Shown: piece by piece, positions 1 to 64,000 of the stretch
How positions within the stretch are numbered: the stretch's first letter is position 1
Layout: each line of letters starts with the position of its first letter
DNA from: Lactobacillaceae bacterium
GTDB taxonomy: Bacteria; Pseudomonadota; Alphaproteobacteria; RF32; CAG-239
Direction of reading: 5' to 3'
DNA: 64,000 nucleotides
NCBI GenBank assembly: GCA_031271345.1
Contig: JAISVX010000003.1
Coordinates: forward strand, 293,452-357,451
The notes under the pieces: model-generated
Told to the model about the DNA's origin: nothing
Databases searched by the model: none
Seen by the model: only the letters and a program-made list of their open reading frames with translations
Program-made: the position numbers and the translations under genes

Positions 1-1
1 T

Positions 2-1087
2 TTTAGCAAGGTTGATATGCAGACGGTTCCGACTGAAGATGACGGCAAAGCCGATATGGATGTTATTGTTCAGGAAAAATCTACGGGAATGTTTAATATC
101 GGCGTTGGATACTCGACAGTAAACGGCGCGCTGCTTAGAGCCGGAATATCTGAAAGCAACTTTCAGGGCAAAGGACAATATCTGGGCGTTGACGCTTCCA
201 TATCTCAGCGTTACAACAGCTATGAGCTAAACTTTACCGAGCCGTATTTCTTAAACAAGAGATTAAGCGCTGGTTTCGACTTGTTTAGAACTGAGCAGGA
301 TTATCAGGACGAAGGTTCTTATGATAATGATACAAATGGCGGAAGAATTCGTTTTGGCTGGAAATATACCGATAACTTGTCTCAATATTTTAGATACACT
401 CTTCGCGAAGATGAAATTAAAAATGTTTCAAGTTCGGCTTCTCCTTATGTAAAATCCGAAGAAGGAAAATATCTGAACTCTGCGATCGGTCAAACGCTTG
501 CGTATGATAAAAGAGACAGTGCTATAAATCCTACGGAAGGTTATTATTTGTCGCTTTCGAATGATTTTGCCGGTCTTGGCGGCGATGAAAAATATGTAAA
601 ATTTGACATTAGAGCAATGAACTATTATACATTTGCGGACAAATACACATTAAAACTGTTTTTCCAGGGCGGTTTAATAGACGGCTACAGCGGAGAAACC
701 GTAAGACTGGCAAACAGATATTATCTTGGCGGATATAATATGCGCGGTTTTGAAAGTGCAGGTATAGGCGCCAGAGACAGGCTCACGGGTGACGCGCTTG
801 GCGGCAACTGGATGGTCTATTCAGGCGTCGAACTGTCTTTCCCTATAGGCTTAGATGAGGTTGGCATCAAGGGCAGAACGTTTTTGGATATTGGCGCGCT
901 GGGCAAGCCGGACAATATTAATCAGGCTACTGTAGATTACGACTCAACTCCAAGAACCGCTGTCGGTGCGGGTATTCAATGGATGTCTCCAATGGGACAA
1001 ATTGATGTGGACTTCGGTTTTGCGATTAATAAGGAAAAATATGATAATACAGAAGTATTTCGTTTGAACTTTGGCACAAGATTTTAG
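2..1087 (+). CDS. bamA: Outer-membrane protein assembly factor BamA, C-terminal beta-barrel part (5' truncated by window edge)
   Basis: The reading frame is open to the window edge. The sequence is Omp85-barrel-like (GVGYSTVNG..., ends FRLNFGTRF with a terminal Phe). It lies 9 nt upstream of lpxD-fabZ, the usual proteobacterial context. Confidence 0.85.
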   Translation, partial: FSKVDMQTVPTEDDGKADMDVIVQEKSTGMFNIGVGYSTVNGALLRAGISESNFQGKGQYLGVDASISQRYNSYELNFTEPYFLNKRLSAGFDLFRTEQDYQDEGSYDNDTNGGRIRFGWKYTDNLSQYFRYTLREDEIKNVSSSASPYVKSEEGKYLNSAIGQTLAYDKRDSAINPTEGYYLSLSNDFAGLGGDEKYVKFDIRAMNYYTFADKYTLKLFFQGGLIDGYSGETVRLANRYYLGGYNMRGFESAGIGARDRLTGDALGGNWMVYSGVELSFPIGLDEVGIKGRTFLDIGALGKPDNINQATVDYDSTPRTAVGAGIQWMSPMGQIDVDFGFAINKEKYDNTEVFRLNFGTRF

Positions 1088-1096
1088 AGAGGTAAG

Positions 1097-2113
1097 ATGG
1101 TTGATAAGCGTTTTTTTATAAATAATGGACCATTTAATTTAGCGAAAATCGCTGAAATATGCGATGCTAAACTTATGGATGAGACCAAAGGAAATATTGA
1201 GGTCTCGGACATCAATACAATGCTGGCGGCAGGAAATGGCGAGATTTGCTTTTTTTACGATAAAAAATCTAAGGAAAAGGCTAAAGAAATTAAAGCCGCG
1301 GCATGTATAACCAATCAGGAGCTGGCAGATTTTGTTGATAAGGACGTCATCGTTTTAATAAGCGAAAATCCAAAACTTTCATTTTTCAAACTAAACTATG
1401 CGTTTTATGAAGAATATAAAGCCGAGGCAAAAGTATCTGACAAGGCTTCTATTCATAAAACTGCCAAAATCGGAAATAACTGCACTATCGGCGACTATGC
1501 TGTTATTGGAGAGAATGCGGAGCTTGGCGACAACTGCGTGATTGAGCCAAATGTTACGATTGCGAAAGGCTGCGTTATTGGAAGCAATTGCAGAATAGGC
1601 GCCAATGCCGCGTTGTCATATTGTATTATCGGCAATGGATGTTATATATATACAGGCGCGAGAATAGGCGCTGATGGATTTGGTTTCAATACAATTCAGG
1701 GTCAGCATAAAAGAATTCCGCAGCTTGGCAGAGTTATAATCGGCAATGATGTCGAAATAGGAGCAAATACGTGCGTTGACAGAGGCGCTCTGGACGACAC
1801 GGTTATAGGCAACGGCGTTCGAGTGGATAACTTGGCTCAGATTGCGCACGGCGATAAAATCGGAGATGGCTGTATAATCGTTGCTCAAGTAGGCATAGCA
1901 GGAAGCTCAACTTTAGGAAAATATGTTGTTGTTGGCGGACAAGTAGGAGTTGCTGACCATATTCATATTGAAGATTTTGCTCAGATAGCCGCTCAGTCTG
2001 GAATAATGAGAAACGTTGAGTCAGGAGCTGTTGTAATGGGTACTCCGGCTGTTCCGATTAAAGATTTTATGAGGCAGGCGTCATTTTTGCAAAAAAGTAT
2101 TAAAAAATCGTAG
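1097..2113 (+). CDS. lpxD: UDP-3-O-acylglucosamine N-acyltransferase
   Basis: 338 aa with long hexapeptide-repeat (LbH) stretches ([29 protein letters not shown]...). It has an LpxD-type N-terminal domain and sits between bamA and fabZ. Confidence 0.9.
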
Positions 2114-2135
2114 TAAATATATAGGAAGGAAAAAA

Positions 2136-2588
2136 ATGTCTGAAAATAAAGTTTATCACATTGAAGATATTATGAAATTTTTACCGCACAGGTATCCCTT
2201 TTTGCTGGTGGATAGACTGGTTGTGGAAGAGATGGGCGTAAAGGGTTATGGCATTAAGAATGTAACGATGAATGAAGAGTTTTTCCAAGGACACTTTCCA
2301 GGAAACCCGATTATGCCTGGAGTTCTCCAAGTTGAAGCTATGGCTCAGACAGCAGGAGCTATCATTGTTTCCGCAAAAGAAGACGCTCAGGGCAAGGCCG
2401 GAGTTTTATTTATGTCTATTGACGGAGTTAAATTTAGAAAACCCGTAAAACCTGGCGATAGATTGGAAATGCATGTCGAAAAAATTAAAGACAAAGGTCG
2501 TATCTTTGTGTTTAGAGGCGAATGTTTTGTCGACGGCAAAGTAGTTTCTGAAGCGGAATTTACCGCAATGATAATTGTTGAAAAATAG
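2136..2588 (+). CDS. fabZ: 3-hydroxyacyl-ACP dehydratase
   Basis: 150 aa hot-dog protein with the signatures '[12 protein letters not shown]' and '[16 protein letters not shown]'. An AGGAAGG SD lies upstream. Confidence 0.93.
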
Positions 2589-2613
2589 CTTTGTTTTTCC
2601 AAAGGATTTTAGT

Positions 2614-2642
2614 TAGAGCCTGAACATATCGTTTAGGCTCTA
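2614..2642. terminator. Bidirectional hairpin between convergent fabZ and dsbD-like gene
   Basis: 12-bp stem tagagcctgaac / gtttaggctcta (one G-U pair) with a 5-nt loop. It overlaps the stop codon of the minus-strand gene. Confidence 0.55.
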
Positions 2643-4577
2643 TTCTTTTATATAATCTTTAATATTTCCAGAAGTTAAAATCTGCGGAAGCGTTATGTAC
2701 GCGTTGCTTTCTTTTGGGTAGTAAATATATAAAGGTATGCTGTTCCTTTCATACATCCCGAGGGCTTTTTCAATTTCTTCGCTGTGGTTGGTCCAATCTG
2801 CTCTATAAGCGTGTATTTTTTTACTGTTTATAATGTTTGCAAATGTATCGGAACTAAGCGCAATTTTTTTATTTATTAGGCATGTTACACACCATTTGGC
2901 TGTAAAATCGATAAACACGGGTTCGCCATTTTCCAACAATTTTTCGATTTCCTCATGATTATATACTTTCCAGACAATGCCGTTATCCGCTTTTTCGATG
3001 TTTTGGGGCTGGGTTTGGCTGTATAATATCCATATAAGCCATATACAGGTAAGCAGGATAGGAGCTGCAAATATCTTTTTTAAGATTATCATCCATTTTC
3101 CTGGCTTGGGGATTATTCTTCCCATAATGTTCGGAAAAAATCCTATTAAGGTAAATGGGAGAGCATAGCCAATGCTCAATGCTAAAAAAACGGGATAAAA
3201 AATGCGTAATGGCTGCGAAATTGTATATCCAATTGCAATCCCCATAAACGGCGCCGTACATGGGCTGGCAATAAGAACGGAGAATAGTCCTGTGAAAAAT
3301 GAGTTTATTCTCTTGTGCTTAAACGATACGCGTCCTACCGAATTAAACGGATTTCTAAGCTTTATTATATCTAAAAGCATGAGGAATATTATGAAGAACA
3401 CAACAATCATGGTTATAAGAAAAGCCGGGTACTGCATTTGAAAACCCCAGCCGATTTTCTCGCCGTTAATTTTTAGCATTATTAATATTGTAGCGATGGA
3501 TAAAAAAGACGCTACGACGCCGATAAAATACATTATGGCTTCAATTCTGCTTTCTCTGCGATTGTGCGCACTCTGAATTAAAGAAATGGCTTTTAGGGTT
3601 AAAATTGGAAGAATGCACGGCATAAGGTTTAAGATAATGCCGCCGGTTAAAGCGAGGAATAATATCCATATTAAACTGTTGCTGCTTTTTTTTATAGGCA
3701 CAAACGGAGACAGCTTGTTAAATGCGCTGATACGTTCGTCTCCGCTAAAGTTTAATTCATAGTTTTTATCTCCGAGAATTAATATTCCGCTTAAATTTTC
3801 AATAGTTTTATTCTCTAACGGAATTAGCAGAGACAGCTTATTTTTTCCATCATATCCGATTATCTGGCTTTCGTTATTAACGATTATGTTTTCCTGATGG
3901 GGAATAAACTTGGTGTTTTTATATATTTTAGGAAGCTCGGTATATCCAGAATCAATATTTAAAAGCAGCATGTTATCTTCCGTTACTTTGTAATGACCTG
4001 TCCATCTGGGTTTTAAAGGAAATGTCCGGCTGGCGTGAAAGAGTTCTTTTTCCCATTCTTCAGTATTGGCGCCTTTTATGGAGGCGACAGGAATAGAAAA
4101 GTTTATCTTAACTTTCTCTGGAACACATTCTTCTCTGCAGGCAAGCCATGAAATATCCGCCTCAAATTTATATTTTGTAAAATAGGGGATTACTCTGTCC
4201 GCTTTTAATCTTATCAAATAATATGCGCTGTCTGAATATCCGTATTGGGCTACGCCGTCGGTAAAAAAGGTTATCGGAACGCTGGATTTAACTGTCTCGG
4301 CAGAATATCCTTTCGGCAGGATCCAGCTTATGTTTGTTCTTTCGCCCGCATCGCCAGGATTTTCCCAGTAGGTATGCCATCCGTTCAACATCTTAAGTTT
4401 TACTAAAACATATATGTCCTCGCCGACAGCCGCCTCTTTTTTATTTGAGATTATGGATACTGATACTTTATTTGTTCCATTCATATATGGCTCTGTGTAT
4501 GCATTTGCAATGCATACGAAAGATATGAATAAGGAAAGAATTAAAAGCCTGATTTTATTCATTATTATCTTGGACAA
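2640..4577 (-). CDS. dsbD: Thiol:disulfide interchange protein, DsbD/ScsB family
   Basis: 645 aa with a signal peptide and an N-terminal DsbD-alpha-like domain ('LACREECVPE'). The CcdA-type membrane core carries 'MPCILP' and 'SPCTAPF'. The C-terminal thioredoxin domain carries 'WCVTC'. Confidence 0.82.
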   Translation of the reverse strand: MSKIIMNKIRLLILSLFISFVCIANAYTEPYMNGTNKVSVSIISNKKEAAVGEDIYVLVKLKMLNGWHTYWENPGDAGERTNISWILPKGYSAETVKSSVPITFFTDGVAQYGYSDSAYYLIRLKADRVIPYFTKYKFEADISWLACREECVPEKVKINFSIPVASIKGANTEEWEKELFHASRTFPLKPRWTGHYKVTEDNMLLLNIDSGYTELPKIYKNTKFIPHQENIIVNNESQIIGYDGKNKLSLLIPLENKTIENLSGILILGDKNYELNFSGDERISAFNKLSPFVPIKKSSNSLIWILFLALTGGIILNLMPCILPILTLKAISLIQSAHNRRESRIEAIMYFIGVVASFLSIATILIMLKINGEKIGWGFQMQYPAFLITMIVVFFIIFLMLLDIIKLRNPFNSVGRVSFKHKRINSFFTGLFSVLIASPCTAPFMGIAIGYTISQPLRIFYPVFLALSIGYALPFTLIGFFPNIMGRIIPKPGKWMIILKKIFAAPILLTCIWLIWILYSQTQPQNIEKADNGIVWKVYNHEEIEKLLENGEPVFIDFTAKWCVTCLINKKIALSSDTFANIINSKKIHAYRADWTNHSEEIEKALGMYERNSIPLYIYYPKESNAYITLPQILTSGNIKDYIKE

Positions 4578-5232
4578 CGAATTTATAGTAACCGGCGATG
4601 ATTAGGCTGAAAGCCTTAACTATGCATATAATGCCTGTAATGCCGGCAATTATCATAAACAATCCGGGAAGAATACAAGCTAAAACAAGCGCTATAAAAA
4701 TTTCGCCGCTTTGGAAAATTCCGATAAGATAAAATGGTGATTTCTTTTTTTCTTCCTTTTTGCTTGGATATTTATAATCAATAACGGCAAAGGCAAGCAT
4801 AGCGCAGGATACGGATAAGAAGCCCAAAAGCAGAAATGCCGCCGGAAGAGCATTTTCGGGGCGGGCAAAAGCAAATCCGAATATAACGGCTCCATAGAAA
4901 ATATAATCAAACAAAATGTCCATAAAAACGCCGAATTTTGTTGATTTTGTGGCTCTGGCAATCGCGCCGTCAAGAATATCGAAAAATCGGTTGATTAAAA
5001 TACATGCCAAAGCATGAAAATAATACTCGTAAGAAAGGAAGTTCAGCGCAAATAAACCGATTATAAAACCTATTACAGTAACCAAATTTGCCGAAACTCC
5101 GATTTTGCCAAGTTTTCTTCCAAAAGACATCAGACTTTTATCGAAATATTTCTTAAATATATTATATTTTTCATGGATAAAATTAAACTTATTGATAAAG
5201 TTATTTATTGTTGATTTTATACTGTTTTGCAT
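4555..5232 (-). CDS. CDP-alcohol phosphatidyltransferase family protein
   Basis: Contains the motif D-G-x2-A-R-x8-G-x3-D-x3-D ('FDILDGAIARATKSTKFGVFMDILFD') and is a polytopic membrane protein. I moved the start to ATG 5232 because GAGGGTG lies 8 nt upstream; the ORF track starts at 5271. Confidence 0.75.
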   Translation of the reverse strand: MQNSIKSTINNFINKFNFIHEKYNIFKKYFDKSLMSFGRKLGKIGVSANLVTVIGFIIGLFALNFLSYEYYFHALACILINRFFDILDGAIARATKSTKFGVFMDILFDYIFYGAVIFGFAFARPENALPAAFLLLGFLSVSCAMLAFAVIDYKYPSKKEEKKKSPFYLIGIFQSGEIFIALVLACILPGLFMIIAGITGIICIVKAFSLIIAGYYKFVVQDNNE

Positions 5233-5331
5233 ATTATAATCACCCTCAAAAGAAATAGATGCTATTAACATATATATTAGTTTTTGTTTTTAAAGAAAAG
5301 CAAAAAAGAGAAGTTTTAGGTATTATAATAT

Positions 5332-6354
5332 ATGAGAATATTTAACTACATAGTTTTAACCTTTATGGCTTTAGCTCTTGTTTTTTATATCGGCAGCAAG
5401 TCTAATCCTTACCAGGTTCTCAGCGGAAAAGTTATGGGGACATACTATAATGTTAAGATAAAAACAGATAGTGAAAACAATTTGTTAAACAGCGAAGTTA
5501 AAGCATTGCTTGATGGTATATCAGGCAGGTTTTCCGTGTTTGACGTTAATTCTGAACTAAGCAAAATTAACAATAATGTTTCTGGAGAGTGGATGGATTT
5601 GTCTCCAGAAATGTCCGAGGTTATGAAAAAAGCCTATGAAGTTTATGTCTCAAGCGACGGCGCATTTGACCCTACGGTTGGAAAGCTTGTCAATCTCTGG
5701 GGGTTTGGGGTTTCAAATGTCAGTAAAACGCCGACCGATGACGAGGTGGCTGAAGCTCTGGAATATACGGGTTTTAATAAAGTAAAGTTTACTAAGGATT
5801 ATGACAAAGTTCTAAAAACTAGTCCCAATATCTATATCAATCTTTCAGCCATCGCAAAAGGATATGTCGTGGATAAAGCCGCGGAATTATTGGAAAACAT
5901 GGGATATGAAAACTTTATTGTCGAAATCGGCGGTGAAATAAGGGCGAAAGGCAAAAAATCTGCGGATACCGACGGATGGGTTGTCGGGGTGCTGAAACCT
6001 TTAAAAGAGCAAACGGAAGCCGCGTTTACCGTTACAATAAGCGATATGGCTGTCGCAACCTCCGGCGATTATAGAAACTACTATTATTCAAACGGCGATT
6101 TTCTCTCTCATACAATAGATACAAAAACTGGATACCCCGTAAAAAACAATATATCGTCTGTTACTGTGTTTGACGAAAGCTGCACAAAAGCGGATGCTGC
6201 CGCAACAGCCATAATGGCGATGGGACATCAAAAGGGTTTGGCGTATGCGAACTCTAAAAATTTGAAAGTAATTATCTTTGTTAAAGACGCGGAAGATAAT
6301 TTCAGCATATCTGTTTCTGCCTCCGGGCGCAAATTTTTAGATGCAAACATGTAA
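5332..6354 (+). CDS. apbE: FAD:protein FMN transferase (ApbE family)
   Basis: 340 aa with an N-terminal membrane/lipoprotein-like anchor. ApbE-like blocks are present: 'LSAIAKGYVVD', 'ATSGDYRNYY' and 'SHTIDTKTGYP'. It lies immediately upstream of the rnf genes. Confidence 0.85.
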   Translation: MRIFNYIVLTFMALALVFYIGSKSNPYQVLSGKVMGTYYNVKIKTDSENNLLNSEVKALLDGISGRFSVFDVNSELSKINNNVSGEWMDLSPEMSEVMKKAYEVYVSSDGAFDPTVGKLVNLWGFGVSNVSKTPTDDEVAEALEYTGFNKVKFTKDYDKVLKTSPNIYINLSAIAKGYVVDKAAELLENMGYENFIVEIGGEIRAKGKKSADTDGWVVGVLKPLKEQTEAAFTVTISDMAVATSGDYRNYYYSNGDFLSHTIDTKTGYPVKNNISSVTVFDESCTKADAAATAIMAMGHQKGLAYANSKNLKVIIFVKDAEDNFSISVSASGRKFLDANM

Positions 6355-6363
6355 GGAATAAAA

Positions 6364-7629
6364 ATGTATAGAACCACTGGTATTTATATAAAAAATAATA
6401 AAATATCCAAGTATAAAGAGATTGTAGATGCTGGGGTTCCAGAGGTTGTATATATTCCGTTAGACAGACATGTCGGCGCGCCTGCAAAACCTGTGGTAAG
6501 CAAAGGCGCTGAGGTCAAAATTGGAACTCTGGTTGCAAAAGCCGACGAAACGCTTTCTGTAAATGTTTATTCTTCTGTCGCAGGAAAAGTTGTCGAGACA
6601 GATGATAAGCTCATAACCATAAAAACATCTGAAGATATTTATGAAAAATCAATAGATACATCGGAAGGTATAATAACCGAAATTCCGGACAGCAAAACAT
6701 TGATACTGGAAAAAATAAGAAAAGCAGGAATTGTCGGCATGGGCGGTGCTGGTTTTCCGGCGGCTGTCAAACTTGATATTCCAGAAACATGCAAAATAGA
6801 GTGCTTGGTTATCAACGGTCTTGAAGGGGAGCCGTATTTTACGGCGGATAACAGGCTGATGGTTGAGAAAGCCGAAGAGATAGTTATTGGCGCAAGAATA
6901 ATAAACAAGCTTTTAGGAATTCAAAACGCTATAATCGCTGTTGACGAAGAAAATAAAGACGCTGTAAAAGCTCTTGTAGGCGTAACCAAGAGATATATCG
7001 GCGTAAATGTAAAGGCTGTAAAAAACAAATATCCCACAGCTGCGGAAACCCAGCTGATTAAAAAGCTTTTTAATGTTGAAATCCCTAAAACAAAGCTTAC
7101 CAGAGACTTTGGATATATTGTTCACAACGTTGGGACCGTATATTCGATATATAATGCGGTAATGAAAAATAAGCCGCTTTACGAGAGGATAGTCACGGTA
7201 TCTGGAGACGCTGCGGACAATCCGCAAAATTTTCTTGTGAGAGCGGGAACTCCAGCTTCTTACTTAGCCAATAAAGCCGGCTCCATTGATAATGCGCGTC
7301 TGCTGATATGCGGCGGCGTTATGATGGGAACAGAAATAAGCGATGTAAACACTCCGATAAGCCTGTTAGACGGCGGCTTACTGATGTTTAAGAAGGCAAA
7401 AAAAGATACGGAGGCAAGCCCTTGTATCCGCTGCGGCAGATGTTCGCAGAATTGTCCCGTCCATTTGCAGCCTTTTGAGATTGCCGACAGACTAAAAATT
7501 GGAGATACGCCGAAACTTTACAAACTTAGACCGTCTGACTGCATAAATTGTGGTATCTGCTCTTATCTATGTCCGGCAAAAATACCATTGTTAGATTTTA
7601 TAAAAATGGCTAAAGAACAAATAAGGTAG
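6364..7629 (+). CDS. rnfC: Rnf electron-transport complex subunit C
   Basis: Contains a 'GMGGAGFP' nucleotide/FMN-site motif and two 4Fe-4S motifs, CIRCGRCSQNCP and CINCGICSYLCP. Confidence 0.88.
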   Translation: MYRTTGIYIKNNKISKYKEIVDAGVPEVVYIPLDRHVGAPAKPVVSKGAEVKIGTLVAKADETLSVNVYSSVAGKVVETDDKLITIKTSEDIYEKSIDTSEGIITEIPDSKTLILEKIRKAGIVGMGGAGFPAAVKLDIPETCKIECLVINGLEGEPYFTADNRLMVEKAEEIVIGARIINKLLGIQNAIIAVDEENKDAVKALVGVTKRYIGVNVKAVKNKYPTAAETQLIKKLFNVEIPKTKLTRDFGYIVHNVGTVYSIYNAVMKNKPLYERIVTVSGDAADNPQNFLVRAGTPASYLANKAGSIDNARLLICGGVMMGTEISDVNTPISLLDGGLLMFKKAKKDTEASPCIRCGRCSQNCPVHLQPFEIADRLKIGDTPKLYKLRPSDCINCGICSYLCPAKIPLLDFIKMAKEQIR

Positions 7630-7634
7630 CGCTA

Positions 7635-8636
7635 ATGAGTATTCGTATAAATCCGCCGCATGTAATAGATAAAACATCAACAAAATCGATTATGCTTGAC
7701 GTTATAATCGCCATGATACCGGCTATGGCTGTATCTGTATTGTTTTTTGGTCTTAATGCCATGCTGGTTATAATTACGTCAGTAACCGCGTGTATCGCTT
7801 TGGAATATATGTGTTCAATATACTGGCTTAAAACCAAAAACAATACGCAAGACTTATCGGCAATTGTCACGGGAATTCTCTTGGCTTTTTGTCTTCCAGG
7901 GAATCTTCCGTTATGGATGGTTATTATCGGGGCTTTTATTGCCATTGTTGTTACAAAAATGGCTTTTGGCGGTTTAGGCAGAAACATATTTAATCCGGCT
8001 CTGGCGGGCAGAACTTTTTTATTTTTGGCATTTCCTGTTCAGATGACGTTGTGGCCGAAGCCAAACTTAAGAGATTTTTGGAATTATGATATAAAAACAG
8101 GCGCGACAGCGTTGGAAATAATAAAATATTCTGATGTCAGCACATCCGCGACAAGGCTTGATAACAATGAGTATCTAAGCAGTCTGCCGGATTATTATGA
8201 TATGTTCATCGGCTATATATCTGGAAGCGTTGGGGAAATATCGGTAGCGGCAATTTTAATCGGGTTCTTTTATTTGCTGTATAAAAAAGTGATAACATGG
8301 CATGTTCCCGTTTTCTATATGGGAACAGTATTTTTAATTATGTATGCGGTTTCATTAAACTCTGCGGAGCCGATAAAATATAACTCGTTTCTGCATGTTT
8401 TGTCTGGAGGACTTATGCTGGGAGCTGTCTTTATGGCAACCGACTATACAACGTCGCCGATGACTGCGTTTGGCAGAATTATATTTGCCGTCGGATGCGG
8501 GGTTTTAACAGTGCTTATAAGGCTAAACAGTGTTTACATGGAAGGCGTGGCTTTTTCAATTCTTATAATGAATGCTTTTGTACCGTTGATTGACAAGTTT
8601 ACAAAACCGCGGATTTTTGGAACAGGGAGAAAATAA
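7635..8636 (+). CDS. rnfD: Rnf complex subunit D
   Basis: 333-aa polytopic NqrB/RnfD-like protein. The flavinylation motif D-x-x-T-G-A-T is present as 'DIKTGATAL'. Confidence 0.9.
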   Translation: MSIRINPPHVIDKTSTKSIMLDVIIAMIPAMAVSVLFFGLNAMLVIITSVTACIALEYMCSIYWLKTKNNTQDLSAIVTGILLAFCLPGNLPLWMVIIGAFIAIVVTKMAFGGLGRNIFNPALAGRTFLFLAFPVQMTLWPKPNLRDFWNYDIKTGATALEIIKYSDVSTSATRLDNNEYLSSLPDYYDMFIGYISGSVGEISVAAILIGFFYLLYKKVITWHVPVFYMGTVFLIMYAVSLNSAEPIKYNSFLHVLSGGLMLGAVFMATDYTTSPMTAFGRIIFAVGCGVLTVLIRLNSVYMEGVAFSILIMNAFVPLIDKFTKPRIFGTGRK

Positions 8637-8637
8637 A

Positions 8638-9228
8638 GTGAAAAATAAGCAAGAATCTCCCGATTTTACGTCCAGCATATATTTTACAATAGCTTTATTT
8701 ATTATCTTTATCGGAGTACTTCTTTCGTTAAGGTATTTATTGGATGAAAATTTGAAGGATAAAGAATATAATAATGAATATGACATAATCACAAGCGTTA
8801 TTGGAACAGAGTTTGACAATAATCCTTTAGAGGAAAAAACCATAATATCCTCTGTTGACGGCAAAGATAAATTAGAACTTTATCCGGCGAGACAAAACGG
8901 TTTAGTTACCTCCGTAGTGATAAAAGTCGGCAACGAAAGAGGATACGGCGGTTATATGGAGTTGGTTGTCGGCTTTTTTATGGATGGAACAATAAGCAGA
9001 TATAGGATAATCACTCATAATGAAACGCTGGGGCTGGGAAGCAGAATAACCTCAAAGGATTTTTCCGAGCAGTTTGAGTGGGTAAATCCTGAACGCCAGG
9101 TGTTTAAGGTTGCAAAAGACGGGGGGGATATTGACGCCGTAGCCTCGGCAACTGTCAGCTCAAGAGCTGTCATTGACTCTATACGGAAGGCGTATGACGC
9201 TTATAAGAAATTTATTGTGGGAGAATAA
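8638..9228 (+). CDS. rnfG: Rnf complex subunit G (FMN-binding)
   Basis: N-terminal TM helix plus an FMN_bind-like domain with 'DAVASATVSS' (FMN-attachment Thr). I prefer GTG 8638, which has GGGAGA 7 nt upstream. The alternative in-frame ATG 8590 would overlap rnfD by 47 nt. Confidence 0.8.
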   Translation: MKNKQESPDFTSSIYFTIALFIIFIGVLLSLRYLLDENLKDKEYNNEYDIITSVIGTEFDNNPLEEKTIISSVDGKDKLELYPARQNGLVTSVVIKVGNERGYGGYMELVVGFFMDGTISRYRIITHNETLGLGSRITSKDFSEQFEWVNPERQVFKVAKDGGDIDAVASATVSSRAVIDSIRKAYDAYKKFIVGE

Positions 9229-9229
9229 G

Positions 9230-9817
9230 ATGAGAAAGAGCTTTTTTACCGACATAATAAAAGAAAACCCTGTGTTTTTGTATCTCCTTGGTATCGTGCC
9301 GGTTTTGGGAACAACAATTTTTGCGTCAAATGCTTTGATAATGGGAGGATTGACTTTCTTTGTCTTGTTTTTCTCAAATATATTGGTCAATTTTGTTAAA
9401 GAACATCTAAAACCACAGACTGAGCTTTTTGTTTACATAATGACAACAGCTTTATTTACAACGATTGCGGAAGTTTTCATCAGACTCTGGAGTATGGAAA
9501 TTCATCTTTCTCTCGGTATATATATGCCGTTGATTATTGTTAACTGTCTCATCTTGAGCGAGCTTTATGCAACGGCGTCAAAAGAGGGTATGAAAAAAAC
9601 ACTTATAAGCAGCCTGAAAATCGGAGTATATTTCATTTTTGCCATAACAATTGTCGGAGTTTTTAGAGAGTTTTTTGGCAATGGATCAGTGTTTAACTAC
9701 ATAATCATACCAGATTCTGTTCCCAAAATGCTCATATCACAAACTCCAGCCGGAGGATTCTTTGTGCTGGCATTTTTCTGCCTGATGGCAAACAGCATGA
9801 GAAGGGAGAAAAAATAA
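9230..9817 (+). CDS. rnfE: Rnf complex subunit E
   Basis: Polytopic NqrD/RnfE-like protein ('NPVFLYLLGIVPVLG'). ATG 9230 follows the rnfG stop directly and has a GGGAGA SD. The ORF-track start at 9173 lies inside rnfG. Confidence 0.88.
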   Translation: MRKSFFTDIIKENPVFLYLLGIVPVLGTTIFASNALIMGGLTFFVLFFSNILVNFVKEHLKPQTELFVYIMTTALFTTIAEVFIRLWSMEIHLSLGIYMPLIIVNCLILSELYATASKEGMKKTLISSLKIGVYFIFAITIVGVFREFFGNGSVFNYIIIPDSVPKMLISQTPAGGFFVLAFFCLMANSMRREKK

Positions 9818-10389
9818 TGAAAATCTTGCTTTCGGCTGTTTTTATAAATAATATAGTGCTTATAAGTTTTCTGGGTTTGGAAGGGATTCTGGCAAACACA
9901 AATAAAAGCAGAAATGCTTTTGGCGCTATTGTTTCTGCAATGCTGATAATTTTGCTTTCATCAATCGTAAACTATTTAACTTATGAAAAGCTGCTTTTGC
10001 CTTATAATTTGGAAATTTTGACATTGATATTGTTTTCTTTCAATATCCTGGTTGTGTCGCTGGTCGTATCTTGGCTTTTGAAAAATACTGTGTCTTTTTT
10101 ATATAAAGAGGTAAAAGAATTTATCCCCGCCGCATCCGTAAGCTCATTAATGCTGGGAACCGCTTTGCTGAACCTTAAGAAAAGTGTGGATATATATAAC
10201 TATATGTATATAAACTTCTGCAATGCGCTGGGCTTTGCATTAATAATAGTTTTGCTCACCAGTATAAGAAGCCGGCTGACAACAGGCAAGCTGCCAAAAA
10301 ATATTGGAGAAGCGACGCTGGTTCTTTTGATATTGGGATTGATTTCAATGGCTTTTATGGGCTTTATGGGAGCAGCGGCTTATCTATAG
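9817..10389 (+). CDS. rnfA: Rnf complex subunit A
   Basis: 190-aa polytopic NqrE/RnfA-like protein. Its start overlaps the rnfE stop (ATAATG). Confidence 0.88.
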   Translation: MKILLSAVFINNIVLISFLGLEGILANTNKSRNAFGAIVSAMLIILLSSIVNYLTYEKLLLPYNLEILTLILFSFNILVVSLVVSWLLKNTVSFLYKEVKEFIPAASVSSLMLGTALLNLKKSVDIYNYMYINFCNALGFALIIVLLTSIRSRLTTGKLPKNIGEATLVLLILGLISMAFMGFMGAAAYL

Positions 10390-11019
10390 CAAAGATTTAA
10401 TGTTTCTTATAACGTCATCAAACATTTTCTGGGTAAGAACCCCGGTATTGATATTATATCTTGATGTATGATAAGAATTTATCATTAGAAGATTGTGTTT
10501 TTCGAGTTTGTGCATTTTATTATGCCCGAATTTAAACTGAGATTTTCTATATCCTAAAACGCCTAATACCGCATTATGGGCAACGCTGCCCAAGGTTAAA
10601 ATAATTTTCAAATTCGGCATATCGTTTATTTCTTCAATCAAAAATCTGCCGCAGGTTTTTACTTCCTCTCCAGTCACTTTATTTTGAGGAGGAACACATC
10701 TTACAGAGTTTGTAATCCTTACGTCTATCAGCTCAAACCCGTCGTCTTTTGCTTTTTTATATTCGCCTTTCGCAAATCCAAAGTTTTTTATGGCAGGGTA
10801 TAAGACATCCCCGGCATAATCATTGGTAAAAGGTCTGTTGGTTTTATTAGCTCCGTTTAACCCCGGCGCCAGCCCGACTATCAAAACTTTGGCGCTTAGC
10901 GCGCCGAACGGCTCGACGGCTCCATTATAATATTCGGGATATTTTTCAATATTATTTTTGCGAAAGCTGACCAGACGGGGACACATCGAACAATTTTTTG
11001 GCGGCGCATTAAACGGCAT
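10384..11019 (-). CDS. Uracil-DNA glycosylase, family 4/5 (Fe-S type)
   Basis: Contains 'CSMCPRL', 'GLAPGLNGANKTNRPFT' and the C-terminal 'SYHTSRYN' motif typical of UDG families 4/5. Confidence 0.8.
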   Translation of the reverse strand: MPFNAPPKNCSMCPRLVSFRKNNIEKYPEYYNGAVEPFGALSAKVLIVGLAPGLNGANKTNRPFTNDYAGDVLYPAIKNFGFAKGEYKKAKDDGFELIDVRITNSVRCVPPQNKVTGEEVKTCGRFLIEEINDMPNLKIILTLGSVAHNAVLGVLGYRKSQFKFGHNKMHKLEKHNLLMINSYHTSRYNINTGVLTQKMFDDVIRNIKSLL

Positions 11020-11102
11020 AATATCTTCCTTAACTAACTATAAACTAAATTTTAATTAATAATGCATATTATAATAATCAAATTAGAAAAACTAGTCTAA
11101 AG

Positions 11103-11459
11103 GTGAAAGTTATGAAAAAAAGAAGAAATTATATGTACGCTCTGATTGCTGTCCTGGCAGTTTTTTTAGTCGGCGTAATTTTTAATATTAGGAGCATAAG
11201 AGAGTTCTATTTGGCGGCGTTGGCTCATGCAACCGCAATTGAAGTTATTGTTTCGGCGGCAATTGTCGGTTTTGTTTTTCTTGGAAACAGATATTATTGG
11301 ATAATTGTGGTCGGCTGCGCTTTGGTTATATCTATTATAATTCAGCTGTTTTTAGTCGGCAACGGCTTTATAACATCTTTGATAATGGCAAGAGCCTGCG
11401 CTTTTATCGGCATAGTTTATATAATGAATTTTGTGAAGCTGTTTATAAACAAAAAATAA
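11103..11459 (+). CDS. Small integral membrane protein (about 4 TM), unknown function
   Basis: The ORF contains hydrophobic helices and is followed by a very strong terminator. I recognise no family. Confidence 0.5.
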   Translation: MKVMKKRRNYMYALIAVLAVFLVGVIFNIRSIREFYLAALAHATAIEVIVSAAIVGFVFLGNRYYWIIVVGCALVISIIIQLFLVGNGFITSLIMARACAFIGIVYIMNFVKLFINKK

Positions 11460-11471
11460 AATTTAAGGATA

Positions 11472-11513
11472 AAAACACAAAGGAGGCTCTTTTATGAGCC
11501 TCCTTTGTGTTTT
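11472..11513. terminator. Strong bidirectional rho-independent terminator
   Basis: Perfect 18-bp stem aaaacacaaaggaggctc / gagcctcctttgtgtttt with a 6-nt loop. A/T runs lie on both sides. Confidence 0.85.
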
Positions 11514-11526
11514 TCATTTGCCATTG

Positions 11527-12087
11527 CTAGGGGGCGTTCAGCCTGCCTTGGATAAATTCCTTAATGCGGTTCCATTTCTTTTCAATATTGTACGGAACGG
11601 CGTGGAATTTGCCGCCATCAACTGACACTCCCAGCGTTTTGATGTTGTATAAATTATCAAAATTCAGCGTCATCCTTACTTTGCGACCTTCAGAGTTTTC
11701 GAAATCGGAGAGGTTGACATCCATTATCGTACAAGGGGATTTTATAATCCCATCATACATAACCGAACCGCCAAAAGCTCCGTCATAAAAGGTATATGTA
11801 TAAAAAAACCTTTTATAAGCCGAGCTTTCGTAACACCAGTTATGAACCGCATAAGAAAAAATCTTTTTCTCATCAATGGGTTCGTCAAGGTGTTTCTCTA
11901 AAAATTCGATAAAATCCTCTTTTGTAAAGATTCTTGAGTTTTTCAGCTTAAAAAAGACGACGTCGGCTTTCTTTATGCCTTCTTGGAGTTCGCCTTTTCT
12001 TCTTGATGGAACATCGCGCCACTTTTTCAGAGGAAGATTTTCCAAAAATTCTTTCCTCTTGATTGCAATCAAATCTTTAATAGCCAT
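11527..12087 (-). CDS. Hypothetical protein (186 aa), monocistronic, SD-less leader
   Basis: Bracketed by its own promoter (12139-12167) and the 11472-11513 terminator. I recognise no family and there is no SD before the ATG. Confidence 0.6.
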   Translation of the reverse strand: MAIKDLIAIKRKEFLENLPLKKWRDVPSRRKGELQEGIKKADVVFFKLKNSRIFTKEDFIEFLEKHLDEPIDEKKIFSYAVHNWCYESSAYKRFFYTYTFYDGAFGGSVMYDGIIKSPCTIMDVNLSDFENSEGRKVRMTLNFDNLYNIKTLGVSVDGGKFHAVPYNIEKKWNRIKEFIQGRLNAP

Positions 12088-12138
12088 ATTTGTAATTTTT
12101 TTAATTAAATAATATCTTAGACTTAAAATTCAGAAAAG

Positions 12139-12167
12139 ATATTATCAAAAAAATATATAAGAATCAA
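12139..12167 (-). promoter_or_regulatory. Sigma-70-type promoter, TTGATT-N17-TAATAT
   Basis: Read on the minus strand: TTGATT (12167-12162), a 17-nt spacer, then TAATAT (12144-12139). It lies about 53 nt upstream of ATG 12087. Confidence 0.55.
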
Positions 12168-12172
12168 ACGGT

Positions 12173-12754
12173 TTATTTGTATCTGTAGTGTCCCGTAATC
12201 TTATAGTTGAATAGACAGTCTTCTTTAACCTGTCCAAAACCGATGTTATGAAAAATTAAAGGTCTTTTGTCATCCTGACTTTTTTCGTTTATAACAATGC
12301 CGATATGCGGCGTATTGTTTCCGACATCCCATGTTACTATGTCTCCTGCTTTATAGTCTTTAGGATTGTCGGAGATTGGCAGAGTTTCGCCATAGCGGGA
12401 GAAAAACACCTGAAGGTTAGGAACTCTTCTATGGTCAATGTTGGCGTCTGGTTTTTTCAACCCCCAAATCCTTGGATATTTTTCAAAGTTTTTTTTCATG
12501 TCCTCATGAACTTTTTGCTGCAAATCTATGCCCAATTTTCTATATGTCCTGATAACAACGTCTGTACACACGCCTTTGCGTTCGTTGACATCGCCGTTTG
12601 GATACGCAATTTTGGTATATGAAGAATCATAAATCACAAGCGTTTTCAGTTCTTTAGTCGCATTGGCAAGCTTTAAATAAAAATTGTCTTCGGTTTCAGC
12701 AAAAGCTGTTGGAGCTATTAAGAAAAGCAAGAATGCAAGTTTTAGTAATTTCAT
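12173..12754 (-). CDS. DUF1287-family secreted protein
   Basis: Has a signal peptide. Blocks 'GVCTDVVIRTYRKLGIDLQ', 'IDHRRVPNL' and 'GDIVTW...PHIGIV' match my recollection of DUF1287. Confidence 0.7.
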   Translation of the reverse strand: MKLLKLAFLLFLIAPTAFAETEDNFYLKLANATKELKTLVIYDSSYTKIAYPNGDVNERKGVCTDVVIRTYRKLGIDLQQKVHEDMKKNFEKYPRIWGLKKPDANIDHRRVPNLQVFFSRYGETLPISDNPKDYKAGDIVTWDVGNNTPHIGIVINEKSQDDKRPLIFHNIGFGQVKEDCLFNYKITGHYRYK

Positions 12755-12762
12755 AAAAAATC

Positions 12763-13233
12763 CTAAGCCAGCTCTTTTAATTTTAAGTCTCTTATTTCCT
12801 CTGGGTACATATCTTTTTCACAAAAATACGTGTTCCAGATTCTGTTTGTTTGATGCGGTCTGAAACCGTATCTTTCCGAGAGGTTTATCAATTTGTCATG
12901 ATAAAAATTTATCGCGATTAATTTGGGTTTGCCAATGGATTTATCAAAATATATTTTATATAGGTATTTAAGATAGCCCTGATTTCTATATTGAGGAAAA
13001 ACAACTCCGCAGAGAAACTCCGTGCCGTCCGGGTTGCATACGCTGCCTTTGGAAGATATGGCGCACCAGCCTATCCATTCTTTATCGGAGTTCATAAGGA
13101 TATAGCTGTCAATATCACCCCATTCGTTTAACAAGAGTTCCGGCGCAAGATATTCTTCGGCAGGCAGTTCGCCTCTTGTCAATAAAGCATACTTGCTTAA
13201 ATCTTCTTTCTTAAGCTTTGAGAAATAAAGCAT
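12763..13233 (-). CDS. Probable GNAT-family N-acetyltransferase
   Basis: Contains the motif-A-like 'VVFPQYRNQGYLKYLY' and '...ERYGFRP'. A strong AAGGAGGG SD lies upstream. Confidence 0.5.
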   Translation of the reverse strand: MLYFSKLKKEDLSKYALLTRGELPAEEYLAPELLLNEWGDIDSYILMNSDKEWIGWCAISSKGSVCNPDGTEFLCGVVFPQYRNQGYLKYLYKIYFDKSIGKPKLIAINFYHDKLINLSERYGFRPHQTNRIWNTYFCEKDMYPEEIRDLKLKELA

Positions 13234-13354
13234 TAATTAGCCCTCCTTAGCAATTTTAAAATGGTAACATAAAAACAAATCATGGTAAATGTTTTTTTAC
13301 GCAATTGACATTGCTTTTTACATATATCATTATATTTATGTTTAAGGAGTTGAA

Positions 13355-13972
13355 ATGCCGAGTTTTGAAATTGAAAACAGTATAGGCAGTTTGGTTGCCG
13401 GCGTAGATGAAGCGGGAAGAGGACCGTGGGCAGGTCCCGTTGTTGCGGGCGCTGTAATCATATTGGATAAAAATTTGGATAAGGATATATTATCCTCTCT
13501 TGACGATTCAAAAAAAATCTCAGAAAAAAAACGAGAATTTCTTTACAATAAGCTTTTTGCCGAAGAGAAAAAAGGCAGGCTTTATATAGCCATAGGAGAG
13601 GCGAGCTGCAGGGAAATAGATGAAATGAACATTCTGCGGGCGACCTTTCTCGCGATGAAAAGAGCTGTCGCGGGGTTGAAAATATCTCCTGATTACGCGA
13701 TAGTCGACGGCAATCAGAAACCAGTTGATTTTCCGTGCGGCGTAAGAACTGTGGTAAAGGGGGATTCCTTATCTTTTTCTATTGCGGCGGCTTCAATAGT
13801 AGCAAAAGTCCATAGAGATAAAATTATGAAAATCCTGGCGGAAAAATACCCTTATTACAGTTTTGAAAAAAATGCCGGGTATGGAACAAAGCTGCACATT
13901 GAGGGTTTGAGAAAATATGGAATAACTCCTGAACACCGCAGGTCATATAAGCCGATAAAAGAGTTTTTATAA
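13355..13972 (+). CDS. rnhB: Ribonuclease HII
   Basis: Contains the 'GVDEAGRGPWAGPVV' catalytic motif and 'DSKK'. It is 205 aa with an AAGGAG SD. Confidence 0.92.
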   Translation: MPSFEIENSIGSLVAGVDEAGRGPWAGPVVAGAVIILDKNLDKDILSSLDDSKKISEKKREFLYNKLFAEEKKGRLYIAIGEASCREIDEMNILRATFLAMKRAVAGLKISPDYAIVDGNQKPVDFPCGVRTVVKGDSLSFSIAAASIVAKVHRDKIMKILAEKYPYYSFEKNAGYGTKLHIEGLRKYGITPEHRRSYKPIKEFL

Positions 13973-13977
13973 AACAC

Positions 13978-13999
13978 AAAGCGCCCTTTGGGGCGCTTT
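13978..13999. terminator. Bidirectional terminator hairpin
   Basis: GC-rich 9-bp stem aaagcgccc / gggcgcttt with loop tttg. It lies between convergent rnhB and the 14017-14613 gene. Confidence 0.75.
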
Positions 14000-14016
14000 A
14001 TGAATCGGGAGAAAGG

Positions 14017-14613
14017 TTATTCCTTTTCTTTGAGTTTCAAGCTTTTCAGCTTCTTTTCTTTGACAATCTGGTAATGACCGCAGGCATTCCGTATGTTGTC
14101 AACCATGTCGTGGACATCCCAGCGATGAGCTTCGAATCTTTTGCCGTTCAGCCAGACTTTGTCCTTTTCTACTTTGACTGGAAATACGCGCGGATCAACG
14201 GACTCATTTTGCAGGGCATGGTCGCCATAGATAATAACATTTATCTTCTGCTCAAATCTGCGTTTCAATCCGTCCGTCATTGTAAACTCGTCTTCCAAAA
14301 GCATCAGGTATCCGATATTCTTTTCGACGTAGAATTCGAAACCTGTGGTCGAACATATTTTCCCGTCCGCGTTCTTGTAGTATATCAGATGGTTGTCCCT
14401 GACATCTTGGCGATAATCGCTGATGGCAATAGAACTGATAAGGATGATAATTGCGGAAATGACGCAGGTAATGAGAATTCCCGGCCATTTGTCTTCTCCG
14501 GTGTAAGTCTCCTTCGTCCACTCGCAGAATTTGTCTTTCCACTTCGGCGCATTTTTTCGGACATAGGAAATAAACTCATAGAGCTTTCCTTCTTTTTTGA
14601 ACAATTTTCTCAT
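14017..14613 (-). CDS. Hypothetical single-pass membrane protein (198 aa), GC-richer, SD-less leader
   Basis: It has its own promoter (14677-14706) and terminator. One TM helix is present ('ILITCVISAIIILISSIAI'). Codon choice favours C-ending codons, unlike neighbouring rnhB. I recognise no family. Confidence 0.6.
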   Translation of the reverse strand: MRKLFKKEGKLYEFISYVRKNAPKWKDKFCEWTKETYTGEDKWPGILITCVISAIIILISSIAISDYRQDVRDNHLIYYKNADGKICSTTGFEFYVEKNIGYLMLLEDEFTMTDGLKRRFEQKINVIIYGDHALQNESVDPRVFPVKVEKDKVWLNGKRFEAHRWDVHDMVDNIRNACGHYQIVKEKKLKSLKLKEKE

Positions 14614-14676
14614 GATTTTTATTTTTTAAGTTATGAACTAGAATTATTTTAGGCATTGATAATAAAAAATGTACAA

Positions 14677-14706
14677 ATATTATCGCTGGTTTTGTCTAAA
14701 AGTCAA
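14677..14706 (-). promoter_or_regulatory. Sigma-70-type promoter, TTGACT-N18-TAATAT
   Basis: Read on the minus strand: TTGACT (14706-14701), an 18-nt spacer, then TAATAT (14682-14677). It lies about 66 nt upstream of ATG 14613. Confidence 0.55.
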
Positions 14707-14773
14707 TAAGTATTATAAGTCAGACTTTTTTATTTTTCTTGTTAATAAAATTATAACCAAATCTAGAGCATAA

Positions 14774-15904
<1,131 letters not shown>

Positions 15905-15912
15905 AACAATTG

Positions 15913-16983
15913 ATGGAACAGAACGTAAAAAATAAATATACTCCCAATGCTCCTAAAGAAGATAGAAAATATGCGGCTATCGACTTAGGCACAAATTGCT
16001 GCCGCCTGGTAATAGCAGCTCCGACGCCCACATCTTTCAGAATTATCGAGACATATTCAAAAATAACCCGCCTTGGTGAAGGAATAATAAAAGATAACGA
16101 ACTTTCTCAAAGCGCGATTAAAAGAACTATTTCCGCATTGAAAATCTGTTCCGGAGTTATTGCGGAGTATCAGCCGATATCCGAGTGCAGATTTGTTGCG
16201 ACCGCAGCCTGCAGAAGGGCAAAAAACTGTCAGGATTTTATTGATAAAGCAAAAAAAGAAACAGGTTTAGATATTGAGATTATATCAACCCAGGAAGAAT
16301 CAAGGCTTGCGGTTGTCGGCTGCATTCCGCTTCTTAACAGAAATATTACGCGCGGTTTGATATTCGACATCGGCGGCGGTTCTACCGAAATATCCCTGGC
16401 GAGAGTAACAAACTCGGGAAAAGTATTTATTGAAGGATATGTTTCTCTGCCTTACGGCGTCGTTACCATTTCCGAAGCTTTTCCCAAAGATGATATGACG
16501 TCGTTAGCTTATGATACCATAATCGAAAGAACTCATGGATTATTAAAGGAATTTGATGAAAAATATAAAATCACCGAAGGCATTAAAAACAATGAGATTC
16601 AAACTATCGGCACATCCGGAACAGTAACTGTTTTGGGCGCTATTCACCTTAATTTGACAAAATACAACCGTTCCGCCGTCGACGGCATATCTATATCCCG
16701 TCAGGATATGTATAAAGCCATTAATAAAATTAAATCCATCGGCGATGAAGGGCGAAAGAAACATCCTTGCATCGGTATGCAAAAAGCGGATCTTACAATA
16801 GCCGGATGCGCGATTATTGAAGCGTTAAGCTCGTTCTGGCCCATATCGGAAATAACCGTCGCCGACAGGGGAATCCGCGAAGGAATTCTTCTTGATATGA
16901 TGCACCGTTCAAAAAACAAGCAAAACTACAGAAACAAAAAAAGAAAGAGATTTTTTAATAACAGGAAAAAAAGAAATGGATAA
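15913..16983 (+). CDS. Ppx/GppA-family phosphatase, paralogue 1 (short form, basic C-terminal tail)
   Basis: ASKHA motifs are present: 'DLGTNCCRL', 'EESRLAVVG', 'FDIGGGSTEISL' and 'GTSGTV'. The tail is 'KNKQNYRNKKRKRFFNNRKKRNG'. It starts 8 nt after the ccrM stop. Confidence 0.8.
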   Translation: MEQNVKNKYTPNAPKEDRKYAAIDLGTNCCRLVIAAPTPTSFRIIETYSKITRLGEGIIKDNELSQSAIKRTISALKICSGVIAEYQPISECRFVATAACRRAKNCQDFIDKAKKETGLDIEIISTQEESRLAVVGCIPLLNRNITRGLIFDIGGGSTEISLARVTNSGKVFIEGYVSLPYGVVTISEAFPKDDMTSLAYDTIIERTHGLLKEFDEKYKITEGIKNNEIQTIGTSGTVTVLGAIHLNLTKYNRSAVDGISISRQDMYKAINKIKSIGDEGRKKHPCIGMQKADLTIAGCAIIEALSSFWPISEITVADRGIREGILLDMMHRSKNKQNYRNKKRKRFFNNRKKRNG

Positions 16984-17905
16984 TTTCTTTGCCGCAATTG
17001 ATTTGGGAAGCAACTCCTGCCGTCTCTTAATCGCTGATAAAAAAGGCAATACTCTCTTTCAAGAAAACTATCCTGTTAAACTCGGCGAAGGTATGTTTGA
17101 AAACTGTGTAATATCCGACGCGGCGTTTGAAAGGGCGATTGAGTGTTTTACAAGTTTCAAAAAATATATGGAAGAATATAAAGTAACAAAATATCGTGCT
17201 GTTACAACTGCCGCATGCAGAAGAGCAAAAAACTCGGAAAAATTTATCAAAATAATAAAAGAAAAAACAGAAATCCAGATTGAAATCATCGATGGTTATG
17301 AAGAAGCCCTTCTTAACTTGGAAGGCGCGATGATGAATTGCGACAAGAGCAAAAAATATGTGGTGGTTTTTGATATGGGCGGCGGTTCTACAGAAGTTAC
17401 TTTTGCCGCCAACACAAACCCTGCGCAGATTATATACAGCATATCAATTCCCTGGGGAGCCAGAAACGCTTCGGAAGCATTCGGTTTTGGGAAGTATGAT
17501 AAGGGCAAAGCCGATAAGTTGAAAGACGTTATAAATGAGTATATGAAAGATTTTATGGTCAAGACGCAATATGACAAATATATGCAGGACACTTGTGTTA
17601 TCGCGACTTCAAGCGCTCCGCTGAGGCTGGCGTCCATGCAGCATGGGTTTGAAAAATATGACAGGGTAAAAGCCGACGGTCTGGTCATAGATATGACAAA
17701 AATAGACGAGGTTTTTAACAGATATTATTCAATGTCTGTCAAAGAGCTTGCCGCGTCTCCGTTGGTCGGAGAAAACCGTTCGGTTATTTTTATTCCCGGA
17801 TGTATAATTTTTGATACAATTCTTCGAAACAATCTTAAAGCAGAAAAAGTCATTGCATCTCTAAAAAGCGCTAAAGATGGAATTATTAGCAATTTAATAA
17901 AATAA
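16976..17905 (+). CDS. Ppx/GppA-family phosphatase, paralogue 2
   Basis: Contains 'DLGSNSCRL', 'YEEALLNLEG' and 'FDMGGGSTEVTF'. It overlaps paralogue 1 by 8 nt (ATGGATAA). Confidence 0.8.
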   Translation: MDNFFAAIDLGSNSCRLLIADKKGNTLFQENYPVKLGEGMFENCVISDAAFERAIECFTSFKKYMEEYKVTKYRAVTTAACRRAKNSEKFIKIIKEKTEIQIEIIDGYEEALLNLEGAMMNCDKSKKYVVVFDMGGGSTEVTFAANTNPAQIIYSISIPWGARNASEAFGFGKYDKGKADKLKDVINEYMKDFMVKTQYDKYMQDTCVIATSSAPLRLASMQHGFEKYDRVKADGLVIDMTKIDEVFNRYYSMSVKELAASPLVGENRSVIFIPGCIIFDTILRNNLKAEKVIASLKSAKDGIISNLIK

Positions 17906-17909
17906 AAGG

Positions 17910-17938
17910 TTGATTTTAGTATTTTTTTTGTCTAAAAT
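17910..17938 (+). promoter_or_regulatory. Sigma-70-type promoter, TTGATT-N17-TAAAAT, for Ppx paralogue 3
   Basis: TTGATT at 17910-17915, a 17-nt spacer, then TAAAAT at 17933-17938. It lies in the 67-nt gap before ATG 17973. Confidence 0.5.
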
Positions 17939-17972
17939 AAATCATACGTCTTTTCAAGAGGAAGATAATAGC

Positions 17973-18971
17973 ATGAATAAGAACTACGCTACAATAGACA
18001 TCGGAACAAACGCATATAAGATTAGCATTGAAGATGCTGAAGGCGTTACCCAGTTCAATCAGAACCTGCCGTCAAAAAGAATAGGGCAAAGCAGGGAGGT
18101 TGACGGGGAATATTTAATATCCTGCCTAAAAGAATATAGTGAAGAGTTAAAAGGACACGGCTTATCATTAACCGACGATAATGTAAAAGTTATTGCGACG
18201 GAAAATTTCCGCAGGGTTGAAAACTCTGATGAAGTGATGGAAAGCGTAAAAAAAGATTTAGGCGTGGAAATTGAGATTATATCAAAAAACCGCGAAGCCG
18301 ATCTTGGAATGAAAGGCGCGCTTACAAGAGCTAAGGGCGTAGAAGGAAAGAATGTTCTTTACATCGATATGGGCGGCGGTTCTACAGATATTTCTCTTTA
18401 TGACAGCAAAACGAAAGCGATTGAATCGGCGGCGTCTATACCAGTGGGTTCAAGACTGCTGTTGGAAGAGTTAAACACCGCCGGCAAGAGCTATGAAAAA
18501 CTTATTCATGGAAATGTTAAACGCGATATAAGGGATAGCATTGCTCAATTTAAGGAAATGCACGATTTTGGCAGGATTAAAGACAATCTTGTCATATTGA
18601 CGAATGCCAGCCCTGTTTTGAGAGCCATAAATAAGGAGCTGGGCTTAGACAGATATGAGCCTCAGCTTGTTCAGGGAAATGAAAAAAAATTAAGCGATTT
18701 GGGTCCAGAGCTTGAAAAAATTTCTAAAATGAGACCTCAGGAAGCGATAAACGCGGGGTATTCGGCATTCAAAGCTGCGCCTCAGGTTATTACCGGCGCT
18801 TTCATTATGAAAGAAGTTTTCAGCGAGCTGGAACTGAATAATAATCAGCCAATTCAGGCTTCGATAGCAGGCGTTAAGGAAGGTCTAATCGCCGAGATGA
18901 AAAAAGCGGATCAAACTAAGCAGAATACACAGTCTAAATCAATTGAAAAAACTCAAAATTCATTGGTTTGA
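17973..18971 (+). CDS. Divergent Ppx/GppA-like (ASKHA) protein, paralogue 3
   Basis: Contains 'IDIGTNAYKI', 'READLGMKG' and 'IDMGGGSTDISL'. I chose ATG 17973 because GAGGAAG lies upstream; the ORF-track start at 17910 is a TTG inside the promoter. Confidence 0.65.
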   Translation: MNKNYATIDIGTNAYKISIEDAEGVTQFNQNLPSKRIGQSREVDGEYLISCLKEYSEELKGHGLSLTDDNVKVIATENFRRVENSDEVMESVKKDLGVEIEIISKNREADLGMKGALTRAKGVEGKNVLYIDMGGGSTDISLYDSKTKAIESAASIPVGSRLLLEELNTAGKSYEKLIHGNVKRDIRDSIAQFKEMHDFGRIKDNLVILTNASPVLRAINKELGLDRYEPQLVQGNEKKLSDLGPELEKISKMRPQEAINAGYSAFKAAPQVITGAFIMKEVFSELELNNNQPIQASIAGVKEGLIAEMKKADQTKQNTQSKSIEKTQNSLV

Positions 18972-19000
18972 TAGAAATAGTTTACTTTTTTGGTTTATAA

Positions 19001-19036
19001 ATATATACCTATACTTAGTATAGGTATATATTTTTT
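19001..19036 (+). terminator. Rho-independent terminator after the Ppx genes
   Basis: 14-bp stem atatatacctatac / gtataggtatatat with a 3-nt loop, followed by TTTTTT. Confidence 0.8.
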
Positions 19037-19048
19037 GAAGAAAGAAAA

Positions 19049-19735
19049 ATGGTAGTAAATAAATCAAGCAGCGCTGTAAAATCTCAAAGAAATTTAACCG
19101 TAAGAGTAAAAACAGCCAAATCAAGAACCAAATCATCAACTCGCTGGCTGCAGCGCCAGTTGAATGATCAATATGTAGCCGCCGCGCAAAAAGACGGGTA
19201 TCGTTCGCGCGCTGCTTTTAAGCTTATTCAGCTGGATGAAAAATATAAGTTCTTGGGCAAAGGCAAAGTTATCGTTGATTTGGGCTGCGCGCCAGGCGGA
19301 TGGACGCAGGTAGCTGTTGCAAAAAACAAAGGCAAAGGACAGATAGTCGGTCTGGATATTTTAGAAACGCCAGCAATACCGGGCGCTACTTTGATACAAT
19401 GCGATTTTACCGCTGACGACGCTCCAGACAGGATAAAAGAACTTCTTAACAGCGAGGTTGACGTTGTTATGAGCGATATGGCGGCGAATACTATCGGACA
19501 CCAGAAAACAGACCACTTAAGAACCATCGGGCTGGTCGAGTTAGCTTATGAGTTTGCCAAAGAAGTTCTTACCGAGGGCGGCATTTTTATCGCAAAAGTA
19601 TTTCAAGGCGGAGCGGAGGCAAATCTCCTTGCCGATATAAAGAAAAATTTTGCAAAAGTTTCCCACTTTAAACCAGACGCCAGCCGTAAAGATTCATCAG
19701 AAACATATTTAGTTGCGACAGGATTTAGGAAGTAA
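19049..19735 (+). CDS. rlmE: 23S rRNA (uridine2552-2'-O)-methyltransferase RlmE/FtsJ
   Basis: Contains 'WLQRQLNDQYV', 'GYRSRAAFKL', 'VVDLGCAPGGW' and 'VMSDMAAN'. The ppx-rlmE neighbourhood is typical of Alphaproteobacteria. Confidence 0.9.
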   Translation: MVVNKSSSAVKSQRNLTVRVKTAKSRTKSSTRWLQRQLNDQYVAAAQKDGYRSRAAFKLIQLDEKYKFLGKGKVIVDLGCAPGGWTQVAVAKNKGKGQIVGLDILETPAIPGATLIQCDFTADDAPDRIKELLNSEVDVVMSDMAANTIGHQKTDHLRTIGLVELAYEFAKEVLTEGGIFIAKVFQGGAEANLLADIKKNFAKVSHFKPDASRKDSSETYLVATGFRK

Positions 19736-19932
19736 TGGTAAAAAAAGGTCAGCAGTATAAGCATTACAAAGGCAGCGTATACGAAGTTTTGGACGTTGCC
19801 GAACACACTGAAACCGGCGAAAAGTTTGTTATATATTTTAATATAAACATACCCGAAAGAATATGGGCAAGACCATACGAAATGTTTATTGAAAACATCC
19901 CGGACGGCAGAAAAAGATTTGGACTGATTTAG
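19735..19932 (+). CDS. DUF1653-like small protein
   Basis: Contains 'YKHYKGSVYEVL...E...VIY......WARPYEMF', which matches my recollection of DUF1653. Its start overlaps the rlmE stop. Confidence 0.65.
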   Translation: MVKKGQQYKHYKGSVYEVLDVAEHTETGEKFVIYFNINIPERIWARPYEMFIENIPDGRKRFGLI

Positions 19933-20006
19933 ATTTACAGGGCTTTTTTTATTGTAAATATAAACTATATATTTAATATGAACATAATGAAAAATTTATA
20001 TAGGTA

Positions 20007-21395
20007 ATGGTTATGCTTGATAAGGTTTTAGTTTTAGATGTTTTGGACGAAGCGTTAAAAACAGGCGGCGATTTTGCCGAAGTTTTTTTTGAAGACAGCG
20101 TAAACAATCTAATAGGAATGGGAAACAACAAGGTCGAAAACTCTGCTTCAAGCATGGTTTACGGAGTTGGAATAAGAGTTATAAAAGACTTTTTTTGTTC
20201 CTATGTATCTACGAACGACGTAACGAGAAACGGTCTCTTAAAAGCCGCTAAAACAGCTGCTCAGGCGGTTAAAGATAAAAAAAGAAACCATGCTGTCAGT
20301 TTTGTAGAGCAGCACATATTCTCTCGCCACCCGATAATTGATAATCCTTTGGATATTCCAAAAATTCAAAAGAGAGAATATTTAGAGGCTGTTTCGCAAA
20401 AAGCTTATGGCTTAAGCGGTAAAATAAAAAGAGTTGAGGCAAGTATCAGCGACAAAGAGCAGAATGTTTTAATCGCCAACTCGGAAGGGCTTTGGATTGA
20501 AGACAAGCGGATATATACCTCTTTCGGTCTTACGGTTATTGTTGATGAAAACGGCGAGCAGTTCGATGATTATATTCGTAAAGCTGGTTTAAGAGGTTTT
20601 GAGCTGATAAAAAATGCCAATATGGATGAAATGGCGGAAAAAGCTGTTCATAATGCGGTTGAGCAGTTAAGTGCGGTCAAATGCCCCGCGGGAAAAATGC
20701 CGGTAGTGGTAGGCAACGAAGGGGGAGTCTTGTTTCATGAAGCCTGCGGTCACTCGTTGGAGGCGACATCCGTTGTAAAAAATGCGTCGGTTTTTGCCGG
20801 CAGATTAGGACAAAAGATAGCTAATGAAAACATTACTTTAGTTGATGACGGCACAATTCCAAATGCCTGGGGATCTCTCAATGTTGATGACGAGGGATTT
20901 CCGACCCAAAAGAATGTGCTGATAAAAGACGGCGTCCTGACAGGATATTTGGTTGATGGATTTAACGGTCGGAAAATGGGAATGAAACCGACTGGAAGCT
21001 CGCGCAGACAGGACTATACCTTTATGCCGACATCAAGGATGAACAACACGTTTATCTTGGCTGGAGAGACGCCGGTTGAAAATATAATTTCATCGACAAA
21101 AGACGGGTTATATATAACTAAATTCGGCGGCGGCTCTGTTCAGCCGCAGACTGGAGACTTTAACTTCTCCGTTTCTAAAGCATATTTGATTGAAAACGGT
21201 AAGGTTACTAAACCTGTTAAAGGAGCAAAGCTGGTCGGAAACAGCGCGGATGTTTTGCAAAATATCGATATGGTCGGGCATGATTTGAACATTGGCGGAA
21301 CCGGTCGCTGCGGCTCCGCTTCTGGATGGGTTCCTGTCTGTCACGGCGTTCCCACTCTTAGGATTAAAGAAATTACGGTTGGAGGGCAGAAGTAA
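20007..21395 (+). CDS. tldD: Metalloprotease TldD
   Basis: 462 aa with 'HEACGHSLE' (HExxxH) and a 'GxC' C-terminal region. It is paired with pmbA. Confidence 0.9.
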   Translation: MVMLDKVLVLDVLDEALKTGGDFAEVFFEDSVNNLIGMGNNKVENSASSMVYGVGIRVIKDFFCSYVSTNDVTRNGLLKAAKTAAQAVKDKKRNHAVSFVEQHIFSRHPIIDNPLDIPKIQKREYLEAVSQKAYGLSGKIKRVEASISDKEQNVLIANSEGLWIEDKRIYTSFGLTVIVDENGEQFDDYIRKAGLRGFELIKNANMDEMAEKAVHNAVEQLSAVKCPAGKMPVVVGNEGGVLFHEACGHSLEATSVVKNASVFAGRLGQKIANENITLVDDGTIPNAWGSLNVDDEGFPTQKNVLIKDGVLTGYLVDGFNGRKMGMKPTGSSRRQDYTFMPTSRMNNTFILAGETPVENIISSTKDGLYITKFGGGSVQPQTGDFNFSVSKAYLIENGKVTKPVKGAKLVGNSADVLQNIDMVGHDLNIGGTGRCGSASGWVPVCHGVPTLRIKEITVGGQK

Positions 21396-22723
21396 TGAAT
21401 ATAGAAAAGTTTATTGATAAAATTGCCGCAAACTGTAAAGACAGAGGCTTGAAAAAGTATCAGATTGTTTATACTGAAAAAGAGCGTGAAACGTTAAGTG
21501 TTTTTGAGCAGAAAGTATTAAAAAATGACAGTTCCAACAACCTAAGTCTTGTCCTCTCGGTACTGGTAAACGGAAAGCTTGGAAAGTTCAGTACTGAAAA
21601 ATTTGATGAATCCGAGATAAACAGCTATGTTAAACAGGCAATAATGAACGCGGAAATCATTGATAATGAAGACGAAGTATTTTTTCATGACGGCAGCGGC
21701 GATTATGTCGAAGTCAAGCCATACAAACCGTTGATGGAAAAACTTAACAAACTTGACAAGGTCGAGTTCTTGAAAGAAATGGAAAGAAAAGCTTACGAAG
21801 CGGACAAAAGAATAAACAAGGTAATTTCTCTTGCTTATGGGTACAATCGTTCAATCACTATAATGAAAAATTCTTTGGGATTAAACCTTCAAAAAGAAAA
21901 TATTACGGCAAACGCTTATGTTTATCTTAGCGCAACGAATGGAACATCTGGCAAAACAGGCAGTGATTTTACCGCATTTGAAAAAGAAGAAGATTTCAAT
22001 GCTGACAAGATTGTAAAAAAAGCCGTTAAAAAGGCCGTGTCAAGACTTGGCGGAGTAAATGTAAAATCAAAAAAGACAAGGGTTGTGTTTAATAATGAAA
22101 CATTTGGATATTTATTGGACAGTATAAGCAGCATTTTTTCAATATATTCAATAGATAAGGGATATTCAAAACTACAAGATAAAGTCGGTAAGAAAGTTGC
22201 CGGCAGGAAACTTACAATATTAGACAATCCGCATCTTAAAGGCGGTCTTGCGACAGTTTCTTTTGACAACGAAGGGTATCCGACAATAAGCAAAGAAGTT
22301 ATAAAAAACGGAATGCTAAAGACTTTTCTTTATAACCTCTCTTTAGCGCATAAATATGGGACAAAATCTACAGGAAACGGCGCGGGCGGTCTACATACAA
22401 GGGTTTTTAATTTCTATGTTGAAAAAGGATATGTAACCAGAAAAGAGCTTTTGAAAATACTCGGCGAAGGCGTGTATATTGACGGACTAAACGGCATACA
22501 TGCAGGAATTGACATAGTTTCTGGAGATTTTTCATTAGGAGCCGAAGGCTTTCTTGTCGAAGGCGGAAAAATTGCCAAACCTCTAAACCAATTTACTATT
22601 TCGGGAAATGTTTACGAATTGCTGAACAATGTGGAAGAAATAGCAAACGATTTGGAATTTAAAGGCAGCAATGTTGGCAGTCCGTCGGTTTTGGTTGACA
22701 ATATAACAATTGCAAGCAATTAA
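21395..22723 (+). CDS. pmbA: Metalloprotease partner PmbA/TldE
   Basis: 442-aa TldD paralogue lacking HExxxH. It is start/stop coupled to tldD (TAATG). Confidence 0.85.
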   Translation: MNIEKFIDKIAANCKDRGLKKYQIVYTEKERETLSVFEQKVLKNDSSNNLSLVLSVLVNGKLGKFSTEKFDESEINSYVKQAIMNAEIIDNEDEVFFHDGSGDYVEVKPYKPLMEKLNKLDKVEFLKEMERKAYEADKRINKVISLAYGYNRSITIMKNSLGLNLQKENITANAYVYLSATNGTSGKTGSDFTAFEKEEDFNADKIVKKAVKKAVSRLGGVNVKSKKTRVVFNNETFGYLLDSISSIFSIYSIDKGYSKLQDKVGKKVAGRKLTILDNPHLKGGLATVSFDNEGYPTISKEVIKNGMLKTFLYNLSLAHKYGTKSTGNGAGGLHTRVFNFYVEKGYVTRKELLKILGEGVYIDGLNGIHAGIDIVSGDFSLGAEGFLVEGGKIAKPLNQFTISGNVYELLNNVEEIANDLEFKGSNVGSPSVLVDNITIASN

Positions 22724-22750
22724 TATAAAAAAACATATTGGGGAAAAATA

Positions 22751-22987
22751 ATGGAAAACTCATTACATATTGTTCTATTGGTCATTGCCGCGGTTGTAGT
22801 TGTTTGGCTGCTTCTAAAATCTATATCAATACTGTTTAAGCTGTTTACCTTAATTGTAATAGGCGGGGTTCTGTACTTTTTGTACGGATATTATCCTGAA
22901 GAAGTTATGATTGCGGGAGCGGCGATAATAGCCTTTCTTGTTCTGATATGGCTTGCTAAGAGATTGTTATTTAAGAAAAAGAAATAA
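22751..22987 (+). CDS. Small two-TM membrane protein
   Basis: 78 aa with two hydrophobic helices and a Lys-rich C-terminus. GGGGA SD upstream. Confidence 0.5.
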   Translation: MENSLHIVLLVIAAVVVVWLLLKSISILFKLFTLIVIGGVLYFLYGYYPEEVMIAGAAIIAFLVLIWLAKRLLFKKKK

Positions 22988-22998
22988 AAAAGGAGAGC

Positions 22999-23517
22999 TT
23001 AAAGCTCTCCTAATTCTTTCAGTGTTTTCATTATATTTTCTTTGTTTCTTGGTTTGATTTTTCGGATAGGTCTTCCCGCATAAACTGTCCAGGGTTCGAA
23101 CTCAAAATTTGATGGAACAAAACTTAAAGCTCCGATTACCACGCCTTCCGGAATATTATTGTTTGGCATAACTACAGAATTTGTGCCAATGCCGGTATAT
23201 TTTCCTAAAACAACATCGCCCTGAATCTCCTTAACGCCTGGTACAGAATGGGTGACAAGCTCATTGCAGTAGTCGTTTGTGCTTAACCAGACGCGGACTC
23301 CGGAAGCCAGGCTGGAATAACTCCCCATCTTAAATTTATAAACGCCGTCGCCGCCTGCAATATAAGTGCCTGGAGCGATTTCGCAGTTGGAGCTGATCTC
23401 GCATGCGGAAGAAATACGGCAGAAATCAGAAATCCTAACATTGTCACCAACCTCGATAAGGTCGGGCTTTTTAATAATTACATATTCGCCAAGAATAAAA
23501 TCTTTTCCATGTTTCAT
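22999..23517 (-). CDS. Hexapeptide-repeat (LbH) acyl/acetyltransferase
   Basis: 172 aa with LbH repeats ('IGTNSVVMPNNNIPEGVVIGALSFV'). Confidence 0.7.
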   Translation of the reverse strand: MKHGKDFILGEYVIIKKPDLIEVGDNVRISDFCRISSACEISSNCEIAPGTYIAGGDGVYKFKMGSYSSLASGVRVWLSTNDYCNELVTHSVPGVKEIQGDVVLGKYTGIGTNSVVMPNNNIPEGVVIGALSFVPSNFEFEPWTVYAGRPIRKIKPRNKENIMKTLKELGEL

Positions 23518-23602
23518 ATAAAATATTCCTTAACATTAATTTGATTGTATGCTAATTATTTTAAGAAAAATAGCAAATCAAAATATATTAAGAGATGTTT
23601 CA

Positions 23603-24811
23603 ATGTTGAACAATGCTAGATATAAAGCCGTTTTGGAGCTTATTACAGAGGTTTTTAAAGATGAAAAACCTGCGGATAATATCATAAACGATTATATGAG
23701 AGAGCGTAGATATATCGGTTCGAAAGACCGAAAATTTATCATTGACAATGTTTGGAATATAATAAGAAACAGAAGAAAACTCGGTTTTGATATAAATTCT
23801 GATAAGCCCAGAGATATTTTGATATGCTATCTTAGAAATGAACCTTTGGAAGACATATTCGACAACGGCAAATATGGGTTGGAATCCCTCACAAAAGAAG
23901 AAGAGCAAAAGCTTAAAGACATTAATGACGATGTATATCCCAAAGATGTTGAGGCTGAAACTCCAAAATGGATATATGACAAAGTCAATGACGACAGGCT
24001 TCTGCGTTCATTGAACAATACGGCTCCCGCAGATTTTAGAATAAATGTAAAAAATCTGGAAGCCGTAATAGATGCGATGAAAGGCGAGGGATTTGAAATC
24101 GGTCCAACTCCTTATTCCCCAATCGGCATACGTTCTGAAAACCGTATAAACTTAATCAACTGCATGACCTATCAGGAAGGACGAATAGAGGTTCAGGACG
24201 AAGCTTCCCAGCTGGTTTCCATATTATGCGAAGCAAAGCCGGAAAGCAAAATAATTGATTATTGCGCAGGCGCGGGAGGAAAAAGCCTGACCTTATCTTT
24301 TCTTTTGGGAAATAAAGGAAAAATACACGCCCATGACATTGACTGGCACCGTTTGGAGCAAATAAAACCCAGAATAGAGAGATTAGGCGTAAAAAACATA
24401 GAAATAACCAGAAATGTTTCCGACAATGATTATGACAGGTTCGTCATTGATGCTCCATGTTCTGGAACAGGAACTTGGAGACGAAGCCCGGACGCTAAAT
24501 ACAGGTTGACTCCGAAAAGAGTTGAAGAGCTGAATAAAATTCAATCGGAAATTCTTGAAACCGCTTATAAACATACAAAATCCGGCGGTAGAATTATCTA
24601 TATAACCTGCTCCATATTAAAAGATGAAAACGAAAATATTGTTTCTAATTTTTTAGATAAGCATGAAGATGTTAACTTGCTGAATATAAAAGATATATGG
24701 AATAGAAATATTGATGCCGGATACCCGTATAACGATGAACTTATGTTAAGATTGTCTCCCGTGTCGACCAATACTGACGGCTTCTTTATTGCGATAATAA
24801 AAAAGAACTAA
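23603..24811 (+). CDS. rsmB: 16S rRNA m5C methyltransferase RsmB/Sun family
   Basis: NusB-like N-terminal domain. Contains 'DYCAGAGGKS', 'DAPCSGTGTWRR' and 'YITCS'. ATG 23603 gives the typical N-terminus; the track start at 23549 lacks an SD. Confidence 0.85.
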   Translation: MLNNARYKAVLELITEVFKDEKPADNIINDYMRERRYIGSKDRKFIIDNVWNIIRNRRKLGFDINSDKPRDILICYLRNEPLEDIFDNGKYGLESLTKEEEQKLKDINDDVYPKDVEAETPKWIYDKVNDDRLLRSLNNTAPADFRINVKNLEAVIDAMKGEGFEIGPTPYSPIGIRSENRINLINCMTYQEGRIEVQDEASQLVSILCEAKPESKIIDYCAGAGGKSLTLSFLLGNKGKIHAHDIDWHRLEQIKPRIERLGVKNIEITRNVSDNDYDRFVIDAPCSGTGTWRRSPDAKYRLTPKRVEELNKIQSEILETAYKHTKSGGRIIYITCSILKDENENIVSNFLDKHEDVNLLNIKDIWNRNIDAGYPYNDELMLRLSPVSTNTDGFFIAIIKKN

Positions 24812-24857
24812 CCAAAATCTTAACTCTTTATAAATAGTGATTATATATATTCGTACT

Positions 24858-26129
24858 ATGAAATATTTAATTGCGACATTGATACTGGTTTTAGGGATTT
24901 CTTTCGCTTCTGATTTAAGAGCAAAAGAGGTTGAAACTGCCGTGCCTGAAGAATATAAAGAGTGGCTGGATGATTTAAAAAAAGAAATGATTAAGCTGGG
25001 AATTTCTAAAGATACCATAAAAAAAGCCTATGCGAAAAACTACTATCATTATAAGCCGGAAGTTATAGAACTTGACCGAAAACAGCCGGAATTTGTCTTG
25101 ACAACAACAGATTATATCAACAGAATTGTCAGCGAAAAAAGAGTTAAAAATGGAAGGGATAATTATCAAAAGCTTTATCCTCTGTTTAAGGATATGGAAG
25201 ACGAATACGGCGTTCCGATAAATGTTTTAATCGCATTTTGGGGCGCGGAAACCAACTATGGCGAAAACTTTGGTCATTTTGAAGTTATTGACGCGCTGAC
25301 AACTTTAAGTCACGATGACAGACGCTCCGCATTTTTCAAAAAAGAATTGTATGAAGCGTTAAAAATCATCGATACTTATGGCATTGAGCCGCAAGATATG
25401 GAAGGTTCATGGGCAGGAGCTATGGGACATTTTCAGTTTATGCCGTCAACATTTAATAACTATGCCGTAGATTATAACGGCGATGGAATTATTGATATTT
25501 GGCACAGCTTTGAAGATGCAATTGCCTCCGCCGCCAACTATTTAGCTAAATTGGGCTGGAAAAAAGGCGAAATTTGGGGAATAGAAGTTTCATTTGGCGA
25601 TAAATTTGAGTTTGAAGATACAGGGCTTGGCAAAACGCTCACTATCAAAGAGTGGAAATCCAAGGATGTCAAAGATGCCGATGGAAAAGAAATCAAACTT
25701 GATGATAAAATCTCAGGTTCAGTTATCATTACCGAAGGCAGAAAAGGCAAGGCATATTTGGTTTTTCAAAATTTTAGAAAAATATACGCGTGGAACCGTT
25801 CGGAAAACTATGCTTTGGCAATTGGAAAGTTATCGGATTATATATCCGGCGGCGCAAAATGGAAAGAAGAAGAAAAAAATCCTGCCGTAGAGTTAAAAAC
25901 GGAAGACATTTTGAAAGTGCAGAAATTTATTAATCAAATCGGCGTTGCCAATATTGAAGAAGACGGCAAGTTCGGCAATAAAACCAAAGAAGGCGTGAAA
26001 GCGCTGCAAAAGAAGGTGATGATGCCCCAAGACGGCTACCCTGATTATCAGTTGTTAAATAAAATAAACAGATATAACCCAGATGTCGGTTTTGTTGTTC
26101 CTATACAGCCAAAAAAAGTACACAAGTAA
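24858..26129 (+). CDS. Lytic murein transglycosylase (MltB/SLT_2 family) with C-terminal peptidoglycan-binding domain
   Basis: Has a signal peptide. Contains 'FWGAETNYG' and 'GAMGHFQFMPSTF', plus a C-terminal PG_binding_1-like 'DGKFGNKTKEGVKALQ'. Confidence 0.85.
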   Translation: MKYLIATLILVLGISFASDLRAKEVETAVPEEYKEWLDDLKKEMIKLGISKDTIKKAYAKNYYHYKPEVIELDRKQPEFVLTTTDYINRIVSEKRVKNGRDNYQKLYPLFKDMEDEYGVPINVLIAFWGAETNYGENFGHFEVIDALTTLSHDDRRSAFFKKELYEALKIIDTYGIEPQDMEGSWAGAMGHFQFMPSTFNNYAVDYNGDGIIDIWHSFEDAIASAANYLAKLGWKKGEIWGIEVSFGDKFEFEDTGLGKTLTIKEWKSKDVKDADGKEIKLDDKISGSVIITEGRKGKAYLVFQNFRKIYAWNRSENYALAIGKLSDYISGGAKWKEEEKNPAVELKTEDILKVQKFINQIGVANIEEDGKFGNKTKEGVKALQKKVMMPQDGYPDYQLLNKINRYNPDVGFVVPIQPKKVHK

Positions 26130-26186
26130 GAACATCTGTCTTTACGAAGCATAAAAAAAAGTTTAGATTATCCCATAAATAAATTT

Positions 26187-27083
26187 ATGAGCTGGCTAAT
26201 GGAAATTTCATTGAAACACATACTGAATCTGGTTGCTTTATTTGCTGTTGTCTCCTGCACTACAAGCTCTGGAGATAATTTTTTCGAATACAGCAGCGGC
26301 AACAAAACAAGAAACTCTCAGATATACACAATAAACAGTACTGGAGGGGTATACAAAGTAGGAAATCCATATCAGATTTTCGGCACTTGGTATTATCCTA
26401 AAGAAGATTATAAATATTCTGAAACCGGCATTTCTTCATGGTATGGCGACGGCGACGGGTTTCATGCAAAGACAACCGCTAACGGCGAAAAATATGACAT
26501 GAACACACTTACGGCGGCCCACAGAACACTGCCTTTGCCATCAATTGTAAAAGTAACTAATCTGGAGAATGGAAGAACCGTTATCTTAAGAGTCAACGAC
26601 AGAGGTCCTTATGCCAAAAACAGAATAATTGATATTTCGAGAAAAGGCGCGGAGATTTTGGGTTTCAAAGCCAAAGGGACAGCAAAAGTAAAAGTTGAAA
26701 TAATGCCGGAAGAAAGCAAAAAACTAAAAGCGGCTATGCTAAACAAGCGCGGCGGAGATGCCTGGGTTAAAGCGAATAAATATCAAACGCCGGCAAAAAG
26801 CGAACCGGCTAAACCGACGGCAAAAACTTCGATAAAAGAAAAATCTGCCGAATATGCTCCTAAATTTGTACAGGCAGGCTCCTTTTCAAGCTATGAATCA
26901 GCAGACAACTTGAAAAAACAACTAAGCAAATTTGGCAAAACTTTTATAACCTCGGCGACGGTTGACGGAAGCAAATATTACAGAGTAAGACTTGGTCCTT
27001 ACAGGTATGACGATGAAGCGGCGCTTGCTCTTGAGAAAATAAAAGATTATGGCATTTATAATGCGAAGATAGTTAGTAATTAA
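26187..27083 (+). CDS. rlpA: Septal ring lytic transglycosylase RlpA (DPBB + SPOR)
   Basis: Lipobox 'VVSC'. The DPBB core is 'SWYGDGDGFHAKTTANGEKYDMNTLTAAHRTLPLPS...V.NL.NGR...LRVNDRGP'. A C-terminal SPOR-like domain ('YRVRLGPY') is present. Confidence 0.88.
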   Translation: MSWLMEISLKHILNLVALFAVVSCTTSSGDNFFEYSSGNKTRNSQIYTINSTGGVYKVGNPYQIFGTWYYPKEDYKYSETGISSWYGDGDGFHAKTTANGEKYDMNTLTAAHRTLPLPSIVKVTNLENGRTVILRVNDRGPYAKNRIIDISRKGAEILGFKAKGTAKVKVEIMPEESKKLKAAMLNKRGGDAWVKANKYQTPAKSEPAKPTAKTSIKEKSAEYAPKFVQAGSFSSYESADNLKKQLSKFGKTFITSATVDGSKYYRVRLGPYRYDDEAALALEKIKDYGIYNAKIVSN

Positions 27084-27101
27084 TGTAAGTAGGATAGAAA
27101 A

Positions 27102-28244
27102 ATGATAATAAAAAGATTTGCGCTTGTTTTATTTTTTGCGGTTGTTGCGGCAGCTTCGGCTAACGCTATGGAAACAAAAGCAAAATATGTAATTTTAGTA
27201 GACGCAGATACTGGAGATTATCTTTATGCGAAGGATCATCAAAAAATGGTTCCTCCAGCTTCCATGAGCAAATTAATGACTATATACATTATTCTTGAAA
27301 AATTAAGAAACGGCGAGCTGTCTTTGGAAGATACGTTTATGGTCAGTGAAAACGCCTGGAGAAAAGGCGGCGCGGCAACCGGCGGCTCTACAATGTTTCT
27401 AAAAATTAATGAGAAAGTGACTGTCGAAGATTTGTTGAGAGGCATAATAATTCAATCGGGAAATGACGCCTGCATAGTTGCTGCAGAAAACATTTCCGGC
27501 AGTGAAGCAACCTTTGCCGGCGATATGACCAAAAAAGCGAAGGAACTTGGCTTGAAAAACAGCAGTTTTGTTAATTCTACAGGACTTCCCGACCCGGACC
27601 AAAAAATGTCCATGGAAGATTTGGCAATACTTTCAAAGACCATAATAAATGAGTTTCCGGAGTTTTATCATTTGTTTTCTGAAAAAACCTTTACCCATAA
27701 CGGTATTAAGCAAGGAAACCGCAATCCTCTTCTTTACAATATGTATGGTGCAGACGGGCTTAAAACGGGTCACACGGAAGAGGCTGGCTTTTGTTTGACG
27801 GCTTCGGTAAAAAGAGACGGAAGACGCCTTATCAGCGCCATGAGCGGAATGTCCAGCATGAAAGAGCGTTCGGAAGAAACAGAAAAACTTATGAGCTGGG
27901 GATTTCGGGAGTTTTCAAACTATAATATCACAAACAAAGGCGATGTCATAAAAGAAATACCAGTGTGGATGGGAGAAGAAGACAGCGTCAAATTAGTTTC
28001 CGCCGAAGATGTTTTCCTGACTATTTCCAAAAGCGGCGCCGGCAAGGTAAAAGTAACGGCTGTTTATGATAAACCTGTGAAGGCACCGATTAAAAAAGGC
28101 GATAAACTTGGAGAATTAAAAATAGAGGTTCCAGAAAGAGATATAATTACAATTTCTTTGACTGCTGATAAAGATATTGCTAAAAAAGGTATATTTAGTA
28201 GAATTATTGCTAATATAAAATACTTAATCTTTGGAGTATACTAG
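27102..28244 (+). CDS. dacC: D-alanyl-D-alanine carboxypeptidase (PBP5/6 class)
   Basis: Carries SxxK 'SMSKLM', SxN 'SGND' and KTG 'KTGHT'. Signal peptide present. Confidence 0.88.
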   Translation: MIIKRFALVLFFAVVAAASANAMETKAKYVILVDADTGDYLYAKDHQKMVPPASMSKLMTIYIILEKLRNGELSLEDTFMVSENAWRKGGAATGGSTMFLKINEKVTVEDLLRGIIIQSGNDACIVAAENISGSEATFAGDMTKKAKELGLKNSSFVNSTGLPDPDQKMSMEDLAILSKTIINEFPEFYHLFSEKTFTHNGIKQGNRNPLLYNMYGADGLKTGHTEEAGFCLTASVKRDGRRLISAMSGMSSMKERSEETEKLMSWGFREFSNYNITNKGDVIKEIPVWMGEEDSVKLVSAEDVFLTISKSGAGKVKVTAVYDKPVKAPIKKGDKLGELKIEVPERDIITISLTADKDIAKKGIFSRIIANIKYLIFGVY

Positions 28245-28907
28245 ATGAAAGGTGTTTTTATTACCTTTGAAGGCGGCGAGGGCAGCGGAAAGTCTTCTCA
28301 GATAAGACTTTTAAGCGAGTATCTCAAGAGAACGGGGTTTGATAATATAACGACAAGAGAGCCGGGCGGAACCGACATTGGTAAAGAACTAAGAAAAATG
28401 CTTCTAATCGGAGATACGGAAAAATTTGACGCAGTGTCAGAAACGCTGCTTTTTTATACAGACAGAAGGCTTCACCTGACAAACAAAATCTGGCCCGCTA
28501 TGGCTAGAGGGAAATGGGTCATAAGCGACAGGTTTGCGGACTCGACTATCGCGTATCAATATTATGGGCATGGAAAGAGAATTAGTATGGAAGATTTAGA
28601 ATCCATGTACAGAATTGTCGCGGGAGATTTTAAGCCAGATTTAACAATCATACTGGATATTGCCCCGGAAGTTGGTTTAAAGCGCTCCTATGCAAAAGCT
28701 GATACAATGGTTGATAAAGAGACAAGATTTGAAAGTATTGGTCTGGAATTTCATAATAATATACGCAACGGTTATCTGCAGATAGCAAAAAACAACCCTG
28801 AAAGGTGCGTTGTTTTAGATGCCGATAAGACAATTGAAGAACTGCATAAAGACATTATAAGAGTGGTTGAAGAAAGATTTGTTGGAAAACAATTAGACTT
28901 GTTTTAA
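28245..28907 (+). CDS. tmk: Thymidylate kinase
   Basis: Contains 'ITFEGGEGSGKSSQ' (P-loop) and 'TREPGGT'. Confidence 0.92.
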   Translation: MKGVFITFEGGEGSGKSSQIRLLSEYLKRTGFDNITTREPGGTDIGKELRKMLLIGDTEKFDAVSETLLFYTDRRLHLTNKIWPAMARGKWVISDRFADSTIAYQYYGHGKRISMEDLESMYRIVAGDFKPDLTIILDIAPEVGLKRSYAKADTMVDKETRFESIGLEFHNNIRNGYLQIAKNNPERCVVLDADKTIEELHKDIIRVVEERFVGKQLDLF

Positions 28908-28919
28908 TTAAGGCAGAAA

Positions 28920-29963
28920 ATGGAAACTGAACAAAAAGGCATACTCCCGAAAGACAACGCTTATCTTGCAGGACACGAGAAAGAGGAAAAATCTCTTTTT
29001 GAAGCCTGGAAAAACAATTCGCTGCACAACTCATGGATAATATCCGGCGTAGAAGGGATAGGAAAAGCCACTTTAGCGTATAAATTTGCCCGTTTCTTAT
29101 TAAGCGGCAATCCGAAAGCCGACAATTTGGACGTCAGCCCGTCAAATCATGTCTTTCACTTAGTATCAAACAATGCCCATCCCGATTTGAAAGTCATCGA
29201 GAGAGACTATACCGACACTGAAAAAAGAAAGATAATCAAAGCGATAAAAAGCGGCGAGCAACTATCGGATGAAGAGCTGGGGGAATTGAAAAAATCGGCA
29301 TTTATCAGAGTTGACGATGTCCGCAACATAAACGAATTTCTAACCAAAAAATCTTCTTTGGACGGCTGGAGAGCGGTTATTGTTGACAGCGTTGATGAGC
29401 TGAATAACGCGGGCGCGAACGCTATCTTAAAAGTTTTGGAGGAACCTCCTTATAAAACTATTATGCTTTTAATCAGCCATAACCCCAACAAGCTGCTGCC
29501 GACCATATTGTCCCGTTGCGCAAAACTAAACCTCAAGCCTCTGGATGACAATATTGTAGCAAGCCTGCTTCGCCGTTACAGATCGGAACTAAGCGAAAAA
29601 AATATCAAATCTCTTGTGGAAATAAGTGCGGGAAGCATTGGCAAAGCAATAAAATATGCAGATACCAACGCTGTCGGACTTTATGACGAATTATCAAAAA
29701 TAATCTACGGCAAAAACAATTTTTCAACCGCGGCGCTTATTGATTTTGCAGGAAAAAGCGCAAAAGATGAAGATAGTTACTTCATTGCAAAAGAAATGAT
29801 ATTAAAATTTGTTTCCAACAATATGAAAAATACCGAAAATGTAAAAGAACTTGCCGAAGCTTGGGATTATGCCATAAAAGTTTTTGATGAAGTAGACCGC
29901 ATAAATCTTGATAAAAAACAAATACTTGTTAATATACTTGTAAATATTATAAATGCCATATAG
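28920..29963 (+). CDS. holB: DNA polymerase III delta' subunit
   Basis: AAA+-like, with 'GVEGIGKATLA' and 'NAILKVLEEPP' followed by 'SRC'. It follows tmk, as is usual. Confidence 0.85.
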   Translation: METEQKGILPKDNAYLAGHEKEEKSLFEAWKNNSLHNSWIISGVEGIGKATLAYKFARFLLSGNPKADNLDVSPSNHVFHLVSNNAHPDLKVIERDYTDTEKRKIIKAIKSGEQLSDEELGELKKSAFIRVDDVRNINEFLTKKSSLDGWRAVIVDSVDELNNAGANAILKVLEEPPYKTIMLLISHNPNKLLPTILSRCAKLNLKPLDDNIVASLLRRYRSELSEKNIKSLVEISAGSIGKAIKYADTNAVGLYDELSKIIYGKNNFSTAALIDFAGKSAKDEDSYFIAKEMILKFVSNNMKNTENVKELAEAWDYAIKVFDEVDRINLDKKQILVNILVNIINAI

Positions 29964-29971
29964 AGGAAGAT

Positions 29972-30766
29972 ATGTTAGTTGACAGCCATTGCCATTTAGG
30001 TTCGGATGATTTCGAAGAAGAATTGGATGAGATAATTCTAAGAGCAAAAGAAGAGGGGGTAAGCACCATTCTTAATGCTGGAAATGATATAGGAAATTTG
30101 GAAAATCAGTTGAAAATCTGCGAAAAATATCCTTTTATATTCACCGCTGCCGGAGTTCATCCGCACAATGCGGCAGAGTATGAAAACATCACATCTAAAG
30201 ACATAATATCTAAAACAGAACACAAAAAAGTAGTTGCAATCGGCGAATGCGGTCTTGATTATTACTATGATTATTCGCCAAAAGAAACGCAGATAAAAGT
30301 TTTTCTTGAGCATATTAAAGCCGCGCAGGAAACGGGTCTTCCGCTGATTATTCATAACCGTGATTCCGACGAAGATATGATGAAGATATTAAAAGAACAA
30401 TATGCCGTCAAGCCTTTTACCGGCGAACTGCACTGCTTTTCATCATCAAAAGAACTGGCGGATTTCGCTTTGTCGATAGGGCTTTATTTATCCGCTTCAG
30501 GCATGATAACCTTCAATAAATGCGGTGAACTAAAAGAGATGTTTTCACAGTTTCCATTTGATAAAATCATAGTTGAAACAGACTCTCCATATCTGGCTCC
30601 AGTTCCTAAAAGAGGCAAAAGAAACGAGCCTTCGTATGTTAAGTTTGTGGCGGAAAAGCTTGCCCAGATAAGAGATATAAGTTTTGAAGAAGCTGCCAAT
30701 ACAACAACCGACAACTTCTTTAAGCTATTTAGGAAAGCAAGCGATAAGGGGAGATATGATTTCTAA
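29972..30766 (+). CDS. tatD: TatD-family metal-dependent hydrolase/DNase
   Basis: Contains 'VDSHCHL', 'IGECGLDYYY', 'IIHNRDS', 'HCFS' and 'ETDSPYLAP'. Confidence 0.9.
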   Translation: MLVDSHCHLGSDDFEEELDEIILRAKEEGVSTILNAGNDIGNLENQLKICEKYPFIFTAAGVHPHNAAEYENITSKDIISKTEHKKVVAIGECGLDYYYDYSPKETQIKVFLEHIKAAQETGLPLIIHNRDSDEDMMKILKEQYAVKPFTGELHCFSSSKELADFALSIGLYLSASGMITFNKCGELKEMFSQFPFDKIIVETDSPYLAPVPKRGKRNEPSYVKFVAEKLAQIRDISFEEAANTTTDNFFKLFRKASDKGRYDF

Positions 30767-31554
30767 TGAACTATAAGCTGATTATATTAGGTTCTGGAGC
30801 CGCGCCTGGAGTGCCGTCGCTTTCCGGCGGCTGGCTGGCTTGCAACCCGGATAATCCTAAAAATAAAAGAAACAGAACCTCGACTTACCTTGAATATAAA
30901 AACACTAAAATATTAATTGATACGTCTCCAGACATAAGATACCAGCTGATTGACAACAATATTAAAGATTTGGATGCCGTTCTTTTTACGCATGTACACG
31001 CCGATCATTTGCTGGGTATAGACTATCTCAGGGAAATTAACCGCATTCAAAGCAAGGGTATAAATTTTTATTCCGGACCCCGAAATATGGTGGAAATCGA
31101 GAAGCGGTTTGACTATCTTATCGGGCATGTAAAAAGACCGGAAGATTATATTCTTATTCCGAGCTTGCTGCCGCATATAATACATCCATACGAACCGTTT
31201 TATATAAACGATTTAAAAATCACCCCGATTATAATGTTTGACCATTCTCCAGAAAGCTATGGATTCGTGTTTAATGATGGCGATATAGTTTATTTTTCAG
31301 ACTTTCGAAAAATTGACGAGAAAGCTTTTGATATGTGGAAAAAACAGCCGGAACTTTTAATCATCCCCTTAACAAACCCAAAAGCGCAAATAACGCACGC
31401 GGGTTTTGAAACCGTTATGCAATATATTGACAAAGTTAATGCAAAAAGAGTAATAATAAACCACATGGCAGGCGAATGCGATTATGATGACATAAATAAA
31501 AGAACGCCAGATAACGTTGAGCCGGCCTATGATAATATGATAATAGAGTTTTGA
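30766..31554 (+). CDS. MBL-fold metallo-hydrolase (PhnP/GPP-like)
   Basis: Contains the 'THVHADHLLG' metal motif. It is coupled to tatD (TAATG). Confidence 0.8.
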   Translation: MNYKLIILGSGAAPGVPSLSGGWLACNPDNPKNKRNRTSTYLEYKNTKILIDTSPDIRYQLIDNNIKDLDAVLFTHVHADHLLGIDYLREINRIQSKGINFYSGPRNMVEIEKRFDYLIGHVKRPEDYILIPSLLPHIIHPYEPFYINDLKITPIIMFDHSPESYGFVFNDGDIVYFSDFRKIDEKAFDMWKKQPELLIIPLTNPKAQITHAGFETVMQYIDKVNAKRVIINHMAGECDYDDINKRTPDNVEPAYDNMIIEF

Positions 31555-31564
31555 GGGGAATAAT

Positions 31565-32422
31565 ATGCTTTGTATATACCATATCGCAGATCATGACGGG
31601 AAAGGCTCCGCAGCTATTGTTGGAAGTGTTTTCAAAGATGTTGAGTTTTGCGGGTATGATCACAACATGAATCCTCCGTACGACCTTGTTGCCAAACATG
31701 ATAAAATCGTTATCTGCGATATAGCTTTGCCTTTGGATTTTATGTTTGAAATCAACCAAACAAAAGATTTAACGTGGATTGACCATCATATCTCTGTTAT
31801 AAGCGAATATGATGAAAAAATCGCTGCGGGAAAATATAAAGAAATCAAAGGATTAAGAAGAGTAGGTACCGCGGCGATAGAACTTACGTGGGAATATTTC
31901 CACCCTGATAAGCCCGTTCCGGAAGGCATAAGACTTTTAGCATTAAACGACATTTTTGACCTTCAAAGCGACAAAGTTCGTCCTTTTGAATATGCCATGC
32001 AGTCTCTTGGAGTTAACAAGCCTGATGAAAAAATCTGGTCAAAATTGATAAACGATGAGCTTGATATTGACGAGCTGGTTGATAAAGGCAAATATATTTT
32101 ATCATGGATACATGTTAGAAACTACCGTTTGTCAAGAGCCTTGGTATTTGAAAGCAAATACAAAGGATTTAGGTGTATATGCGCAAATATGCCCCAGGGA
32201 TATTCAGAGTTTTTTGACTCGGTTCATGATGTAAAAGAATATGATTTTATGGTCAATTTCTATATGGATAAAAATAATAAGTGGAAAATGACATTTTATA
32301 CTGGCAAAGACAATGTTGATGTGTCAAAAATAGCCGCTGAATTTGGCGGCGGAGGTCATCAAAAAGCGGCTGGCGCATCGAAGCTTGATGAATTGCCGGA
32401 ATTTTTAAAAAAACATAAATAA
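31565..32422 (+). CDS. Short DHH/DHHA1-family phosphoesterase
   Basis: DHH motifs are present: 'HIADHDGKGS', 'ICD', 'IDHH' and the C-terminal 'GGGGHQKAAG'. Confidence 0.7.
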   Translation: MLCIYHIADHDGKGSAAIVGSVFKDVEFCGYDHNMNPPYDLVAKHDKIVICDIALPLDFMFEINQTKDLTWIDHHISVISEYDEKIAAGKYKEIKGLRRVGTAAIELTWEYFHPDKPVPEGIRLLALNDIFDLQSDKVRPFEYAMQSLGVNKPDEKIWSKLINDELDIDELVDKGKYILSWIHVRNYRLSRALVFESKYKGFRCICANMPQGYSEFFDSVHDVKEYDFMVNFYMDKNNKWKMTFYTGKDNVDVSKIAAEFGGGGHQKAAGASKLDELPEFLKKHK

Positions 32423-32437
32423 AAAAGGATTATTAAT

Positions 32438-32992
32438 ATGTTGCACCCGTGGCATGGAGTTAGCGTAGGAATAAACGCCCCAGAAATAGTTACTTCAGTT
32501 ATTGAAGTTCCAAAAGGTTCAAAAACCAAATATGAGTTAGATAAACAAAGCGGTCTGCTTAAGGTTGACAGAATTTTATACAGTTCGGTGCATTATCCCG
32601 CAAATTATGGATTTATTCCGCAAAGCTACTGCGGGGATAATGATCCGTTAGACATACTTATTTTGGGACAAGAAACATTCTGTCCTCTATCTATTGTCAG
32701 GGCAAAACCAATTGGGGTTATGAAAATGCTGGACCAAGGCGAGCCTGACGACAAAATTATCGCCGTTCACATGGATGACCCAGAATATAACCACTATGAA
32801 AGCATAGACGAACTTCCTCCACATTATCTAAAGAGCGTGCAAAGATTCTTTGAAGACTATAAAGTTCTGGAAAATAAAGAAGTAAAGATAGAGAGCTTTT
32901 TAGACGCTTTTGAAGCCAAAAAGGTTATAATGGAAGCATTGGAGTTTTATCAGGAAAATAAATACAAGCTGCGTGGAATGCTTGGAGAATAA
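32438..32992 (+). CDS. ppa: Inorganic pyrophosphatase (family I)
   Basis: Contains '[12 protein letters not shown]', '[10 protein letters not shown]' and '[10 protein letters not shown]'. Confidence 0.92.
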
Positions 32993-33014
32993 ACAATTTT
33001 TAGCTAAAAAACAC

Positions 33015-33043
33015 TTGATTTGGTTTTGATTACGTGCTATCTT
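33015..33043 (+). promoter_or_regulatory. Promoter of small-gene module 1: TTGATT-N17-(TGc)TATCTT
   Basis: -35 at 33015-33020, an exact 17-nt spacer, an extended -10 TG at 33035-33036, and -10 at 33038-33043. Confidence 0.6.
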
Positions 33044-33086
33044 TGCAAGAATTGTTTATTACTAATCCTCAAAAAATTTTAAGTCT

Positions 33087-33302
33087 ATGTCAGAAAAATT
33101 ATTTCCAGGTACCAAGAAGGAAAGAAAAAGCCATGGCGCAATTGATCGAGCCTCAGGGTTATCTCCCAAGTATCCTCAAGACGGATATTACATGAAAGGA
33201 TATAACCAAAAGGAAACCGACAAAAAAGTCGCCGAAGTAAACTCTCCTTTAAGTCCAGCAACCGCCGAAGCTCAAGTAATAAACTTAGCGGAAGGCGAAT
33301 AA
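33087..33302 (+). CDS. Small hydrophilic protein S1 (71 aa), unknown family
   Basis: Lies between promoter 33015 and terminator 33560. It is a paralogue of S2: G17, D20, R21, G24 and P27 sit at identical positions, and 'DGYYMKGYNQKE' matches 'DGAYLKGFRNKE'. No SD. Confidence 0.55.
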   Translation: MSEKLFPGTKKERKSHGAIDRASGLSPKYPQDGYYMKGYNQKETDKKVAEVNSPLSPATAEAQVINLAEGE

Positions 33303-33342
33303 CAATAATCAACAAAATTAATAACTAAAAATTAAAAAGATT

Positions 33343-33525
33343 ATGATGACGTTTGGAAGAAACATCAGCAACAGAGTGAAAAGTGCCGTAGGAAGAGAAG
33401 ATCGCCGCCGCGGAAGTATTCCCAGAAACATGGATGGAGCATACCTCAAAGGTTTCAGGAACAAAGAAAAAGGCCGCCGTCCTTACTTCCGCAGAGAAGT
33501 AATAGACTTCGACACTGCCGACTAA
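33343..33525 (+). CDS. Small basic protein S2 (60 aa), unknown family
   Basis: Second cistron of module 1, after a 40-nt A-rich gap. It is Arg/Lys-rich and a paralogue of S1. No SD. Confidence 0.55.
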   Translation: MMTFGRNISNRVKSAVGREDRRRGSIPRNMDGAYLKGFRNKEKGRRPYFRREVIDFDTAD

Positions 33526-33559
33526 AGTTGCATAAAGCCAAAAGTAAAATCAACTCAAG

Positions 33560-33591
33560 CCCGATACTAACAAGTATCGGGTTTATTTTTT
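33560..33591 (+). terminator. Rho-independent terminator of module 1
   Basis: 9-bp stem cccgatact / agtatcggg with a 4-nt loop, followed by TTTATTTTTT. Confidence 0.8.
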
Positions 33592-33601
33592 ATTATAGAT
33601 A

Positions 33602-33630
33602 TTGAATTTTTGCATATTACATGCTATTAT
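33602..33630 (+). promoter_or_regulatory. Promoter of module 2: TTGAAT-N17-(TGc)TATTAT
   Basis: -35 at 33602-33607, an exact 17-nt spacer, an extended -10 TG, and -10 at 33625-33630. Confidence 0.6.
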
Positions 33631-33691
33631 AATAGAGCTTTTTATTAGTTAACTTTTACAAATTGTGTAATTTAAAAAATTAAAACTTATT

Positions 33692-33949
33692 ATGTCACAC
33701 GGACTTAACGCAGCCAGACTCGGCCGCATTGCAAAACTGGAAGGAAAACAAACAGGCAAACATCGCGAACTTTCTGCAAAAGAAGCTATCGCTCGCGACA
33801 TTGCCTTAGCCGACGGAGAAACAGTAATCTATCTCGATGGCGAAAGGATTTCTATCTGGCTCGAAGACTTACTCGACGAACCCGATTATACATCGGAGTT
33901 CTACAAGACAGGAAACTTCGAAATGCGGGATCACGACGTGGCCGCATAA
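33692..33949 (+). CDS. Small protein S3 (85 aa), unknown family, C-terminus -DVAA
   Basis: Has its own promoter and terminator. It is a paralogue of S4 ('GLNAAR' and 'RE.[ST]A.EAIA.DIA'). Codons are C-ending. No SD. Confidence 0.6.
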   Translation: MSHGLNAARLGRIAKLEGKQTGKHRELSAKEAIARDIALADGETVIYLDGERISIWLEDLLDEPDYTSEFYKTGNFEMRDHDVAA

Positions 33950-33974
33950 ACTAATAAAAACACAATAAATGTTC

Positions 33975-34012
33975 AAACCCTAAGCATAAAAATGCTTAGG
34001 GTTTGTTTTTTT
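33975..34012 (+). terminator. Rho-independent terminator of module 2
   Basis: 12-bp stem aaaccctaagca / tgcttagggttt with a 6-nt loop, followed by a T-run. Confidence 0.85.
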
Positions 34013-34027
34013 GGGGAATAAAATATA

Positions 34028-34056
34028 TTGCCAAATAGACAAATATATGCTATTCT
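34028..34056 (+). promoter_or_regulatory. Promoter of module 3: TTGCCA-N17-(TGc)TATTCT
   Basis: -35 at 34028-34033, an exact 17-nt spacer, an extended -10 TG, and -10 at 34051-34056. Confidence 0.6.
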
Positions 34057-34098
34057 GTAAGAGTTAGTTTATTACAAATCTTAAAAATTTTAGAAATT

Positions 34099-34371
34099 AT
34101 GAACGGATTAAATGCAGCCCGCCGAGTGAAATCTCAGAACAAACGTCGTGAAATGACCGCAACCGAAGCTATTGCTTTCGACATTGCAGCAAACGAAGGC
34201 CTGACCCAAAAGGATCTCTGCCAACCGCACTACACTGCCGATGCAGAAGCGTACATGAACGGTTTCTATGACCGCGAAATTTACGGTTACAAACGAGACG
34301 ACATACGTGTCAACCTTGGCACGAACCGTCGTCACATTAGTTCTGCTGCTATCGCTCGTCTCGCGGCTTAA
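34099..34371 (+). CDS. Small protein S4 (90 aa), unknown family, C-terminus -RLAA
   Basis: Has its own promoter and terminator. The N-terminal half is paralogous to S3. It also carries 'AEAYMNGFYDRE', which resembles the S1/S2 motif. No SD. Confidence 0.6.
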   Translation: MNGLNAARRVKSQNKRREMTATEAIAFDIAANEGLTQKDLCQPHYTADAEAYMNGFYDREIYGYKRDDIRVNLGTNRRHISSAAIARLAA

Positions 34372-34398
34372 ACTAATACGAAACAGCGATGTTTCGGG

Positions 34399-34436
34399 CA
34401 AGTCTCAAAGATTAAATCTTTGGGACTTGTTTTTTA
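34399..34436 (+). terminator. Rho-independent terminator of module 3
   Basis: 14-bp stem caagtctcaaagat / atctttgggacttg (one G-U pair) with a 3-nt loop, followed by TTTTTT. Confidence 0.8.
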
Positions 34437-34443
34437 TTATAAA

Positions 34444-34468
34444 AAAGGCTCTTAAACTAAGAGCCTTT
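34444..34468 (-). terminator. Terminator of the autotransporter gene
   Basis: 11-bp stem aaaggctctta / taagagccttt with a 3-nt loop. A T-run follows on the minus strand. Confidence 0.7.
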
Positions 34469-34478
34469 CTAGTTTATT

Positions 34479-37448
34479 TTAGAATGCTTTTTTGTATTTC
34501 AGCATAAAAATGCCTTCATTTCTGTCTTCATATCCATCGCTGTAGTTGCTGTAAATTAAACCGGCATTAAACTCGCTGTTATCCACATTTTCATGGTTGT
34601 AGGATAATTGGTATTCAACGTTTCCCTTATCTTTAAGCCCAATTTTATGATTGCTGTAAAACAGATTGCCTTCGTCGTCTCGGCTCGCAGGGAGTCTTAA
34701 ACTCATGCTGCCGGAATTAATTTTAACGGATTGAGCGACAATAAAGGAAATACTGCTCTTTCTTGCCGGCTCATTTATAATGTTATAATTCATGCCGACA
34801 GCAAAAGAGTTTGTATATAAATCGGAAACATTGTTGATAAGCGAATTATTTGTTCCGCCGACTCTGGTATAACCAAAGTTTGCTTTGCCAAACATCGATA
34901 ATTTATCATCATAAAGACTTATATCATTCTGCAAACCGATTATGTATGTATTGTTATCGCTTCCAAGGCTGAATGCGCCGTCTGTTTTTGAGGCAAACAA
35001 GGTGTTTTTCTCATTAATGAAACCGAGTTCAACAGTGGTTGCCATGTATTTATAAGGCAAGAATGTTAAATTGCTTATTAATGACATACTGGAACCTAAA
35101 TCATCAGTCCTAATGCCTTCGAATTTTTCTTTTTCTGTTTTCAGGGTATAGTCTTGGTATAAAACGCCGAAGCCGAAAGACAGCTTGTCATTTAAGAAAA
35201 ATTTATTATTAAAGCCAAAGTTCTCAAAGCTGTCGTTTCTAAAATACGGATTCATAACATTATAATTAGACGCTGTGGCTAAAGCATATCCGTTATAAAA
35301 GCCCGCATCATTATGCATAACCGCATTATACGGGTTGTTGCCATAATAGAAGCTAAAACCGTAATTGCTGTTATTTATGTTATCAGTATTATATGAAACC
35401 TTAAATTGATTTGATACATTCGAAGCGTTTCCAACAACGCTGCTGCTTGAATATAAGCTCAATGTTTTATTTTCATTCAGCTGGATAGGCTTAATTCTGC
35501 CGCTGGCAAATCTGTTCAAAACATCTATTGGTTTTGGGCGGTCTTTAATAACTTCAATTTTATCATTTAATTTTGCGTCAAAAGTCCTGTTAAAATCGTC
35601 AACAAATACATAAGTCAAGTCTTTGGATTTCAGGTTATTGGCGATTCTGGAGTTAAGCTTTAAGAAGCTGGAATCCGCGCTGTATTTTCTTCCGTCAACT
35701 CTTGTATCGACAGGAACAAGTTCTGAGCCTACTGGTCTGCTTGCTCTTTCAAGATCGAGCATTCCCCAGCCATAAACCTCGTCAACGCCGGTATCGCCTA
35801 AATCCCTGGCAGTAACAAATATTAACTTGGTTATTTCCGCGCCTGTCATATAAGGGAAGGCGCCTTTTAATGCCGCGACAGCTCCCGAAACCATCGGAGC
35901 CGCGAAGGAAGTCCCGTTAACCACAGAATATGTCGTGCTGTCCAAATCTCCGTTAGGATATATTGAAACAACCACTCCCGTACCTGGCGCGGTAATGCAA
36001 TAGTTCATGGCAACGCCGCATCTGTTGCTGTAGTCCGCAATTCTATCGTTTGCAGTATCATAGGCTGCGACGGCGATAAAGTTTTTATAATCATTACCGT
36101 TTTTGAACTCGTCAAAAAGCAGCGGCGCCGAAGTTGTTATACCTGGCTGGGAAGTGCCGTTGTTTCCTGTGGACCAAACAAATATAGTATCTTTTTGAGT
36201 AACCGCATAGAGCATTTGGTCAAAGAAATTATTATAGCCGCTTCCGTGAGTTCTATCTCTAAACAACGCGAGCAGGGTGTCTTTGCTTGTCATATCGCTT
36301 GCATTAATAGATTCAACTCCTTGCTGGTTCTTAGTCGGAATGCCCCAGCTGTTATTAATAACCACGGCTCCCGCATCTGCGGCGCTTCTAAAGGCTTCGC
36401 CAATGTAATAATTGGAAACAAAATTGCCGTCGTCAAAGGTTAATCTATATGGCAGTATATCAGCGTCTGGAGCAATGCCGGTAACTCCGCCGCCGTTAAA
36501 CTCTCCGGCAATAACGCTGGCAACAGCTGTTCCGTGCCATGCTGTTGTATCGGAAACAAGGTTTGACGTCGGGTTGGAGTCATTTTTTACATAACTTGAA
36601 CCCGTGCATTTCAAAGCGCTCGGATTTTCCAAACAATATAAATACGCAAGATTAGAGTTTGACAAACCTGTTACAATATTATTTGACAGTTCCGAGTTAT
36701 TTGACTGAACTCCTGAATCAAGCACTGCAACTTTAATTTTTCCATCAACCGCGTTTAAGGATGGATAATTGGATTTAGAATTGACATTTACCTGACCTGT
36801 AAGACCTCTTGCCAAAGAATAGGCAAGTCTTATTTGATTGTAGTGACTGTAGTTGGAATAGCTTCTTCCGCCGCCGCTGAACGAGTTGCTGTAATCTGCG
36901 CTTGCTAATATTCTGTTTAACTCGCTTGCTGAAACTTTGCCGACAAGCCCGTATTCGTTGACTAATTTGTTATTGCCTCCGCCGCCGCTTCCACCTCCAC
37001 CTCCGCCGGAAGCCGCCGCAATAACGCCTCCCGCGGCTAAAGCAATGCCCGTGGCAATCAAAACTGGTTTCAATATTTTTGTTTCGCAGATTGTGTAATC
37101 ATACTGAGAAAACAAGTTTCTCAAAGCTTGATTTCCAGAGCCTTTCGCATCGCAGTATGAGGGGTTTCCATCGGCATTTTTAACATTTGGGCTGGCGCCG
37201 TTGTTCATTAAAAGAGTTGCCATTGCATAGTTGTCATTTGAAACGGCATAGCTTAAAGCTGTTCTTCCCGAGCTGTCTTTCGCATTGACAAAACTTGAAT
37301 TAACATGAGCTTTAACGCTGTTGTAATCATTGTTTCTCACCGCATTAATAAAATTGGTATAATTGCCGGTTAAGGCGAAGGATGCGGATGATGAAAACAT
37401 TGTGACAGCAGCGCTATATAAAAATATCGTCTTTAACTTTTTTCTCAT
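34479..37448 (-). CDS. Ankyrin-repeat + subtilisin-like (S8) serine protease autotransporter
   Basis: 989 aa with a Sec signal ('...SSSASFA'). An ANK repeat is present ('GRTALSYAVSNDNYAMATLLMNNGASPNVKNADGN'). The S8 triad blocks are 'VAVLDSGV', 'WHGTAVASVIAG' and 'GTSFAAPMVSG'. About 280 aa of C-terminal beta-barrel ends in '...KYKKAF'. Confidence 0.85.
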   Translation of the reverse strand: MRKKLKTIFLYSAAVTMFSSSASFALTGNYTNFINAVRNNDYNSVKAHVNSSFVNAKDSSGRTALSYAVSNDNYAMATLLMNNGASPNVKNADGNPSYCDAKGSGNQALRNLFSQYDYTICETKILKPVLIATGIALAAGGVIAAASGGGGGGSGGGGNNKLVNEYGLVGKVSASELNRILASADYSNSFSGGGRSYSNYSHYNQIRLAYSLARGLTGQVNVNSKSNYPSLNAVDGKIKVAVLDSGVQSNNSELSNNIVTGLSNSNLAYLYCLENPSALKCTGSSYVKNDSNPTSNLVSDTTAWHGTAVASVIAGEFNGGGVTGIAPDADILPYRLTFDDGNFVSNYYIGEAFRSAADAGAVVINNSWGIPTKNQQGVESINASDMTSKDTLLALFRDRTHGSGYNNFFDQMLYAVTQKDTIFVWSTGNNGTSQPGITTSAPLLFDEFKNGNDYKNFIAVAAYDTANDRIADYSNRCGVAMNYCITAPGTGVVVSIYPNGDLDSTTYSVVNGTSFAAPMVSGAVAALKGAFPYMTGAEITKLIFVTARDLGDTGVDEVYGWGMLDLERASRPVGSELVPVDTRVDGRKYSADSSFLKLNSRIANNLKSKDLTYVFVDDFNRTFDAKLNDKIEVIKDRPKPIDVLNRFASGRIKPIQLNENKTLSLYSSSSVVGNASNVSNQFKVSYNTDNINNSNYGFSFYYGNNPYNAVMHNDAGFYNGYALATASNYNVMNPYFRNDSFENFGFNNKFFLNDKLSFGFGVLYQDYTLKTEKEKFEGIRTDDLGSSMSLISNLTFLPYKYMATTVELGFINEKNTLFASKTDGAFSLGSDNNTYIIGLQNDISLYDDKLSMFGKANFGYTRVGGTNNSLINNVSDLYTNSFAVGMNYNIINEPARKSSISFIVAQSVKINSGSMSLRLPASRDDEGNLFYSNHKIGLKDKGNVEYQLSYNHENVDNSEFNAGLIYSNYSDGYEDRNEGIFMLKYKKAF

Positions 37449-37643
37449 AATATATTATCTTTTGCAGTTATTTCATACATATTAAAATAAATTATATTTA
37501 TTTGTTTCGTAAAATCAAGAAAAATAACATGTTATGACTAATGTATTTAATTATTAATCACAATAGTTTTTTTGTTGAGATATTATGAATTTAGTATAAA
37601 ATTCCTTAGTTAAAGAACTTATAAATAAAGGAGATAATATCTT

Positions 37644-39350
37644 ATGCAAAAAATATTGGTTACATCGGCATTACCTTATGTAAATGGAGTCCCCCATCTT
37701 GGACACTTAGTTGGCTGCTTGCTTCCATCGGATGTTTACGCAAGGTTCATGCGAATGATGGGGCATGAGGTGTTATACATTTGCGGTACCGATGAACATG
37801 GAACGCCTTCAGAAGTGGGGGCTGCTCAGGAAGGCATGGATGTTTATGACTACTGCACAAAATATTTTCTTCGCCACAAGGCGACTTATGAAGAATTTAA
37901 TCTTTCTTTCAGTTATCTTGGACGCACAAGCAGCGAACAAAACAAAGAATTGGTTTATCACATCTTCTCAAAGCTTGATGAAAATGGATATATAACAGAA
38001 AAATCAGTTAAACAGGTATATTCTATTGACGATGGAAGATTTCTGCCGGACCGATACATTATCGGCACTTGTCCGTACTGCGGCTATGACAAGGCTAGGG
38101 GAGACCAATGCGAAAAATGCACAAAGGTTTTAGACCCTACGGATTTAATAAATGCCCGAAGCGCAATCTCCGGCAGCACAAATCTTGAAGTTAGAGAAAG
38201 CAAACATTTATATATAAATCTTCCAAAACTTGAGGCAAAGCTTTCGGACTGGGTAAAAACAAAAGAACCGTTTTGGCCGGACATCGCATATTCCATCGCC
38301 CAGAAATGGCTCAAAGAAGGCTTGCAGGAACGCGGTATTACCCGCGACCTGAAATGGGGTTTTCCCGTAAACAAGCCCGGATATGAAGATAAAGTGTTTT
38401 ATGTTTGGTTCGACGCTCCAATCGGATATATCGGCATAACCAAACAATGGTCGGATGAGAAACCAGATGAAAGAGATTGGAAAGACTGGTGGCTGGATGC
38501 TAAAAACCTTAAGTATGTTCAATTTATGGGTAAAGATAATGTTCCTTTCCACTCTATAACTTTTCCCGCCACGCTTCTTGGAACGGAAGAAAACTGGACT
38601 TTTGTAGATTATCTAAAAGGAATGAGCTACCTCACATTTGAAGGCGGCAAGTTTTCTAAATCTGAAAAAAGAGGCATATTTGCCGAAGACGCCGTAAAAG
38701 AACTGCCAGCCGATTATTGGAGATATTGGCTGATGTCTAATGCTCCGGAAGCCTCTGATACATCTTTTACATTTGACGGGTTTGCTTCCGCAATAAATAA
38801 AGACTTAAACGGAGTCTTTGGAAACTTTGTCTCCAGAGTAATGAAAATGACGGCTTCAAAGTTTGGCGAAGAAGTGCCTGAAGCGGCGAAATTTGATGAA
38901 ATTGATGACAAACTGGTTTTAGATTTGAAAGAAAAGACAGCTAATTATATTAAATATCTGAGCGATTTAGAATTTAGAAAAGCATTTTCCGAGCTTAGGG
39001 CTATCTGGGTTGACGGAAATAATTATATATCAGCGACAGAACCATGGAATGTTATAAAAGAAAGCCCTGAAAGAGCATCCACAATATTAAATATCTGTTT
39101 GAATTTAATAAGAATTTATGCAATTCTAAGTTATCCTGTTATGCCGGCTATAGCTCAGAACATATTAGCAAAATTTGGCTTAACAGTTGATGATATGCCA
39201 AGTTTAAACGGTTTTGAGGTTGGCGGACAAATCAGATATTTCAAAACAGGACATAAATTTAATGTCGGAGACCCTGTTTTTGAGCGAATAACTCCAGAAA
39301 AAACGGAAGAACTTAAACAAAAATACGGAGGAAGCACTAATGAAGTTTAA
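37644..39350 (+). CDS. metG: Methionine--tRNA ligase (short form, no C-terminal tRNA-binding domain)
   Basis: Contains the 'PYVNGVPHLGH' HIGH motif, the 'KFSKS' KMSKS motif and the Zn knuckle 'CPYCG...CEKC'. AAGGAG SD upstream. Confidence 0.93.
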   Translation: MQKILVTSALPYVNGVPHLGHLVGCLLPSDVYARFMRMMGHEVLYICGTDEHGTPSEVGAAQEGMDVYDYCTKYFLRHKATYEEFNLSFSYLGRTSSEQNKELVYHIFSKLDENGYITEKSVKQVYSIDDGRFLPDRYIIGTCPYCGYDKARGDQCEKCTKVLDPTDLINARSAISGSTNLEVRESKHLYINLPKLEAKLSDWVKTKEPFWPDIAYSIAQKWLKEGLQERGITRDLKWGFPVNKPGYEDKVFYVWFDAPIGYIGITKQWSDEKPDERDWKDWWLDAKNLKYVQFMGKDNVPFHSITFPATLLGTEENWTFVDYLKGMSYLTFEGGKFSKSEKRGIFAEDAVKELPADYWRYWLMSNAPEASDTSFTFDGFASAINKDLNGVFGNFVSRVMKMTASKFGEEVPEAAKFDEIDDKLVLDLKEKTANYIKYLSDLEFRKAFSELRAIWVDGNNYISATEPWNVIKESPERASTILNICLNLIRIYAILSYPVMPAIAQNILAKFGLTVDDMPSLNGFEVGGQIRYFKTGHKFNVGDPVFERITPEKTEELKQKYGGSTNEV

Positions 39351-40233
39351 AGATGAAGATTTAAAACCTTCAAGCGGTATTGGCAGTTTGATACATGCAA
39401 TTACCTGGCCGATAAGAAAGTTCTACATTATCGTTCCAGTGCTTGCCCTGCTTTTGGCAACTCCGATATTTTTTGGCGTTAAGGTAACCGAAATGCCAGA
39501 ATGGTATAAGGAAAAAACGTCAGAGATGTGGGGAAAAACGCCTGGATTTTTTACCGGCGCATGGAATAAAACCAAAGGGCTTCTTGGTTTTGATACCGAG
39601 AAAGATTATCCTTTAGCTGCAAAATCAAAGAGTGTTAATAAAGCCGATGCCGCCAAAAGAGGCATTGACCAATTAGTTGACGCCCCAAAACGCAGAACAA
39701 GCGCAACAGAGAGACGCAAAGGGTTTAATGTTTCGGATAATGATATTCCGCGTATTGCGATTAAAGTCGAAAGCGGAGAAATTATCGAAATGGCTGAGGT
39801 CGAAGATATTGTCGTATATTCGGAAACTCCTGCTGCAGTTTCCGAAGCGCCAGGTTCTGATAACACCGCGAGCAAAACAAATGCAGCGATTGCAGCATTT
39901 GTAATAAAGCCAAGTGCGCAAAGCCTGCCTTTGGTATATTTGAAAACGCCGAAAAGTATTTCTGGAACAGCTGTTGTAAAGAATGCTAATGAGATTGAAA
40001 TAGAAGGGGTTTATATTGTTTTATATGGCATTTATTCAAAACCCAACACCCTGCAAAATGCTCAAGCAAGAGCCTATCTTGAAATACAGGCAAGAAAGAA
40101 CCCTTTGAATTGCAGCATTGTGGCTTATACATATCAAAACGTTGCAACCGCCGTGTGCTTTTCAGGAGAGGAAAACATCAATCAAACTTTAGTTGATAAA
40201 GAATACAGCCAAAACATTGCTTTGCCAAAATAG
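39340..40233 (+). CDS. Membrane-anchored protein with degenerate SNase-like C-terminal domain
   Basis: Has one TM helix and an Ala/Ser-rich linker. The C-terminal region 'GTAVVKNANEIEIEGVYIVLYGIYSKP...AQARAYLE...NQTLVDKEYS' resembles the thermonuclease fold, but the 'GIDAPE' acidic residues are replaced. It overlaps metG by 11 nt. Confidence 0.5.
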   Translation: MKFKDEDLKPSSGIGSLIHAITWPIRKFYIIVPVLALLLATPIFFGVKVTEMPEWYKEKTSEMWGKTPGFFTGAWNKTKGLLGFDTEKDYPLAAKSKSVNKADAAKRGIDQLVDAPKRRTSATERRKGFNVSDNDIPRIAIKVESGEIIEMAEVEDIVVYSETPAAVSEAPGSDNTASKTNAAIAAFVIKPSAQSLPLVYLKTPKSISGTAVVKNANEIEIEGVYIVLYGIYSKPNTLQNAQARAYLEIQARKNPLNCSIVAYTYQNVATAVCFSGEENINQTLVDKEYSQNIALPK

Positions 40234-40250
40234 TAAAAGACAACGAAAAA

Positions 40251-40276
40251 AGAAGGAGAAAATCTCCTTCTTTTTT
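40251..40276 (+). terminator. Rho-independent terminator
   Basis: 8-bp stem agaaggag / ctccttct with a 5-nt loop, followed by TTTTTT. Confidence 0.7.
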
Positions 40277-40288
40277 AACAATATATTT

Positions 40289-40666
40289 TTAATCGATACT
40301 CGGCTTAAAGCTGTTAAAGAAATTTCTTACGTCTTTTTCTTCATTGGGGTCAAAAACCTGAACCTGTTTCATATCAATATTTTGAACTCTTCTGCCGTTT
40401 GTATTTAGAAAGTTGTTATATTTTTCAAGCTCTCTGATTTCTTCAGTTCTGGAGTTGTTAACTAAATACTCCATAGCTTTATCCATATTGGAACGCATTT
40501 TTACAACTTCATCTGGAGCAAACCTCATATATTTCTTCAGCTCTCTATCCGCGCTGACCTTTGCGGCGTCAACATCAGGTTTTGGCTCGTCAAATAAAGA
40601 CTGCGCGTTTGCAGAAAATACTGCAAACAAAGACAGCAAAGAAATAACTGCTATGTTTCTTACCAT
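40289..40666 (-). CDS. Secreted protein (125 aa), unknown function
   Basis: Signal peptide '...FSANA/QS' and a GGGAG SD. It appears operonic with the 40678-41286 gene. Confidence 0.55.
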   Translation of the reverse strand: MVRNIAVISLLSLFAVFSANAQSLFDEPKPDVDAAKVSADRELKKYMRFAPDEVVKMRSNMDKAMEYLVNNSRTEEIRELEKYNNFLNTNGRRVQNIDMKQVQVFDPNEEKDVRNFFNSFKPSID

Positions 40667-40677
40667 TTTTGTCTCCC

Positions 40678-41286
40678 TTAATCAGTAGCAAGGATGTCCA
40701 TAGTATTGAACAAAATGTTTTCAAAATCCAACCCTGTTCCGCCTTCTACATCTCTCATAATACGATAGAAAGATTTGCCAAACGGATCGCTCGCAGAGCC
40801 AAGTCTGTCATAGTTTTCTCTTAACAGTTCTTTATATGCTTTCGGCATATCTTTTATCTTTTGGTCGTAACCGGCAGGAATTTTATATCCCATTTTTCTT
40901 AAGTGGTCGGTCATTACCAGCATGTTATGTCTGTTGACCTCAGGAGCAATCGCTTCTTGACCGTAAGCTGTTCCCCAGGTAGTCGCTTCTCCGACATAGT
41001 TTAGATAACCATGATTACCGCTGCGGCGCCAGGTTTGTATACCGCTGCGGTCGCGCGCTCTAGCCCATGGGTCCACGGGGAGAATCTCCCCTCCAGTAGG
41101 ACCATTGCCGTAAACTGGGGCATTTGGAGCCGGATTTGGACTTTGATCAGGAACGACATCGCCAAAATAACCATCATTAGGAGATGGAGGCTGTGGTGTC
41201 CATGGGTTTGCGGGGAGTTGGGCAAAAGCGTGAGAAGTAATCACCAGACCACAAATCACAGCTAAAATATACAAATATTTCTTCAT
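40678..41286 (-). CDS. Secreted protein with Pro-rich N-terminus (202 aa), unknown function
   Basis: Signal peptide '...SHAFA/QL' and a GGGAG SD. I recognise no family. Confidence 0.55.
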   Translation of the reverse strand: MKKYLYILAVICGLVITSHAFAQLPANPWTPQPPSPNDGYFGDVVPDQSPNPAPNAPVYGNGPTGGEILPVDPWARARDRSGIQTWRRSGNHGYLNYVGEATTWGTAYGQEAIAPEVNRHNMLVMTDHLRKMGYKIPAGYDQKIKDMPKAYKELLRENYDRLGSASDPFGKSFYRIMRDVEGGTGLDFENILFNTMDILATD

Positions 41287-41361
41287 AACTAATCTCCCAA
41301 AGTCTTTCTATATCTACTATATTACAATAAAAAAACAAAAAATGATAGTTACAATAATGTT

Positions 41362-42057
41362 TCATTTTGTTTTTTTGGCACTTGCTTTTATTTCCTTGAT
41401 TTCCTTCTTTAATTTCTCAATTTCGCCGCATAACGCTGAGATATTGTCATTTGTGTCTTTTATATAAGGCGATATTCCATAAGCGGAAAAACATTCCTTT
41501 TTCTTATCTTTTGAGCGGATTTCTTCAACTTTATGCGCCGCAAGCCCTACAACTGTCGTGTTTGGCGCGACATCTTTAATAACTATCGCGTTTGAGCCTA
41601 TTTTTGCATTTGCTCCAATTGTAATAGGACCAAGGATTTGGGAGCCGGAGCCTATTATTACATTTTCCATAATAGTGGGGTGTCTCTTCGTCATTACCTT
41701 GCCGTTTTCATCAAAAACAGTGGTTCCGCCCAACGTTACGTCATGGTACATCGTAACATTGTCTCTAATTTCCGTCGTTTCACCGATTACGACGCCCATG
41801 CCGTGGTCAATAAAAAATCCTGAACCGATTCGCGCTCCCGGGTGAATTTCTATGCCGGTCAGAAAACGGGAGAATCCAGAAAATATGCGGGCGGCGAGTT
41901 TCCAATTTTTCTCCCACAGCCAATGGTTAAACCTGTGCAGCGTAATGGCATGAAACCCGGTGGAGCATATTGCAGCCTCGGTTTTTGAGTTTGTCGCGGG
42001 GTCTCTTTCTATAACCGCATTTAAATCTTTAACAATTATCTTGTAAATCGATGTCAT
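41362..42057 (-). CDS. cysE: Serine O-acetyltransferase
   Basis: Contains 'ERDPA' and '[29 protein letters not shown]' plus LbH repeats. There is an extra Lys/Glu-rich C-terminal tail. Confidence 0.88.
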
Positions 42058-42149
42058 TTTGTGTTACATTCCTCATAAAATTTTAACATTTTTTATAATA
42101 ATATAAGAAAAAGCTTATTTAATTACTAAAATTTAAAAAGAGATTATAT

Positions 42150-42926
42150 ATGTCTGAAGTAATATTTAATGGATATGCCGGTCGCCTGGAAGGTCGATAC
42201 CACCAAAGCGAAAAACCTGGAGCGCCGATTGCTCTTATCCTCCATCCTCATCCTCAATATGGCGGAACAATGAATAATAAAGTCGTTTATACTTTATTCA
42301 GCATTTTCCAAAAGCTTGGTTTTTCCGTATTACGTTTCAATTTTAGAGGTGTCGGACGTTCTCAGGGAGATTTTGAGGACGGACCGGGAGAGCTGTCTGA
42401 CGCGACAATTGCTTTAGACTGGCTCCAATCGGTTAACCCGGAGGCTAGGCAATGCTGGATAGCCGGTTATACTTTTGGCGCGTGGATTGGTTTGCAGCTT
42501 CTTATGAGAAGACCGGATATAAACAATTTCATCGCAATATCTCCGCCGGCAAATGAAAAAGACTTTACATTTTTAGCGCCTTGCCCGGCTCCCGGACTTA
42601 TAATCCAGGGCGGCGCTGATGATATTGTCAACCCAAGCAGCGTATCTACGTTAGCCCGCAGGTTAAACGCGCAAAAAAGCGTGCAGGTGGATTTTGCGCT
42701 GATTGAGGACGCTGACCACATGTACAATAACCACCTGGTTGATTTATACAAAATCACTGGAAACTATATCATTAACGCTATGAAAAAGAAAACTCCGCAA
42801 AAGAAGAAAAGGGGAAGACGCAGAAAATCCGAGCTTGTCGAGAATGAAAAAGAAAACCTCATGATTGCTCAGGAAGATAATCATAACGACGATTTCGACG
42901 ATGATTTTGATGAAGATTTAGATTAA
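42150..42926 (+). CDS. Short alpha/beta-hydrolase-fold protein with charged C-terminal tail
   Basis: Contains 'LILHPHPQYGGTMNNKV', the nucleophile-elbow position 'GYTFGA', then 'GGADDIV' and 'DADHMY'. The tail is 'KKKTPQKKKRGRRRK...DDFDDDFDEDLD'. Confidence 0.72.
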   Translation: MSEVIFNGYAGRLEGRYHQSEKPGAPIALILHPHPQYGGTMNNKVVYTLFSIFQKLGFSVLRFNFRGVGRSQGDFEDGPGELSDATIALDWLQSVNPEARQCWIAGYTFGAWIGLQLLMRRPDINNFIAISPPANEKDFTFLAPCPAPGLIIQGGADDIVNPSSVSTLARRLNAQKSVQVDFALIEDADHMYNNHLVDLYKITGNYIINAMKKKTPQKKKRGRRRKSELVENEKENLMIAQEDNHNDDFDDDFDEDLD

Positions 42927-42930
42927 TTAA

Positions 42931-42956
42931 AAAAAGCTGTCTTTTGACAGCTTTTT
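42931..42956. terminator. Bidirectional terminator
   Basis: 11-bp stem aaaaagctgtc / gacagcttttt with loop tttt. It lies between convergent genes. Confidence 0.8.
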
Positions 42957-42961
42957 ATTGG

Positions 42962-43645
42962 TTAACTTAATGCTTCGTTGACAGCGGTTTCAACATGTAT
43001 AAGCGTTGTGTCATAAATAGGCAGGCTTGCGGATTTCACCAGCATTCCAATTTCTGTGCAGCCCAGTATAACAGCTTCCGCGCCGGAGTCTTTCAAGGTA
43101 TTTATTATTCTCTGATATTCCTGCGCTGAGCTTTCAAGAACTTTTCCTTTGCACAGCTCGTCATAAATAACGCTGTTAACAATTTTTCTGTCCTCTGCAT
43201 TTGGAACAACAACTTTTATTCCCGCTTCTTCAATAACTTTCTTATAAAAATCTTCTTCCATCGTAAACTTGGTGCCAAGGAGTCCGACTGTTTTAACTTT
43301 ATCTTTTAGAAGGGCTTTTGCTGTTGCGCTTCCAATATGAATAAAAGGAATTTTAAGACCGTCAACAATCTTGCCGGCAACTTTATGCATTGTGTTTGTC
43401 GCCATTATAACAAAATCCGCTCCGCCTGCTTCGATAGATTTTGCGGCTTCCCGCAAAACATTTCCCGCTTTTTCCCATTCTCCAGAATATTGCAGTTTCT
43501 CAATCTCGGCAAAATCTACGGTATACATAACTATCTTTGGAGAATGAAGACCTCCAAGCTTTTTATTAATCAACTTATTTGCCTGCTCGCAGTATAAAAG
43601 GGTGGACTCTAAGCTCATTCCTCCCAAAATGCCAATATTTTTCAT
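42962..43645 (-). CDS. Asp/Glu racemase-family protein (YgeA-like Thr/Cys active-site pair)
   Basis: Starts 'IGILGGMS'. Has 'ATNTMH' (Thr where aspartate racemases have Cys) and 'LGCTEIG'. Confidence 0.78.
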   Translation of the reverse strand: MKNIGILGGMSLESTLLYCEQANKLINKKLGGLHSPKIVMYTVDFAEIEKLQYSGEWEKAGNVLREAAKSIEAGGADFVIMATNTMHKVAGKIVDGLKIPFIHIGSATAKALLKDKVKTVGLLGTKFTMEEDFYKKVIEEAGIKVVVPNAEDRKIVNSVIYDELCKGKVLESSAQEYQRIINTLKDSGAEAVILGCTEIGMLVKSASLPIYDTTLIHVETAVNEALS

Positions 43646-43647
43646 TT

Positions 43648-45354
43648 TTACCTCCGCTTTCTCGCCAGAAACAACATTCCTTTTACAGGAACGCCGTTTT
43701 CAAGTCTTAAATTTATTTCATGTTTTTCAGCATTAAAGCTATTTTTCTGCAAAATCTTGTCAATATAGGTTTCATTATGTTTGTATCTGCCTGTTTCGGT
43801 CAAATAAAAATCTTCGTTTTCACCAGATTCTATTGAAAAGCATAAGTTTTTGCTGTCACACATTGAAATTATGTTTTCCAAATTTCCAATATAACTAAAA
43901 ACATCCGCGGCAAAAGTCCAGTCAAATTTTTGTTTTTCCTGAAGATAAGAAGCTATATCCGCACAGATTAAATCGTCATAAACATTTTTTTCTTTAGCTT
44001 TTCGCAGCATATTTGCGGAAATATCCACGCCGATTATTTTGTTTTTATCGTTTTTTATTGCAATGCCCAACAAACCAGTGCCGCAGCCAAGGTCTAATAT
44101 TCTGCCTTCAATAGAGCGTGCTTTCTCTTTGATTTTATTTGGTAAATTGTAATTGATGTTTTTTAATGTATCCTCATAATTTTCCGCAAAATGTTCAAAC
44201 AGCTTTTCGCTGTAAACCGCGTCATTTTGCAGAACATTATCATTGGTTAGAGAAGCGTAGGAATGTATGGCAAAAGTATTTTTCGGAAAAAGTTCTTTCC
44301 ATTTTTTTGCGATTTTCACCGCTTCTTCGTTCTTTCCGCTTTGAACCATTAACTGTAAAGTTTCCGCTATGTTTATCGCAAACTCGTCTTTCCCTGGGTT
44401 TTTTGCAAAAGCATTAAAAAACAAATCAACAGCTTGCTCATATTCCTTAAAATCTTTTTGTATAATGCCGATATTGTTGCTTATTTCCGGGATGTCGGAG
44501 TTAAGAACCACAGCTTTTCTGTTTTCTTCCAGTGCTTCATGAAGCCTTCCAGACAAATACAGCATATTCGCATAGTTGATATGAGCGTTCACATCGTCTG
44601 GAGAAATGTCCAATGCTTTTTTATATTTTTTTTCCGCGTCATCGAATAGTTTTCGATTGGTTTCAATATTAGCCAGATTTATCAAGGCTGAAGCGGAAGA
44701 GGGATTTGCGCTTAAACAATATTTAAGATAGCTTTCCGCTTTTTTAATATCGCCCGTTAAAAGATATAATTCGGCAATTTGGTTATATTCCTCAGTTTTA
44801 AGAGCGTATTCCAGCGCTTTTTCAAAGTTTCCGTCTCCTTGATAAAGCAGGCTGAGATAATATGCAGCTATCGGAATATTTAACCCGCGCAGGGTATCAT
44901 AATCTTTTTCTGCAAGAGCCAAATTAGCCTTGGCGTCAGCAAAATCCGGGTTTATCTCTATAGATTTTGAAAAAAACTCTTTAGCCTTTAAATCTTCACC
45001 CAAATGGAGGAAAATTAAACCTAAATTATTATAGGCTTCCGCAATATCCGGGTTTAGCTCTATTGCCCTGTTATACATATCGATGGACTCATAATATTTT
45101 CCCAGTTCATTAAGAGAAACTGCCAGATTGAAATATAATGGAGCATGTTTAGGAGTTTCTTTAAGCGCTTTGTAAAAATATCCGGCAGCCTCGCCGTGAA
45201 TTCCCTTGACCTGCGCAATCAAACCCATAAGGTTAAGAACATCAGGGTTGTTTGGCGCAGTTTCCAATATTTGGCGATATATTTTTTCAGCTCTGTCAAA
45301 ATATCCCGCATTATGCAGATTCAATGCTTGTTGAAACAATATATCATAACTCAT
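43648..45354 (-). CDS. TPR-repeat protein fused to class I SAM-dependent methyltransferase
   Basis: About 10 TPR units are present (for example 'AEAYNNLGLIFLHLGEDLKAKEFFSKSIEINP'). The C-terminal methyltransferase domain has motif I 'ILDLGCGTGLLG'. Confidence 0.8.
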   Translation of the reverse strand: MSYDILFQQALNLHNAGYFDRAEKIYRQILETAPNNPDVLNLMGLIAQVKGIHGEAAGYFYKALKETPKHAPLYFNLAVSLNELGKYYESIDMYNRAIELNPDIAEAYNNLGLIFLHLGEDLKAKEFFSKSIEINPDFADAKANLALAEKDYDTLRGLNIPIAAYYLSLLYQGDGNFEKALEYALKTEEYNQIAELYLLTGDIKKAESYLKYCLSANPSSASALINLANIETNRKLFDDAEKKYKKALDISPDDVNAHINYANMLYLSGRLHEALEENRKAVVLNSDIPEISNNIGIIQKDFKEYEQAVDLFFNAFAKNPGKDEFAINIAETLQLMVQSGKNEEAVKIAKKWKELFPKNTFAIHSYASLTNDNVLQNDAVYSEKLFEHFAENYEDTLKNINYNLPNKIKEKARSIEGRILDLGCGTGLLGIAIKNDKNKIIGVDISANMLRKAKEKNVYDDLICADIASYLQEKQKFDWTFAADVFSYIGNLENIISMCDSKNLCFSIESGENEDFYLTETGRYKHNETYIDKILQKNSFNAEKHEINLRLENGVPVKGMLFLARKRR

Positions 45355-45563
45355 TTGCGCATGCCTCCTTAATATTCAGCCTCATTCTAACCTTAGTTAC
45401 GGAAAAATCTATATTTTTTTTAATTTTTTTCTTGAAATATATGTTTTTTTATACTATGTTGCACTCACTTCTGGGAATGAGGGTTGATTAACAACCACGT
45501 TTGTGCGTTAAGAACACAAAACTACCGGGACAATAATAATATAATAAAATAAAGGATAATTTA

Positions 45564-46178
45564 ATGAAAAGTATAGTTTCTGCAAAGAAAAAAGTTGATC
45601 GCCGCTATAGCGCGAACTTATGGGGAAATCCAAACAGCCCATATTTAAAAAGAGAAAGTGTTCCTGGTCAGCATGGTCAAAGAAGAAGAAAAGCTACTGA
45701 CTATGGCGAACAGTTATACGCTAAACAAAGATTAAAAACATATTATGGCAACGTTTCAGAAAAACAGTTCTATAAATATTATGTTGAAGCGGTAAGAAGA
45801 AAAGGCGATACAGCTGAAAATCTTATCGGTATTTTAGAATCTCGCTTGGACAACGTTGTATATAAAGCAAAATTCGTGCCAACAATTTTTGCGGCTCGTC
45901 AATTTGTAAATCACGGTCACATTTTAGTAAACGGCAAAAAGGTTAATATTCCTTCATACATGTTAAAAGCTGGCGATATGGTTGAAGTCGTTGACAGCGC
46001 AAGACAAGTTCCTATGGTTCTTGCCGCTATAGAGTCTGCTTCCAGAGACGTTCCTTCTTATGTTGAAGTTGACAACAAAAAATATGCTGCGAAATACGCA
46101 TTTGTTCCAAAATTTGAGGACGTTCCTTACGCATCTCAAATGGAACCGAACCTGGTTGTCGAGTTCTACTCAAGATAA
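45564..46178 (+). CDS. rpsD: 30S ribosomal protein S4
   Basis: 204 aa with '[16 protein letters not shown]' and the S4 RNA-binding domain 'RLDNVVY...[15 protein letters not shown]'. Confidence 0.95.
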
Positions 46179-46195
46179 TCAATAAAGTTTGCAAT

Positions 46196-46224
46196 AAAAA
46201 GCTGGTTTTATACCAGCTTTTTTT
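46196..46224 (+). terminator. Rho-independent terminator of rpsD
   Basis: 11-bp stem aaaaagctggt / accagcttttt with a 5-nt loop, followed by a T-run. Confidence 0.85.
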
Positions 46225-46398
46225 GTTTATTCAAACTGGCAAAATGAAAAACTTGCAGCTTTAGCTGTTTATTTTTCTCTTATTATAAAAAAGCTGTTAA
46301 AAATCCTAAGAAAATATACCATTTTCGGGTTTTTTACTTTAAATTTGAGAATAAGTGTGATTATATAAAATACAAAGATTTTTTTTGAAAAGAGAAAA

Positions 46399-48717
46399 AT
46401 GACATATAGAGCAAATAAAAAGACTTCTCGCGCTCCGATGAGAAACGAAAGTTACAAAAGGTTTTCAATCTATAAAAAGGCTGCGCCAAAAAGAAGCTGG
46501 CTGGACTTCTTGTTCGACTGGATTGTCAAAGGCGTAATAATCGCTCTTCTAATCAGTATAAACTTTGTCTTGTTTACAAGCTCGGCAAACTATTCTTTAT
46601 TTGCGGAGGGGTTGTACGTAATACCAAATATTGTATTTCCTATAATAGTTATATTCGCCATATCTCTTGGAACCATGTTCTTGATTTCTTTCTCAAGACT
46701 TCTTGAGAATTTGCTGCTGTCATTTATCGTCGGGTTGTTCATTTATGTAACAATAAACCAATTTATGATAATTTCTCCCGACTCTTTTCTATACTCAATT
46801 TTCTACAATAAAGTATCGCCAAATTTTGCTATGAACTTTATTGACAACTCCGATGTGGTCACTTCTGTGACAATCGCAATCATTATATTTGTTCTGCTAG
46901 GCGCGCTGCGCAACCGCGTAATCTTCTTTGGCGCCATTGGCTTAGCCGTTATATTTGGCGCAGTTATTGCTGACGAATATATAAATCAGCGCAACAAGCA
47001 GGAGTTCGTGACCTTATATGAAAAAGAACGCGCAAAAGACGACATCAAAGGCAATAAATTTATCTATATAATGCTCCCAAGCGCCGCATCGTACAGGTAT
47101 CTTTCCGACATTGAAAACGAGGGTCTGGCAGTAGACGACATCAAAAAAACCAAAGAACTTATGCTTGGTTTTTATGCAAAAAACAATTTTACACTCTATG
47201 ATAACGCATATTTGGAAGAAGACGACCAGTTTATGAATATCGTCAGCCAGTTCAACATCTTAAGCAATAAAAAAGTCAAAGACAGCTTGTTAGATAAAAT
47301 TGCGATTGATGGGTATTTGAAGTTCAAAAACCATAATGAAAAATCTATATACCTTGAAGATAACAAGCTGTTCAACAACTTTAAAAACGCAAATTATAGA
47401 ATCAACGTATACCAGTCGCACGGAATTGAGCTGTGCCAAAGCAACAATGAAGCGATTGCAGACAAATGCGTTGAAAAACAAAATCACCCATTCAATTTTC
47501 AAAACATGAACATATCAGAACTTCAAAAGACAAAATTTCTTCTGTTACAATGGGTTAACAGTACGAGGTTATTCAAAGATTTATCAAAGATGTACTCGTT
47601 CCTCAATGTCTTTACCGATGCGAATAAAGTTGCTTTAATCGGTGTTCCTTTTGATAATTTATACGTAATAAACTCAATAAACACGCTTGATATTATGTTT
47701 AACGACATTTTGGCAGAAACTTCCAATACCACATATTTTGCGCTGCTTGACATCCCAAGCGAAATGTATGTTTATGACGAGTTTTGCAACATAAAACCAA
47801 GCTCGGAGTGGTTAAGCAAAGAAAATCTGCCTTGGGTTAAAAATCCCAACCTTGCCGAGCGCAAAAAAGCATATATGCAGCAGACAAGCTGTTTATACGG
47901 AAAGCTGCAGCAGTTTATAGATAAAATAATCGCGTATGGTTTAGACAAGGAATCTGTCATTGTCCTACAGGGAATTAGCGGCTTAAACGATAAAAAACCA
48001 AGTGTAAATATCAGCTTTATCAATGAGTTTAGAAGCAAAAAATCTGTAACAATGGCAATAAAAGAGCCAAAGAGAGATAAATTTAATATCAGCTATGATA
48101 TTTGCCCTGTTTCAACTGTTTTAATCAAATATTTGTATGGCAAAGACCTATGCAGACACATGGATGCTTTCGAGCTTGGACAGCAGACAAAGCTTGAGTT
48201 TTATACAGACATGATGGCAAAACAAGTCTCTAAAAAAGATGTCTTACAGGCCGAACAAAATTTCACCGACTGGTATGAAAAATGGGAAAAACACACAATC
48301 TCTAACAGCGGTGTTAAAATAATGAAAGAAATGATTAAAATAGCCCCGGAAGAAAACCTGGTTGAAGCAGAGCCTGCTTATGAAGAAATCATAATTGAAG
48401 ACAACAATAATGAATTTGAGCTGAAAGAGCCAATTGCCGAAGAAATGCCAAGCATTGAACCTGAAAGTGTTTCGGATTCAGATGAGGAATCAAATGAAGA
48501 AGAAGCAAAATCGGAAGAAGTTATAGAAGAGATTGTCGAACCTTTAACAGAAACTGTTCCTGAAATCAAACCAGAGATTATTGATGAAAATGAAAACTTC
48601 TATCTTGATGAAGATTTATACAATGAAGAACTTCCAAGCGATAACAATGAAACAGATACCGACGTCATTGTAGATGATGACGAGCTTTTATCTATTGATT
48701 TTGAAGAAATCATATAA
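46399..48717 (+). CDS. Large polytopic membrane protein with extracytoplasmic domain and acidic tail (772 aa), unknown function
   Basis: About 5-6 N-terminal TM helices (aa ~35-195), a roughly 450-aa hydrophilic domain, and a Glu/Asp-rich C-terminal 120 aa. It ends 15 nt before yejE. Confidence 0.65.
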   Translation: MTYRANKKTSRAPMRNESYKRFSIYKKAAPKRSWLDFLFDWIVKGVIIALLISINFVLFTSSANYSLFAEGLYVIPNIVFPIIVIFAISLGTMFLISFSRLLENLLLSFIVGLFIYVTINQFMIISPDSFLYSIFYNKVSPNFAMNFIDNSDVVTSVTIAIIIFVLLGALRNRVIFFGAIGLAVIFGAVIADEYINQRNKQEFVTLYEKERAKDDIKGNKFIYIMLPSAASYRYLSDIENEGLAVDDIKKTKELMLGFYAKNNFTLYDNAYLEEDDQFMNIVSQFNILSNKKVKDSLLDKIAIDGYLKFKNHNEKSIYLEDNKLFNNFKNANYRINVYQSHGIELCQSNNEAIADKCVEKQNHPFNFQNMNISELQKTKFLLLQWVNSTRLFKDLSKMYSFLNVFTDANKVALIGVPFDNLYVINSINTLDIMFNDILAETSNTTYFALLDIPSEMYVYDEFCNIKPSSEWLSKENLPWVKNPNLAERKKAYMQQTSCLYGKLQQFIDKIIAYGLDKESVIVLQGISGLNDKKPSVNISFINEFRSKKSVTMAIKEPKRDKFNISYDICPVSTVLIKYLYGKDLCRHMDAFELGQQTKLEFYTDMMAKQVSKKDVLQAEQNFTDWYEKWEKHTISNSGVKIMKEMIKIAPEENLVEAEPAYEEIIIEDNNNEFELKEPIAEEMPSIEPESVSDSDEESNEEEAKSEEVIEEIVEPLTETVPEIKPEIIDENENFYLDEDLYNEELPSDNNETDTDVIVDDDELLSIDFEEII

Positions 48718-48732
48718 CAGAGGTAAAATATT

Positions 48733-49770
48733 TTGTTCTTAAATAAAAATAAAAGAGAACTTATTAAAGGGCGAAAAACCAATGCTTTTCTTAGAAATAA
48801 AAGGGCGTTTTACTCACTAATAATATTTCTTGTCATTTTTACCACAAGCCTTTTTTCAGAGTTGATTGCGAACAGCAAGCCTTATATTGTAAAATATAAT
48901 GGGGAATATTTTTTTCCAATCATAAAAACATATAACGAAACAACTTTTGGCGGAGATTTTCCAACGGAAGCCGACTTTCGCGATGAATATATCGCAAATA
49001 ATATAAAGCAAAACGGTTGGATGATTATGCCTTTGATACCATTTTCTTATAATACCGTAGATTATAATCTTGATACTCCGGCGCCGTCTCCTCCTTCATC
49101 CAGACATCTTTTAGGAACCGATGACGAGGGAAGGGATATTCTCTCCAGAATTTTATACGGTATAAGGCTTTCCGTGGTTTTTGCTTTTATACTAACGGTT
49201 ATATCTTCCGCAATCGGCATATTAATCGGCGCTGTTCAAGGATATTTCGGCGGCAAAACCGATATTATACTGCAGCGCTTTTTAGAAATATGGGAATCTC
49301 TGCCGCAATTGTTTATACTCATAATAATCGCCAGCATTTTTCTGCCGTCATTTTGGACGCTCCTGTTTATCTTAATGCTGTTTTCCTGGCCGAGTTTAAC
49401 GGGAATGGTCCGCGCAGAGTTTTTAAGAGCGAGAAACTTTGAGTTTGTCAAAGCCGCAAAAGCTTTGGGAGTAAGCAATTGGAGGATTATATACAGACAT
49501 ATCCTGCCAAATGCCGTTGTTGCGACGGTGACATTCATTCCTTTTTTGCTGTCTGAAGCAATAGTTTCTTTAACGGCGCTGGATTTTCTTGGATTGGGTC
49601 TGTCGCATGAGTATCCTTCTTTGGGAGACCTTGTAAGACAGGGAAAAGACAACTTGCAGTCTCCATGGATTGGAATTACGATATTTGTTGTATTATCAAC
49701 TCTTCTGACCATACTCATATTTATAGGAGAGGGTGTTCGCGACACTTTTGATACAAGGAAAAACAAATAA
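48733..49770 (+). CDS. yejE: ABC transporter permease, YejE-like (peptide/microcin C type)
   Basis: Has the long periplasmic loop after TM1 and 'HLLGTDDEGRDILSRILYG'. An EAA-loop region is present. TTG start with an AGAGG SD. Confidence 0.85.
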   Translation: MFLNKNKRELIKGRKTNAFLRNKRAFYSLIIFLVIFTTSLFSELIANSKPYIVKYNGEYFFPIIKTYNETTFGGDFPTEADFRDEYIANNIKQNGWMIMPLIPFSYNTVDYNLDTPAPSPPSSRHLLGTDDEGRDILSRILYGIRLSVVFAFILTVISSAIGILIGAVQGYFGGKTDIILQRFLEIWESLPQLFILIIIASIFLPSFWTLLFILMLFSWPSLTGMVRAEFLRARNFEFVKAAKALGVSNWRIIYRHILPNAVVATVTFIPFLLSEAIVSLTALDFLGLGLSHEYPSLGDLVRQGKDNLQSPWIGITIFVVLSTLLTILIFIGEGVRDTFDTRKNK

Positions 49771-51359
49771 TGAGCTTGCTTGAAGTAAAGAATCTTTCTG
49801 TTTCCTTTAAAAACGGCTTATCCGAAGACATAAAAGCGGTTGACGATGTTTCTTTCAGCTTAAAGGAAAACGAAGTATTGGGAATAGTCGGGGAATCCGG
49901 CTCGGGAAAATCCGTAACATCTCTTTCCATACTTGGGCTTTTGCCATATCCAAAAGCATATCACTCACAAAAAAGCTCCATAAAATTCCAAGGCAAAGAG
50001 CTAAATTTAGATAATGAGAAACAATTAGAAGCCGTGAGAGGGAAGGACATCTCTTTCATCTTCCAAGAGCCGATGTCATCATTAAATCCGCTCCACACGA
50101 TAGAAAGACAGATTGCGGAAATTATTCTTACCCACAATAAAATCAGCCACAAAGACGCAAATAAAGAAGTTTTAAGGCTCTTGAAGCTTACAGGAATACA
50201 AAATGCTAAGGAAAGGATTAAAAGCTATCCTCACGAGCTTTCAGGCGGACAAAGGCAGCGGATTATGATTGCAATGGCGATTGCCAACAATCCTAAAATA
50301 CTGATTGCCGATGAACCTACCACTGCCTTAGACGTGACTGTTCAGGCTCAAATCCTCGATTTATTGCTGGAGCTGAAGAAGCAGAATAAAATGTCTATGC
50401 TTTTCATAAGCCATGATTTGAACGTTATTAGAAAAGTTGCTAATCGCGTTTGTGTGATGAAAGACGGAAGAATCATTGAAACAGGAACTGTTAAAGAGGT
50501 CTTTAATAATCCTAAACATGAATACACAAAAAAACTGATAGCATCTTCTTTATCGTTGAAAAAAACAGGAAAAAGCGGCGGCAAAAAGATATTAGAGGCA
50601 AAAGGCATAAACATATCCTATCCGATAGAAAAAAGCTTTTGGGGGAGGACGCTTAAAGAAATAAAAGCGGTAAATAATGTCTCATTATCGCTTAATACAA
50701 AAGAAACCCTTGGAATAGTGGGAGAATCAGGCTCAGGAAAGACAACTCTCGGGATGGCGATTGCAAACTTGGCAAAATACACGGGGACAACTTTATTTGA
50801 AGAAAAAATAATCAATAAAAACAATAAGAAAGAGATAAAAAACATCAGAAAAAAACTGCAGATAGTTTTTCAAGATCCATATAACTCGCTAAACCCAAGG
50901 ATGAATATTGAAGAAATAATCGCGGAAGGTTTGGAAGTTCATTTTCCCGAAATATCAAAAGAAGAAAAACAAAACAAGATATGCCGGGTACTAAGTGACG
51001 TCGGTTTAGATAGAGGAATACTATCTAAATATCCTCATGAATTTTCTGGCGGGCAAAGGCAGAGAATTGCTATTGCCAGAGCATTAATATTGACCCCGGA
51101 GATAATAATACTCGATGAGCCGACATCAGCGCTGGATGTTACCATACAAAAACAAATCGTTGAGCTTCTTAATGAAATTCAGCAAAAACAAGGGATAAGC
51201 TATATATTTATTTCCCATGACATGAACGTAATAAAGGCTGTTTCAGATAAAATAATTGTGATGAAAGACGGCAAAGTTGTTGAAACCGGGCTTTCGGAGC
51301 AGATTTTTAACCATCCTGAAAACGAATATACAAAGAAACTTATTAAGGCAAATTTATAA
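49770..51359 (+). CDS. yejF: ABC transporter ATP-binding protein with duplicated ATPase, YejF-like
   Basis: Two ABC cassettes are present: 'GESGSGKS' and 'GESGSGKT' Walker A, two 'LSGGQRQRI' signatures, and two 'DEPTTALD/DEPTSALD' Walker B. Confidence 0.9.
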   Translation: MSLLEVKNLSVSFKNGLSEDIKAVDDVSFSLKENEVLGIVGESGSGKSVTSLSILGLLPYPKAYHSQKSSIKFQGKELNLDNEKQLEAVRGKDISFIFQEPMSSLNPLHTIERQIAEIILTHNKISHKDANKEVLRLLKLTGIQNAKERIKSYPHELSGGQRQRIMIAMAIANNPKILIADEPTTALDVTVQAQILDLLLELKKQNKMSMLFISHDLNVIRKVANRVCVMKDGRIIETGTVKEVFNNPKHEYTKKLIASSLSLKKTGKSGGKKILEAKGINISYPIEKSFWGRTLKEIKAVNNVSLSLNTKETLGIVGESGSGKTTLGMAIANLAKYTGTTLFEEKIINKNNKKEIKNIRKKLQIVFQDPYNSLNPRMNIEEIIAEGLEVHFPEISKEEKQNKICRVLSDVGLDRGILSKYPHEFSGGQRQRIAIARALILTPEIIILDEPTSALDVTIQKQIVELLNEIQQKQGISYIFISHDMNVIKAVSDKIIVMKDGKVVETGLSEQIFNHPENEYTKKLIKANL

Positions 51360-51401
51360 TTAAACACTTGCTAAAGTAATGTTAGTAAATAGAAATAATT
51401 C

Positions 51402-51430
51402 TTGATTTGTATAACTCCGGGTGCTAGTTT
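51402..51430 (+). promoter_or_regulatory. Sigma-70-type promoter, TTGATT-N17-(TGc)TAGTTT
   Basis: -35 at 51402-51407, a 17-nt spacer, an extended -10 TG, and -10 at 51425-51430. It lies upstream of the DUF805 gene. Confidence 0.5.
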
Positions 51431-51490
51431 TTTCTCAGGCGCAACCTAAAAACTTATTGGACGCGCAATTTCAGAAAAAAGGAAATAAAA

Positions 51491-51868
51491 ATGGACGCAG
51501 TAAATAAAATGATTGGCTTTTACAAAAAAGCTGTTCTTGAAAACTATTACAACTTCAACGGTCGCGCTACATTACCAGAATATTGGTGGTTTGTACTTGC
51601 AAACGTAATAGTTGCTTTCGTTATAGGTATAGTTGACGGTATCCTTGCCAGCGTTATTGGCATCGCTATTTTGGGTACAATTTACTCTTTAGCAGTTCTT
51701 TTGCCAAGTTTAGGCGTTGCTGCTCGCAGATTACACGACACTGGTAAAAGCGGTTGGAACCTTTTATGGACATTAATTCCATTATTAGGCGCTATCTACG
51801 TTATTTACTTACTAGTTCAAAAAGGCGAAACAGGCAAAAACGCTTTCGGTGAGCCAGTAAAAAAATAA
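51491..51868 (+). CDS. DUF805-family inner-membrane protein (YhaH/YhaI-like)
   Basis: Contains 'NFNGRATLPEYWWF', 'AARRLHDTGKSGW' and a C-terminal 'G.N.FG'. Confidence 0.8.
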   Translation: MDAVNKMIGFYKKAVLENYYNFNGRATLPEYWWFVLANVIVAFVIGIVDGILASVIGIAILGTIYSLAVLLPSLGVAARRLHDTGKSGWNLLWTLIPLLGAIYVIYLLVQKGETGKNAFGEPVKK

Positions 51869-51887
51869 TTTGACATAAAAAGAAATA

Positions 51888-51917
51888 AAAAAACGACCTG
51901 CAAGGTCGTTTTTTTAT
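51888..51917 (+). terminator. Rho-independent terminator
   Basis: 9-bp stem aaacgacct / aggtcgttt with a 3-nt loop, followed by a T-run. Confidence 0.85.
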
Positions 51918-52116
51918 TATGTGTAAAATGAATAAAGTTATATAACAAAATAACATTAAATACCCCAACTCTTTCTTTTTTGCCCCTATAAGTATACATA
52001 ATATATATTATGCGACAAACCTATATATACTTACATAGGGATATTAACATTAACTCCCCATTCTTAACCAATTGATTATACGCATATAAATTAGAAACAA
52101 ATATTCAATTCATTAC

Positions 52117-52142
52117 AATTCTCTAGACAACAGCAAAAAAAT
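52117..52142 (+). repeat. Left copy of an imperfect direct repeat flanking the 52.1-53.8 kb islet
   Basis: The left copy aattctctagacaacagcaaaaaaat compares with aattattctagacaagccaaaaaaat at 53741-53766. They share the 9-mer tctagacaa and the run aaaaaaat. Confidence 0.3.
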
Positions 52143-52191
52143 AAATAAACTTAACTCCATAAATAGTTATTAATTTAAAAACCATATACTT

Positions 52192-52770
52192 ATGATTGGA
52201 CTTCTTATTATCACCATTCTTCCAATTATCATATTAGTATGTTCCCTAACCTTTATATTTTGCAAAAAATATGTAACTTGGGGAAACATCAAGAAAAAAA
52301 ATAAGATAATTGGATACGGCGGCAGTTTTATATCGATAACCGCTATGAGCTGCATAATCCTCCTCCACAATGTGCTTCCTTTGTACGAAACACTGATTAC
52401 ATGGGGAATAACCGCCCTTATCATCGTTTGTCTGCTGTGTTTGACAAAAGGTAAGCTTCTTTACCTTATGTCAAAACCGCGATTTTTGAAGAAAGACAGA
52501 AAATGCGCATTAAAAGCCAGTGACATCATTGGCACATGCCCAAACTGTTCCAAAAATTGCGTTCTCTACGGCGGCAAAAGAACCTGCCCCGTGTTGTTCC
52601 CCGAATATTCAGTAATGAAAGGGAATTTATGGGTAGATGGCAAAGACACGGGAATAAAAGCCGAGATGATTATACATCAAAGCGACTACTTCCCAAACAG
52701 AGAGTTTCTCTCTGTAAGAATCTCACAGGTAATAAATCCGCGAAAGCCGATTACTGTAAGACAGATATGA
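52192..52770 (+). CDS. Hypothetical membrane protein with Cys-rich C-terminal domain (192 aa)
   Basis: Three predicted TM helices are followed by 'CPNCSKNCVLYGGKRTCP'. There is no SD and I recognise no family. Confidence 0.45.
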   Translation: MIGLLIITILPIIILVCSLTFIFCKKYVTWGNIKKKNKIIGYGGSFISITAMSCIILLHNVLPLYETLITWGITALIIVCLLCLTKGKLLYLMSKPRFLKKDRKCALKASDIIGTCPNCSKNCVLYGGKRTCPVLFPEYSVMKGNLWVDGKDTGIKAEMIIHQSDYFPNREFLSVRISQVINPRKPITVRQI

Positions 52771-52817
52771 TTAACGTTGTAAAGTACTGTTTTCTCAGTG
52801 CTTTACAACGTTTTTGT

Positions 52818-53159
52818 TTAACCTGCACAGCGTAAGGCTTGCTCAAATCGCAGCCGGGAACCATTATTCTTGCAGACCCCAAATTCTTTAGTATTTGGCA
52901 GTATGTTAACGTAAATATATTTATCATCACGCGCTAGTTTTTCCAAATCAGCCCCTTTCATACTTACAGAAAGAAACTTGCTGGCTTTTACATCTTTCAG
53001 AGCTTCTTCAAGTTCGTCTGATTTTGGGCATTTTACCAAATAATCCCCTCTTTTTCCTATTGCGATTTTTTCACGATTGTAAAAATAATCGAAAGCTTTT
53101 TCATATATCTTCCTTCCAAACGCTGAATAGTTAAATTTTAGCAAAAGAAAAAAATTCAA
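52818..53159 (-). CDS. Hypothetical protein (113 aa from a TTG start); start and frame uncertain
   Basis: This is the longest ORF here, but it starts at TTG with no SD. An out-of-frame ATG with a strong GGAAGGAAG SD lies inside it (see findings). Confidence 0.3.
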   Translation of the reverse strand: MNFFLLLKFNYSAFGRKIYEKAFDYFYNREKIAIGKRGDYLVKCPKSDELEEALKDVKASKFLSVSMKGADLEKLARDDKYIYVNILPNTKEFGVCKNNGSRLRFEQALRCAG

Positions 53160-53164
53160 TTGAA

Positions 53165-53201
53165 AATAAAAAAAGAAGAGAAGGTTTTACCCTTCTCTTC
53201 T
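53165..53201 (-). terminator. Rho-independent terminator of the lipoprotein gene
   Basis: 11-bp stem agaagagaagg / ccttctcttct with a 6-nt loop. A T-run follows on the minus strand. Confidence 0.8.
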
Positions 53202-53224
53202 TAGTGTTTCCTTAGCTTGCTTGG

Positions 53225-53713
53225 TTATTTACCAGCAAGCAGGCGGTTGTCGCCGTTAGGATAATACAAATCAACCCGTCCTGAAACGGATATAATCTGT
53301 ATCCTCTGAGGCGTACCGTCGTTGGCGATGACACTGAACTCCTGGATATGACTGACGCCGGCAGTGAAATGCGTTTCGCGCACTCCGTTCCCGAGAAACT
53401 CGACGAACACAACCCTGTAGCCGTTAGCATATACGGAAGCGTTTCTCCAGTGGATTTCCCTGCTGTAGTTCATCCCTGGACCGCCGTAACGGGTAACATC
53501 CCTTGAAGTTGCCTGAACGGGTCTCCGATCCATCATCATCTGATACTTCATTTCCGCCTGTGTTACCTGTTGTTCGATAAGGCTTGCCGTAGCAACAACT
53601 CCATCAAGCACATCGAATGCAGAATAGCGGGGACGAGGACCTCTTTGACCATAAACTGCGCAGCTGCTAAGAACCATCAAAGCAAAAACTGCTAAAAACA
53701 TCATCTTCTTCAT
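53225..53713 (-). CDS. Putative lipoprotein (162 aa), GC-richer, unknown family
   Basis: Lipobox 'VLSSC' after a signal peptide. It is visibly richer in G/C than its flanks. There is no SD before the ATG, and it has its own terminator. Confidence 0.6.
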   Translation of the reverse strand: MKKMMFLAVFALMVLSSCAVYGQRGPRPRYSAFDVLDGVVATASLIEQQVTQAEMKYQMMMDRRPVQATSRDVTRYGGPGMNYSREIHWRNASVYANGYRVVFVEFLGNGVRETHFTAGVSHIQEFSVIANDGTPQRIQIISVSGRVDLYYPNGDNRLLAGK

Positions 53714-53740
53714 ATACGTGAAATTTAATGGTTTAAGAAT

Positions 53741-53766
53741 AAATTATTCTAGACAAGCCAAAAAAA
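53741..53766 (+). repeat. Right copy of the imperfect direct repeat flanking the islet
   Basis: See the left copy at 52117-52142. Confidence 0.3.
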
Positions 53767-53901
53767 TCTCCGACTAAGGAAACTTTATAAAAATGACCAC
53801 AAAAAACCTAGAATAATATGTTAACTATGGGAATGATAACATAAAAAAATTATTTTGACTAGACATAAAATGCGGTTTGGACAAAAAATAAAAATTTGTA
53901 T

Positions 53902-53933
53902 AAAAAAAGAGCATTTAAAGCATGCTCTTTTTC
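53902..53933 (-). terminator. Terminator after the HAD/NTPase genes
   Basis: 10-bp stem aaaagagcat / atgctctttt with a 7-nt loop. A T-run follows on the minus strand. Confidence 0.7.
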
Positions 53934-53948
53934 AAAATTTTATATATC

Positions 53949-54656
53949 TTATCTCGACATAGCCTCTGCTAGAGCGCGGTCTCTTACCATATTGCCGGTC
54001 TTAAACAGACCAAGAGCCTGATTAATATCTTTAACAATATAATCAACATAAGGATAATCTTTGTCTTTATAGGGATATGCGGCGCTATCCATATTTTCCC
54101 TGACCCATATAGTTGTAATGCCGTTTTGCTTTGCCGCGGCAAGATATTTTGGGTTATCCTCAAGCATTGCTGTTGTTCCCGCTTCCAAATCATAATATTT
54201 AAGAATTTTTTCAAAAGCCAATGCATTATGCTTAAATACATAGCCGGATTCTTTTGTCGTATAAAAATCTTCAAACAAATCTTTTATTTTGAGCTGCCCG
54301 TTAAGAACATCGTCAATATGGCTGTGGGTAGAGTTGGTATATACAATTTTTCTAATTGGAAATTCTTCCAACTGCTTTCTCAGCTTATCATCATACTCAA
54401 TCTTTGAGACATCTAACGCACAGATATAATCCATGGCATTTTCACGATTTACTCCTCTTTCATGAAGAAAAGCAAGCCCCTTCTCATCATCTTTAGTCCA
54501 GATTGATAGAAGCTCCACAGTTTGCTTATCGTCATATTTTAACAAATTTTTTGCATACTGCTCGACTCTTTCAACAAACTGTTTTCCAATTCCTAAAGAT
54601 TTTGGATACATACAATCGTCCACATCAATAATTATAGCTTTGATATTTTTCAACAT
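53949..54656 (-). CDS. HAD-superfamily hydrolase (pyrimidine 5'-nucleotidase-like), paralogue A
   Basis: Motif I is 'IIDVDDCMYP', and 'YTNS' and 'LEDN' are also present. It is a paralogue of the 58365-59006 gene. Confidence 0.78.
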   Translation of the reverse strand: MLKNIKAIIIDVDDCMYPKSLGIGKQFVERVEQYAKNLLKYDDKQTVELLSIWTKDDEKGLAFLHERGVNRENAMDYICALDVSKIEYDDKLRKQLEEFPIRKIVYTNSTHSHIDDVLNGQLKIKDLFEDFYTTKESGYVFKHNALAFEKILKYYDLEAGTTAMLEDNPKYLAAAKQNGITTIWVRENMDSAAYPYKDKDYPYVDYIVKDINQALGLFKTGNMVRDRALAEAMSR

Positions 54657-54673
54657 AGTTCCCGCCTATTATT

Positions 54674-55177
54674 TTATTTAACCATTTTCTGTATAACTGA
54701 AGGTATAGTGTCCTTATTGCCTTCATTAATATCCAAAAGCATAACATTCTCTCTTTTTTTGAGATTGTCCAGCCATGGATAACTATCATTATATACTGTG
54801 CCGATAACCTGCTTGTTGTCGTTCAACAGCAATAGAAGCGTGTTTTTAATATTCTCTGATTGAAGCAGTATAGGACCAATTTCATCAATAATGATATATT
54901 TTTTTATCATTGACGACTGAAGCAAAATCGGAACGCAGAGAGTATCAATAACCTGCGGGCTAATCTTATACTTTCCAGAACTAAGATTAAGCTCGGCTAA
55001 GACAGCCTCTCTCCCATCAAGAGTAACAACTTTAAAGCCGGTTCTTTTTCCATTTTCTCTAACTTCTTCAATAAAAAATCCACCGCAATTTTCTTTGCCG
55101 ACTAAATCGACAATTTGTCTTATTGCCGCAGATTTAGCAACCGTTTGTTTCCCTGTTAATAGAATGAATCCCGTCAT
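54674..55177 (-). CDS. THEP1-like nucleoside-triphosphatase with deviant Walker A
   Basis: Contains 'GFFIEEVRENGKRTGFKVVTLDG' and 'IIIDEIG', as in Aquifex/archaeal THEP1. The P-loop reads 'LTGKQTVAKS' instead of GxPGxGKT. Confidence 0.6.
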   Translation of the reverse strand: MTGFILLTGKQTVAKSAAIRQIVDLVGKENCGGFFIEEVRENGKRTGFKVVTLDGREAVLAELNLSSGKYKISPQVIDTLCVPILLQSSMIKKYIIIDEIGPILLQSENIKNTLLLLLNDNKQVIGTVYNDSYPWLDNLKKRENVMLLDINEGNKDTIPSVIQKMVK

Positions 55178-55276
55178 TTAAAGTAACTCCATATAAACAT
55201 ATTTATTATGTAGCATTCAAAAGCTTTCTTGTCATTAAAAAAAGCTAGGTGTACACTCTCTTTTAAAAAGTGCGGA

Positions 55277-56524
55277 TTAATACCAGCCGCGAATTTTCAT
55301 GACATCTGCAATTTTTTTTATTGAGTTCATATAAGCCGCATCTCTCATTGAAACTTTGTAGCTTTCTTTAAGATTATAAACATCATTAAAAGCGTTTACC
55401 ATTGCGGTTTCTTGTTTTTCTTCTACCTCAGACTCCCCCCAATAGTAACCGTATCTGTTTTGCACCCACTCAAAATACGACACTGTAACGCCGCCTGCAT
55501 TTGCCAAAATATCTGGAATTAGGAATACTCCGTTTTTGTTTAAGATTTCATCCGCTTCAGGAGTTGTCGGACCATTTGCGCCTTCGACAATAAGCTTGGT
55601 TCTTATTTTTTCCGCAACTTCTTTTGTTATGGTGTTTTCCATAGCGCATGGGCATATTGCATCAACATTCAGCCCCCAAAACTCGTCAAGCGAGATTTCT
55701 TTCGCGCCGTCAAATCCTTTTATACCTTTGTTCTCTTTGGAAAAAGCCATAAGCTCCGCAATATTTATACCATTTTCATTATATAAAACGACATTCCACT
55801 CAGCTATTGCGACAATCTTCGCGCCAAAATCTTCAAGACACTTCGCCGTATAGCTTCCAACATTGCCAAACCCCTGAACTGCCGCTTTGGCTTTTGCAGC
55901 AGAAATCCCTTTTTTCTTAAGAGCTTCCTTTGTGTTTATAGCCACGCCCAGACCAGTCGCTTTTGTTCTTCCGAGAGAACCGCCAAAATTAACTGGCTTT
56001 CCAGTAAAGACGCCCATATCCATTGAGCCTGTCAGCTTAATATATTCATCAACCATCCAAGCCATTATCTGTCCGTTAGTATTTATATCTGGAGCTGGTA
56101 TATCAAGTTTTTCGCCGATTTCTCGGTAAAGAGCCTTTACATAACCTCTGGATAATTGCTCTAATTCTCTTTCCGAAAGGGTTTTAGGGTCAACTATAAT
56201 TCCACCCTTTCCGCCTCCGTAAGGAACGCCGGTAATCGCGCATTTGAAAGTCATCCATATAGATAAAGCCGAAACTTCGTCTTTGCTGACGGCTGTGTGA
56301 AAGCGGATTCCACCTTTGTACGGTCCGATTGCATTATTATGCTGGGCGCGGTATCCTGTAAAAACCTTTATGCTTCCATCATCCATTTTAACAGGTATTG
56401 AAATCTCGATAATCTTTTGAGGATTTTTCAATAATTCATATACGGAATCGTCCAATCCTAGTTTGCCGCATGCCTTCTTTACATGCTTTTGCGCCGAAAT
56501 AAGCGGGTTTAGATTTTCACTCAT
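55277..56524 (-). CDS. gdhA: Glutamate dehydrogenase (Glu/Leu/Phe/Val dehydrogenase family, 415 aa)
   Basis: Contains the 'KGGIRFH' and 'PYGGGKGGI' catalytic Lys region and the 'VQGFGNVG' Rossmann motif. Confidence 0.92.
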   Translation of the reverse strand: MSENLNPLISAQKHVKKACGKLGLDDSVYELLKNPQKIIEISIPVKMDDGSIKVFTGYRAQHNNAIGPYKGGIRFHTAVSKDEVSALSIWMTFKCAITGVPYGGGKGGIIVDPKTLSERELEQLSRGYVKALYREIGEKLDIPAPDINTNGQIMAWMVDEYIKLTGSMDMGVFTGKPVNFGGSLGRTKATGLGVAINTKEALKKKGISAAKAKAAVQGFGNVGSYTAKCLEDFGAKIVAIAEWNVVLYNENGINIAELMAFSKENKGIKGFDGAKEISLDEFWGLNVDAICPCAMENTITKEVAEKIRTKLIVEGANGPTTPEADEILNKNGVFLIPDILANAGGVTVSYFEWVQNRYGYYWGESEVEEKQETAMVNAFNDVYNLKESYKVSMRDAAYMNSIKKIADVMKIRGWY

Positions 56525-56566
56525 GCTTCCATCTCCAAAAAATTTTATAATGTCCTTATTTTATAT

Positions 56567-57130
56567 TCAAAAAACAAATAAGAAAGAATTAATTTTTGCA
56601 AACAGCTTATTGTCAACAAATTTTCCCTGATTGCAGTAGCTTTTCCTTAATATTCCCTCAAAATCATAGCCGTTTCTTTCCGCCACGCCTGCGGAAGCCG
56701 CATTATCAACAGCGCATCTTATGACCAGCCTGACAAAGCCCCGCTTAAAAAGCTCTTCTTCCAGAGCTTTAAGAGCTTTGCTGATATAACCTTTCCCAGT
56801 TTCATCAGGACTGAGCCAATATCCCCACTCTGCCGAATGGTGCTTATTATCTATGTTCAATAAATAAATCCCGCCGACAAGCCTGTTATCATTTAAGATA
56901 TAATAGTAAAATCTTTCGCCTTTATCCCAACAGCTTATTTCTCCTGCAGTTTCTTCGGTCAATTCGTCAATTGATTTAATTCTGTTTGGCCAATTCAAAT
57001 ATTTACCTAAAAAACCTCTGTGGTTATTCAGCATTTCCCACAACTCTTTATCAAGCTCATGCGTCCTTTTTACTATGCTGATGTCTGAGGTTTTTATAAT
57101 CTCCGGCATATCAATATGTTCTAACATCAC
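56567..57130 (-). CDS. GNAT acetyltransferase, RimJ/RimL-like
   Basis: Contains 'AEWGYWLSPDETGKGYISKAL' and 'NAASAGVAERNGYDFEG'. Confidence 0.8.
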   Translation of the reverse strand: MMLEHIDMPEIIKTSDISIVKRTHELDKELWEMLNNHRGFLGKYLNWPNRIKSIDELTEETAGEISCWDKGERFYYYILNDNRLVGGIYLLNIDNKHHSAEWGYWLSPDETGKGYISKALKALEEELFKRGFVRLVIRCAVDNAASAGVAERNGYDFEGILRKSYCNQGKFVDNKLFAKINSFLFVF

Positions 57131-57187
57131 CGTCTCCTAATTTAGTCTAAAGAATATTGTAGATTATATAAAAGAAAGAACAACAAA

Positions 57188-57210
57188 AAAGGAAGCTTGC
57201 CGCTTCCTTT
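57188..57210 (-). terminator. Terminator of rplM-rpsI
   Basis: 9-bp stem aaaggaagc / gcttccttt with a 5-nt loop. A T-run follows on the minus strand. Confidence 0.8.
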
Positions 57211-57220
57211 TTTTGATACC

Positions 57221-57742
57221 TTAACGTTTTGAGAACTGGTAAGATCTACGAGCTTTTGCTCTACCAAACTTCTTACGCTCAACAACGCGATCGTCACGAG
57301 TTAAGAAACCAGCTTTCTTTAAGATTGCTCTTAGTTCTGGCTCATATTCGTTAAGAGCCTTAGAAATACCATGTTTAATAGCGCCGGCTTGACCAGAAAG
57401 ACCGCCGCCTTTAACTGTGCATATTACATCGAACTCATTTTTACGATTAGTAATTTCAAAAGGCTGATTAATAATCATCTTCAAAACTGGACGTGCAAAA
57501 TATACATCTAAAGTTTTGTCATTGATTGTGATATTGCCTTTACCTGGTTTAACCCATACTCTGGCTACTGAATTTTTTCTTTTGCCAGTTGCATAAGAAC
57601 GACCAAATTTATCACGATTTGGTTTGCGAACTTCAGTATCAGCTGAAACTGAAGCAGCGGAAGCAGAAGCAGAAGCTTTAGAAGCCTTGGCAGCTGTAGT
57701 AGCTGATTTAAGCTCTTTTAATGATTCAATTTTTGCAGCCAT
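57221..57742 (-). CDS. rpsI: 30S ribosomal protein S9 with Ala/Ser-rich N-terminal extension
   Basis: Contains '[13 protein letters not shown]' and ends with the '...RRSYQFSKR' C-terminal signature. It lies downstream of rplM. Confidence 0.93.
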
Positions 57743-58215
57743 TATGAAGCACTCCTTGTATTTTTCTCATTTCTTGAAGCAAGATCAAGAACTTCTGGAT
57801 TTTGAGCTGTATGAGGGTGAGATTCACCAGCATAAACTTTTAATTTAGTCATTTGTTCACGACCCATGGGGCTGCGGGTAATCATTCTTTCAACAGCTGT
57901 TTGAATAACTCTCTCTGGATGAGCGGATTCTAAAACTTTTCCAGCTGTAGTAGATTTAATGCCGCCTGGGTGACCAGTATGCTTGTAGTAAACTTTATCT
58001 GCCAATTTCTTGCCGGTTAATTTTACTTTTTCAGCATTGATAACAACTACATAATCGCCACAGTCTAAGCTCGGCGTATAGTAAGGTTTGTGTTTGCCAC
58101 GAAGAATTTTAGAAATTTCTGCCGCCATTCTTCCCAGCACAACACCATTAGCGTCAACTATATACCATTTTCTTTCGATATCAGTTGGTTTTGTTATATG
58201 TGTACCGTTTTTCAT
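57742..58215 (-). CDS. rplM: 50S ribosomal protein L13
   Basis: Contains '[17 protein letters not shown]' and 'GKHKPYYTP'. Confidence 0.95.
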
Positions 58216-58364
58216 ATTATCTCTCTTAAAATTAGAATTGAAAATTCTTGGTCATTATCTATATTTTGCACTAATTGTCAACAATAAAAAACTCATGAAA
58301 ATCAATATATTATATTAGGGTATATAAATACCGCACAACAACATATTGATTTTACTTAATTATG

Positions 58365-59006
58365 CTATTTTTTGAAAATAAAATTTAATGCAGAATTTAT
58401 ATCTTTAAATAAAAAATCACAAAACTCCGGCTTAAGAACATCTTCTTCCGATATTAGAACCGTATGCAGACCAAGGGTTTTGGCTTTTTTCAAATTTTTT
58501 AAATTATCTTCGAAAATAATCGTTTCTTCTGGAATTAGATTATAATGCTTTAAAAAACTTTCAAAACCACCGTTAAAAGACTTCCAAATATACCCGGCGT
58601 CAATAACCGTATAAATATCTTTGAATATGGACTCCAGCCTGAGATATTTAAGAGTATCATCAACATGTTTTCGATTTGCGTCAGTATAAATAATCTTTTT
58701 ATAGGGAAGCGACGCTAAAATTTTGTGAAGCTCCTCATTATATTCTACTTTTGACATATCATGCTCACAGCCGCAAATCAGATATTCTTCAAATGTCGTG
58801 CCTTTTTCTTTATAAAGACTATAAGTGCTGCAGCCTTTTTCCCGCAGCTTATTGCACTCCTCCTTATACTCGTCAAAACTCATCCCCATTTTTTCTTGAA
58901 GAAAAACGGCGATTTTCTCATCCGCATGCTTTTGATACCCTAAACTTTTCGGATATAAAGTATCATCAAGATCAAAAACTAAAGTTTTAACGTTTTTCAT
59001 ATTCAC
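58365..59006 (-). CDS. HAD-superfamily hydrolase (pyrimidine 5'-nucleotidase-like), paralogue B
   Basis: Motif I is 'VFDLDDTLYPKSLGY', and 'YTDA' and 'FEDN' are also present. Confidence 0.78.
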   Translation of the reverse strand: MNMKNVKTLVFDLDDTLYPKSLGYQKHADEKIAVFLQEKMGMSFDEYKEECNKLREKGCSTYSLYKEKGTTFEEYLICGCEHDMSKVEYNEELHKILASLPYKKIIYTDANRKHVDDTLKYLRLESIFKDIYTVIDAGYIWKSFNGGFESFLKHYNLIPEETIIFEDNLKNLKKAKTLGLHTVLISEEDVLKPEFCDFLFKDINSALNFIFKK

Positions 59007-61691
59007 CTACTTTAAAAGCCGCTTCATCTCATACAGCTTTTCTAATGCTTCTTTCGGGCTTAAATCATCGGGGTTTAGATTTTCTAAAGCTTCAACCGCC
59101 GGACTTTTAACCGATTTTTCTTCCTCTTTTTTTGCAAAAGTCGAAAACAGCGGCAAATCGCCGACCAAATTAGAAACATTCGTACTTTTATTGTCTTTTT
59201 CCAAAGAATCCAAAACCTGCTCTGCCCTTTTCACAACAACATTCGGCAAACCAGCCAGTTTCGCGACATGAATACCGTACGATTTATCGGCAACCCCGTT
59301 TATAACTTCGTGCATAAACACCACTTCATTATTATATTCTTTGATTTTCATGCAATGAAGAGACATTCTGCCCAGTTTTAAAACTAATGCCGTAAGCTCA
59401 TGATAGTGGGTCGCAAACAATGCTCTGCATTTATTAACTTCATGAAGGCTCTCAATGACCGCCCAGGCGATTGACAAACCGTCAAATGTCGCCGTGCCGC
59501 GACCAATTTCGTCAAGAATTACAAACGAACGTTCTGTAGCCTGATTAAGAATGCTGGCGGTTTCAACCATCTCAACCATAAATGTCGAGCGGCCGCGGGC
59601 TAAATCATCCGAAGCTCCGACACGGGAAAAAATCTTGTCAATCATACCTATATGAGCCTCGGCGCATGGAACAAAAGAACCCATTTGCGCCATAATCGCA
59701 ATTATGGCATTCTGCCTCAAAAACGTTGATTTACCTGCCATGTTGGGACCAGTTAAAAGCCACAACATGCTGTTGTCGTCGTTTAGATGGCAGTCATTGG
59801 CAACAAATTGTCCTTTATGTTCCCGTTCAATAGACTGCTCAACGACAGGGTGGCGACCGCCTTTTATATCAAACATCAAACTGTCGTCAATAAGAGGACG
59901 GATATAGTTTTTCTCATCCGCAATTTCAGCTAAACCTGCGCCAACATCCAATTCTGCCAGAGATTTTGCCGTTCTTGATATATTATCCGCCATTGCGATA
60001 ATCTGAACAACCATTTCATCAAATAACTGAAGCTCTATAGCCACAGCTTTATCGGTAGCACCTATTATCTTGTTCTCCAGCTCGGTAAGCTCAACCGTGG
60101 TAAACCTGGCAGCATTTAAAACAGACTGACGGTGGATAAAGTTTGGATTATCCAGCATTTCGGTGGCAAATTTGCTAGGAACCTCGATAAAGTAGCCAAT
60201 AACGCTGTTATATTTTACTTTAAGATTTGATATTTTGGTTTCATTCGCATATTTAGCCTGAAGCTCAAGCATAATTTTGTTGCTATGGTCTTTGATTGAC
60301 TTAATTTCATCCAAAGGCGGATAGTATCCTTCCTTAATAAAGCCGCCGTCGCGGGCAAGCAGCGGAAGCTCTTCCTGTAAAGCATTTTCAATATTATCGA
60401 CCAAATTCGCATAATATCCGAGCTTTTCTATTATATTATCCAGACTCCACGGAATATCCTGAATAATTTTTGAACCTTCTTTGCCAAAATCTTTGATTAT
60501 GTTTTTTATTTTTGGAATTGCCCCCAGGGTAGTCTTAACATTAGCCAGATCTCTCGGACCTCCACGCCCCAGACTTAGCCTAGAAACAGCTCTTTCAACG
60601 TCTGGACAAGACTTTAACAAAGCTCTTAAATTTTCCCTAACCTGCCCGTATGTCAAGAAAAACTCAATAACATCCAATCTGGCGTTTATCTCGTTTTTAT
60701 CAACCAGAGGAGTTGCTATGCGGCTCGCAAGAAGCCTGGCTCCAGCGCCTGTTACGGTTTTATCGATAACGTTTAATAACGATGTTCCTCTGTCTCCAGC
60801 CGAAGATTCCAAAAGTTCCAGATTTCTTCTGGTCGCGCCGTCAATTTCCATACAGGCGTTTTCATATACTTTTGTCGGCTTATCTATGCGTGGAATCTTG
60901 CCTTTTTGAGTGTTTTCAACATAATCCATCAAAGTGCCGGCAGCTATAATCTCCGCTCTGGTAAAGCTTCCGTAAGCGTCTAAAGTTTCAACATTAAAAA
61001 CATCAAGAAGTCTTTTCATCGCATTGTCGGAATTAAACCTCGCCTGAGGAAGCACCGAAAGCTTGTCTTGATACTCATTTAATACGGAAAACAAAGCCTG
61101 ATTTTGCAAGAAACCGTCTGATATAACTATTTCGACAGGGTTTAATCTTGCAAATACGCCGCTCAAAACAACGTCTTCTTTCTTATTTTTCAGGTCGATA
61201 TTTTGAGTATAAAACTCGCCTGTAGATAAGTCCAGCCATGAAATTCCAAAGCTTTCTCCCTGCTTTGCGGCGCAGACGATAAAATTATTTTTCTTTGAAT
61301 CTAAAAGATTATCTTCGGTTAATGTTCCCGGCGTTACAAGCCTTACAACTTCTCTTTTGACAACTGCTTTATAACCGCCGCGCTTTTTGGCCTCTTGAGG
61401 ATTTTCCACTTGTTCGCATATCGCAACTTTATATCCCTGGCGGATAAGTTTTGCAAGATAGCTTTCATAAGCATGAAAAGGCACCCCGCACATCGGAATA
61501 TCCTGATTCTCATGCTTTCCTCTTTTTGTTAAAGCAATGTCCAATGCCTTTGACGCAGTAACCGCATCGTCAAAAAACAACTCATAAAAGTCTCCCATGC
61601 GGTAAAACAAAAGATAATCTTTATGTTCGCCTTTTATTTCTAAATATTGCGCCATCATAGGAGTTGGAGCGGATAATGTTTTCTCTTGCAT
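59007..61691 (-). CDS. mutS: DNA mismatch repair protein MutS
   Basis: 894 aa. Contains 'TPMMAQYLEIK' and 'GDFYELF' (mismatch-binding Phe), Walker A 'GPNMAGKST' and 'DEIGRGT'. Confidence 0.95.
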   Translation of the reverse strand: MQEKTLSAPTPMMAQYLEIKGEHKDYLLFYRMGDFYELFFDDAVTASKALDIALTKRGKHENQDIPMCGVPFHAYESYLAKLIRQGYKVAICEQVENPQEAKKRGGYKAVVKREVVRLVTPGTLTEDNLLDSKKNNFIVCAAKQGESFGISWLDLSTGEFYTQNIDLKNKKEDVVLSGVFARLNPVEIVISDGFLQNQALFSVLNEYQDKLSVLPQARFNSDNAMKRLLDVFNVETLDAYGSFTRAEIIAAGTLMDYVENTQKGKIPRIDKPTKVYENACMEIDGATRRNLELLESSAGDRGTSLLNVIDKTVTGAGARLLASRIATPLVDKNEINARLDVIEFFLTYGQVRENLRALLKSCPDVERAVSRLSLGRGGPRDLANVKTTLGAIPKIKNIIKDFGKEGSKIIQDIPWSLDNIIEKLGYYANLVDNIENALQEELPLLARDGGFIKEGYYPPLDEIKSIKDHSNKIMLELQAKYANETKISNLKVKYNSVIGYFIEVPSKFATEMLDNPNFIHRQSVLNAARFTTVELTELENKIIGATDKAVAIELQLFDEMVVQIIAMADNISRTAKSLAELDVGAGLAEIADEKNYIRPLIDDSLMFDIKGGRHPVVEQSIEREHKGQFVANDCHLNDDNSMLWLLTGPNMAGKSTFLRQNAIIAIMAQMGSFVPCAEAHIGMIDKIFSRVGASDDLARGRSTFMVEMVETASILNQATERSFVILDEIGRGTATFDGLSIAWAVIESLHEVNKCRALFATHYHELTALVLKLGRMSLHCMKIKEYNNEVVFMHEVINGVADKSYGIHVAKLAGLPNVVVKRAEQVLDSLEKDNKSTNVSNLVGDLPLFSTFAKKEEEKSVKSPAVEALENLNPDDLSPKEALEKLYEMKRLLK

Positions 61692-61780
61692 AATTTACCT
61701 AAAACTTGTTAACTTAAAATTATTGAGTAATAGTATATTTTAACTAAATTGAAGTCCATATTTTTTTTGAAGTTATAAAA

Positions 61781-63205
61781 ATGTTGAAAATAAAAAGACA
61801 AAAGATATTTGATATTGAAAAAAACAGCAAATTTGCCGACAGGGTTATTTTTCTGTCGCTGCCATCCGGATTTGTATTTCTTATGCTTGTTGCGTTTAAA
61901 CTTATATCTCCCATCCTTGCCATTATATCATACATTACCATAATTATCTTCAATATCGCCCTTCTCTTTCCGATTACTTTTGAAATGCAGCTTTTAAAAA
62001 AATATATCTCAAATCTGGCTCAAGGGCGCGATTTCGATACATCAGAAATGAACCTCTCAGAAAAAGAAGCTCAGGAAATTGCGGACGCTATTAATACAAT
62101 GCACAGATTCTGGTCAGAAAAAAACGAAGAGCTTGAAGCCCAGACAATCTCCGATACCGCCGTTTTAGACTCTCTTCCTGACCCGATCATGATGATTGAC
62201 AGATACGGAAGAATAATCGGCGCAAACAGCTCTGCCCATAATTTAATTGAAAAAAACATAATAGATAAAAACATTGACACCATCTTTGATTCTAACAATT
62301 TTATCAACGCCGTATCCAAAGTTCTTTCCAAAGAAAGCGAAGCCGAAAACTTAATCTTCTACGTAAGAAAGCCGCAGCATAAAAAGCTGTATGCCCATAT
62401 AAAACAGCTGCCATGGATTACGAAAGGAAGAGCCGTTGCGGTTATCTCCGTTTATGACCTTACAAAAGCGCTAAAAATAGAGAAAATGCAGTCTGACTTC
62501 GTTGCTAATGCTTCTCATGAACTGAGAACTCCGCTCTCCGTTATATCAGGCTGTATCGAAACTCTTCAAACAACGGCAAAAAACGACGACAGAGCAAGGG
62601 AAACCTTCTTAAAGCTGATGAGCGAACAAACGGAATATATGTCGTCATTAATTGAAAATCTGCTTTCTTTATCAAAAATTGAGCTAAGTCTGGATCAGTC
62701 TCCGGAAGAAAAAGTCTATGTTCCTAAAATTATCAACGATGTAACGGAGGGCTTATCGCTTAAAGCGAAAGAGCGGGAAATGAACCTAGTTGTGGAAATT
62801 GACGGCAGAATACCCAACATAAACGGCGATGAACATCAAATTAAGCAGCTTGTTCAAAACCTTACGGACAATGCGATTAAATACGGTTTAAGCCCAAGCG
62901 ATGTCACAATCAGAATAACAGCCGTAGATGGAATTCCGCCTTCTAAAACATTTAATGTTGCCAAAGGCGAAGCAATTGCAATATCAATAAACAACATGGG
63001 ACCTAAAATTGAACCTGAAAACGTTGCGCGCATAACCGAAAGATTTTACCGTCTGCAGGAACATAAAAATATGAGCATTAAAGGAACAGGATTGGGTTTG
63101 TCGATTGCAAAGCAAATCATTCTGCGTCACAGAGGAAATCTTACCGTTACCTCGACAAGTTATACGGGAACAACCTTTACGGTTTATCTTCCGCTGAAAC
63201 AATAG
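61781..63205 (+). CDS. Sensor histidine kinase, PhoR-like (2 TM + PAS + HisKA + HATPase)
   Basis: H-box 'SHELRTPLS', N-box 'DNAIKYG' and G2 'GTGLGLSIAKQI'. There is no adjacent response regulator. Confidence 0.8.
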   Translation: MLKIKRQKIFDIEKNSKFADRVIFLSLPSGFVFLMLVAFKLISPILAIISYITIIIFNIALLFPITFEMQLLKKYISNLAQGRDFDTSEMNLSEKEAQEIADAINTMHRFWSEKNEELEAQTISDTAVLDSLPDPIMMIDRYGRIIGANSSAHNLIEKNIIDKNIDTIFDSNNFINAVSKVLSKESEAENLIFYVRKPQHKKLYAHIKQLPWITKGRAVAVISVYDLTKALKIEKMQSDFVANASHELRTPLSVISGCIETLQTTAKNDDRARETFLKLMSEQTEYMSSLIENLLSLSKIELSLDQSPEEKVYVPKIINDVTEGLSLKAKEREMNLVVEIDGRIPNINGDEHQIKQLVQNLTDNAIKYGLSPSDVTIRITAVDGIPPSKTFNVAKGEAIAISINNMGPKIEPENVARITERFYRLQEHKNMSIKGTGLGLSIAKQIILRHRGNLTVTSTSYTGTTFTVYLPLKQ

Positions 63206-63219
63206 GTTTAAATCCGGCG

Positions 63220-64000
63220 TTAAAGCTTTTTATAATGCATAAACACCACTGGTTTAATGCCGGTGGAAATCAGTATGAATTTGCGGATTTTTGACTTTAC
63301 ATATTCTATAATGGAATTCTCGTTATATTCTAAAATCTTAACATGTTCGGGAATATCTTTCAGCATTTTCTCTTTTATCTCTTCCAAAAGTTTATTCCAC
63401 TCATATTCTTCAAGAATATCAATCGACGATATTTGTAAATCCTCCAACGACCAGCCGCTCCCAAAAACAACGCTGATAAATACGCTGCCGTTATACATAA
63501 TGCGCTTGCGGTTTTTCACCAACTGAGAATTAATTGAAGTCAGCTGCTTCCTGTCAACGCCGATTATATCCGTAGGAACCTTTTCAACCGTTTCTACCTT
63601 GGCATTTTTAAGTAAAAGAACATCGCCGTTTCTGACATTAACAACCTGTTCAATCCCTAAAGCTTCGGCAAAACGGGCATGCTCTCGTAAATATCTCTTT
63701 TCTCCATGAACGGGAATAAGGATTTTAGGTTTAAGAATTTCATACATCTTTCTTATATCGTCTTTTCCGCCATGCCCCGATGTATGAACCACATAGTCTT
63801 CTTTGGTTATGACCTCTACGCCTCTTAAGCGCAGCGTTTCCTGCATTCTTTCGATTTTTTGTTCGTTTCCGGGAATAATCTGGGAAGAAAATATTATCGC
63901 GTCGCCTTCGCCCAAAATTATGTCTTTATTTTCCTCGTTTACTATTCTGGCCAACGCGCTTCTATAATTTCCCTGCGAACCTGCGCAGATGTACAATATA
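63220..64000 (-). CDS. rnj: Ribonuclease J, C-terminal portion (5' end lies beyond the window)
   Basis: Contains 'HTSGHGGKDD' and 'IPVHGE' (beta-CASP/MBL motifs) plus a C-terminal domain. The frame stays open to the window end. Confidence 0.8.
   Translation of the reverse strand, partial: ILYICAGSQGNYRSALARIVNEENKDIILGEGDAIIFSSQIIPGNEQKIERMQETLRLRGVEVITKEDYVVHTSGHGGKDDIRKMYEILKPKILIPVHGEKRYLREHARFAEALGIEQVVNVRNGDVLLLKNAKVETVEKVPTDIIGVDRKQLTSINSQLVKNRKRIMYNGSVFISVVFGSGWSLEDLQISSIDILEEYEWNKLLEEIKEKMLKDIPEHVKILEYNENSIIEYVKSKIRKFILISTGIKPVVFMHYKKL

Follow-up and report, generated by a model that had tools for sequence, protein, structure and literature searches.

Of all the parts of bacterial genomes, stand-alone small proteins are understood least, and most of them are dismissed as annotation noise. 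Four small open reading frames (ORFs), S1 to S4, lie on the + strand of a 1.4-kb stretch flanked by ppa and the gene for a surface protease, and they raise the question of whether such ORFs are real genes, whether they belong together and what their products could do. We analyzed them within a 64,000-nucleotide stretch of DNA, hereafter the window. S1 to S4 are genuine genes: they code for proteins, are conserved and belong to a very small family that had not been described before. The overall explanation toward which we lean is that they are four real genes of a single lineage-restricted orphan family, arranged in self-contained cassettes.

Four small genes and their expression signals

An earlier note on this DNA had listed S1 to S4 as + strand ORFs of 71, 60, 85 and 90 aa, and we found all four where it had placed them. 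It had also read the stretch as three autonomous promoter-leader-ORF-terminator units, which the extended -10 promoters and the strong terminators bore out. The features are the following.

33015 to 33043, + strand: predicted promoter of unit 1; -35 TTGATT (33015-33020) and -10 TATCTT (33038-33043), separated by a 17-nt spacer whose last letters are TGC; A-tract upstream; in register with the promoters of six other cassettes when aligned
33054 to 33086, + strand: leader of unit 1; conserved GTTTATTACTAATC motif containing the palindrome ATTAcTAAT, then A/T-rich, without a Shine-Dalgarno sequence; minimum free energy (MFE) 0 kcal/mol
33087 to 33302, + strand: S1, 71 aa; N-terminal-half paralogue ending at the "..LAEGE" turn position
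33343 to 33525, + strand: S2, 60 aa, pI 11.1; counterpart of the 87-aa ORF of locus L081, truncated past the EVIDFD helix
33557 to 33592, + strand: predicted intrinsic terminator of unit 1 (hairpin 33557-33584); 12-bp stem and T-run
33602 to 33630, + strand: predicted promoter of unit 2; TTGAAT, 17 nt, TGC, TATTAT
33640 to 33691, + strand: leader of unit 2; contains TTTATTAGTTAAC; A/T-rich, Shine-Dalgarno sequence absent
33692 to 33949, + strand: S3, 85 aa, pI 4.9; S4-type paralogue ending in -VAA
33974 to 34012, + strand: predicted intrinsic terminator of unit 2 (hairpin 33974-34005); 14-bp stem and T7; the palindrome is terminator-like on the - strand too
34028 to 34056, + strand: predicted promoter of unit 3; TTGCCA, 17 nt, TGC, TATTCT
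34067 to 34098, + strand: leader of unit 3; contains GTTTATTACAAATC; A/T-rich, Shine-Dalgarno sequence absent
34099 to 34371, + strand: S4, 90 aa, ending in -RLAA; the most complete copy in the window
34379 to 34396, + strand: small hairpin in the S4 3' untranslated region; 7 bp, CGAAACA gcga TGTTTCG, just 5' of the terminator
34396 to 34437, + strand: predicted intrinsic terminator of unit 3 (hairpin 34396-34432); 17-bp stem and T-run

S1 and S2 are probably cotranscribed, because the scans found no terminator between them and a single weak promoter-like match (9/12 positions), which lies at 33318-33347 and overlaps the start of S2. S1 itself forms a singleton cluster without a name in NCBI/IMG.

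All three promoters that had been claimed, with a 17-nt spacer and a TG before the -10 hexamer, are present in the sequence, and the features of an extended -10 sigma-70 promoter (TGn, a TATAAT-like hexamer and a -35 hexamer at 17 nt) occur in 3/3. The promoter scan listed only those of units 2 and 3, since the unit 1 promoter matches the consensus at only 8/12 positions. In the AT-rich DNA of the window, promoter-like matches were not above chance (56 found versus 54 expected). Hexamer matches alone thus stand at chance level, and the predicted promoters are supported instead by in-register conservation across seven cassettes from four assemblies. The cassettes of loci L081 and L082 keep the predicted promoter features, except that TGC is replaced once by CG and twice by TGA. 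An nhmmer model of the promoter-leader module, of which the unit 1 sequence is itself a part, matched the unit 1 promoter at E = 2.5e-14. In the window and in loci L081 to L085, this profile matched upstream of family genes only; the idea of a regulon was dropped, as neither the profile nor the leader motif occurs anywhere else in these sequences.

The leaders share the consensus TTTATTA[CG]TAaATC and are about 35 to 55 nt long, as judged from the distance between the -10 hexamer and the ATG. The unit 1 leader is 86% identical to the S4 leader (repeat D5), and folding predicted all three window leaders to be unstructured. A Shine-Dalgarno sequence is missing from all four S genes, as compared with its presence in 34 of the 57 other genes in the window. 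Nor can one be seen upstream of the four orthologues, which brings the count to 0/8 family genes.

The strong terminators of the earlier note held up as well: each unit closes with a hairpin and a T-run, with folding energies of -17 to -28 kcal/mol and z scores of -4.4 to -8.2 relative to shuffled sequences. For unit 1, the 70-nt 3' stretch has an MFE of -18.3 kcal/mol (z = -4.4); the unit 2 terminator reaches -22 kcal/mol (z = -4.8), and the unit 3 terminator and the small hairpin jointly reach -28.2 kcal/mol (z = -8.2). With stems of 12 to 17 bp, a U-run and a stability above that of shuffles, all three are intrinsic (Rho-independent) terminators by sequence. Of the terminator-like sites between 24 and 44 kb, these three have the longest stems, the - strand listing of the 33974-34005 palindrome being set aside. 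A hairpin similar to the 34379-34396 element is also found 3' of the S4-type genes in L081 and L082. Scanning the entire window for Rfam families and tRNAs returned neither.

Coding, kinship and distribution of the family

For each of S1 to S4, the annotated frame had the best codon log-likelihood of the six, and an antisense ORF of 97 aa (34108-34401) scored below the S4 frame. The conservation in related genomes on which the earlier note had made its reading depend was found: orthologues occur in three other assemblies, and pN was lower than pS in every pair. The seven interorthologue pairs gave pN values of 0.31 to 0.40 versus pS values of 0.61 to 0.92, and the S2 type compared with its L081 counterpart gave 0.38 versus 0.92. 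The family is therefore under purifying selection and at the same time diverges fast: between the window and L081, the flanking proteins are 73 to 93% identical, S2 is 45% identical (tblastn, L081 positions 9524-9703, E = 9e-15) and S4 is 46% identical. The codon choice of the S genes had been likened to that of rpsD and rpsI, and this did not hold. At two-fold NNY codons, C/(C+T) was 0.64 in the S genes, 0.39 in rpsD, rpsI and rplM together and 0.41 in the neighbors, so that the bias toward C-ending codons exceeds that of the ribosomal protein genes. What the S genes do have in common with ribosomal protein genes is the avoidance of G-ending codons and a use of CGN for arginine that is commoner than in the neighbors.

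We confirmed the paralogy of S1 and S2 (BLASTP E = 4e-5, with the residues quoted by the earlier note aligned) and that of S3 and S4 (E = 2e-7, with GLNAAR and the EAIA-x-DIA block aligned). One proposed link between the two types failed: the KGY of S1/S2 had been equated with the AY..G.YD motif of S3/S4, but the alignments pair it with KGW[VF]K, which is present in full-length orthologues and lost in S3/S4. The broader view of S1 to S4 as one diverged family was nevertheless supported through other motifs, a bridging orthologue and DNA repeats, and the four probably do belong to one family. The bridge is the 87-aa orthologue in L081, which connects the S1/S2 and S3/S4 types. In Smith-Waterman shuffle tests, it scored z = 5.6 against S3 and z = 4.2 against the S4-type relative P0006, and S1 scored z = 3.9 against the S4-type relative P0004. 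Profile comparisons gave modest values. hhalign aligned the KGY...E.I..D.A..G stretch of the two types with a probability of only 5.7%, and the reciprocal HMM matches had E values of 0.46 and 1.5.

A MAFFT alignment of all eight known members shows collinear motifs, including LN.ACY.E. We use as a working definition the collinear motifs together with a cassette lacking a Shine-Dalgarno sequence, a combination found in all eight members. The motifs are M-x-[HF]-G-x-N, KG[WYF]xK and [ST]-x-[KR]-E-x-I-x-x-D-[IL]-A, each member bearing those of the parts that it retains; Q-x-[HC]-Y...AY..G.YD..IYGY.R...RR.I...[AV]A is an optional further one. S3 has a 13-aa insertion past the EAIA helix (MAFFT alignment A1), and little is left of its Tyr-rich and basic C-terminal regions. 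At the DNA level, repeats D1, D4, D5, D6 and D8 are shared among the cassettes (S2 carries D4 and D6, and the unit 3 leader carries D5 and D6), and terminators lie 420 and 424 nt apart.

These repeats, which recur between units, show that whole cassettes were duplicated. The evolving unit is probably a self-contained expression cassette that opens with an A-tract and continues with a -35 (TTGAtt), the 17-nt spacer, the extended -10 (TGcTATnnT), the leader, the ORF and a terminator. Duplication of the entire cassette, followed by internal deletions, would have led to the present array, in which S4 would be a near-complete copy and S3 a copy that has lost the greater share of its C-terminal region. 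S1 and S2 would represent N-terminal halves fused into one transcription unit.

Beyond the four genes in the window, the family has four members in three other assemblies, one of which comes from a dung-beetle gut metagenome. A search of 1.84 billion representatives with an S3/S4-type profile recovered three full-length relatives (E = 2e-9 to 7e-8). A second round confirmed them, leaving five members of the S3/S4 type among 5.8 billion protein clusters. These large-collection searches used the S3/S4 type as the query, and the sole S1/S2-type relative came from synteny. Each of the eight members is a singleton at 90% identity. S4 is orthologous to P0004, P0005 and P0006 (42 to 46% identity in the best BLASTP alignments). 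The gene order of L081, holB-tatD-MBL-DHH-ppa-[87 aa]-[102 aa]-metG, matches that of the window; its two family genes, compared with four in the window, occupy the ppa-metG interval, and neither a protease nor an ankyrin gene is close by. In L082, an S4-type gene is convergent with the same S8 protease gene as in the window, so that in both loci family genes adjoin an ankyrin-plus-S8 autotransporter-like gene, and in L083 an ankyrin protein is encoded nearby.

Other searches returned no further relatives. Word-index protein searches with S4 and S3 found only the query itself, and an exact look-up of S4 in a contig index gave no record. The family profile had no match in JGI metagenome contigs; those anchored on the neighboring DHH protein yielded short or distant loci only, none reaching the S region. 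Viral contigs, phage records and plasmid records contained no relative of either subtype. In a ppa-anchored scan of one genome per species, tblastn detected an S homologue in 0/80 loci; the best ppa there, from uncultured gut Alphaproteobacteria metagenome-assembled genomes, was 75% identical, and the order 3' of ppa differed in L002, the one locus of the 80 that was inspected. By these sequence searches, the family is restricted to a few gut alphaproteobacteria.

Possible functions and rival explanations

The earlier note could place the proteins in no family, and this agrees with our results: neither Pfam, NCBIfam, PHROGs, PADLOC and the PDB nor phages and plasmids supplied one. For S1 to S4, P0004 to P0006 and the 87-aa ORF of L081, the best E value in Pfam-A, NCBIfam, PHROGs and PADLOC was 0.013, far below the cutoffs, and profile searches of the PDB reached E = 1.2 (A3 alignment) and E = 0.24 (A5 alignment). 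Structure prediction, which the earlier note had proposed, did yield helices, and helices only, but the two AlphaFold models were of low confidence (pLDDT 57 and 50); Foldseek with such a model, a weak test of the fold, found nothing in the PDB better than E = 7.2.

The family proteins have GRAVY values of -0.5 to -1.2 and carry neither a signal peptide nor a hydrophobic segment. The extreme N terminus MAHG[LI]NA and a basic C-terminal tail are conserved, and the outer thirds of S4 and its three orthologues are basic, although not all members are (pI 4.9 for S3 and 6.3 for P0005). The products would thus be cytoplasmic, hydrophilic and mostly helical or disordered. We tentatively suggest that they could be abundant small nucleic-acid-binding proteins, acting on RNA, the ribosome or the nucleoid. 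The products carry basic arms at both termini as well as the conserved Lys/Gly/aromatic motifs KGW[VF]K, GAYLKGY and IYGYxR; the truncated paralogues could modulate the full-length form. It may also be that S1 to S3 are simply decaying. An ssrA-like tag is a nonpolar tripeptide at the C terminus whose last residues are -AA (LAA, for instance) and which turnover by ClpXP requires. S4 ends in -LAA, S3 in -VAA, P0005 in -QAA and both P0004 and P0006 in -MVA, and such -AA and -VA ends of the S3/S4 type could serve as ClpXP-type degradation tags that limit lifetime.

These proteins might instead be sequence-specific transcription regulators, with EAIAfDIAanEGLTqkdL as a helix-turn-helix (HTH)-like segment and the leader palindrome ATTA[CG]TAAT (at about +10 to +20) as an operator for autorepression. 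S4, P0004 and P0005 carry the pattern A-x3-G-[LM]-[ST]-x3-[LF], the AlphaFold helices flank the conserved Gly, and the partly palindromic leader motif is conserved at family genes only. Yet S3 and P0006 (GLD...S) deviate from the pattern, S1 and S2 end before the second helix, and the duplication of cassettes alone may explain the conservation of the leader motif. Even at E = 10, Pfam and NCBIfam gave no match to an HTH (GerE/LuxR, sigma-70 region 4) or a ribbon-helix-helix domain, and the PDB contained neither a sequence nor a fold match. Past the Gly turn, the modeled second helix has 4 to 5 residues (pLDDT about 60) and is followed by Pro, whereas a recognition helix has about 8 or more. 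In ribbon-helix-helix proteins (CopG/Arc/MetJ), an N-terminal beta-strand precedes two helices that a G-x-[STN] turn connects; here the G-x-[ST] turn is present, and the models place no strand ahead of the first helix. We therefore regard regulators as quite unlikely. Our estimate is no higher for effectors that a host-associated bacterium would export or direct at its host, or for factors associated with its surface, all of them leaving the cell without an N-terminal signal peptide. Fast divergence, variable copy number, the neighboring ankyrin genes in the window, L082 and L083 and the conserved N terminus and basic C-terminal tail would suit such a role. Against it are the absence of a signal peptide, a hydrophobic segment and a linked secretion system, the position of the L081 genes away from any protease or ankyrin gene and a pN below pS, which indicates purifying rather than diversifying selection.

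That the genes are young ORFans, specific to the lineage and of minor importance or none, with S4 perhaps playing a modest part and S1 to S3 being truncated duplicates nearing loss, is unlikely too, if a little easier to entertain. It would account for the rarity of the family (the five and eight members given above, each a singleton), for the parts of the full-length form that are missing from S1, S2 and S3 and for the high divergence and unequal copy number. It does not sit well with intact reading frames, good coding scores, the predicted promoters, leaders and terminators kept in all units and the retention of the S2 type in L081 with pN well below pS. We give very little credence to the notion that the units are small-RNA genes or remnants of mobile or defense elements (toxin-antitoxin, anti-defense or integron-like cassettes) in which the ORFs are incidental. 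Conservation is at the protein level, the window contains no Rfam family and no notable PHROG or PADLOC match, no relative lies on a phage, plasmid or viral contig, and the flanks are syntenic housekeeping genes. Short autonomous units with strong predicted promoters and terminators, an additional conserved 3' hairpin and tandem small ORFs of no known family with an inverted repeat 3' of each would be compatible with this notion; however, each ORF comes with a promoter of its own, and the hairpins are ordinary terminators that do not resemble attC sites. Also set aside were R-body (Reb) proteins, RiPP precursors cut by the neighboring S8 protease, toxin-antitoxin pairs and integron cassettes, since no family matches, a separate promoter serves each unit, no partner gene recurs beside the units and the syntenic locus L081 lacks the protease gene.

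We thus return to a genuine orphan family. The S set is demonstrably real, being conserved, syntenic, under purifying selection and equipped with conserved expression signals, and yet it has no relative in curated libraries. Should its products be abundant, an uncultured group of gut alphaproteobacteria would have in them a component of its cell biology that is specific to the lineage, and the unstructured leader with its conserved motif and no Shine-Dalgarno sequence would be a compact natural expression module. If they are not, this is one more orphan family, whose practical value is limited to better annotation. In the most far-reaching version, which is a long shot, the cassettes would encode small proteins of a new class, abundant and short-lived, that bind nucleic acid or the ribosome and are specific to a clade of RF32/CAG-239-type gut alphaproteobacteria. 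Translation would start from the unstructured leader with no Shine-Dalgarno sequence, by way of the conserved leader element; S1 to S3 would be competitors or modulators of the full-length form, and the cassette would duplicate and relocate as a module.

Comparison with known systems

Chromosomal integron cassette arrays resemble the S locus in their tandem small ORFs on the same strand with an inverted repeat 3' of each. In contrast, integron cassette ORFs are promoterless, whereas the S units have their own promoters, and attC sites are bulged stems with a GTTRRRY core, whereas the S repeats are perfect G+C-rich stems followed by T-runs. The S units are also flanked by housekeeping genes, at a position that is syntenic in a relative. 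To small HTH proteins (the GerE/LuxR C-terminal domain, sigma-70 region 4 and Aca-type proteins), the S family is similar in the pattern L/M-T-x-R-E-x-I-x(5)-A-x(2,3)-G-L-[ST]-x(3)-[LI] and in the predicted HTH arrangement around the Gly. It differs from them in having no HMM, PDB-sequence or fold match, and its low-confidence models show a very short second helix.

The basic ribosome-associated proteins RMF and Sra and the rRNA-binding tails of ribosomal proteins are, like the S proteins, small, hydrophilic and rich in Lys, Arg and aromatic residues, and are encoded by stand-alone genes. The similarity to RMF, which is marked by GYxAGxxG...CPY...W..GW, was rejected: hhalign of the A5 and A3 alignments against E. 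coli RMF gave a probability of at most 0.2%, and RMF was absent from the matches of the PDB sequence search. The S1/S2 motif G..DR..G..P...G.Y.KG..K weakly resembles the rRNA-binding C-terminal tail of uL2, at an E value (0.24) that is not significant.

The alpha/beta-type ssp genes of Bacillus, which encode small acid-soluble spore proteins, are paralogous monocistronic genes with strong promoters and terminators of their own, and their hydrophilic products of 60 to 90 aa accumulate in large amounts and bind nucleic acid. The S family has no sequence similarity to them and no Pfam match of any kind; its predicted promoters are of the sigma-70 extended -10 type, whereas those of ssp genes are forespore specific, and its host is an alphaproteobacterium and therefore not a spore former. 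The likeness is one of working principle: paralogous genes with their own expression signals encode hydrophilic proteins of 60 to 90 aa, which in the S family, too, might be abundant and bind nucleic acid.

Genes and expression signals of the array

All four of the claimed small ORFs (S1 to S4) were located on the + strand, between ppa and a gene encoding a 989-aa protein.

Features of the S1-S4 region
32438-32992, ppa (pyrophosphatase), left-hand border
33015-33043, unit 1 promoter: TTGATT (33015-33020), 17 nt, TGC, TATCTT (33038-33043), read in the sequence, with only 8/12 consensus matches
33087-33302, +, S1, 71 aa
33343-33525, +, S2, 60 aa
33557-33584, unit 1 terminator, hairpin and T-run
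33602-33630, unit 2 promoter: TTGAAT-17-TATTAT, TG before the -10, promoter scan
33692-33949, +, S3, 85 aa
33974-34005, unit 2 terminator, hairpin and T-run, palindrome also listed on the - strand
34028-34056, unit 3 promoter: TTGCCA-17-TATTCT, TG before the -10, promoter scan
34099-34371, +, S4, 90 aa
34396-34432, unit 3 terminator, hairpin and T-run
34479-37448, -, ankyrin-repeat and subtilase (S8) gene, 989 aa, right-hand border

S1 and S2 have a single promoter and a single terminator in common. For units 2 and 3 the scan recovered the promoters just as the earlier note had given them, and that of unit 1 is visible in the sequence. Promoter-like hexamer pairs occur at chance frequency in this AT-rich DNA (56 found versus 54 expected), and hexamers by themselves prove little. 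As predicted, each unit ends in a hairpin followed by a T-run; these terminators are strong by folding energy (-17 to -28 kcal/mol) and by comparison with shuffles (z -4.4 to -8.2), and their stems are longer than those of all other terminator-like sites in 24-44 kb, barring the - strand listing of 33974-34005. In L081, a collinear contig from another assembly, a hairpin terminator follows ppa (at 9388-9430), but none does in the window (32993-33014), where transcription of the long operon upstream could therefore run on into S1-S2.

In an alignment of seven upstream regions, drawn from four assemblies, six were in register, while that of contig L083 fitted only loosely (nhmmer E 0.33). The common order is an A-tract, TTGAtt, 17 nt, TGcTATnnT, about 12 nt, TTTATTA[CG]TAaATC, an A/T-rich run and ATTATG. 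Matches to a profile of this promoter-leader module were confined to the family's own genes (window and L081-L085), and the leader motif was not enriched elsewhere. S1-S4 all lack a Shine-Dalgarno-like sequence by a crude rule that was positive for 34 of the 57 other window genes, and the upstream regions of the four orthologues show none either. Folding of the three window leaders gave 0 to -3.3 kcal/mol, a stability below that of shuffles, which makes them essentially unstructured.

Just upstream of the S4 terminator lies a 3' UTR hairpin (CGAAACA-gcga-TGTTTCG, 34379-34396) with counterparts at the S4-type genes of L081 (about 10321-10345) and L082 (about 445-462); across the three assemblies, the changes preserve pairing (G-U). 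It might serve to stabilise the mRNA or form the 5' end of a small RNA derived from the 3' UTR. Another hairpin, of 11 bp (34444-34468, AAAGGCTCTTAAACTAAGAGCCTTT), separates the S4 terminator from the stop codon of the convergent protease gene and is probably that gene's own terminator. The 989-aa protein has N-terminal ankyrin repeats and a long C-terminal part ending in ...KYKKAF, and the C-terminal ends of outer-membrane beta-barrels are often of this kind. The protease gene and metG diverge from a very A+T-rich intergenic region (37400-37640, about 20% G+C) with several promoter-like sites on both strands. Neither tRNA genes nor Rfam families at the gathering threshold were found in the 64-kb window.

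Relatives, coding status and codon usage

Word-index protein searches with S3 and S4 returned only the query itself. An exhaustive search of 1.84 billion cluster representatives with an S3+S4 profile yielded three full-length relatives, P0004, P0005 and P0006 (E 2e-9 to 7e-8), which are 100-105 aa long counted from their common MAHG start; the P0004 gene call begins at an ATG further upstream and gives 108 aa. Larger proteins in this search were rejected as spurious, being repeat proteins that matched many times over. A second-round search of 5.8 billion clusters gave no further S3/S4-type sequences, so that five are known. S1 and S2 are present in NCBI and IMG as unnamed singletons.

The gene for P0006 lies on L081 (138 kb) in the order holB-tatD-MBL-DHH-ppa-[87-aa ORF]-[P0006]-metG, collinear with the window; the flanking proteins are 73-93% identical to their window counterparts, and S2 corresponds to the 87-aa ORF (45% identity, E 9e-15). 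In L082, the P0005 gene and a homologue of the subtilase gene (69% identity) converge, the same junction as at S4, and the P0004 gene (L083) is near an ankyrin-repeat gene. Since the S8 gene is present beside the S4-type gene in L082 but missing from the syntenic ppa-metG interval of L081, this interval is one where genes have been gained and lost.

L081 (30.3% G+C) comes from a gut metagenome of the dung beetle Onthophagus taurus (run SRR29215564). Among eight of the 16 MAGs of an O. taurus gut study, the sole alphaproteobacterial one is assigned to RF32/CAG-239 and has 31.3% G+C, 12 contigs and 1,455 CDS (PMC12509527). The best matches of ppa among species representatives were uncultured gut Alphaproteobacteria MAGs, at 75% identity or less. 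The window, which lies on a contig of 829,090 bp, may belong to the same lineage as L081 or to a neighbouring one.

S1-S4 are genuine genes. The annotated frame had the highest codon log-likelihood of the six for each of them (0.09-0.27 versus a gene mean of 0.26). The earlier note had proposed a check for purifying selection across relatives; in all seven orthologue pairs pN (0.31-0.40) was well below pS (0.61-0.92, saturated), which indicates that such selection maintains the frames. With 45-46% identity to their orthologues, the proteins nevertheless diverge much faster than their neighbours. The proposed resemblance of their codons to those of rpsD/rpsI held in part: S genes and ribosomal genes alike avoid G-ending codons and use CGN for Arg above the neighbours' level, but the S genes, with a C/(C+T) of 0.64 at two-fold NNY codons, are distinct from both rpsD+rpsI+rplM (0.39) and the neighbours (0.41). 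Their G+C (0.42-0.50) exceeds the gene average (0.39).

Two other genes may be mentioned here. A predicted lipoprotein of 162 aa (53225-53713, -; MKKMMFLAVFALMVLSSC...), with unusually high G+C (GC3 0.52), resembles the S genes in its compositional departure from the rest of the window; it has no Pfam match and no Shine-Dalgarno sequence. A syntenic 125-aa ORF (window 40289-40666, -; L081 13222-13599, -), without a Pfam family, has only 27% identity between window and L081, against 85% for its neighbour, and is another fast-evolving orphan.

Relationship among the four proteins

S1 clearly pairs with S2 (E 4e-5) and S3 with S4 (E 2e-7), and direct comparison of S1 with S4 gave no match. The L081 87-aa protein bridges the two types: it starts like S2 (FGKNVSNRV...GAYLKGYKRK), and its later segments SKEHIANDLAADGG and LNSACYE correspond to the EAIAxDIAxxxG helix and to LNQACYSE in S4-type proteins. 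In Smith-Waterman comparisons against 2000 shuffles, it scored z 5.6 with S3 (p 5e-4), 4.2 with P0006 and 3.1 with P0005; S1 versus P0004 gave z 3.9. Aligning the two sub-alignments, hhalign chose the same register (pairwise E 0.007, probability only 5.7%), the subfamily HMMs ranked each other among the top non-self matches (E 0.46 and 1.5 in about 1.5 Mb of six-frame ORFs), and MAFFT recovered collinear motifs in all eight proteins without guidance. Repeats are also seen in the DNA, between the S2 3' end and the S4 helix-coding stretch (74% over 23 nt), S3 and S4 (77% over 48 nt) and the S1 and S4 leaders (86% over 21 nt). S2 and S4 match around the translation start, and S3 and S4 have the stop-codon junction GC.GC.TAAACTAATA in common.

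On these sequence comparisons, S1-S4 are probably one family, in agreement with the earlier note, whose specific motif link must be replaced: the counterpart of the S1/S2 KGY is KGW[VF]K in the full-length proteins and not AY..G.YD. The protein bridge, the DNA repeats and the terminator spacing (420 and 424 nt) indicate duplication of entire cassettes with later trimming. S4 is a near-complete copy without the KGW[VF]K stretch, S3 contains an insertion and is missing the Tyr-rich and basic C-terminal parts, and S1 and S2 stop at the turn following the helix.

Possible role

The assignment to no recognisable family was borne out, with no match in curated families, solved structures, phages, plasmids or viral contigs. 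AlphaFold models from five-sequence alignments reached pLDDT 57 (S4) and 50 (P0005), with helices as the only predicted secondary structure. His is invariant at position 3 in the N-termini of S3 (33692-33703), P0004, P0005 and P0006 (M-[AS]-H-G), but S4 lacks it. An X-His amino terminus binds Cu(II), and as a pattern only, Met removal here would yield one.

The proteins are hydrophilic (GRAVY -0.5 to -1.2) with conserved Lys/Gly/aromatic motifs; in S4 and its three orthologues the N- and C-terminal thirds are basic and the middle is acidic, and the C-terminal ends are -LAA, -VAA, -QAA and -MVA. From these features our leading, though rather doubtful, reading is that they are small proteins of the cytoplasm that bind nucleic acid, are produced in quantity and may be degraded via their C-termini. 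They may instead be helix-turn-helix-like autoregulators acting on the palindromic leader motif, or exported host-directed factors; neither a signal peptide nor a hydrophobic segment was found in them. The genes may also be near-neutral orphans with decaying duplicates. That the units are remnants of an RNA or a mobile element is the least likely of these four alternatives, because conservation is at the protein level.

The S family is a genuine orphan of very narrow distribution, carried in duplicating expression cassettes. Nothing yet suggests a new mechanism: it is new as a family, and a stand-alone gene for a small protein of unknown function is of a familiar kind.

What the first reader, a model, noticed from the sequence alone, without database searches (positions are those of the whole stretch)
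33044..34098. Leaders of modules 1 and 3 are better conserved than their coding regions, and no cistron has a Shine-Dalgarno
From the -10 to the ATG, module 1 reads tgcaagaattGTTTATTACtAATCcTcAAAAAaTTTTAagtctATG. Module 3 reads gtaagagttaGTTTATTACaAATCTtAAAAATTTTAgaaattATG. These are nearly identical, yet the downstream proteins (S1 against S4) belong to different sub-types and align only over a short motif. Module 2 and the S1-S2 spacer carry the same two elements, a TTTATTA box and a (C/T)TTAAAAAAT-like A-tract 10-20 nt before the ATG. None of the four starts has a purine-rich SD. Housekeeping genes in the window clearly do have one (AAGGAG before rnhB and metG, GGAGA before gdh, AAGGAGGG before the GNAT gene). 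Stronger conservation in non-coding than in coding sequence argues that the leader itself is functional. It could be a translation enhancer for SD-independent (S1- or A-rich-dependent) initiation, a protein or sRNA binding site, or a thermosensor-like element.
Basis: seen in the sequence. Interest (0 to 1): 0.62.

Follow-up and report, generated by a model that had tools for sequence, protein, structure and literature searches.

The report
Family-wide AU-rich leader replacing Shine-Dalgarno
The two near-identical leaders are copies of a 20-base, G-free leader sequence that gut Alphaproteobacteria of this family place about 10 bases before the start codon of a few genes lacking the usual ribosome-binding site, so it probably acts as an alternative translation-start signal.

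Summary
The leaders of modules 1 and 3 (33055-33074 and 34068-34087) are the only two strong copies in this 1.5-Mb genome of the motif TTTATTAYWAATCYTMAAAA.

The motif recurs across the family, which consists of uncultured gut Alphaproteobacteria. In 282 family genomes there are 68 near-exact hits against 14 for a reversed-pattern control. Of 62 contexts inspected, 47 (37 distinct genes) have an ATG 8-12 nt downstream (mode 10) that opens an ORF. Only 2 of those 47 have a Shine-Dalgarno (SD) core, whereas 52-72% of this genome's genes do.

Outside the family in the same class there is no enrichment (23 hits against 19 control), and none of those hits sits 8-12 nt before an ATG.

One orthologous NUDIX-like gene carries the motif without an SD in some genera and AAGGAG without the motif in another.

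All four cistrons of the array have an A5-6 run ending at -11 to -13. Only 6-7% of the genome's genes do.

The leaders are unstructured, match no Rfam family and show no special complementarity to 16S rRNA. The anti-SD and rpsA are intact.

Best reading: an SD-independent, A/U-rich translation-initiation leader. The strict sequence conservation still allows a specific trans-acting factor. No transcript data could be obtained.

The parts
33015..33043 (+). Module 1 sigma-70-type promoter, TTGATT-17-TATCTT, with TG before the -10
   Evidence: Read. It matches 8 of 12, so it falls below the scan threshold. It has the same geometry as modules 2 and 3.
33055..33074 (+). Leader motif copy 1, TTTATTACTAATCCTCAAAA. 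It starts 11 nt after the -10, and the ATG follows 12 nt after its end.
   Evidence: (24.7 bits).
33071..33076 (+). A6 run at -16 to -11 of S1
33087..33302 (+). S1, a 71-aa orphan protein with orthologues only in the two sister species
33317..33331 (+). Degenerate 3' part of the motif in the S1-S2 spacer, ATTAATAACTAAAAA. It lies 11 nt before the S2 ATG, with no convincing promoter of its own (one borderline 9/12 consensus match overlaps the S2 ATG).
33343..33525 (+). S2, a 60-aa paralogue of S1
33557..33591 (+). Intrinsic terminator of module 1
33602..33630 (+). Module 2 promoter, TTGAAT-17-TATTAT, with TG
33641..33679 (+). Module 2 leader, a diverged and split motif. TTTATTAGTTAACTTTTACAAA is followed by an insertion and then an A6 run at -18 to -13.
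33692..33949 (+). S3, an 85-aa paralogue of S4
33974..34012 (+). Intrinsic terminator of module 2
34028..34056 (+). Module 3 promoter, TTGCCA-17-TATTCT, with TG
34068..34087 (+). Leader motif copy 2, TTTATTACAAATCTTAAAAA. It starts 11 nt after the -10, and the ATG follows 11 nt after its end. Its A5 run lies at -16 to -12.
   Evidence: (24.9 bits).
34099..34371 (+). S4, a 90-aa orphan protein with no homologue in 5.8 billion proteins
34396..34440 (+). Intrinsic terminator of module 3

Best explanation
The conserved stretch is a lineage-specific, Shine-Dalgarno-independent translation-initiation leader.

Each module is transcribed from a strong sigma-70-type promoter. The mRNA starts a few bases before a G-free 20-mer, consensus UUUAUUAUUAAUCUUAAAAA, which occupies about -30 to -11 relative to the AUG. 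Its A-run lies at -15 to -11, where this genome's other genes carry their SD. The AU-rich part upstream lies where ribosomal protein bS1 meets mRNA.

The leader keeps the initiation region single-stranded. It recruits or holds the 30S subunit without SD/anti-SD pairing, most likely through bS1.

Shown here: the motif, its fixed spacing to start codons, its mutual exclusion with SD, its restriction to the family, its lack of structure, and the intact anti-SD and rpsA.

For: 1. Recurrence. There are 68 hits with at most one mismatch in 282 family genomes, against 14 for the reversed pattern. The exact 20-mer occurs in at least 8 genomes of 6 genera.
2. Tie to the start codon. In 47 of 62 contexts, representing 37 distinct genes, an ATG lies 8-12 nt after the motif (mode 10) and opens an ORF. 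Outside the family in the same class, none of 23 hits does so at 8-12 nt, though one has an ATG opening a 107-codon ORF at 13 nt.
3. Exclusion of SD. An SD core is present in 2 of 47, against 52-72% of this genome's genes and 12% at internal control codons.
4. Swap at one gene. A NUDIX-like orthologue has the full motif and no SD in genus g20, and a degenerate TTATTAAT..AAAA core and no SD in g18 and most of g13. It has AAGGAG and no motif in g10 and one g13 genome.
5. Spacing. The distance to the ATG stays within 8-12 nt, while the distance from the -10 ranges from 10 to 26 nt or more. S2, an internal cistron with no convincing promoter of its own, keeps the 3' part of the motif at the right distance.
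6. A-run. All four cistrons have an A5-6 run ending at -11 to -13, against 6-7% of genes. In Flavobacterium johnsoniae, which does not use SD, an A-run at -14 to -11 was shown by mutation to stimulate translation and lies near S1 (PMC6847099).
7. Structure. The 5' regions of modules 1 and 3 fold less well than 199 and 192 of 200 shuffles.
8. Feasibility. The family's 16S rRNA ends in canonical GGATCACCTCCTTTC, and a full-length rpsA is present.
9. Precedent. A/U-rich, G-poor sequences upstream of start sites are known S1-bound enhancers or standby sites in E. coli (PMC2176067).
Against: - No expression, transcript-start or ribosome data could be obtained.
- Known S1-type enhancers are loosely defined and act together with an SD. 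A 20-mer identical across six genera, with a fixed C, is more specific than S1 binding is known to require.
- In most cases the motif also sits at a fixed 10-14 nt from the -10, with a second class at 23-26 nt. This is equally compatible with a DNA-level role.
- The motif is rare, with none to three near-exact copies per genome, and it is not a general feature of the SD-less genes of this genome.
- The instance set was collected with a near-consensus pattern, so the apparent sharpness of the motif is partly a product of that selection.
Confidence: 0.55

Rival explanations
1. The 20-mer is the recognition site of a sequence-specific trans-acting factor of this family. That factor could be an RNA-binding protein or small RNA acting on the 5' UTR, or a DNA-binding repressor sitting at about +5 to +24. 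On this reading the motif marks a small regulon rather than acting as a constitutive ribosome-loading signal.
For: - The same 20-mer is kept letter for letter across six genera, with sharp edges and a fixed C. This is more than generic A/U-richness needs.
- There are few copies per genome.
- In 30 of 45 cases the motif starts 10-14 nt after the -10, inside the RNA polymerase footprint, and a second class lies about one helical turn further.
- The consensus has partial dyad symmetry, TTTA..ATT|AAT..TAAA, read from the sequence.
Against: - All 47 conforming copies are in the sense orientation, with a spacing to the ATG tighter than the spacing to the promoter.
- A repressor site would not explain why an SD is missing in 45 of 47, nor the swap between SD and motif at one orthologue.
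- The dyad is broken in both copies of this window, ACTAAT and ACAAAT.
- No antisense partner was evident in the genome.
Confidence: 0.25
2. The motif acts during transcription as an initial-transcribed-region element of strong promoters. It would favour promoter escape or cause a promoter-proximal pause. Its closeness to the ATG would be a by-product of short leaders.
For: - The motif starts at about +5 of near-consensus TTGACA-17-TATAAT-type promoters in most cases.
- It contains -10-like runs such as TATTAT and TATTAAT, read from the sequence.
Against: - A quarter of cases have the motif 23-26 nt from the -10, yet they keep the 8-12 nt spacing to the ATG.
- The internal cistron S2 has the 3' part of the motif without a convincing promoter.
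- The -10-like heptamer TAYWAAT has the wrong A-to-T spacing for a sigma-70 -10 element.
- This reading does not explain the lack of an SD.
Confidence: 0.08
3. The similarity of the two leaders in this window is only leftover ancestry from tandem duplication of the modules, with no function of its own.
For: - The modules are tandem, and S3/S4 and S1/S2 are paralogue pairs.
- The module 2 leader looks like a diverged copy of the module 3 leader.
Against: - The leader is far better kept (73%, with a near-identical core) than the promoter (52%) or the coding DNA (50%).
- The same motif stands before unrelated genes in other genera whose flanks are unrelated.
Confidence: 0.05
4. The motif is itself a promoter for a phage-type single-subunit RNA polymerase or an alternative sigma factor. 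It would give very short, SD-less leaders.
For: - The variant ATTAACCCTCA equals the core of the phage T3 promoter as I recall it.
- A fixed distance of 8-12 nt to the ATG would suit near-leaderless transcripts.
Against: - No PF00940 polymerase was found in this genome or in 25 relatives. The search had no positive control.
- The motif is 3-4 nt shorter than T3/T7-type promoters.
- Canonical sigma-70 promoters stand just upstream.
- The pattern with an ATG has no match in 2.9 million viral contigs.
Confidence: 0.03

Closest known systems
A/U-rich, bS1-bound translational enhancers and standby sites of E. coli, for example the rrnB boxA sequence used as an enhancer (Komarova 2002; Vimberg 2007, PMC2176067)
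   Same: - G-poor, single-stranded A/U sequence in the 5' part of the initiation region.
- Associated with strongly expressed genes.
- The 3' half, AAUCUUAAAAA, resembles boxA, GCUCUUUAACAA.
   Different: - Those enhancers work together with an SD and are loosely defined. Here the SD is absent in 45 of 47 cases.
- Here the sequence is a near-invariant 20-mer with a fixed 8-12 nt spacing.
- It is confined to one bacterial family.
- Binding to bS1 was not tested.
SD-independent initiation regions of Bacteroidia, with an A-run at -14 to -11 and Kozak-like A-3 and A-6 (Baez 2019, PMC6847099)
   Same: - No SD.
- An A-run at the same position (-15 to -11).
- Low structure.
- The very same 20-mer is found before some Bacteroidota start codons.
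   Different: - In Bacteroidia the whole genome avoids SD because the anti-SD is sequestered. Here most genes use an SD and only a few genes per genome carry the leader.
- The Bacteroidia signal is a compositional bias, not a conserved 20-mer.
Phage T7 gene 10 leader 'epsilon' enhancer (UUAACUUUA), recalled from memory
   Same: A short A/U enhancer upstream of the start. The module 2 leader contains UUAACUUUU.
   Different: - Epsilon is proposed to pair with 16S rRNA and acts with an SD.
- Here no complementarity to 16S rRNA beyond chance was found.

Membership tests
A/U-rich bS1-dependent translational enhancer / standby site | G-poor, A/U-rich, unstructured sequence in the 5' part of the initiation region | tested here: met
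   There is no G in the 20-mer consensus. The leaders of modules 1 and 3 fold less well than 199 and 192 of 200 shuffles. The motif lies at about -30 to -11.
A/U-rich bS1-dependent translational enhancer / standby site | Acts together with a Shine-Dalgarno sequence | tested here: not met
   An SD core is present in only 2 of 47 motif-bearing leaders.
A/U-rich bS1-dependent translational enhancer / standby site | Bound by ribosomal protein bS1 and raises translation | not testable with these tools
   A full-length rpsA is present. Binding and effect on translation need bench work.
Bacteroidia-type SD-independent initiation region | A-run at -14 to -11 in place of an SD | tested here: met
   With the modal spacing of 10 nt, the motif's A-run lies at -15 to -11. 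All four cistrons of the array have an A5-6 run ending at -11 to -13.
Bacteroidia-type SD-independent initiation region | Genome-wide avoidance of SD | tested here: not met
   An SD core is present at 52-72% of starts, with a clear peak at -14 to -9. The family's 16S rRNA has a canonical 3' end.
Structured cis-regulatory RNA (riboswitch, leader, RNA thermometer) | Conserved secondary structure, or a match to a described family | tested here: not met
   Rfam gives no hit in the leaders at E up to 1. No stable fold is predicted.
Operator of a dimeric DNA-binding regulator | Dyad symmetry, and a position fixed relative to the promoter rather than the start codon | tested here: inconclusive
   Seven of nine symmetric pairs hold in the consensus, but the dyad is broken in both copies of this window. 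The -10 spacing is bimodal, at 10-14 and 23-26 nt. The ATG spacing is tighter, and orientation is always sense.
boxA / Nus antitermination site | GCUCUUUAACAA-like sequence, also present in rRNA operon leaders | tested here: not met
   The motif lacks the GC of boxA. No boxA-like sequence (at most 3 mismatches) or motif was found in the leader downstream of the rrn promoters of five family genomes; the few pattern matches lie upstream of the promoter.
Phage-type single-subunit RNA polymerase promoter | A cognate polymerase gene in the genome | tested here: not met
   PF00940 was not found in 26 genomes. The search had no positive control.

The most novel reading that the evidence does not exclude
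The 20-mer is a second, sequence-specific ribosome-recruitment code used alongside the Shine-Dalgarno system in this family. It would be read by a dedicated factor or by a lineage-specific surface of the 30S subunit. It would give a small set of strongly transcribed genes, many of them small or membrane proteins, their own channel of translational control.
Probability: 0.2. Interest if true: 0.85.

Novelty: new variant of a known kind. Interest (0 to 1): 0.6.

Why it matters
SD-independent initiation in bacteria is usually described as a diffuse property: low structure and A/U-richness. Here a discrete 20-nt element with position rules stands in for the SD at a defined subset of genes, in a lineage whose other genes do use an SD. 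The two signals also replace each other at one orthologous gene.

That gives a compact, testable element for asking how 30S subunits find SD-less starts. It offers a possible portable expression part. It would also help call starts of small genes in these uncultured gut bacteria. For this window, it marks S1-S4 as genes built for strong, SD-independent expression.

Tried and rejected
- **Rfam:** a permissive scan of the region matched nothing in the leaders.
- **Pfam, PHROGs, NCBIfam:** S1-S4 matched nothing.
- **Homologues of S4:** none.
- **Loose pattern, up to 3 mismatches:** counts equal the control, so only near-exact copies are informative.
- **Pairing of the motif with 16S rRNA:** RNAduplex energy is no better than for 140 of 300 shuffles. 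The 8-nt matches to the 790 and 910 regions are at chance level and lie in structured rRNA.
- **Antisense partner in the genome:** none evident.
- **General feature of SD-less genes:** no enrichment of motif k-mers upstream of the 363 SD-less ORFs.
- **Exact 20-mer in all prokaryote genomes:** mostly the coding sequence FIINLK of one Campylobacterota gene, or chance hits in AT-rich genomes.
- **boxA/Nus idea:** not supported by the family's rRNA leaders.
- **Phage-type promoter idea:** no such polymerase gene found.
- **Phage cassette idea:** no match in viral contigs.
- **Thermosensor:** no hairpin over the start.

Full report
**What is in the window**

Between ppa (32438-32992) and a minus-strand ankyrin/S8 autotransporter gene lie three tandem modules. 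Each has a sigma-70-type promoter with a 17-nt spacer and a TG before the -10, a short leader, one or two small ORFs and an intrinsic terminator.
- Module 1 encodes S1 (33087-33302) and S2 (33343-33525).
- Module 2 encodes S3 (33692-33949).
- Module 3 encodes S4 (34099-34371).

The proteins match no Pfam, PHROG or NCBIfam family. S4 has no homologue among 5.8 billion proteins or in 40 related genomes. S1 and S2 have relatives only in the two sister species of the genus, where they are annotated as hypothetical.

**Check of the observation**

The quoted leader strings are exact.
- From the -10 to the ATG, modules 1 and 3 are 33/45 identical, with a near-identical core.
- The promoter stretches are 52% identical and the coding DNA 50%.
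- S1 and S4 show no significant protein similarity.
- GTTTATTAC.AATC occurs only at these two places in the 1.5-Mb genome.
- None of the four starts has an SD core.
- In the window, 41 of 59 larger ORFs have one. Genome-wide the figure is 52-72%, against 12% at internal control codons, with a sharp peak at -14 to -9.

SD absence is therefore real but not rare. More telling is the A-run. All four cistrons have an A5-6 run ending at -11 to -13, a feature of only 6-7% of the genome's genes.

Module 2 carries a diverged motif split by an insertion. The S1-S2 spacer carries the 3' part, ATTAATAACTAAAAA, 11 nt before the ATG.

**Comparative evidence**

The genome is a MAG of uncultured gut Alphaproteobacteria. 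Record titles of relatives name deer rectum and mouse gut.

In both sister species an S1 orthologue follows ppa directly. Its SD-less leader contains ATTATTTATT and an A/U tract 9 nt or fewer before the ATG.

A near-copy of the module 1 and 3 leader then turned up before an unrelated gene in a sister species and in other genera. A systematic scan of all 282 genomes of the family with TTTATTAYWAATCYTMAAAA, allowing one mismatch, gave these results:
- 68 hits, against 14 for the reversed pattern.
- Hits in 12 of 23 genera.
- The exact 20-mer TTTATTATTAATCTTAAAAA in at least eight genomes of six genera.

I read 62 of these contexts.
- In 47 of them, representing 37 distinct genes by N-terminal sequence, an ATG lies 8-12 nt after the motif and opens an ORF. 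The spacing counts are 10 nt in 21 cases, 9 nt in 8, 11 nt in 8, 8 nt in 7 and 12 nt in 3.
- The flanks on both sides are not conserved.
- The remaining 15 are mostly inside genes or terminators.
- Only 2 of the 47 have an SD core, and both are one pilin-like gene (binomial P below 1e-12 against the genome's rate).

In 397 genomes of other families of the same class, the pattern is no commoner than its control (23 against 19). None of those hits has an ATG at 8-12 nt, and one has an ATG at 13 nt.

Elsewhere in prokaryotes the exact 20-mer is mostly the coding sequence FIINLK of one Campylobacterota gene, or a chance hit. The exception is several Bacteroidota cases that also precede start codons.

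**An orthologue test**

A NUDIX-like gene that carries the motif was followed across the family. Its promoter (TTTACA/TTTACT-17-TAnnnT) is kept wherever a motif or its remnant is present.
- In genus g20 the full motif starts 12-13 nt after the -10, and there is no SD.
- In g18 and most of g13 a degenerate core TTATTAAT..AAAA remains, again without an SD.
- In g10 and one g13 genome the leader has AAGGAG or AGGAG and no motif.

The two signals therefore replace each other at one gene. This is the strongest argument that the motif serves ribosome binding.

**Features that bear on mechanism**

- The family's 16S rRNA ends in canonical GGATCACCTCCTTTC, so SD pairing is available. The genome of the window lacks a 16S gene.
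- The motif shows no complementarity to 16S rRNA beyond that of shuffles.
- The predicted 5' regions of modules 1 and 3 are less structured than 199 and 192 of 200 shuffles. No Rfam family matches.
- A full-length rpsA is present.
- With the modal spacing, the motif's A-run lies at -15 to -11. In Flavobacterium johnsoniae, which does not use SD, an A-run at -14 to -11 was shown by mutation to stimulate translation and is placed near S1 (PMC6847099).
- In E. coli, A/U-rich G-poor sequences such as rrnB boxA are S1-bound enhancers or standby sites (PMC2176067).
- Upstream promoters of motif-bearing genes are mostly near-consensus. This suggests strong expression.

**What does not fit neatly**

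- The motif is far more sharply conserved than known S1 enhancers require.
- It is rare, with none to three near-exact copies per genome. In this genome only modules 1 and 3 score high.
- It is not a general trait of SD-less genes here.
- Its distance from the -10 is bimodal: 10-14 nt in 30 cases and 23-26 nt in 11, with almost nothing between. I cannot explain this. It keeps a DNA-level role, or a role tied to the mRNA 5' end, in play.
- The instance set was gathered with a near-consensus pattern, so motif sharpness is partly selected.

**Rivals considered**

- A sequence-specific trans factor, protein or sRNA, is the main rival and is not exclusive of the best reading.
- A role as an initial-transcribed-region element is weakened in two ways. 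The class with long promoter spacing keeps the ATG spacing, and the internal cistron S2 has no convincing promoter of its own.
- Mere paralogy is contradicted by the recurrence before unrelated genes with unrelated flanks.
- A phage-type promoter is unlikely. No such polymerase gene was found in 26 genomes, canonical promoters stand upstream, and there is no match in viral contigs.
- The boxA/Nus reading found no support in the family's rRNA leaders.

**Verdict**

The leaders of modules 1 and 3 are two copies of a family-specific, SD-replacing 5' leader element. Modules 2 and S2 carry degenerate forms.

The most likely mechanism is SD-independent ribosome loading on an unstructured A/U-rich leader with an A-run at the SD position. 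Confidence is about 0.55, and there is no direct functional evidence.

I rate it a new variant of a known kind, with an interest of about 0.6.

Noticed in passing
G122:C1:201140-202074 and G050:C35:29901-30489 (L215/L216, L056/L057): Other genera also carry two motif-bearing promoter-leader-small-ORF modules in tandem, 570-915 bp apart. They encode small hydrophobic proteins. The tandem-module layout of this window therefore recurs elsewhere in the family.
   Followed up: partly
47 family contexts: The distance from the -10 hexamer to the motif is bimodal: 10-14 nt in 30 cases and 23-26 nt in 11, with almost nothing between. The step is about one helical turn. This is unexplained.
   Followed up: partly
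37 distinct motif-bearing genes: 46% have a strongly hydrophobic segment in the first 36 residues, against 22.5% of this genome's ORFs. Membrane or secreted proteins seem over-represented. S1-S4 are not hydrophobic.
   Followed up: partly
window 14614-14680 (-), upstream of the 198-aa ORF that starts at 14613: This is another SD-less leader of the split kind, as in module 2. TTTATTATCAATGCCTAAAA is followed 18 nt later by CTTAAAAAATAAAAATC and then the ATG.
   Followed up: no
L076-L195: The exact 20-mer is conserved in many Campylobacterota as the coding sequence ...FIINLK... of one gene. In several Bacteroidota it lies 6-12 nt before start codons.
   Followed up: partly
L196-L200, upstream of 16S: The rRNA operon leaders of five family genomes show no canonical boxA (GCTCTTTAACAA, at most 3 mismatches) between promoter and 16S.
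   Followed up: no
window 32438-32992 (ppa): This family-I pyrophosphatase was found only in the three species of the genus. It was absent at E <= 1e-5 from five genomes of other genera of the family.
   Followed up: no
G078:C8:38775-38794 and other AACCCT variants: The variant ATTAACCCTCA equals the core of the phage T3 promoter as I recall it. No single-subunit polymerase gene was found.
   Followed up: yes
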